A stretch of 24,000 nucleotides of DNA from an uncultured archaeon (GCA_937974645.1 CALJVH010000013.1:1-24000); one strand, 5' to 3'. Positions 1 to 24,000 are shown, numbered from the stretch's first letter. A program made the numbers and translations. The notes: generated from the letters alone by a model not told the origin.

Positions 1-1088
1 CTATGTATTTCTCGCGCGAGGTCCTCGACCGTCGCGCCCTCGGGCATCAGGTATGCATCTGGTAGTATGCTGCCCTTATGATCTGATAGCTTCTTGACAT
101 CGTAGACCGGGTAGACGGCGCTCATTTTGAGGAGCTTAAAGACCGCGACGTTTAATGCGAACTGCACACCAGTCCTCATATACTCATCCAGAACTTTACG
201 TCTAATTATCTCTAAGGCCCACTTCTGCTTATCCGTCAAGGCTTCTTCGTTAAGGATCTCGAACTTCTCCTCGCCGGGTATGTATTTTATCAAGCCCTTC
301 TGCTCGGCTCTTCTGAGTATCAGCTCCGCCTCCGCGCTGCATGGAACAATTATCTTGTCGACTAGGTTATCCCTAAGCCTCCTAAAGTTTTCGGGCGCGG
401 TATCTAGATCCATCTTGTTAGCGACCACGATTGTCGGCTTCGAGATCTCGCGAAGCGCCGTCACGAACTTACGGTCATCGGAGGGCGTCCAGTTCTCGAA
501 TTCTTTTTTATCTAGCCCCGTGACCTCGAGAGTCTTCTTGATATCCTGTACGGTCACCTTTACTCCCCTGAAAACTTCCTCCATTGCGGCTGGGAGGTCT
601 AAGCCCTTTTTCAGCCCTCTGATGATCTTCTCCTCGGAGCGCTCTAGCAGTTTGATGAACCACATTACCAACTCCTCCTCGATGTCGTAGTAGTCGGCGA
701 GAGGATCCCCTGTCCCGGGTTCAGTTAACCTTCCCTCCTCATCAACGCTTCCACTCGCATCAACAACATGGAGAAGTGCATCCGACTGGGATGCGACGGA
801 AAGGAACTGGTTTCCGAGACCCTTGCCCGCCCAAGCGCCCTTAATTAATCCGGGCAGATCTATGAGCTCTATCGGAATGTGCCTCCACCCATCGATGCAC
901 TTAGAGTTCCTAGGATTATCTTGGACATTAAACTCCCTGCAGACGCATACTGTTACGACATGGGCCGCCCCATAATTGGGCTCTTTCGTCGTGAAGGGAT
1001 AGGTTGATACCTCCGCAGTCCCGAGGGTCGCGGCGTTGAAAAATGTCGTCTTCCCGGTATTCGTCTTGCCTATGAGGCCTATTCTCAC
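1..1088 (-). CDS. Obg/YchF-superfamily GTPase (Ygr210-like), C-terminal end runs off the left edge of the window
   Basis: This gene is absent from the ORF track because it runs off the edge. My reverse-strand translation from GTG 1088 reads VRIGLIGKTNTGKTTFFNAATLG (G1 P-loop), followed later by DLPGL (G3) and NKMD (G4). The frame stays open to base 1. A TATA-like TTTATC (plus 1118-1123) lies 29 nt upstream. In-frame TTG codons at 1091 and 1097 are alternative starts. Confidence 0.8.
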   Translation of the reverse strand, partial: MRIGLIGKTNTGKTTFFNAATLGTAEVSTYPFTTKEPNYGAAHVVTVCVCREFNVQDNPRNSKCIDGWRHIPIELIDLPGLIKGAWAGKGLGNQFLSVASQSDALLHVVDASGSVDEEGRLTEPGTGDPLADYYDIEEELVMWFIKLLERSEEKIIRGLKKGLDLPAAMEEVFRGVKVTVQDIKKTLEVTGLDKKEFENWTPSDDRKFVTALREISKPTIVVANKMDLDTAPENFRRLRDNLVDKIIVPCSAEAELILRRAEQKGLIKYIPGEEKFEILNEEALTDKQKWALEIIRRKVLDEYMRTGVQFALNVAVFKLLKMSAVYPVYDVKKLSDHKGSILPDAYLMPEGATVEDLAREIH

Positions 1089-1179
1089 CAAAGCCAAGCT
1101 TAAGGGCTCACCTCAAAGATAAAGGGAGAGGCTTATAGAAAACTTTATTCCCACCTGGTTTTAAGAGTCCGGCCCTCAT

Positions 1180-1278
1180 TTAAAGCAGGGCTACGAATAG
1201 GAGTATTGCTAGGAGTAGCGTATTCAGGGCTATTAGGGCCGTGAGCTTTATCCGCGAGAGTAGTGACCCCCGCTCCAT
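1180..1278 (-). CDS. candidate 32-aa hydrophobic micropeptide (MERGSLLSRIKLTALIALNTLLLAILLFVALL)
   Basis: The ORF runs from ATG 1278 to TAA 1180-1182 and is too short for the ORF track. It encodes one predicted membrane-spanning helix. An ATTAAA box (plus 1307-1312) lies 28 nt upstream of the ATG, matching the promoter spacing seen elsewhere in the window. There is no homology evidence. Confidence 0.3.
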   Translation of the reverse strand: MERGSLLSRIKLTALIALNTLLLAILLFVALL

Positions 1279-1391
1279 CCTTTGATTAGACTACATCTTA
1301 TGCATGGTTTAATCCTTGTGATTCTAGAGCGGTGGCATCCATATTCTGGACTGTATTCTAGTAATTCTAAAAAATTGTCTATTCGCCTACA

Positions 1392-1973
1392 TCATTCTTG
1401 AACATGTTCCTGCCTACTCTCATCGCCTTGAGCAGGCTCCTCTAGGGGGAACTCAAGAACCGATTTTAGGAGGTTTTGCTGATCTACCTCGACCTTCGTC
1501 CGCCAGCCCACCACGAGCACGTCGTCATCGGTTTTCTCGAGATAGCCTCGCCGAATCGCTCTCTCAATATATGTCTCGGCCTTCCATCTTGGCAGCTTTG
1601 CCTCTAGGACCTCTAGCACATCTCTTAGAGGCGCCTTGCCACCCCTGCTAGCTAGTATTGATAGGGCTACGGCGAGGGCCGCGACCTCATCTATGCTCCA
1701 TCCAGCAGCCACAAGATCCGATAAGGTTTGTTGATGGGATAATACGATGTAGAACTTAGCCTTATCAAGGTCTTCACCCTCCTCGAGGACCGTCTTCACC
1801 TCGAGCCCCATCCTCTTGAGATAGGAGTTCAGGGCATCGATGACCTTCATGTAATTTTTGCCGAGCTTCTGCTTCAGCTCCCATCCCTTGACGCCAGGCT
1901 TGCGGTGGCTCCGGAAGAGAAGCATCGCGGCCGCGGTTGCCAGCTTCCTCGAGAAGCCCTCATCGCTGCTCAT
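1392..1973 (-). CDS. ScpB/kite-like tandem winged-helix protein (putative SMC-kleisin accessory subunit)
   Basis: The 193-aa protein has two winged-helix-like halves. The first is AAAMLLFRSHRKPGVKGWELKQKLG...LKRMGLEVKTV...FYIVLS. The second is ALAVALSILASRGGKAPLRDVLEVL...RRGYLEKTDD..VLVVGWRTKVEV. This pattern resembles ScpB and MAGE/Nse3 family proteins. The gene starts 7 nt after the kleisin-like stop, with a GGAG upstream. Confidence 0.5.
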   Translation of the reverse strand: MSSDEGFSRKLATAAAMLLFRSHRKPGVKGWELKQKLGKNYMKVIDALNSYLKRMGLEVKTVLEEGEDLDKAKFYIVLSHQQTLSDLVAAGWSIDEVAALAVALSILASRGGKAPLRDVLEVLEAKLPRWKAETYIERAIRRGYLEKTDDDVLVVGWRTKVEVDQQNLLKSVLEFPLEEPAQGDESRQEHVQE

Positions 1974-1980
1974 GGTCGCA

Positions 1981-2733
1981 TCAACTCCTCAGGGTTATTA
2001 CGAGGGAAGCTGGCCGCTTTCTCTCCGACTTCTCCCTCCTGGGTATCAGCTTTATCTCATTCTTCAAGGGATTCCTCTTGACGTCGACATAGCCGTTCGT
2101 TATCAGGAAGCTTAGGAGGTATGCCCGCTCGAATGTCTCCTCGAAGCGCCTATCCTGCACGAACTCCCAGTAATCTAGCTCGCCCTCGAGCTCATATCTC
2201 TCGACTAACTCTCTGTGAAGCTGCTCGAGCTTCTCAGCCAATCCTTCCTCGAGATCCAAGCTTCCTTTCACATGCTCGACCTCTCTCTGGGAGACTTTCC
2301 AGCCTAGGCTTCTCACACTAGCCCTCGGCGGCAGGCTGAGGAAATGCTCAACCCCCCGCCTGATCCTGTGAATTGTTATCTGTTCTAGGGAGATTATAGG
2401 CTTCCAAGACTTTAGGAATGCCCTGACTATGGACTTATTGTCGAGCGCGATGAGCCGCGTTTGGATCATTTGAGCATCTATGAAGAGGGATTGAGCCCGC
2501 TCTCTAAGCCACTTGTGCTGAAGAGCGATTAAGGTAGCTATCTTATACATCGTCTCGGCATCTAGGATGTAGTGATCGAGGCCGCCGCCCTCCTCGAGGA
2601 GCTTTCTGAGCCTCTCCAAGAGCGTTCTCACGTTGACCGTGAAAGGGTCCAGCCCCCTCTTCTCGATGTTCTCGCAGATTTTTATTATCCTCTCAAGCTC
2701 CTCTCTCGATACCTTAAATGATTTCGAGGACAT
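1981..2733 (-). CDS. ScpA/kleisin-like protein
   Basis: The 250-aa protein has an N-terminal helical segment (LDPFTVNVRTLLERL...MYKIATLIALQHKWL). It has a C-terminal winged-helix-like segment (AYLLSFLITNGYVDVKRNPLKNEIKLI). Both are arranged as in ScpA. Its ATG overlaps the TAA of the upstream SMC-like gene (TAATG at 2731-2735). Confidence 0.5.
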   Translation of the reverse strand: MSSKSFKVSREELERIIKICENIEKRGLDPFTVNVRTLLERLRKLLEEGGGLDHYILDAETMYKIATLIALQHKWLRERAQSLFIDAQMIQTRLIALDNKSIVRAFLKSWKPIISLEQITIHRIRRGVEHFLSLPPRASVRSLGWKVSQREVEHVKGSLDLEEGLAEKLEQLHRELVERYELEGELDYWEFVQDRRFEETFERAYLLSFLITNGYVDVKRNPLKNEIKLIPRREKSERKRPASLVITLRS

Positions 2734-4490
2734 TACTCCGGCCTCCCGATTACAGATTTACCACCAATATTCTGCACTAGGATAACGTTTACGCCCTCCT
2801 TCACGGGGATCTTTCCGGGAGTAATTATTATGTACTGGGATCTCGGCTCTTGCTCGGCCACATTCATCAGGAGCTTTATCATCCTCTCGCGGTTTAGGGG
2901 GTCTAGGTGGACGTCAAACTCGTCAACCGCTCTGAAAGGTGACTTGATGTATCTCTGGAGGGCTAGAAGGAACGCGAGCGTCCCAACAATTCTCTCTCCA
3001 CCACTATGCGTTTGAGCGTCAAGTAGAACCGGCTCGGCGCCCCGGAACCCGACATGAAGCTCTATGCTGGCCTTCTCGGGGTCCTCCAAGTTTCTCAACA
3101 CTATCCTGCCGGCGCCATCGACTATCGAGAGAATAGAATAGAACTTGGGCTCCACTTCCTTCACCAGCTCTCTCAGGAATTTTCTCCAGAGTTCCTTCCT
3201 GTACTCAAGCTCTTCCATCGCCTTTTTCAGGTTCTCCTCGAGCTCCGCGGACTTCTGCTCGGTCTCCCTATACTTCGCATCGGCAACGAGATACATGTCT
3301 TCAGCCTCTTCAAACACTTCCCCAAGAGATGCTATCTGGAGCCCAATAGATCGCACATCTTCGAGTATCTCCGAAGGTTTTCTTGAGGTCTTAACCCTCT
3401 CACCAAGGGCTGAAGCATTCCTGATCTTTTCCATGAGGTCTTTCTCGATCCTATTGAGTTCGTAGCCGAGCCTTTTCTGTTCCGATCTATTCTCCTGAAG
3501 TCTGTACTTCGCAACTTCAGCGAGTCCCTTCTCATCTAGGAGAATATCCAAGTCCTTCTCGAAGCCTTCTAGGTTCACGAGCTCGCCGCGCTTGACCGCA
3601 TCTATCAGGCTCAGGAGCTTCCGTCTAACACTCTCCACCTCGCCCTCATGATACTCTATCTCCCCTAGGAGCTTTCTTTCCTCGAGCATGAGCGCCTCGA
3701 TCCTCTCCCTGAGCTTATTCGCTGATAACTCGGCCTCCGAGACAAGTGCCCAAGCATGCTCGAGCTCGAGCCTCCTCCTCTCCTCCTCGAGCCTTCTCTT
3801 CATCACGAGCTTCTCATACTGCTCCTTCCAGTAATCTACCGCGGCCTTGGCCTCCTCTAGCGCTCTTTTCAAGCTCTTCTCCTGCGCTTGTATATCCCTA
3901 AGCTTCACCTCCGCTTCAATTATCCTCTGCCTGAACTGTGATGCGCCAACTGCATCCTCAATCATCCTTAGCTTCTCGACGCTATTCTTCGAAGCGAACT
4001 CCTCGATCATGTTCTGATGCATTATTATCAGCATGTTGTTCGGGTTGATCCCTAGCCTTCTCAAGAGATGATCCACCTCTGCCTTTGTTTTGAGCCTATT
4101 ATTGACGTAATGCCAGTATTCGCCGGTCCTCTTCAAGTATCGCGTTATCACGAGCTGGTCTGATTGCAACCAGGAGATCGGCTTCTTCCCATCGGCCTCA
4201 GCATTGTCGAAGATTACCGTTAGCCTCGCGGCCTTTTCACCTCTCCTTATCAGGTCGCTGAGCTTTCCAGCCCTATCCGTATACGTTTGGCCGAGGGCCA
4301 CGGCTATCCCGAGAAGGATCGAGGACTTTCCAGCACCATTAGGGCCAGTAATTACATTGAGCCCTGGGGAGAGAGTGATTCTAGAATACTCATGGCTCAT
4401 AAAATTCTCCAAGATGACTTCGCGAATATGAGTGCCGGTGGGTTTGGAAATTTCTTCCAGCGCGCCGGCGGATTTCTCGTCTGATGCCAT
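2733..4490 (-). CDS. short SMC-family ABC ATPase (585 aa) with Smc5/6-like head motifs, no hinge and no zinc hook
   Basis: Recognisable head motifs are Walker A GPNGAGKSS, a Q-loop-like MHQNMIEEF, the signature HSGGER, and Walker B/D-loop SPFRAVDEFDVHLD. About 280 central residues are heptad-rich and charged. There is no cysteine anywhere in the protein. Confidence 0.8.
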   Translation of the reverse strand: MASDEKSAGALEEISKPTGTHIREVILENFMSHEYSRITLSPGLNVITGPNGAGKSSILLGIAVALGQTYTDRAGKLSDLIRRGEKAARLTVIFDNAEADGKKPISWLQSDQLVITRYLKRTGEYWHYVNNRLKTKAEVDHLLRRLGINPNNMLIIMHQNMIEEFASKNSVEKLRMIEDAVGASQFRQRIIEAEVKLRDIQAQEKSLKRALEEAKAAVDYWKEQYEKLVMKRRLEEERRRLELEHAWALVSEAELSANKLRERIEALMLEERKLLGEIEYHEGEVESVRRKLLSLIDAVKRGELVNLEGFEKDLDILLDEKGLAEVAKYRLQENRSEQKRLGYELNRIEKDLMEKIRNASALGERVKTSRKPSEILEDVRSIGLQIASLGEVFEEAEDMYLVADAKYRETEQKSAELEENLKKAMEELEYRKELWRKFLRELVKEVEPKFYSILSIVDGAGRIVLRNLEDPEKASIELHVGFRGAEPVLLDAQTHSGGERIVGTLAFLLALQRYIKSPFRAVDEFDVHLDPLNRERMIKLLMNVAEQEPRSQYIIITPGKIPVKEGVNVILVQNIGGKSVIGRPE

Positions 4491-4518
4491 CTTCTCTAAG
4501 GCGTCTGAGACATCCCCG

Positions 4519-4524
4519 TATTAA
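4519..4524 (-). promoter_or_regulatory. TATA-like box (TTAATA) for the SMC-like operon
   Basis: The box lies 28 nt upstream of ATG 4490. The same spacing recurs at other genes in the window. Confidence 0.4.
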
Positions 4525-4668
4525 GGGATATGCTCATAGATGCATAGGGGCATTATCGCGAAAATCTCCCCGGATTATCTGGGCGGCCAGATTTATCGGG
4601 ATAAAAGCTATTTTAAGATGCTCTGCAGAATCCTTCAACGGGAGAAATAATTCATAAATGGATGGTGG

Positions 4669-5079
4669 ATGCTTGTGGAGATTGACGTCAAGACGACGCT
4701 CGAGAAGTTTAGGAGGTTCATGATACTGAATACCTGCTATTCCTTCATTCCGAAGGGTTATTTCAAAGATCCATCCATCTTCCCGGAGAGAGAGCCCCCT
4801 GGGAGAATACATGTGGAGGCGCTCTCGAAGCTTAGCCTAGAAGTGATTAGGGAGATAAGGTTCGTTAAGGCTTACGAGGTTCTTGGAATCATATATAATT
4901 CCAAGAGCGGGAATACCAACCTAATCTGGAGACAAGTCAAGGGAACTATTGGAAGGGCTTCGGGTAAAGCCTCCCCAAATTCCATTGTGAACCTGATAGA
5001 AGCTGAAGTTCTCCCAAAATCTTATGTGAAGAAATTCCTCAAGGAGCTTGAGACTCGGCCTGGATCAGAGGAGACGTAG
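4669..5079 (+). CDS. hypothetical protein (136 aa)
   Basis: Codon usage (GAG, AAG, AGG/AGA) matches the neighbouring genes, unlike the overlapping minus-strand ORF. No family was recognised. The promoter and start are less clear than for other genes. The 3' end overlaps amzA by 15 nt in a convergent arrangement. Confidence 0.45.
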   Translation: MLVEIDVKTTLEKFRRFMILNTCYSFIPKGYFKDPSIFPEREPPGRIHVEALSKLSLEVIREIRFVKAYEVLGIIYNSKSGNTNLIWRQVKGTIGRASGKASPNSIVNLIEAEVLPKSYVKKFLKELETRPGSEET

Positions 5080-5580
5080 CTTTGTAAGACATCGCTTACA
5101 AGGCATGTTCATTTTGTAATCTGTATCAATTATCGAATTGCTGAATGCCATTACGCATCTTCTATCGCTGCAATGGGTTAGCCCATGGAGGTGGCCTACC
5201 TCATGCACGACTTCCTTTAACACTCTCTCCTTGAAGAGTTCGCGGTCGGATTGTTGGCCATAGAATTCGGGGAAGAGCCTGTGGACGGATATTATTGCCA
5301 CACCCCTCCAAGCAAGCCCGAAGACAAAATTCAGTCCCGCTGCATAAAGATCCTTATCCGTTATCAGAAGTATATACTCATTCTCGCCGAGTATTCCGCG
5401 ATAGTATTGGACTATCTTCCATGCATCATATTGGCCCCTATCAGGGTTAAGAAAATCTTCCCCAATCAGATCCTCGGCGAGCTGTATCTCAACCTCTCCG
5501 TCATAAACTTCTTCCAGTATTTTGGCAACCGCTTCAAGCACCTCGTCATCCATGATGTCTGAAATTACTTTTATTCTCAC
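5065..5580 (-). CDS. amzA: archaemetzincin (zinc metallopeptidase)
   Basis: The sequence HEVGHLHGLTHCSDRRCVMAF...PCKRC matches the archaemetzincin signature HExxHxxGxxHCxxxxCxM...CxxC. Confidence 0.9.
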   Translation of the reverse strand: MRIKVISDIMDDEVLEAVAKILEEVYDGEVEIQLAEDLIGEDFLNPDRGQYDAWKIVQYYRGILGENEYILLITDKDLYAAGLNFVFGLAWRGVAIISVHRLFPEFYGQQSDRELFKERVLKEVVHEVGHLHGLTHCSDRRCVMAFSNSIIDTDYKMNMPCKRCLTKLRLL

Positions 5581-5581
5581 T

Positions 5582-6115
5582 TTAATCCCTCCTAGGTCTT
5601 CTCCTCAGCTTATGGCCGCATCGCGGGCATGGGTTACCCGGCTTATCATATCCAACCCATCCGCAAGCCCCGCAATAAACCTCCCAAGTTATGACCTCCC
5701 TTATACCTTGATGGAGTATGGGCTTAACTTTTAGCCCCAACTTGGAGGCCAAGTTCTGGATCGAGTAATCGGAGGTGAGGATGCACGTGTCCCAGCCTAG
5801 CTTCGATGCCTGCAATGCGAGTGCGAGAACGCTGATATCGGCTTCAGAGAGCTCGATCTCGCCAAGCTTACGTGCTGCTTCTCGAGCCTTCTCCACATAC
5901 ACCGGCTCAGGCTCCATCACTTTTATTGATCCGCCTTCTTGGGCGGCGAGAACCCTATATCTTGCCTCGCGATCCCTAGCCTCCTCTAACACCTTGCTCG
6001 ATGTCACAGCAACCGCGTCTTCCACTTGTGTGAAGCCCAAGATCAGGGCTGCCGCATCCAATACGATAATTCTCTTAGCTGAGCTTCTTTCTAATTCGTC
6101 TCGCAAGTCCTCCAC
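5582..6115 (-). CDS. nob1: Nob1-like PIN-domain endoribonuclease with C-terminal zinc ribbon
   Basis: The N-terminal PIN-like region contains IIVLDAAALILG, LSEADISVLALA and LTSDYSIQN. The C-terminal zinc ribbon is CGACG...CPRCG. Size and architecture match archaeal Nob1. Confidence 0.7.
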   Translation of the reverse strand: MEDLRDELERSSAKRIIVLDAAALILGFTQVEDAVAVTSSKVLEEARDREARYRVLAAQEGGSIKVMEPEPVYVEKAREAARKLGEIELSEADISVLALALQASKLGWDTCILTSDYSIQNLASKLGLKVKPILHQGIREVITWEVYCGACGWVGYDKPGNPCPRCGHKLRRRPRRD

Positions 6116-6884
6116 CCGGCCTCAGCCTGAGGAAGGCGACGCGCCTACTCGACATGCTCACTGTAATCACTATCGATTTTTTGTCAAATTTCTTCAGACG
6201 GTAGCCATCTATCAGGATCGAGAAGCCGTAGTCGCCGCCTGCCACCACCTCTATCCCACGCTCAAGAGAAAGTACTATGGGCTTGAGACCCGTGATTGGG
6301 CAGATTGGAGTAAGGATCGCAGCTCCCAGAGCATCATCAACTATCGGGCCTCCGGCTGAGAAGCTGTAAGCCGTCGAGCCTATCGGAGTCGCGATTATTA
6401 AGCCATCCGCCAACCCCTCAGCAAGTTTCTCGTCATCTACCCTTACCTCGAAGCTCAGCGTCTTTCCCAAGACTTGAGATGCGATATATGCCTCATTGAG
6501 CGCATCACCGATCTTCTCGCCATCTACAGCTATTGAGAGAAGCATTTCGTGCTCCACCAGATAGTTTCCTGCGAAAATTCTTCTCATAGCTTCCTCGAGC
6601 TCTTCCGCCTCAACCTCGGTGAGGTAGCCGCCTCTCCCAAAGTTTACGCCGAGAATCGGGGTCTCGGAGCCCGGTAATGCTCCAACGGTCTTCAGTATCG
6701 TGCCATCACCTCCCAGGGTGATTACCAGTGAAGCCTTCTCGGGAAGGGGCTCACTGGCAAGCTTCGAGGCGCTGTAGATCTCGGCGGCCACACCTCTGCC
6801 CTCCAAAATCTGCTTAGCCTTCTCTGCCGCCTCTCGCGCCCTCGGATTCCGCTCAGTATAGACTAGCGCGTAGAACTCGCCCAT
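6075..6884 (-). CDS. nadK: NAD kinase
   Basis: The motifs LGGDGTILK, NEAY and GSTAYSFSAGGPIV are characteristic of the NAD kinase family. Confidence 0.9.
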   Translation of the reverse strand: MGEFYALVYTERNPRAREAAEKAKQILEGRGVAAEIYSASKLASEPLPEKASLVITLGGDGTILKTVGALPGSETPILGVNFGRGGYLTEVEAEELEEAMRRIFAGNYLVEHEMLLSIAVDGEKIGDALNEAYIASQVLGKTLSFEVRVDDEKLAEGLADGLIIATPIGSTAYSFSAGGPIVDDALGAAILTPICPITGLKPIVLSLERGIEVVAGGDYGFSILIDGYRLKKFDKKSIVITVSMSSRRVAFLRLRPGGGLARRIRKKLS

Positions 6885-6910
6885 CCGATCTCATCTCTTT
6901 AATGGGGCGG

Positions 6911-6946
6911 TTAATTTAGGTTCTCTCCGGCGAGCACCTTTAATTA
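6911..6946. promoter_or_regulatory. divergent TATA-like boxes for nadK (TAAATTAA on minus, 6911-6918) and purP (TTTAATTA, 6939-6946)
   Basis: The boxes lie 26 nt and 25 nt upstream of ATG 6884 and ATG 6972 respectively. This is consistent with leaderless transcripts. Confidence 0.5.
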
Positions 6947-6971
6947 GGTGTTGGACTCCAGCATTTGAGCC

Positions 6972-8111
6972 ATGAGTGGTAAGGATGAGATAGCCTCGAT
7001 AATCAAGGGTTATTCTAAGGATGATCTCAGGATCGGGGTTCTCGGAAGCCATTCAGCCCTCGAGATATGCAGGGGCGCAAAGGATGAAGGCTTCAAGACA
7101 ATCGTCGTCTGCGAGAGGGGGAGGGAGAAGACTTACACCAAATACTATAGGGCTAGGATGATGTTTGGCCGCGAGGTCGGCGTCGTCAACGAGGTAATTG
7201 TTCTCGACAAGTTCAGGGAGATTCTCCGCGACGAGGTGCAGGAGGAGCTTAAGTCCAGGAACACAATATTCATTCCCCATAGATCTCTCTGCGTCTACGT
7301 GGGTTACCGGGCTCTGGAGAAGGAGTTCAGGGTGCCCATGTTCGGGAACAGGTTCCTCCTGAAGATCGAGGAGCGGGATGTGGAGCGCAACCAGTATTAT
7401 TTGATGGAGAGAGCCGGGATCCCTCATCCGAGAGTCTTCAAGGATCCATCAAAGATCGATAGGCTCGTGCTTGTTAAAGCTCCGGAGGCGGCGAGGGGGT
7501 TTGAGAGAGCATTCTTCTTGGCCTCTTCGCCCAAGGAGTTTGAGGAGAAAGCTGAGGATCTTATCCGGAGGGGCGTCCTGACCAGGGAGGGGCTTGAAAG
7601 AGCTGTGATCGAAGAGTTTATCGTCGGCGCACCATTCAACTTCAACTTCTTCTACTCCCCGCTCACTGGAGAGGTCGAGCTCCTCGGCGTGGATACGCGG
7701 AGGCAGACGAACCTTGAGGGTATCATGAGGATACCCGCGCCATATCAGGCTGAGGCCCTCAGGCACCTAGAGCTCAAGACCATCGAGGTCGGCCACATAG
7801 CCTGCACTGTTAGGGAGTCTCTCCTCGAGAGGGCGTTCGAGCTGGCTGAGAAGCTCTTGGAGACTGCGAGAGATGAGTATCCTCCGGGGATCATAGGCCC
7901 CTTCGCGCTCCAGAGCATGATTGTTCCTGGCCCGCCGCATGAGGACATAGTGGTCTATGATCTGAGCGTCAGGGTCCCCGGATCGCCTGGAACAAAGTTC
8001 ACGCCATACTCCGAGAACTTGTGGAACTTCCCGATGAGTGTTGGGAGGAGGATCGCGGTCGAGATCAGGGAATCCTTAAAGCAGGATAGGCTCCTCGATC
8101 TCGTAACATGA
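6972..8111 (+). CDS. purP: PurP-family ATP-grasp enzyme (FAICAR synthetase family), paralog 1
   Basis: The N-terminus IGVLGSHSALEICRGAKDEGF and the C-terminal regions IGPFALQS and SVRVPGS...MSVGRRIA are typical of archaeal PurP. The glycine-rich loop is replaced by PEAARGFERAFF. Confidence 0.8.
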   Translation: MSGKDEIASIIKGYSKDDLRIGVLGSHSALEICRGAKDEGFKTIVVCERGREKTYTKYYRARMMFGREVGVVNEVIVLDKFREILRDEVQEELKSRNTIFIPHRSLCVYVGYRALEKEFRVPMFGNRFLLKIEERDVERNQYYLMERAGIPHPRVFKDPSKIDRLVLVKAPEAARGFERAFFLASSPKEFEEKAEDLIRRGVLTREGLERAVIEEFIVGAPFNFNFFYSPLTGEVELLGVDTRRQTNLEGIMRIPAPYQAEALRHLELKTIEVGHIACTVRESLLERAFELAEKLLETARDEYPPGIIGPFALQSMIVPGPPHEDIVVYDLSVRVPGSPGTKFTPYSENLWNFPMSVGRRIAVEIRESLKQDRLLDLVT

Positions 8112-9208
8112 TATCTAGGGAGGAGCTGCTGAGAATCCTCTTCGAATACAGGGAACAGGATATCAGGATCGCGACAATCTGCTCCCATTCATCTCTCCAG
8201 ATATTTCATGGCGCGAGGCTGGAGGGCTTCGGCACCATAGGAATAGCTTTGAGGAGGAATAGACCGTATTACGAGAGCTTCTTGAGGGCAAGCCCCGAGA
8301 CTATGCTGGAGGTCGAGAGCTACAGGGATATCCTGAGAAAGGAGTTTCAGGAGAAGCTCCTCTCCGAGAACGCTCTGATAATACCCCATGGCTCCTTCGT
8401 CGAGTACGTTGGAGCCGAGAACATTCTCGAGAGGCTTAGGGTCCCGATGCTCGGGAATAGGCTCACCCTCTACTGGGAAGGCGATAGGGAGAGGCAGAGG
8501 AGGTGGCTCAGGGAGGCCGGGGTTAGGGCTCCAAGGCGATACGCGTCGCCGGATGAGATATGTTGTCCGGTCATGGTCAAGCTTCACGGTGCAAAGGGCG
8601 GAAGAGGATACTTCAGGGCATCAAGCCCGAGCGAGTTCAGGAAGAAGCTCGAGGAGCTTAAGATGAGGGGCTACATGAGCGGCGAGAGCAGCTATATCAT
8701 AGAGGAGTTCATCCCGGGAGTCAGGTTTTATCCCCACTTCTTCCTCTCGCCTCTCGAGAAGCCGAATCTTCCGGGGCTTGAGCACGGCAGGCTAGAGCTC
8801 CTCGGAATGGATCGGAGGCTTGAGATCATAGACGAGGTTTATCGAGGGCTCCCAGAAGTCATCGAGGACTACCTAGATTACACCGTGGCCGGAAACACAC
8901 CGGTTATCGTCAGGGAGAAGTTTATCGTGGATTTGCTGGAGGCAGCCGTAAAGATCGCATCTGCGGCGTGGAGGCTCTTCAGCCCGGGTCTGATAGGCCC
9001 CTTCTGCCTCGAGACGATATATCATCCAAAGTATGGGTTCACTGTTTTTGAGGTCTCGGCTAGAATAGTTGCTGGAACAAACCTGTACCCGATGGGCTCG
9101 CCCTACTCCTCATACTATTACGATGAGCCGATGTCGATGGGCAGGAGAATAGCGAGAGAGGTAAGGAACGCCATCAAGCTCGGTAGATTAAGCGAGCTCA
9201 TATACTAA
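8108..9208 (+). CDS. purP: PurP-family ATP-grasp enzyme, paralog 2
   Basis: The motifs IATICSHSSLQIFHGARLEGF, GAKGGRGYF, IGPFCLE and MSMGRRIA are present. There is a 4-nt ATGA overlap with paralog 1. Confidence 0.8.
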   Translation: MISREELLRILFEYREQDIRIATICSHSSLQIFHGARLEGFGTIGIALRRNRPYYESFLRASPETMLEVESYRDILRKEFQEKLLSENALIIPHGSFVEYVGAENILERLRVPMLGNRLTLYWEGDRERQRRWLREAGVRAPRRYASPDEICCPVMVKLHGAKGGRGYFRASSPSEFRKKLEELKMRGYMSGESSYIIEEFIPGVRFYPHFFLSPLEKPNLPGLEHGRLELLGMDRRLEIIDEVYRGLPEVIEDYLDYTVAGNTPVIVREKFIVDLLEAAVKIASAAWRLFSPGLIGPFCLETIYHPKYGFTVFEVSARIVAGTNLYPMGSPYSSYYYDEPMSMGRRIAREVRNAIKLGRLSELIY

Positions 9209-9229
9209 GCCCTCTCCGAGACGCTTGCC

Positions 9230-10229
9230 TTATAATCCCCTTTCTTCCATTCTCACGAGGAGCTTCTCTACCTCTAGGCCTGCCATCGGCTCGCCGATAT
9301 CCCTACATATCTCCGCAAGGGCTTCGGGTTCATCGTAGTGTTTTACAGCCTCGACTATTGCTCTGGCCATCTTCTTCGGGTTGGAGCCCTTAAAGATCCC
9401 GCTCCCGACGAAGACTCCATCCATGCCCATGTGCATCATGAGGGCCGCGTCGGCCGGCGTTGCCACGCCTCCCGCCGCGAAATTTACGACAGGCACCCTC
9501 TGGAGCCTTTTAATCTCTAGAAGGATCCCGTATATCCCCTCGACTATCTCCTTAAATGTGTATTCCTCGTAGATGGGCTCATTTTTGAGAGCTTCTCTTG
9601 GTAGGCCGCATTTTTCCTTGACTTCCATGCTGAGCTTGAGGTAGGGCTTGGAGAACTCCTCGGCGATCCTGTATATCTCGTCGTCGGCCAAGTGTTTGAG
9701 AAGCCGGATATTGTGATTCACGAGCCTAACGTGTTTGACGGCCTCGACGATGTTCCCCGTTCCGGCCTCTCCCTTCGTCTGCGGCGCCTTCCCACAGTCT
9801 CCTCACAGCTTCCCCCAAGTCCCTGGCGCCGCAGACGAATGGAGTCTTAAGCTTCCTCTTATCTACGTGAAAATAGGTGTCGGCCGGCGTCAACACCTCG
9901 CTCTCATCAATCATATCTACTCCGAGGGCTTCCAAGACGAGCGCCTCGCCGTAGTGGCCTATCCTAACCTTAGCCATGACCGGTATCGTAACCGCATCCA
10001 TTATCTCCTGGATCTTCTTCGGGTCCGCCATCCTCGCAACACCGCCTGCCTTTCTTATGTCGGCTGGAACCTTCTCGAGGGCCATTACCGCGATTGCTCC
10101 AGCTTCCTCAGCTATCACCGCTTGCTCGGCGCTGGTGACATCCATGATTACCCCGCCCTTAACTATCTTGGCAAAGCCCCGCCTGAGCTTCTCAGACCCT
10201 TTTTGCCCGATGATCCGGAGAATCTCCAT
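9230..10229 (-). pseudogene. pdxS: pyridoxal 5'-phosphate synthase subunit PdxS, disrupted by a frameshift near 9779-9780
   Basis: Two ORFs (9726-10286 and 9230-9721) together cover PdxS. The N-terminal part is GGVIMDV...[23 protein letters not shown]...[20 protein letters not shown]. The frame then changes to [18 protein letters not shown]...[19 protein letters not shown]...[10 protein letters not shown]. The likely true start is ATG 10229, which is preceded by GGAGGT. Confidence 0.8.
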
Positions 10230-10307
10230 TTTTCTACCTCCAGCTTCTATGATGGGGAGGCCGCTATTGTATAAGGTTTTACGCAAGCAGAGTTAAACCA
10301 TAGATGG

Positions 10308-10997
10308 TTGAGCTCTGGAAAGCTGGCAGCCCTCTTCAGCGGCGGAAAGGACTCGGTCTTAGCAATACAGCTCGCGGAGGCCATGGGTTACCGGGTCGAG
10401 TACCTAATCACGGTTCTGCCGGCTTCCGATGAGTCCTACTACTTCCATTATCCCAATATCTGGGTCACTGGTTTGCAGGCGAAGGCCATGGAGAGGAGGC
10501 AGATTATGTTAGCCGCGAGATCCTCGTCTAGGGAGGATGAGCTGCGAGCCCTTCGAGATGCGGCCGAGCTTATTCGCGACGAGATAGATGGCCTGCTTTC
10601 AGGAGTTAATAGAAGCAGATCCCAGCATGATTCCTTCCAGCAATTATGTGATGAGATTGGGCTAGAGTTCATCGCGCCCCTCTGGATGCGCGACCCCGAG
10701 GAGCTTCTCAATAAGATCGTCTCGACCGGAATAGTCGCCATGATCGTGGGGGTTGCGGCAATGGGGCTCGGAAAAGAGCTCCTAGGAAGAGTCATAGATC
10801 ATGAACTGATCAATCTGCTTCACGCGCTCTCGGAGAAATATGGCGTGAGCCTCCTCGGTGAGGGCGGCGAGTTCGAGACCCTCGTGTTGGACTCGCCGCT
10901 CTTTAGGAAAAAGATCGGGATTCTGGACTATGAGGTTGGATGGAGCGGGTATAGCGGCTTCCTGATGGTTAAGAGGGCGAGGCTCATCGAGAAGTAG
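10308..10997 (+). CDS. dph6: Dph6/MJ0570-family PP-loop ATPase (diphthine-ammonia ligase-like)
   Basis: The protein has an SGGKDS PP-loop near the N-terminus and a GEGGEFETLVLDSPLF motif near the C-terminus. The start codon is TTG. Confidence 0.75.
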   Translation: MSSGKLAALFSGGKDSVLAIQLAEAMGYRVEYLITVLPASDESYYFHYPNIWVTGLQAKAMERRQIMLAARSSSREDELRALRDAAELIRDEIDGLLSGVNRSRSQHDSFQQLCDEIGLEFIAPLWMRDPEELLNKIVSTGIVAMIVGVAAMGLGKELLGRVIDHELINLLHALSEKYGVSLLGEGGEFETLVLDSPLFRKKIGILDYEVGWSGYSGFLMVKRARLIEK

Positions 10998-11024
10998 GCT
11001 GGCTAAATTTCGAGCGATTAGCGG

Positions 11025-11420
11025 TCAGCCGGCCTTCACATTAACTATCATGTATCTTCCTATGATCTTCCAGTACTCGACCGTGGCACCGGGCTCGAGC
11101 TTCTCGCGAAGCTTCTCGTCTTGGGGAATGGGGATCTCGACGATCTCATAGGTCTCGTTATCCATCACGCTGACCATATCTCCCATGGAGACTACTTGGC
11201 CGGTTCTCTTCTCGATTATCGGGACCTCGACCTTGTTATCCGCCGGCCCCACAAGCGTCCGCTTAACATTATCGAATATCCCTATCGCCACGACCCTAAC
11301 CTTCGCCGACCCATGTTTCCCCGGCTTACTCTTCTCAAGCTCCACGATCCTGCAGGGCTCGCCATCGATCACAATATTATGGCCGACCTTGAGGGAGCCG
11401 AGCTCGGCAGGCTTACTCAT
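11025..11420 (-). CDS. eif5a: translation initiation factor 5A (aIF5A)
   Basis: The hypusine-loop motif [13 protein letters not shown] is present. I place the start at ATG 11420 ([13 protein letters not shown]...) rather than the track's 11501. A TTATATAT box lies 26 nt upstream of 11420, and the resulting 131 aa fits the family. Confidence 0.9.
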
Positions 11421-11446
11421 GCTCTCGGAAAACCCGGATAACCCGC

Positions 11447-11454
11447 ATATATAA
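11447..11454 (-). promoter_or_regulatory. TATA box (TTATATAT) of aIF5A
   Basis: This is a strong TATA consensus 26 nt upstream of ATG 11420. It lies inside the longer ORF-track call. Confidence 0.6.
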
Positions 11455-11536
11455 GGGTGTTCTCCGCGAAAGGCCAATCGCGCGATCTCATCCAACGCCA
11501 TTAAAAACCTTTAAGATCCCGCTATTCACCCGTGAC

Positions 11537-12772
11537 GTGGGCTTGAGCTCTATGATCAGCTTGAGGTTCTCGGATATCAACGGCGTGCTCAAGGAGGTAT
11601 TGATCTCTGAGCGGGAGTTCGAGAGAGCCGCGTCGAGGGGCGTCTGGTTCGACGGCTCATCGATAGAGGGCTTCGCGAGGAGATTTGAAAGCGATATGAT
11701 GCTCGTGGCCGATACGAGCACACATTATACCGTGAATGGGGTGAAGACTTACTTCTGCGACGTCTATAGGAATGGAGTACCATTTGAGGGCGATCCGAGG
11801 ACGGTGTTAAAGACCCTATTGAAGAAAATCGAGTCTAAGGATGGTTTCACGTTCATCACTGCTGGTGAGCTGGAGTTCTATATTCTCAGAGGACATGAGC
11901 CTATTGATAGCGGGAGCTACTTCGATGTCTCCCCGAGGGATAAGGCCAATTCCATCAAGATCGAGATAGCTGAAAAGCTCTCTAAGGCCGGCATCGAGTG
12001 GAGCATAAGCCATCATGAAGTGGGGCCTGGCCAGAATGAGGTCGACATACTCCACGATAATGGATTGAGAATAGCAGACAAGACCCTTCTAACAAAGAAT
12101 ATAATCAAGTTGGTCTGCGAGTCAGTGGATTTGAAGGCATCATTTATGCCTAAGCCATTTTATGGTAAGCCTGGAAACGGCTTCCACATACATATGAGCC
12201 TCTGGTCTGGGGAAGAAAACCTCTTCCATGATGAGCAGAACTCCTATGGCCTCTCGAATATGGCAAGAAACTTCATAGCCGGAATATTCGAGCATGTTAA
12301 TGGAATCACTGCTGTTGCGAATCCGACCGTAAACTCCTATAAGAGGCTGGGCGAGTTCGAGGCTCCAAAATATGTTTATTGGGGGATGAAGAATAGGGAT
12401 GCTCTGATAAGAATCCCAGAATTTCATGACAAGTTTGGAGCGAGAATAGAGTATAGGGCTCCAGATCCATCATCAAACCCGTATCTGCTATTCACGGTAT
12501 TGCTGGTAGCCGGGATTGATGGAATTAAGAGGAACTTGGAGCCGCCTAAGCCGATTGAAAAAGACATCTACGAGTATGGCTTGTATAAGGATCTACCAAC
12601 CCTGCCACAGACTCTGGAGAAGGCTTTAGATTCTTTAGAGGAAGATAGGTTGCTCAGGGAGGCGCTGGGACTGGCTGGTGAGAACTTCGTCAAGCTGAAG
12701 AGGCAGGAATGGGATGAATATGCTACTAGGAGGATAACAGATTGGGAGCATGAGAAATATTTTGATGTATAA
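11537..12772 (+). CDS. glnA: glutamine synthetase (type I, short N-terminus)
   Basis: The motifs FDGSSIEGF, GELEFYI, HHEVGPGQNE, KPFYGKPGNGFHIHMSLW, NSYKRL and NRDALIRIP are present. The start could be GTG 11537 (TTAAAAAC box 28 nt upstream) or ATG 11552. Confidence 0.9.
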   Translation: MGLSSMISLRFSDINGVLKEVLISEREFERAASRGVWFDGSSIEGFARRFESDMMLVADTSTHYTVNGVKTYFCDVYRNGVPFEGDPRTVLKTLLKKIESKDGFTFITAGELEFYILRGHEPIDSGSYFDVSPRDKANSIKIEIAEKLSKAGIEWSISHHEVGPGQNEVDILHDNGLRIADKTLLTKNIIKLVCESVDLKASFMPKPFYGKPGNGFHIHMSLWSGEENLFHDEQNSYGLSNMARNFIAGIFEHVNGITAVANPTVNSYKRLGEFEAPKYVYWGMKNRDALIRIPEFHDKFGARIEYRAPDPSSNPYLLFTVLLVAGIDGIKRNLEPPKPIEKDIYEYGLYKDLPTLPQTLEKALDSLEEDRLLREALGLAGENFVKLKRQEWDEYATRRITDWEHEKYFDV

Positions 12773-12941
12773 TTGGTTAAGTAATGATCACTAGCTAATA
12801 TCGATGCAGAAGAGCTTGGTCAGAGATATGTTCTCGCGAACCTCCTAGAAACACTAGATTTCTCATAAATCCTCACGATGAACTAGATGAGGCGCTTTCA
12901 GCCGTAGTGACTTTTCATACCGTCTAGCTCTCTAGAGTAGC

Positions 12942-14033
12942 TTAGAGTTCTAGGTTGCTGGCATCTATGTAGGCTAAGGGTGGTCCGCCCTTAGTACCGG
13001 GCGTGACATAGACTTTGTCGGGAAACTGTATTGCTAAGCTGTTGAATGCGTCATGAATCGTATTTAGATCTGCAATTGAACCGGCCTCAATTAGCGATAT
13101 AATTGTCATGCACTCGAGCTTCAGAAGATCAACATTCTCCCCGAAGTATCTGCTCATGAGACTGTATGTCTCAAGAAGCGCCCTTGATGCCTCATATCTG
13201 TCGGCAGGCCTATACACCTTCTCAAAGGGCTTCAGGAAGTCTCCGAAGAAGTAGTGCTCGATCTTATCCGATGGCATGGATGCGAGTTTAAGAATTCTCC
13301 CAGGATCGTAGATCGTCTGCTTATTTACTTCATATTTCCCTCTACCACTTCGCTTGAGAATGCCGCAGTCTACGAGCCATTCAAATCTCGGTGGTGCTAT
13401 ATGCCTGTACTTCGCATACTGGCTACTCTTAATCCACTCAATCTTATCCTTGATCATGAGCCTGCGCTCCCTAAACCTCTCAGCTTCTTGAACCTCCTTC
13501 ATCCTGCTTCTCGGCATAACGCGCTTTAGCGCTTGCGGATAGGCTTCCTCCATCGCGTATATCATCGCTTCCTGTCGCCTAAACTTCTCCCTCTTTATCG
13601 CCCAGCTAGCTATCAGCTGGATGAATGGGTGATCTCTCACGAAGATGTTCCAGAGGAAGAAGAGCTTCTCGGCGTCGTTCAGCATTAGGAGGTCTATCAG
13701 CCTCAGCGACCTATCTCCCTCGACGAGCCTCCTGAACCTTGAGGCGCTTCTCGAGCACAGGTAGAGCTTCCCGAAGACCCCAAGCCTCTGGCTCCGCCTC
13801 TCTATCAGATCGAGCTCCGCCGCCAAGGTCACGTAGTTTCGAGCATTCACGGGGCTTGTGATGAGGCCGATTGGGCGCCCCGATAGAAAGTCCCTATCGC
13901 CGACGCCCCTAACGATCTCGTGGAGAACAGATGCGAGGAAGTCGAACGTCTTCGGGGCCTCATCCTCCAGCAGGCACGGTATTATCCTGAGGTACCCGAG
14001 CCTGCAAATGTCTCCATGAGCCTCCAATATCAT
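12942..14033 (-). CDS. hypothetical 363-aa protein translationally coupled to the methyltransferase (candidate restriction or effector subunit)
   Basis: Its ATG overlaps the methyltransferase TGA (ATGA at 14030-14033). I cannot recognise any family motif. A possible winged-helix-like stretch is EWLVDCGILKRSGRGKYEV. By eye it is slightly more AT-rich than its neighbours. Confidence 0.6.
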   Translation of the reverse strand: MILEAHGDICRLGYLRIIPCLLEDEAPKTFDFLASVLHEIVRGVGDRDFLSGRPIGLITSPVNARNYVTLAAELDLIERRSQRLGVFGKLYLCSRSASRFRRLVEGDRSLRLIDLLMLNDAEKLFFLWNIFVRDHPFIQLIASWAIKREKFRRQEAMIYAMEEAYPQALKRVMPRSRMKEVQEAERFRERRLMIKDKIEWIKSSQYAKYRHIAPPRFEWLVDCGILKRSGRGKYEVNKQTIYDPGRILKLASMPSDKIEHYFFGDFLKPFEKVYRPADRYEASRALLETYSLMSRYFGENVDLLKLECMTIISLIEAGSIADLNTIHDAFNSLAIQFPDKVYVTPGTKGGPPLAYIDASNLEL

Positions 14034-15235
14034 TCCTCCACCACCTCCCTCACTACGGTCAGCGGTCTCGCATTCTCCCAGTCGATGCGTATTGGGCTCG
14101 GCTTGAAGCCCCCCTTATGAAGCTCCAGTATCACCTCTTTGCTGACACCATCATCCTCTCCCAGATACCAGAGATACTTGTTTGATTTTGGGATAAAGTC
14201 GGAGATTATTCCAGCGACCTTGAATCCTATCTCCTCAGCTATCGGCGCTGTTACCCTAGCCATGTCAATAATCCTTCCCTTTAGCCTAACCCTTCCAAGT
14301 ACTATTATCGCGGCTCTATCCCATCTAAGCACCCTGAATATCTCTTTAAGAACCTCCCTCATGAACTGCTTGAACCTATCAACCGATTCCGTGTGAAATA
14401 GCTTCCTCGCGACGTCCTCGTACTCATATCCTAGGAACCAGAGCCTCAGCCAATTATCCCAAGCATAGGTCTGCATATTGAAGTACGGCGGCGATGTTAC
14501 GACCAAATCAATGGATTCATCTTCTATTGGAAGTTTTCTAGCATCGTGCATGTATGCCTGGCCTCTTACCGTCGGTATTCCATCCCTGAAAATCCTCAGC
14601 GCCTTCACCCTCAAGCACCTCAAAACATTCCTCCGCGGCTTCGAGAAACCATTCATCCTAGCATACCTCTTGACATACCCCGGAGCCATCGAAAACGAGT
14701 GCGAGCATTTCAGGCTTAGATGAATCCTCGTAGGGCCATGAAGTATCCCGAGCATAAGAGCCCTCAGAAAGATCGCCAAATCCTCGTCCTCAGTCTCCTC
14801 AATGAGATCCCTAACAGCAAGTATCTGCTTGAGAGTATAATTGCTGAAGAAGGCTTTAACGTCATCACTCACTCCCGATATATCGTAGCCCCCCGGGTCA
14901 AGCCTCCTCTCAGCCCACCCAATCCACTCCAGAACATTCCTGAGAGAGGTGGGCCTAACCTTAGCCCTCGTCAAGACATAAGCCTCGGGCGATAAATCAT
15001 TCCCCACACCCACCCTACCGTTAAGGCACGCCTCGAGCGGGGCCGTACCCTTACCACTAAACGGGTCAAGAACCACATCACCAATCCTAGAATACTTCAC
15101 CACGAAGTAGTAGGCGAGGGCTGGGGGGAAGCTACCCGTCCTAGAGCAGATCCTATGAAGAGCAATACCCCAACCATCCCTCGCACACTTCCACGAATCC
15201 TCAAGTTCATAGCTTAGAAGATATTCCGACTGCAA
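14030..15235 (-). CDS. DNA methyltransferase with an SPPY catalytic motif (N4-cytosine or N6-adenine), motif I before motif IV
   Basis: The AdoMet-binding motif VLDPFSGKGTAPLEA lies near residue 57. The catalytic motif VVTSPPYFNM lies near residue 237. About 180 aa between them could be a target-recognition region. The start is TTG 15235, with an AATAAAG box 25 nt upstream. Confidence 0.8.
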   Translation of the reverse strand: MQSEYLLSYELEDSWKCARDGWGIALHRICSRTGSFPPALAYYFVVKYSRIGDVVLDPFSGKGTAPLEACLNGRVGVGNDLSPEAYVLTRAKVRPTSLRNVLEWIGWAERRLDPGGYDISGVSDDVKAFFSNYTLKQILAVRDLIEETEDEDLAIFLRALMLGILHGPTRIHLSLKCSHSFSMAPGYVKRYARMNGFSKPRRNVLRCLRVKALRIFRDGIPTVRGQAYMHDARKLPIEDESIDLVVTSPPYFNMQTYAWDNWLRLWFLGYEYEDVARKLFHTESVDRFKQFMREVLKEIFRVLRWDRAAIIVLGRVRLKGRIIDMARVTAPIAEEIGFKVAGIISDFIPKSNKYLWYLGEDDGVSKEVILELHKGGFKPSPIRIDWENARPLTVVREVVEE

Positions 15236-15260
15236 GGCGGCGGCGCTCTCGAATCAATAG

Positions 15261-15267
15261 CTTTATT
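15261..15267 (-). promoter_or_regulatory. TATA-like box (AATAAAG) of the methyltransferase operon
   Basis: The box lies 25 nt upstream of TTG 15235. Confidence 0.4.
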
Positions 15268-15502
15268 CATTCGTCTCAGAATGGCCAGAAAATAATTCAT
15301 GAAAAACGCCTATGTATGTTACCGGATATTCCATTTGCGGAAAATACTCAGAAAAACATTCCTAACTGCGGATAAGATCCATGTATATTCTCCAGGATTA
15401 CCTGGCGAATGACGGCGGGATAATTCTCTTCACAGAAACATTTTCGTGCATCACCTCAGCTGAATCAGTAATGGTGCCTCCAGATACCCTTCCCAATCTA
15501 TG

Positions 15503-15510
15503 TTTTAATA
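15503..15510 (+). promoter_or_regulatory. TATA-like box (TTTTAATA) of the tRNA gene
   Basis: The box lies 29 nt upstream of the tRNA 5' end at 15540. Confidence 0.5.
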
Positions 15511-15539
15511 GGAGCGTATATGATTATGAGCTCTGGGAA

Positions 15540-15675
15540 AGCCCGGTCGTCTAGCGGCCAAACCCGGCTGGTCAGATCGACAGGGGCCTTGGATTCCAGG
15601 CTCTGGATCCATTTTCATGAGGGGACACCTCGCGCCCAATACCTGGAGACGCCGGTTCGAATCCGGCCCGGGCTA
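15540..15675 (+). tRNA. tRNA-Gln(CUG) gene interrupted by three putative introns (15556-15567, 15574-15590, 15607-15640)
   Basis: The acceptor stem is AGCCCGG/CCGGGCT with an A1-U72 pair. The T arm is GCCGG-TTCGAAT-CCGGC. The anticodon arm is CCAGG-CTCTGGA-[intron]-CCTGG. The hand-spliced product is 73 nt, and CCA is not encoded. Intron boundaries are inferred by hand. Confidence 0.7.
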
Positions 15676-15783
15676 TAACCTCCCCTCTTTCAATATTCCC
15701 CCTATCGTATGTGCGAAGTAGATTGGGGAAAGAAAGGTGGGGTTGGGCTGGTTGGGCGTCGTTTCTAGTAGTCCGTGTCCTCT

Positions 15784-16450
15784 GAGATATTCTTCGAGCT
15801 GCCGTTGTTTTCTCTAGATTGTGAATCCCACGAGCTGATAGAACCTCAGCAGATGTGACACCCTGATATAGAGATAGTAGACGTTCCTCTTCCTCATGTA
15901 TGTCTTCCCCCTCTCCTTGTTAAAGATGGAGGTTCCTTTCTTTCCTTGTAGATGTGGGCCCGTCGCCTCCGATCCCCCAGACCATGTAAGAGTTTCTGGA
16001 TGTATTTGAGGAGGCGTCTATCCGAGTTGTAGCATATAATGTCTCCATCGCCTCTATCTGCATATTCCTCGCTGTCGAAGAATCCTCTCAGGAAGCTCCT
16101 CGCACAATCCTCGGAATGCTCCACGAACCGTCTTATCCCATCTATATCGATGGGCTTTCTTAATAGGTCGTAGAGGGCTTTCGACCGAACCCGCACCACA
16201 AACAATTCCCCCCTCACTGCTGGCCTCGGCGGACTCCTGCCGAGAACTTTCCCAAGCATCTCGCGAATTCCTCTATGAGCTCCCTGTCCTTGGCCCTTGC
16301 GTCGATCACATACTGGCCGCTTCTTATGCTGATTTTACAGGCTGACCCATCCCCTGCTACAACGCCTATGATGTAAGCGAGCTCGGGAGACGGCTTTAAG
16401 AGGAATCCCTGGATGAGTTTGAGGAGTCGATTAGGCAGTCCGCGTGACAC
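15784..16450 (-). pseudogene. decayed double-motif LAGLIDADG homing endonuclease gene
   Basis: Motif 1 is LAYIIGVVAGDGS (ORF 16214-16450). Motif 2 is FLRGFFDSEE (ORF 15894-16259, a different frame). The C-terminal part, KGTSIFNKERGKTYMRKRNVYYLYI...FYQLVGFTI, is in a third frame. It is followed by an in-frame TAG (15814-15816) and then RKQRQLEEYL. This implies at least two frameshifts and one stop codon. Confidence 0.75.
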
Positions 16451-16521
16451 CCAAGTAAGAGAGCCGCAGATAACCGAGCCGCTGTAGCCTCATAGATAGA
16501 TACGCCAGCTTCATGAAATAA

Positions 16522-16547
16522 GCGGCCATAAATCGATTTATGGCCGC
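16522..16547. repeat. perfect 26-bp palindrome GCGGCCATAAATCGATTTATGGCCGC
   Basis: I read the palindrome directly from the sequence. It lies in a 280-nt non-coding gap between the endonuclease relic and the acylphosphatase-like gene. Confidence 0.9.
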
Positions 16548-16653
16548 CGAGGACTCAGGTTCAAACAAGCAATCTCATCGATGCGATAGGATGTCAGGCC
16601 GTATATGTGCGCCAGCTACTGGCAATATGAGGCAACTGCTTTATGCAAAAACG

Positions 16654-16661
16654 GTTATATC
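16654..16661 (+). promoter_or_regulatory. TATA-like box (GTTATATC) upstream of the ancestral acylphosphatase-like start
   Basis: The box lies 26 nt upstream of TTG 16688. That codon opens the reading frame containing the N-terminal beta-strand KAYSVSVVGRV. Confidence 0.4.
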
Positions 16662-16687
16662 GGTGGGTCTGCATAAAAATTAGAGAC

Positions 16688-17230
16688 TTGAAGGCATATT
16701 CCGTCAGCGTCGTCGGCCGAGTATAGTGCGTGGGCTACAGAAGATACGTCCTCGAGGTTGCCCAAGAGTTGGGTGTAGCCGGCTTCGTGAAGAACGAGGA
16801 GGATGGCTCAGTATCCATATTCGCCCAGGGTGAGGATGAGGCTCTAGAAATGTTCCTTGATAGGGTAAAAAATCCGCCGCCACCAGCTGTGATCAGAGAG
16901 GTGAAGATAGCTCCCTCGGCGCCTAAACGTGGATTAAAAGTATTCAAGATAAGATACGGCCGGCTCGCAGATGAGCTACAGGAGAGCCTCGGCACGATGC
17001 AAATGATATTCGTATCCTACTGGGATGAATTCAGGGACTTCAGGGGTGAATTCAAAGATTTCAGGAATGAGTTCAGAGATTTTAGGGATTTGTCGATTAA
17101 GCTGTCTCAAGAGACGCTGGAGGAGGTGAGGGAGTTGCGGCGGGACCTTCGAGCACTCCTCGACGAGAGGCTGGCTAGGCTGGAGAGGGATGTGGCTGAG
17201 ATAAAGGCAAGGCTAGGGCTATCTCCCTAG
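16688..17230 (+). pseudogene. acylphosphatase-like domain protein with a C-terminal coiled-coil extension, interrupted by an in-frame TAG at 16724-16726
   Basis: From TTG 16688 the frame reads KAYSVSVVGRV-TAG-CVGYRRYVLEVAQELGVAGFVKNEEDGSVSIFAQGEDEALEMFLDRV. This aligns with the acylphosphatase motif GRVQGVGFR...G.V.N..DGSVE. The ORF track starts at GTG 16730, just after the stop. It may alternatively be expressed as a truncated 166-aa CDS. Confidence 0.6.
17025..17087 (+). repeat. 3 x 21-bp in-frame tandem repeat encoding DEFRDFR / GEFKDFR / NEFRDFR
   Basis: I read the repeat directly from the sequence. The units are gatgaattcagggacttcagg, ggtgaattcaaagatttcagg and aatgagttcagagattttagg. Confidence 0.9.
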
Positions 17231-17287
17231 CGGCAATGTCGAGCCGCGCCTTGATAAGAGCCCCAATCTGAATCCTAGTTGGGAAAG

Positions 17288-17327
17288 ATGTCTGGATGGA
17301 GCTATAGCTAATGCCCATCCGAGACAT
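17288..17327. other. 12-bp stem hairpin with a one-base bulge (ATGTCTGGATGG ... CCATCC-G-AGACAT)
   Basis: This inverted repeat lies in the 350-nt non-coding gap between the convergent acylphosphatase-like and MFS genes. The loop contains the palindrome AGCTATAGCT. Confidence 0.7.
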
Positions 17328-17582
17328 ATGCCTTATTGAATGACCTCACGTATCGACTAGGTCGGCGAGCCTAGAGCTGACGGGGCACGCATTCTTCACA
17401 AAATCCACAATATTGGCTGTACCGGTCCATCCAGAGGGTTCTTCGAATGCCTGTGGGGATTTAGGGTTCCTGGGAGATTTGTGAAGGAAATTGGGGCGAG
17501 GATCCTATCATCCAAATTCTCGCACAAGTGGTTTTGACGTTTCTTATATGGATCACTGATTATGGTCGCTTTTCTTGAGCTC

Positions 17583-18779
17583 TTAAAAGCGTTGAGATAC
17601 CGCAATCCTCGGAATAGTTATGAAGATGATTATTGCCGCAAGCTCGAAGGCCGTGCACATCGCTATTATCGGGGTTATGAGGCCGAGGTCGTAGAGCACT
17701 GCCGGGATTATCGCGCCGGCGAGGCCCCCGAGGCCGATGCCAAATGAGTATATCCCGTAGGCGAGGCTTCTGCTCTCTGGGGGCGCTATATCCGCGACCA
17801 CCGCCCTCATTATCGTCTCTGTGGCGCCCGCTGTTAGGCCCCAGAAGACCGCCGCGATATAGAGGCCTATTCTCCCAAGTATTAAGAATGCGGCCGGTGG
17901 TATAATTATCGCCGCGAGCGGCGCGATGACCTGCGCTCTGAGGCCGATCTTGTCGTAAAGCAACCCTATCGGGACGGCTACCGCGGCGTCCACCGCCATC
18001 GCGACCAGGTATAAGACCGGTATCTCGACATCCGCTATGAGCCCCCTATTCGCGAGGTCCTTAGCGTAGTATCCTATCACCTGCCAATAGATGAGGCCCA
18101 TCATCAGCATGATTGAGCCGGCCAGAAATGCCCAGAATCTTCTCCCGAGCGGCCTTCTCGCGCCCTGCTCTCTTGCCACCACGGCCCTCGGCACGGGGTA
18201 CATGATGACCGCGGCCGCCAGCATCGCGAGCGACAGGATCAATGGGATCCACATTATCCAGAATGCCATTCTGTATCCCTCCGGGCTTCCGCGCGCGGCT
18301 ATCATCGCTGAGGCTAGAGCCGGCCCGGTCACAGCGCCAATCTGATCCACTAGCTCGTGGAGGCCGAAGCCCTTCCCGCGGCCCATCTTCTCCGTCACTT
18401 CCGCCAATATCACGTCTCTAGGTGGCCCCCTCAGCCCCTTGCCAAGCCTCTCGAGGAAGAATATTGCCAGCGCGAGCTCCCATCTTCCAGCGAGGGCTAG
18501 AAACGGAATGAGCGCATTCATCCCGTACCCAAGAATTATTGGGGACCAGAACATTTTCCCGGATGTGGATCTATGTGCGGCGATTCCTCCGACGAGCCTC
18601 ATCACATTACTTAGGAGCTCGCCAACGTAGAGTATCCCCGCGGCTATAGCCGGCGCCGCCAGCACGTTTAGATATGCTCCCCCGATGGATCTAGCTCCTT
18701 CGTAAACGATGTCGGCGAATAGGGAGAGCAATGAGATCGCTATGAATGCGTTGAACAATTGCCTAGAAGAGAGCCCCAA
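17583..18779 (-). CDS. MFS-type transporter
   Basis: The 398-aa protein is highly hydrophobic with multiple predicted membrane helices. It has a charged loop GKGLRGPPRD resembling the MFS 2-3 loop motif. The start is TTG, 7 nt after the upstream gene's stop. Confidence 0.7.
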   Translation of the reverse strand: MGLSSRQLFNAFIAISLLSLFADIVYEGARSIGGAYLNVLAAPAIAAGILYVGELLSNVMRLVGGIAAHRSTSGKMFWSPIILGYGMNALIPFLALAGRWELALAIFFLERLGKGLRGPPRDVILAEVTEKMGRGKGFGLHELVDQIGAVTGPALASAMIAARGSPEGYRMAFWIMWIPLILSLAMLAAAVIMYPVPRAVVAREQGARRPLGRRFWAFLAGSIMLMMGLIYWQVIGYYAKDLANRGLIADVEIPVLYLVAMAVDAAVAVPIGLLYDKIGLRAQVIAPLAAIIIPPAAFLILGRIGLYIAAVFWGLTAGATETIMRAVVADIAPPESRSLAYGIYSFGIGLGGLAGAIIPAVLYDLGLITPIIAMCTAFELAAIIIFITIPRIAVSQRF

Positions 18780-18786
18780 TCATCAA

Positions 18787-19440
18787 TCACTCTCGGCAGA
18801 ATCTCAGGATGTATTGCATTGCGAGATCTTCCGCCTTCTTGAGATCTTCTAGGCTTATTCCGGGCACGCCGCAGGTCATTAGATATATGCTTCTCGTTTC
18901 TAAGGTTACTTTGCTGTAGTCCGCGTCGCGGTACGGGTATATCGCTATCAGCCTTTTCGAGTCGGCGACCACTATCTCCCTCCCCTCGAGCCTTTTGGGC
19001 TTATCCATCCCGATCCCCAAGAACTCCTCGCCGCTCTTTGCAAATCTCATGACAAGCTCGTCTCCCTCAAGCTTGTCGGCGTCGAATGCTGCTAGGGCGA
19101 TGCGGGATTCGGCCGAGGCCAAGTTATACGCGTCCACGAGGGTATTTATCGCCGGTAAGCTTTTTCCGCTAAGAATTCTCCTTATCAGCGCCTCGGAGGC
19201 AGGTCTAATCTTGGTCGGATCTATCCCGATTCTCCAGAAGAAGTCTCGGTAAGCTCTCATGATCGGATCCTCCTTGAGGGAGTCTAGGCTGAAGCACGAC
19301 CTAACCCTCTGATACACCTCCACCGTAAACCGTTCAAGCTCCTCCGATCTCTCCCGAACTATTAGGCCATTAACCCTCTTCAGGAGGACATGCAGATCGG
19401 GGTACTTTGACCTAACTTCATCGCTTATGATTATCCTCAT
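18787..19440 (-). CDS. B3/B4 tRNA-binding-domain protein (PheRS beta-subunit-related)
   Basis: The 217-aa protein contains the pattern RPASEALIRRILSGKSLPAINTLVDAYNLASAESRIALAAFD. This is typical of free-standing B3/4 domain proteins. Confidence 0.65.
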   Translation of the reverse strand: MRIIISDEVRSKYPDLHVLLKRVNGLIVRERSEELERFTVEVYQRVRSCFSLDSLKEDPIMRAYRDFFWRIGIDPTKIRPASEALIRRILSGKSLPAINTLVDAYNLASAESRIALAAFDADKLEGDELVMRFAKSGEEFLGIGMDKPKRLEGREIVVADSKRLIAIYPYRDADYSKVTLETRSIYLMTCGVPGISLEDLKKAEDLAMQYILRFCRE

Positions 19441-19465
19441 CTCGAGATGATTCTTTCTGAGCGCC

Positions 19466-19497
19466 TCATCAACTTTATTCCCCCATAAAGTTGATGA
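19466..19497. promoter_or_regulatory. 13-bp inverted repeat (TCATCAACTTTAT-tccccc-ATAAAGTTGATGA) across the promoter zone of the B3/4-MFS operon
   Basis: I read the repeat directly from the sequence. Both arms carry TATA-like ATAAAG. It lies 26-57 nt upstream of ATG 19440 and 72 nt downstream of the QueT-like stop. Confidence 0.6.
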
Positions 19498-19568
19498 TAA
19501 GACCGGTATTTTCTGATGCTATAGAGGAAAGATTTGATGGGGCCCGACAAGTCTGAAAATCCTCTTCC

Positions 19569-20099
19569 TTAGCTCTTCTGCTTGAAGTACCTTCGGAGGC
19601 TCGGTATCTTAGCCAGCGCCAACACCAGCGCCGAGCCGATAGCTGATTGCGCTATTAGCTCCCCCGGTAATACCCCGACGTATCCGGCCCACACCACATC
19701 CCACCAAGAGAAGCCCGGGAGAATCAGTATTGGGAGATAGGATCCGACGATCAGGGATATGATCAGCGAGGAGACTACGCTTGAGAAAACCACCCTAATC
19801 TTGCTCAATCTGTTATAGCAGATTCGGTAAACGGTGTATGACGCGATGAGGTTCGCGAGGCTCCCGAACGCGATATCGAGCGGGTTGGGCGGGTATCCGA
19901 CCGGGAAGAAATTCGCGAAGAAACATCCCAAGAAGACGCCATATACGGCTGGAAGACCGAGGACCGCCGAGAGCATTATCAGCGCATCGGATACTCTCAC
20001 CTGGAATGGGAGGAAGCTTATTGGAGCGAGCATGAATGTTAGGGTGAAATATAGAGCGGCCAATACCATCATTTCGGCGATCTGCTGAATCTTCCTCAT
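19569..20099 (-). CDS. queT: QueT-family membrane protein (queuosine-precursor transporter-like)
   Basis: The 176-aa hydrophobic protein contains LPFQVRVSDALIML and NPLDIAFGSLANL. These resemble QueT family motifs. Confidence 0.6.
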   Translation of the reverse strand: MRKIQQIAEMMVLAALYFTLTFMLAPISFLPFQVRVSDALIMLSAVLGLPAVYGVFLGCFFANFFPVGYPPNPLDIAFGSLANLIASYTVYRICYNRLSKIRVVFSSVVSSLIISLIVGSYLPILILPGFSWWDVVWAGYVGVLPGELIAQSAIGSALVLALAKIPSLRRYFKQKS

Positions 20100-20125
20100 G
20101 CTCTTTACGCCCGCTTAATGCTCCT

Positions 20126-20998
20126 TCAGCCCCAGGCTTCGGCCAAGAGCTTGTAGTCCCTCTCATCCAGTCTCCATCCAGCGGCTCCCGCATTCTCCTC
20201 TAAATGCTCCCTTCTGGTCGACTTGGGTATCGCGATTACGTGCTCATGCCAGATCACCCAGTTCAGGGCGACCTGTATTGGCGTCTTCGAATATCTCTCG
20301 GCGACCTCGCGCAGAGCTCTCATCCTTTTATCTAATCTCGATGAGAGCTCCCTGTGAATCCTTCCATGGCCGAGGGGGCTGTAGGCTATCACTGTTACGC
20401 CTGTCTCAGAGCAGTATGGCATCAGATCCCTCTCGATGCTTCTCTCGTAGAGGCTATACTCGACTTGGTTCGCGACGATGTCCGCGTGGGATAGATATGA
20501 TCTCGCCTCCTCGACGAGGTCCGCGGTGAAATTACTAACGCCGATATACCTTATCTTACCCTCATCATGAAGTCTCTCCAAGGCCCTCATCGTCTCGCTT
20601 AATGGGATTGAGGGGTTTGGCCAATGGATTAGGTACAGGTCGATGTAGCTCGTCCGAAGCCTCCTCAAGCTCCTCTCGCAAGCCTTCAGAACGTCATCAT
20701 ATTTCAGGTTTGTATGCCATACCTTGCTCGTTATGAAGACCTCGTCTCTCCTAAACTCTTTAACCGCTTCTCCGACGAGCTCCTCGGCGTGGCCGCCGCC
20801 GTAAATCTCGGCGGTGTCGATGTGGTTCATCCCGAGCCTCACGGCGTATCTAATCGCCTCTATCGCCTGCTTGTCAGCCGAGTAGTCCGGCGTCATGTCG
20901 CCGCCGATCCTCCACGTCCCCAAGCCTATCGCGGCTATCTTCTCATCGGTCTTCCCGAGCCTGCGGTGCTCCAGCATCCCATGAATTTTGTAACTCAT
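20126..20998 (-). CDS. aldo/keto reductase
   Basis: The motifs LGLGTWRIGG, IDTAEIYGGGHAEELVGEA, SKVW, LIHWP, GVSNF and SPL are present. The start could alternatively be the internal M at 20977. Confidence 0.9.
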   Translation of the reverse strand: MSYKIHGMLEHRRLGKTDEKIAAIGLGTWRIGGDMTPDYSADKQAIEAIRYAVRLGMNHIDTAEIYGGGHAEELVGEAVKEFRRDEVFITSKVWHTNLKYDDVLKACERSLRRLRTSYIDLYLIHWPNPSIPLSETMRALERLHDEGKIRYIGVSNFTADLVEEARSYLSHADIVANQVEYSLYERSIERDLMPYCSETGVTVIAYSPLGHGRIHRELSSRLDKRMRALREVAERYSKTPIQVALNWVIWHEHVIAIPKSTRREHLEENAGAAGWRLDERDYKLLAEAWG

Positions 20999-21000
20999 GC

Positions 21001-21603
21001 CTAATGAAGTTTTTCCAAGTATTCTCTCACACCCTCGAGGATGAATTGTACTGCTATCGCGGCTAAGAGCATCGCCATTATCTTCGAGACGACGATTGCA
21101 CCAACCTCGCCCAGCGCCTCATGGATTGGGGCCGCGAACCTGAGAACGATCCAAGTTATGAGCGCTGCGAGTATTACCGCCGAGATCGCAACTATGATCC
21201 CGAAGGTTTTCAATATTATTATCGTCGTAGTTATCGCACCGGGCCCCACGAGAAGCGGGACGCCCAATGGAACCGCACCAGCGTGCTCAGGAACATAAGA
21301 CCTAATCTGAGCCTCCGTCTTGAGGAGGAGCTCAAGCGCTAAGAAGAGCAGGAGGGCTCCTCCAGCGATCCTAAAGCTGTGAAGCTCTATGCCAAATATC
21401 CCCAGAACCCACTCGCCCAAGGTCGCGAATGCTATGAGCAGGCTGAAACCCGTGAGGACGGCCATGTTGAAAGTTTTCATTCTTGTATTCCTATCGAGGC
21501 CTCTGGTTAATCCAATAAACATCGGTATATTTCCCAGAGGATCCATGACTATCAGAAGCGAGATAAGTGACTTTAGAAGACCCATTATCAGGGTCTCGAT
21601 CAT
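21001..21603 (-). CDS. MarC-family (UPF0056) integral membrane protein
   Basis: The N-terminal motif LLIVMDPLGNIPMFIGLT is typical of the MarC family. The 200-aa protein has multiple hydrophobic helices. Confidence 0.85.
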   Translation of the reverse strand: MIETLIMGLLKSLISLLIVMDPLGNIPMFIGLTRGLDRNTRMKTFNMAVLTGFSLLIAFATLGEWVLGIFGIELHSFRIAGGALLLFLALELLLKTEAQIRSYVPEHAGAVPLGVPLLVGPGAITTTIIILKTFGIIVAISAVILAALITWIVLRFAAPIHEALGEVGAIVVSKIMAMLLAAIAVQFILEGVREYLEKLH

Positions 21604-21624
21604 AAAGAAAACTTGATGAAGCCT

Positions 21625-21631
21625 CTTTATA
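21625..21631 (-). promoter_or_regulatory. TATA box (TATAAAG) of the MarC-family gene
   Basis: The box lies 21 nt upstream of ATG 21603. Confidence 0.45.
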
Positions 21632-21671
21632 GGTTTGGGATGAACTGGCTGTTTTGCTTTAACCTCGGAGC

Positions 21672-21926
21672 TTACTCTACTAGTGATGCTGCTTTAAGCC
21701 TGTTTATGAGGTCTAGCAGTGGCTCCCTAACTTCCTCGATGCTCGTCTCGCTCAGGTTCGAGAACTCGGTTACGACCTCATCAAAGGTTTTCCCTTCACA
21801 AATGCTCCAGACATATGCCACGATTTCATCAACCCTGTAAGCTTCATTCGCTTCATTAACTAGTACAAGATTTCCTTCCTCGTCTTTGAATAGCTCGCCC
21901 CTACGCTTGAGCTTAACCTCCTCCAT
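21672..21926 (-). CDS. PqqD-family / RiPP-recognition-element-like small protein
   Basis: The 84-aa protein contains LVLVNEANEAYRVDEIVAYVWSICEGKTFDEVVTEFS...EEVREPLLDLINRLKAASLV. This matches the PqqD pattern of a beta-strand, then Ln..a..iW..cdG..t..ei, a helix, and then L...gl. Confidence 0.7.
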   Translation of the reverse strand: MEEVKLKRRGELFKDEEGNLVLVNEANEAYRVDEIVAYVWSICEGKTFDEVVTEFSNLSETSIEEVREPLLDLINRLKAASLVE

Positions 21927-21950
21927 GACAGGTTGTATTCAAGCGGGTCC

Positions 21951-21958
21951 GATATAAG
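21951..21958 (-). promoter_or_regulatory. TATA-like box (CTTATATC) of the PqqD-like gene
   Basis: The box lies 24 nt upstream of ATG 21926. Confidence 0.45.
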
Positions 21959-22021
21959 TATTTCAGAAAAGACCGCGTGGATTAAAATCCGGCGCTATCA
22001 TCCTCTAGAATCAAAGAAAAC

Positions 22022-22255
22022 TTATCGCTTGCTCTTCTTTTCCAGAAATTCTTTTGATAATCCGGCCGCCTTGACTCCAGAAATCTTTAGGAGCTGGTCT
22101 AACTTCAATCCTTCCTCACTTAGCTCCTTGATGAGCCCATATTCGAGATATCTTCCAGCGAAGCTTAGACCCGTTACCGGTTGGTATGGCGAGTAGAATT
22201 GGTCAACGAGCCCTTCTTTAGCGCTTTTCAGGTAGCTGGCAGCCAGCTCACTCAT
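22022..22255 (-). CDS. hypothetical 77-aa protein
   Basis: This is an ORF in the same orientation, tightly packed 24 nt after the upstream gene. No family was recognised. Confidence 0.45.
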   Translation of the reverse strand: MSELAASYLKSAKEGLVDQFYSPYQPVTGLSFAGRYLEYGLIKELSEEGLKLDQLLKISGVKAAGLSKEFLEKKSKR

Positions 22256-22279
22256 CTGCTCATCACATTCTTCAGCCCA

Positions 22280-22741
22280 TCATTTATCTCGGACGCCGTG
22301 CCATGAATCCTCGCCCAAGATCAGCTTTTCCAAGAATTGGGCTAAGCCTTGGCTATAGAGCCCGAAATAGGGGTCCTCTTCAAACTCGGCATACTTCTCC
22401 GCCCCACCCCTCTTAATGGCCTGGCGGAACTGCCCTAGGCCAAAGGCCACGATGCCTCGGACATCTCGCTGGTTTATCCATTTTAGAGATGCGAGAGCCC
22501 CGATATCGAAAAAGAGGGCTGACTCATCAAGTATCGAGGCCGTCCACCTCAACTTCCACCCGGACCAAATATAGATCGCAAAGATGAGCTCTTGTGAGAA
22601 GCTTAGCTTTCTCAACGCCATGGAGTACACGTTCTCCAAGTTCTGTGACATGGTCATCCAAGCCTCGATAACATCATGAATTATATCATCGATCCCCCTT
22701 GAGAACATCCACAATTTTGGATCGAAGCCGATCCAATCCAC
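22280..22741 (-). CDS. hypothetical 153-aa Trp-rich protein (possibly the C-terminal part of a longer frameshifted gene)
   Basis: The ORF has a GTG start and overlaps the upstream 69-aa ORF by 56 nt in the +1 frame. No family was recognised. Confidence 0.45.
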   Translation of the reverse strand: MDWIGFDPKLWMFSRGIDDIIHDVIEAWMTMSQNLENVYSMALRKLSFSQELIFAIYIWSGWKLRWTASILDESALFFDIGALASLKWINQRDVRGIVAFGLGQFRQAIKRGGAEKYAEFEEDPYFGLYSQGLAQFLEKLILGEDSWHGVRDK

Positions 22742-22895
22742 GCCAGTAAATGACCTCCGAGATTAAGAGTTCCGGATATCTTGAGATGTAGCGTGTAAGC
22801 CATCCATGAAACATCTCCTCCGGAGATTTTCCTGAGTAATCTTTCCAGTAGATTATGAGGCCCCTCACGCTATCTATGAGCTTCACCGAGCTCAT
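22686..22895 (-). CDS. hypothetical 69-aa protein (possibly the N-terminal part of a longer frameshifted gene)
   Basis: The ATG is preceded by GGCGGAG. A CATAATTAAG box lies 27 nt upstream, so this is where the transcription unit starts. Confidence 0.45.
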   Translation of the reverse strand: MSSVKLIDSVRGLIIYWKDYSGKSPEEMFHGWLTRYISRYPELLISEVIYWRGLDRLRSKIVDVLKGDR

Positions 22896-22922
22896 CTCCG
22901 CCTAAGAGTCTGATTACACGAA

Positions 22923-22932
22923 CTTAATTATG
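22923..22932 (-). promoter_or_regulatory. TATA-like box (CATAATTAAG) of the small-gene cluster
   Basis: The box lies 27 nt upstream of ATG 22895. Confidence 0.45.
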
Positions 22933-22943
22933 TTCTAGCTCAA

Positions 22944-24000
22944 TTAAAATGGTCTCCAGAGAACTTCTCCCCGCTCAAAAAGTCTCGGGAGTAGATTCAC
23001 TTCTTCTATTATCGCGTCGGCGCCTCTTTTGATGAAGATCTCTAGGGCGTGGGGGTTCGTGAGAACCCCGGTAAAGACCGCGTCTAAACCGTTTCCCCTA
23101 GCATTCTCGACGAGTAACAGATCTTCAAGCGAATTTCCTACGTACATGACCTTCTCAGCGCCCAGCCGTTTAGAGCACTCGATTAATATTCTTGGATCCG
23201 GCTTCTCATATCTGCTTGGAAGATCCGCTGAGAAGACGCTCGCTTCCAAGGTGAAATATTCCAAGAGAGCGCCAAGAGACTTTTCCGTCTCCCATCTCCC
23301 TCTACCAGTAGCTATTGCAAGTCCCTTTGGGGCACTCTCCCTAACGGCTTCTAGCACATCCCCCTCGATCAGCAACTTCTCTCCATCAAGTAGCCCCCTC
23401 CATGAAATGTATCGCGGCTCCACGCCATACTTCTCTCTAACTCCCTCCTCTCCCAAGAAAACCTCCTCGTAGAGCATTGTCAATAGCCCAGACCTATAGC
23501 TGGATAGGGGGCCTAGAAGGGATCGCAGATCACGGATCTGAGTTATCCTGCCCAGCCTCTCGGCCTCAGCGTCAACAATTCCTTCAAACTCTTTTAATGA
23601 CATGAAGCCACCATAAGCTTGGGAGACTTTCTCGGAAAGCCATTTCACGCCCACCTTGATGTAATCAGGTGAGCTCTCCTCCACCGAGCACCTTCTCAGG
23701 TAATCTTCAATATTGTTTATCCTAGGAATGCTGTTAGCGATCTTCTCGGGAGGCTTATCCGCTTTCAGGACTATTGCTTGGATGAGGAGGCTCGTCTTAT
23801 CCCAGTCATTATTAAATCCGCCAAGGATCTCAAGCCCTGCCAGAAGATCATTTACATCTTCTCCGAGGGAGCCTCTAAGCCCATATAGCATCTCGAGAAT
23901 TATGCAGGCCACCATCCTGTCGGCCACATAATAGGATCCCGTAGAGTCCACTAGCGTTCCATCGCAGTCGAAGATTACGGCCTCAACCTCTTGCAGCTTG
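22944..24000 (-). CDS. HAD-superfamily hydrolase with a large cap insertion, N-terminus beyond the right edge of the window
   Basis: The frame is open to base 23999 and reads KLQEVEAVIFDCDGTLVDSTGS. It therefore contains HAD motif I (DxDGT) upstream of the track's GTG start at 23951. Later motifs are GGFNNDWDKT, IATGRGR and YVGNSLEDL. Confidence 0.8.
   Translation of the reverse strand, partial: KLQEVEAVIFDCDGTLVDSTGSYYVADRMVACIILEMLYGLRGSLGEDVNDLLAGLEILGGFNNDWDKTSLLIQAIVLKADKPPEKIANSIPRINNIEDYLRRCSVEESSPDYIKVGVKWLSEKVSQAYGGFMSLKEFEGIVDAEAERLGRITQIRDLRSLLGPLSSYRSGLLTMLYEEVFLGEEGVREKYGVEPRYISWRGLLDGEKLLIEGDVLEAVRESAPKGLAIATGRGRWETEKSLGALLEYFTLEASVFSADLPSRYEKPDPRILIECSKRLGAEKVMYVGNSLEDLLLVENARGNGLDAVFTGVLTNPHALEIFIKRGADAIIEEVNLLPRLFERGEVLWRPF

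Follow-up and report, generated by a model that had tools for sequence, protein, structure and literature searches.

A hinge-less, short-armed member of the archaeal SMC5/6-related family encoded in a Caldarchaeales operon

Introduction

An archaeal operon encoding an SMC-type ATPase, a kleisin, and a kite was described bioinformatically by Yoshinaga & Inagaki (2021; PMC8665677) under the name “SMC5/6-related”, and the same family was treated by van Hooff et al. (2024/25; bioRxiv 10.1101/2024.01.07.573240). The published complex occurs in TACK archaea, explicitly including the Caldarchaeales, and according to Supplementary Table 3 of the latter study the Caldarchaeales have an SMC5/6-related set as well as a canonical one. 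Both studies used head alignments from which the coiled coil had been cut out by hand. The family has been named and placed on trees, and it is known from sequence rather than from experimental characterization. In the searchable texts and supplements on the family, neither hinge loss nor arms of about one third the normal length are mentioned.

Two other systems share this general plan. The eukaryotic Smc5/6 core (Smc5-Smc6-Nse4-Nse1-Nse3) is built on a hinge-joined Smc5-Smc6 heterodimer, and prokaryotic Smc-ScpAB is encoded by an SMC, kleisin, and kite operon. RecN, Rad50/SbcC, and the ASRPs (coalescin ClsN/Sph) are also SMC-superfamily ATPases that lack a canonical hinge. None of these three is known to use a kleisin or kites. 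Rad50 and most ASRPs dimerize through a CxxC zinc hook (for ASRPs, PMC9389158).

Arm length and the apex module are changeable, as seen with engineered mini-Smc proteins and hinge-to-zinc-hook swaps (Burmann et al. 2017, PMC5344682; Tatebe et al. 2020, PMC6969161). Such constructs are laboratory versions of canonical Smc and Rad50, whereas the archaeal form described below is natural. A natural “hinge-less” SMC of marine actinobacteria was reported as new in 2025; the accessible part of that report concerns a bacterial protein annotated as canonical SMC (COG1196) and mentions no kleisin or kite partners (PMC12153180). In contrast, the archaeal hinge-less form is widespread in archaea, is Smc5/6-related, and keeps both its kleisin and its kite.

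Organization of the Locus

The window, i.e., the whole 24,000-nt stretch of DNA analyzed, derives from a Wolframiiraptor-like member of the Caldarchaeales (Aigarchaeota), a hot-spring-type archaeon. The operon and all features described here lie on its minus strand. The first gene (2733..4490) encodes a 585-aa, hinge-less, SMC5/6-related SMC-type ABC ATPase, assigned from its ORF, Pfam and PDB matches, an AF2 model, and Foldseek. It is followed by a gene for a 250-aa Nse4-like kleisin (1981..2733; ORF, junction, Pfam, and family profile) and one for a 193-aa Nse1/Nse3-like kite with tandem winged helices (1392..1973; ORF, junction, AF2, Foldseek, and Pfam). At the ATPase/kleisin junction, GGAGTAATGTCC, the stop codon TAA (2735-2733) overlaps the next ATG (2733-2731) to give TAATG. 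The kleisin stop codon, TGA (1983-1981), is separated by a 7-nt gap from the kite ATG at 1973, upstream of which GGAG occurs within “ctgaggagt”. The three ORFs and both junctions are as given in an earlier note made from the sequence, and the tight, co-oriented spacing suggests that the genes are translationally coupled.

On inspection of the sequence, a candidate archaeal TATA-like element, TTAATA (4519..4524), lies 29-34 nt upstream of the ATPase ATG, a position that would give a near-leaderless mRNA. At the other end, a T6 run (1369..1374) lies 18 nt past the kite stop codon and is a candidate terminator, since archaeal RNA polymerase terminates at oligo-T.

The operon is adjoined by genes for a YchF-type GTPase, a 136-aa protein of unknown function, and archaemetzincin, and its housekeeping neighbors further include NAD kinase and PurP. 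No candidates for Nse2, Nse5, or Nse6 were found among the adjoining ORFs, none for an Mre11/SbcD partner among the translated window ORFs in 1..9000, and no canonical SMC in the 24-kb window.

The ATPase Head

The ATP site of the 585-aa protein is complete and strongly conserved, with ATPase motifs that are invariant across the family (alignment A3; 48 representatives). By motif position, the Walker A/P-loop GPNGAGKSS occupies residues 49-57 (4320..4346), the Q-loop region MHQNMIEEF residues 157-165 (3996..4022), the ABC signature HSGGER residues 495-500 (2991..3008; also from alignment A3), and the Walker B/D-loop SPFRAVDEFDVHLDPLNR residues 517-534 (2889..2942). All four had been picked out in the earlier note. 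GPNG.GKSS, with A or S as its fifth residue, and MHQNM are invariant in alignment A3, and the family-wide Walker B/D-loop motif is SPFRAVDEFDVHMD. D-loop counterparts are DEFDVFMD in Smc6, DEINQGMD in Smc5, and DEIDAHLD in canonical SMC.

At the switch/H-loop position, QYIIITPG (residues 552-559; 2814..2837), TP stands in place of the canonical residues. Among regex-matched sequences, TP is found here in 63 of 66 family members, 15 of 15 Smc5, and 11 of 12 Smc6 proteins, but in none of 10 canonical archaeal SMCs, where (S/T)L(K/R/H) occurs instead. The TP switch and a DEFDV-type D-loop are common to the archaeal ATPase and eukaryotic Smc5/6.

Similarity searches agree with the motifs. Pfam SMC_N matches residues 22-566 (6.6e-34), and the best PDB sequence matches are Smc5 (9.8e-33 and 4.3e-32), ahead of Pyrococcus Smc (1.5e-27) and Smc6 (1.3e-25). 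Foldseek searches with the AF2 model (pLDDT 85) placed a Pyrococcus Smc head, coiled-coil, and joint construct (5xei) and Smc5/6 heads at the top, and in a library of 1.84 billion proteins the nearest relatives outside the family were eukaryotic Smc5- and Smc6-type proteins and canonical SMC. In a neighbor-joining tree of heads, canonical SMC was separated from the family plus Smc5 and Smc6 in 100 of 100 bootstraps. The profile, structure, and tree evidence thus agrees that, within the SMC family, the ATPase belongs with Smc5/Smc6 and not with Rad50, RecN, ASRP/coalescin, canonical Smc, Lamassu, or Wadjet. An Smc5/Smc6 affinity had been suggested in the earlier note and a head phylogeny had been proposed there.

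Profiles of named relatives scored far below their cut-offs. For canonical Smc, TIGR02169 gave 198.1 bits (cut-off 729.4), and the second score of TIGR02168/02169 was 148.5 (cut-off 567.35). RecN (TIGR00634) gave 28.5 bits (cut-off 407.85), the NCBIfam models of Rad50/SbcC 26.7-60.9 bits (cut-offs 700-1087), and the ASRP model NF045487 74.7 bits (cut-off 300). RecN and ASRP resemble the archaeal ATPase in size, the ASRP profile having 593 positions. The ATPase has no cysteine, and therefore no CxxC zinc hook of the Rad50 type.

Arm and Apex

Between the head halves of this ATPase lie only 240 residues, where Smc5/6 has about 700-720 and canonical SMC about 850. In the AF2 model, an outgoing helix of 117 aa, or about 17 nm (residues 184-300, DSSP; 3591..3941), leads to a 6-residue apex loop, RGELVN (301-306; 3573..3590), at the site of a hinge or hook, and a returning arm (307-455; 3126..3572) completes the hairpin. 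The earlier estimate of ~130 residues per arm gives way to about 117 outgoing and about 149 returning, and the 117-residue arm also sets the protein apart from eukaryotic Smc5/6. Two breaks in the returning helix (363-371 and 389-395) form a conserved joint-like segment in the model, and the returning arm carries a conserved block, GERV..RKP.EILEDIK...LQIASLG, in alignment A3. The closest structural counterpart of the model is a “head + coiled coil + joint” fragment engineered from Smc.

SMC_hinge found no Pfam match in the ATPase even at E<=1, and no hinge-like sequence was found elsewhere in the 24-kb window. Together with the hairpin apex and the lack of cysteine, this upholds the claim that hinge and zinc hook are both missing. 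The apex is the most variable, indel-rich stretch of alignment A3, with no residue of 251-350 conserved at >=70% among the 48 representatives. As modeled, the arm is a roughly 17-nm antiparallel helical hairpin ending in a short, unconserved loop.

Kleisin and Kite

The second protein had been proposed to be a kleisin, and it proved to be one of the Nse4 type. Pfam Nse4_C matches it at 0.0023 and matches 12 of 20 of its homologues (best 9.9e-7), and a profile of the kleisin family finds yeast Nse4 at 1.1e-4, human EID3 at 0.024, and the ScpA C-domain at only 0.34. The Nse4_C-like, C-terminal winged helix spans residues 186-235 (2029..2178; Pfam and family profile).

For the third protein, the AF2 model (pLDDT 79) contains two winged-helix units (residues 3-78 and 94-155), as expected of the tandem winged-helix kite that had been suggested. 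The fold is of the Nse1/Nse3/MAGE type: the top four Foldseek matches are to MAGE-G1/NSE1 (5hvq) and Nse1-Nse3-Nse4 (7dg2), followed by MukE. Among kite homologues, weak Pfam matches to MAGE occur in 7 of 24 and to SMC_Nse1 in 2 of 24. The profile search advised in the earlier note has thus yielded SMC_N, Nse4_C, and MAGE/SMC_Nse1 matches in the family. RRGYLEKTDD begins at residue 141 and VLVVGWRTKVEV at residue 152. Eukaryotes have an Nse1 with a RING and a distinct Nse3, whereas the archaeal operon has a single kite with no cysteine and no RING.

Place in the SMC5/6-Related Family

The window triplet is a member of the published archaeal SMC5/6-related family and not a new one. Its head groups with Smc5/Smc6, it has an adjoining Nse4-related kleisin and an adjoining Nse1/Nse3-related kite, and the three proteins, gene order, and taxa all match the described complex, with no difference that bears on membership. 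The novelty proposed in the earlier note therefore fails for the triplet, which already has a name, and stands for the hinge-less architecture, as far as the searchable texts and supplements go.

More broadly, the eukaryotic Smc5/6 core supplies the best sequence and structure matches for the three proteins as a set. It differs in having two ATPase subunits joined by a hinge, where the archaeal operon has one ATPase gene and no hinge. Smc-ScpAB shares the operon content and the expected 2:1:2 architecture, and its Pyrococcus Smc fragment is the best single structural match; however, the archaeal triplet has no SMC_hinge and no ScpA/ScpB Pfam matches, and its kleisin profile favors Nse4 (1e-4) over ScpA (0.34).

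The short form is common. The best 120 ATPase homologues are 551-636 aa long, except for one of 477 aa, and the hinge-less, short-arm form dominates the archaeal family by sequence, accounting for 48 of 53 scorable clusters (50% identity) in several archaeal classes. In the head tree, the relatives that do have a hinge take a basal position within the family, with support of only about 50%, and a CxxC zinc-hook form (CDKCG) is nested inside the short clade. A survey of the triplet's conservation, also suggested earlier, found the SMC-kleisin-kite order kept in 12 of 12 archaeal loci that include downstream DNA (Bathyarchaeia, Methanomethylicia, Thermofilales, and Hadarchaeales) and in two further Caldarchaeales loci.

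Possible Mechanisms and Roles

The reading that we favor, and consider probable with ample room for doubt, is that this hinge-less, short-arm SMC5/6-related operon of the Caldarchaeales encodes a 2:1:2 head-proximal DNA clamp for chromosome maintenance. The mechanism is drawn by analogy with Smc-ScpAB, MukBEF, and the Smc5/6-Nse1/3/4 core, from which we infer the stoichiometry, the kleisin bridging, and the DNA clamping. Since there is a single ATPase gene, the ATPase would form a homodimer, and the 2:1:2 complex would consist of two such subunits together with a single kleisin and a dimer of kites. The kleisin would contact both ATPases, with its N-domain bound to one at the neck and its C-terminal winged helix bound to the second at the cap. 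ATP would sandwich the heads and so form a surface on their top that binds DNA, and the kleisin-kite module would close over the DNA, as in the clamp state of Smc5/6, a head-neck-kleisin-kite arrangement whose parts all have counterparts in the archaeal operon. Without a hinge or hook, the dimer could be kept together by the kleisin bridge, by engagement of the heads on ATP binding, and perhaps by contacts between arms lying side by side; in hinge-less Smc of B. subtilis, dimerization is aided by arm-arm contacts (PMC5526789). The complex would then act as a head-proximal clamp or gripper rather than a 50-nm ring. A short arm is no guarantee of SMC-like function, since engineered B. subtilis Smc arms are functional only within certain ranges of length and the shortened “Mini-Smc” (CC293) does not work (PMC5344682, PMC5526789).

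Alternatively, the short arms may dimerize at or near the apex by packing of their tips, as in the apex contacts of RecN or MukB, giving a closed mini-ring or rod that, with the kleisin, would entrap DNA or translocate in short steps as a true miniature SMC motor. We regard this as a serious but doubtful option. The zinc-hook variants found inside the short clade imply that closing the apex is of use in the lineage, or at least that apex dimerization can matter there, and the Rad50 hook and SMC hinge are interchangeable dimerization modules (PMC6969161; hook swaps, PMC5344682). The number of residues between the heads also clusters in two ranges, 225-277 and 295-359, suggesting that arm length is constrained. 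Against this, the apex is unconserved with frequent indels, and the ATPase has neither cysteine nor hinge, although such an apex is still compatible with dimerization by generic coiled-coil packing. The zinc-hook form, moreover, is a stand-alone gene, and it may have a different task because no kleisin or kite adjoins it.

A RecN- or Rad50-like tether, in which the heads bind DNA ends or junctions and bridge molecules during recombinational repair together with an Lhr-type helicase, is improbable. In three lineages (L024, L025, and L026), an Lhr helicase gene (DEAD + WHD_Lhr + DEAD_assoc) does lie beside the operon or close to it, but none is adjacent in this window or at the other loci examined. 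The size and arm length of the ATPase resemble those of RecN, and eukaryotic Smc5/6 is described as working on recombination intermediates. On the other side stand the low RecN and Rad50 scores and the presence of a kleisin and kite, which those proteins do not use. This reading concerns biological role more than mechanism, and it overlaps with the head-proximal clamp.

The earlier note had offered a nuclease-less defense or surveillance module, either Lamassu/Wadjet-like or akin to the restriction of extrachromosomal DNA by Smc5/6, and this now seems very unlikely. LmuB and JetC do have SMC-type heads, LmuB is similar in length to the archaeal ATPase, and PADLOC matched the ATPase to mad3 (1.2e-31), LmuB (1.8e-21), and JetC (7.9e-7). 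Wadjet is described as a complex of the SMC type that takes part in DNA immunity, and Smc5/6 is termed a restriction factor against viral replication. However, the PADLOC matches are limited to the generic ABC/SMC head, with none to defense families for the kleisin or kite, and the partners are Nse4-like and Nse1/3-like, with no LmuA/LmuC, JetA/B/D, or nuclease genes adjoining. The operon occurs in several archaeal classes, with housekeeping neighbors here and varied, non-defense neighbors at the other loci examined, and its GC content is no different from that of its flanks.

That the gene is a decaying remnant of a full-length SMC, or a gene-calling artifact, is refuted despite its half-canonical length, as homologues keep a length of roughly 550-690 aa across 48 clusters at 50% identity and retain invariant ATPase motifs, and the gene preserves tight junctions to conserved partner genes.

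Significance

If the head-proximal clamp is correct, its likely role would be in chromosome maintenance, whether in repair, in the handling of junctions, or in segregation, alongside canonical Smc-ScpAB, the coexistence of the two being drawn from data for the order Caldarchaeales rather than from the host genome (bioRxiv 10.1101/2024.01.07.573240). The locus encodes a scaled-down relative of the Smc5/6 complex that maintains eukaryotic chromosomes, one in which the ATPase has no dimerizing hinge and has lost about two thirds of its arm.

Operon Structure and Genomic Neighborhood

The operon consists of three minus-strand genes, which encode a 585-aa SMC-type ATPase (2733..4490), a 250-aa Nse4-like kleisin (1981..2733), and a 193-aa Nse1/Nse3-like kite (1392..1973), with coordinates exactly as the earlier note had given them. 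Its account of the junctions was likewise confirmed. At the ATPase/kleisin junction, GGAGTAATGTCC, a TAA stop and the next ATG overlap within bases 2731-2735, and at the kleisin/kite junction TGA is followed by a 7-nt gap and an ATG, with GGAG located just 5′ of this start codon. The motifs that the note had quoted were all found in place, and the reported lack of cysteine in the ATPase is genuine (0 Cys); the kite has none either. As read from the sequence, a T6 run lies 3′ of the last stop codon of the operon and a TTAATA element ~30 nt 5′ of its first ATG; these are a candidate archaeal terminator and a candidate archaeal TATA box of the ATPase gene, respectively. Neither the GC content nor the skew of the operon departs from its flanks.

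The neighbors of the operon are housekeeping genes. Beyond the T-run, and on the same minus strand, is a YchF/OLA1-type GTPase gene (3-1112, running off the start of the window) with the motif GKTNTGKTT; a matching Logan contig, L029, carries the GTPase domains MMR_HSR1, YGR210-like_G4, and TGS. Upstream are genes that we take, from their translations, to encode an archaemetzincin, a NAD kinase, and two PurP paralogues. The last are tandem plus-strand genes of 379 and 366 aa (6972-8111 and 8108-9208) with a 4-nt overlap, whose translations in the ORF list resemble PurP-type (ATP-grasp) FAICAR synthetases. On the plus strand, pointing away from the ATPase gene, is an ORF of 136 aa (4669-5079), which overlaps a 92-aa ORF on the minus strand (4534-4812). 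It is 62% identical to a gene at the same position (9433-9870) in a distant Caldarchaeales locus, L024, where the counterpart also adjoins archaemetzincin, and by this sequence comparison the ORF is a real conserved gene. It has no Pfam match and is not adjacent in a second Caldarchaeales locus, L025.

Identity of the ATPase and Its Partners

Identification of the triplet as an SMC-type ATPase, a kleisin, and a kite, as proposed in the earlier note, is supported by profile, structure, and tree results. Pfam places SMC_N over residues 22-566 of the ATPase and finds no SMC_hinge in it. The best NCBIfam match is SMC_prok_A, at 198 bits versus a cut-off of 729, and the protein falls far under the cut-offs of the ASRP, Rad50, RecN, and RecF models. 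Among all PDB sequences, Smc5 of human and yeast scores best (9.8e-33 and 4.3e-32); next come head constructs of Pyrococcus Smc (1.5e-27), then Smc6 (1.3e-25), and Rad50 does not appear before ~1e-7. Two head motifs add detail. At the H-loop (switch) position, (I/L)TP is found in 63 of the 66 family sequences with a match, in all 15 Smc5 sequences and in 11 of 12 Smc6 sequences, whereas (S/T)L(K/R/H) replaces TP in the ten canonical archaeal SMCs. A second family motif, SPFRAVDEFDVHMD, compares with DEINQGMD of the Smc5 type, DEFDVFMD of the Smc6 type, and DEIDAHLD of canonical SMC.

Several other identities were considered. Rad50, RecN, RecF, ASRP, arcadin-4, and canonical SMC were ruled out by NCBIfam cut-offs and missing hallmarks. 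A split gene, with the hinge in another part of the window, was also ruled out, as tblastn with four hinge regions returned nothing.

The kleisin alone matches Pfam Nse4_C weakly (0.0023), but the domain is matched by 12 of 20 kleisin homologues, at best with 9.9e-7. A profile of the kleisin family finds yeast Nse4 (1.1e-4) and human EID3 (0.024), both ahead of the ScpA C-domain (0.34). The kite is modeled as two successive winged-helix units (pLDDT 79), and its best four Foldseek matches are crystal structures of MAGE-G1(Nse3)/NSE1 and Nse1-Nse3-Nse4, with MukE next; weak matches to Pfam MAGE or SMC_Nse1 occur in nine of 24 kite homologues. Both assignments and their Smc5/6 flavor thus come from profile and structure tools. 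As a separate observation, positions 115-184 of the kite family profile A2 (the second winged helix) have as their best PDB sequence match the C-terminal residues 325-391 of 9x1n_G (E=0.0033), a “5'-3' nuclease encoded next to Rad50 and Mre11 homologs”, which outscores the MAGE-domain protein 7dg2_C (0.077). This likeness probably reflects a shared winged-helix module.

A Short Arm Without a Hinge

An AlphaFold2 model of the ATPase, built from a 27-sequence alignment (pLDDT 85, pTM 0.63), shows a bipartite head and a single unbroken 117-residue helix (184-300), followed by a six-residue loop (301-306) and a return arm (307-455) that is broken at 363-371 and 389-395. A rise of ~0.15 nm per residue gives the arm a length of ~17 nm; canonical SMC arms measure ~47-50 nm (PMC5344682). 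The closest PDB structure to the model is 5xei, a Pyrococcus construct engineered as a “Smc head with a coiled coil and joint”; the head regions of Smc5 and Smc6 come next. Judged by the model, the natural ATPase is in effect a head, neck, and joint with a short coiled-coil cap.

Across 48 short representatives the heads are strongly conserved. In residues 251-350 of the same set, no position reaches at least 70% identity, and indels at the apex are frequent, so that no conserved hinge- or hook-like interface is present there.

Distribution and Synteny

The nearest homologues of the ATPase (92% identity) belong to Candidatus Wolframiiraptor (Wolframiiraptoraceae, Nitrososphaerota/Caldarchaeales), and the best 120 are all 551-636 aa long save one of 477 aa. 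When 1.84 billion cluster representatives were searched exhaustively with HMMER, the family sequences in which both head halves could be scored comprised 48 short-form clusters (225-359 residues from one head half to the other), three of ~1016-1047 aa, and two of 928-982 aa. Outside the family comes a gap in score and then eukaryotic Smc5-type, Smc6-type, and canonical SMC sequences. A pattern scan of contigs gave ten true archaeal loci, none from Caldarchaeales. Wherever an archaeal locus extends far enough downstream, it keeps the ATPase-kleisin-kite order; such loci represent Bathyarchaeia, Methanomethylicia, Thermofilales, Hadarchaeales, and an unclassified archaeon. The order is also kept in two further Caldarchaeales lineages. 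Cluster names extend the family to Thermoprotei and a “Halobacteria archaeon” MAG. The short form is conserved over Caldarchaeales, Bathyarchaeia, Methanomethylicia, Thermoprotei/Thermofilales, and Hadarchaeales.

Two further genes recur near the operon. The first, div4, is a conserved gene of ~224-231 aa that Bathyarchaeia, Methanomethylicia, and Hadarchaeales carry upstream of their SMC gene and on the strand opposite to it. The copies, all on the minus strand, are in L001 (2453-3136), L003 (1644-2318), L004 (1584-2279), L014 (3152-3829), L009 (1543-2220), and L013 (315-995). The gene directly adjoins the SMC gene in L001, L003, L004, and L014, and is 1.8-3 kb off in the other two. The copies share 42-54% identity with one another, have no Pfam, NCBIfam, or PDB profile match, and are unrelated to the 136-aa gene of the window; div4 is absent from the window and several other loci. 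Its product could be an accessory subunit or loader. The second encodes a Lhr-type helicase (DEAD, WHD_Lhr, DEAD_assoc). In two Caldarchaeales lineages (L024, 13104-15932, and L025, 9137-12010, both minus strand) it directly follows the kite gene, and in L026 (from 10586, plus strand), the locus of the hinge-bearing relative P0379, it is two genes away. None occurs in the window. This adjacency, recurrent but not universal, hints at repair.

Head Phylogeny and a Possible Exchange of Apex Modules

In 100 of 100 bootstraps of a neighbor-joining tree (94 sequences, 298 trimmed head columns), canonical SMC splits from all other sequences: the family, Smc5, Smc6, and a small group with Asgard members. 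Smc5 and Smc6 each form a clade with 100% support. Two hinge-bearing proteins, P0390 and P0379, are at the base of the family with a support of only ~50%. Three long CxxC proteins sit deep within the short clade: the trio plus P0333 has 91% support, and short forms that are monophyletic without the CxxC proteins have 0%.

By sequence comparison, the hinge-bearing relatives have a genuine SMC hinge. Pfam SMC_hinge matches the Asgard Freyarchaeum protein P0403 at 4.6e-11, and the middle region of P0379 is homologous to it (3e-11). Kleisin and kite genes are downstream in these relatives too, the kleisin of the Asgard locus going undetected by the narrow family profile. The CxxC forms, from Bathyarchaeota, carry a Rad50-hook-like C-D-K-C-G-S at the midpoint of a ~710-720-residue arm region and fall under the ASRP cut-off. 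At the one CxxC locus inspected, L023 (2105-5248), neither kleisin nor kite adjoins. Four Bathyarchaeota members of the family, of ~1016-1047 aa (P0352, P0353, P0366, and P0391), have C-D-K-C-G-S or C-E-R-C-G-S at the midpoint of the arm.

Most economically, the ancestral form would have had a hinge; the loss of this hinge and of the distal arm would fall at, or close to, the base of the short clade, and hook and long arms would be later gains. The hinge-bearing basal relatives suggest that the Smc5/6 ancestor had a hinge, and the nested zinc-hook variants bear on how freely the apex module is swapped. Two proteins of ~630 aa, P0396 and P0402 (~305-309 residues between head halves), group with hinge-bearing P0403 and not with the main short clade (83/100), which hints at an independent, second hinge loss.

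Relation to Published Families

Yoshinaga & Inagaki (PMC8665677) defined “SMC5/6-related aSMC”, mainly from TACK archaea. Van Hooff et al. (bioRxiv 10.1101/2024.01.07.573240) described one archaeal complex related to condensin/cohesin and another made of a SMC5/6-related SMC, a Nse4-related kleisin, and a Nse1/3-related kite; their Table S3 lists Caldarchaeales genomes in which these three genes occur together with canonical SMC, kleisin, and ScpB-like ones. Since Caldarchaeum homologues of the window ATPase are all ~581-588 aa, and the search of 1.84 billion representatives found nothing else between the family and eukaryotic Smc5/6, we infer that the catalogued Caldarchaeales “SMC5/6-related” proteins are the short family. 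The triplet is a member of this published family, known from sequence.

In both studies the coiled coil was taken out before tree analysis. In the main texts of the two papers and the supplements of the preprint, “hinge” is confined to figure legends and to introductory text of a generic kind, and the archaeal proteins are never called “shorter” or “truncated”. A full-text literature search returned no paper on hinge loss in archaeal SMC5/6-related proteins. A hinge-less actinobacterial SMC was presented as a novelty in 2025 (PMC12153180). The novelty here lies in a short-arm architecture without a hinge as the predominant state of the family, and in an apex that varies (none, hinge, or zinc hook) inside the Smc5/6 lineage. 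The increment is architectural and mechanistic, not the discovery of a new system, as the gene family was published before.

Proposed Mechanism and Significance

SMC complexes are thought to require a hinge and ~50-nm arms for DNA entrapment and loop extrusion, and the share of SMC chemistry held by the head-kleisin-kite clamp alone is still debated. A head-proximal DNA clamp is seen in structures of Smc5/6, cohesin, condensin, and MukBEF. In the short form the clamp parts (heads, necks, kleisin, and kite) are present and conserved, and the parts that close a large lumen (hinge and long arms) are absent; for this reason a 2:1:2 head clamp is favored. Controlled by ATP, the heads of such a complex would clamp or grip DNA. 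The kleisin bridge and head engagement would keep the dimer together, perhaps with help from contacts between the arms. As a precedent, hinge-less B. subtilis Smc still dimerizes partly via its arms (PMC5526789). Contacts at the apex itself are the substance of the main rival, a closed mini-ring or rod, for which residues 251-350 offer little conservation. The defense reading (Lamassu, Wadjet, MADS, PtuA, or Gabija) was ruled out, the PADLOC matches being to the generic head and the partner genes being absent, and a defense role is unlikely. A remnant gene is also unlikely beside such conserved heads and gene order. The role of the head clamp would probably be chromosome maintenance, in parallel with canonical Smc-ScpAB.

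A broader proposal is possible, though we hold it to be somewhat short of probable: the hinge-less form may be a distinct SMC-kleisin-kite class, with open arms never joined at the apex, that works as a head-proximal, ATP-driven clamp. The Smc5/6 lineage would in that case have an exchangeable apex: a single early event in TACK-type archaea would have removed the hinge, and some Bathyarchaeota would subsequently have acquired long arms with a Rad50-like zinc hook.

The archaeal lineage nearest to eukaryotic Smc5/6 is mostly a natural mini-SMC, with a full set of heads, neck, joint, kleisin, and kite and a 17-nm hairpin arm without a dimerization module. The capability of a SMC-kleisin-kite complex without a hinge thereby becomes testable. 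The thermophile-type source and the Cys-free ATPase and kite are handy for site-specific cross-linking and structural work, and interest should be moderate to high for SMC specialists. If the proposal is true, the complex would serve as a small, thermostable, naturally cysteine-free model for dissection of the clamp step, and the closest prokaryotic relatives of eukaryotic Smc5/6 would reveal SMC activities that need neither a hinge nor long arms.
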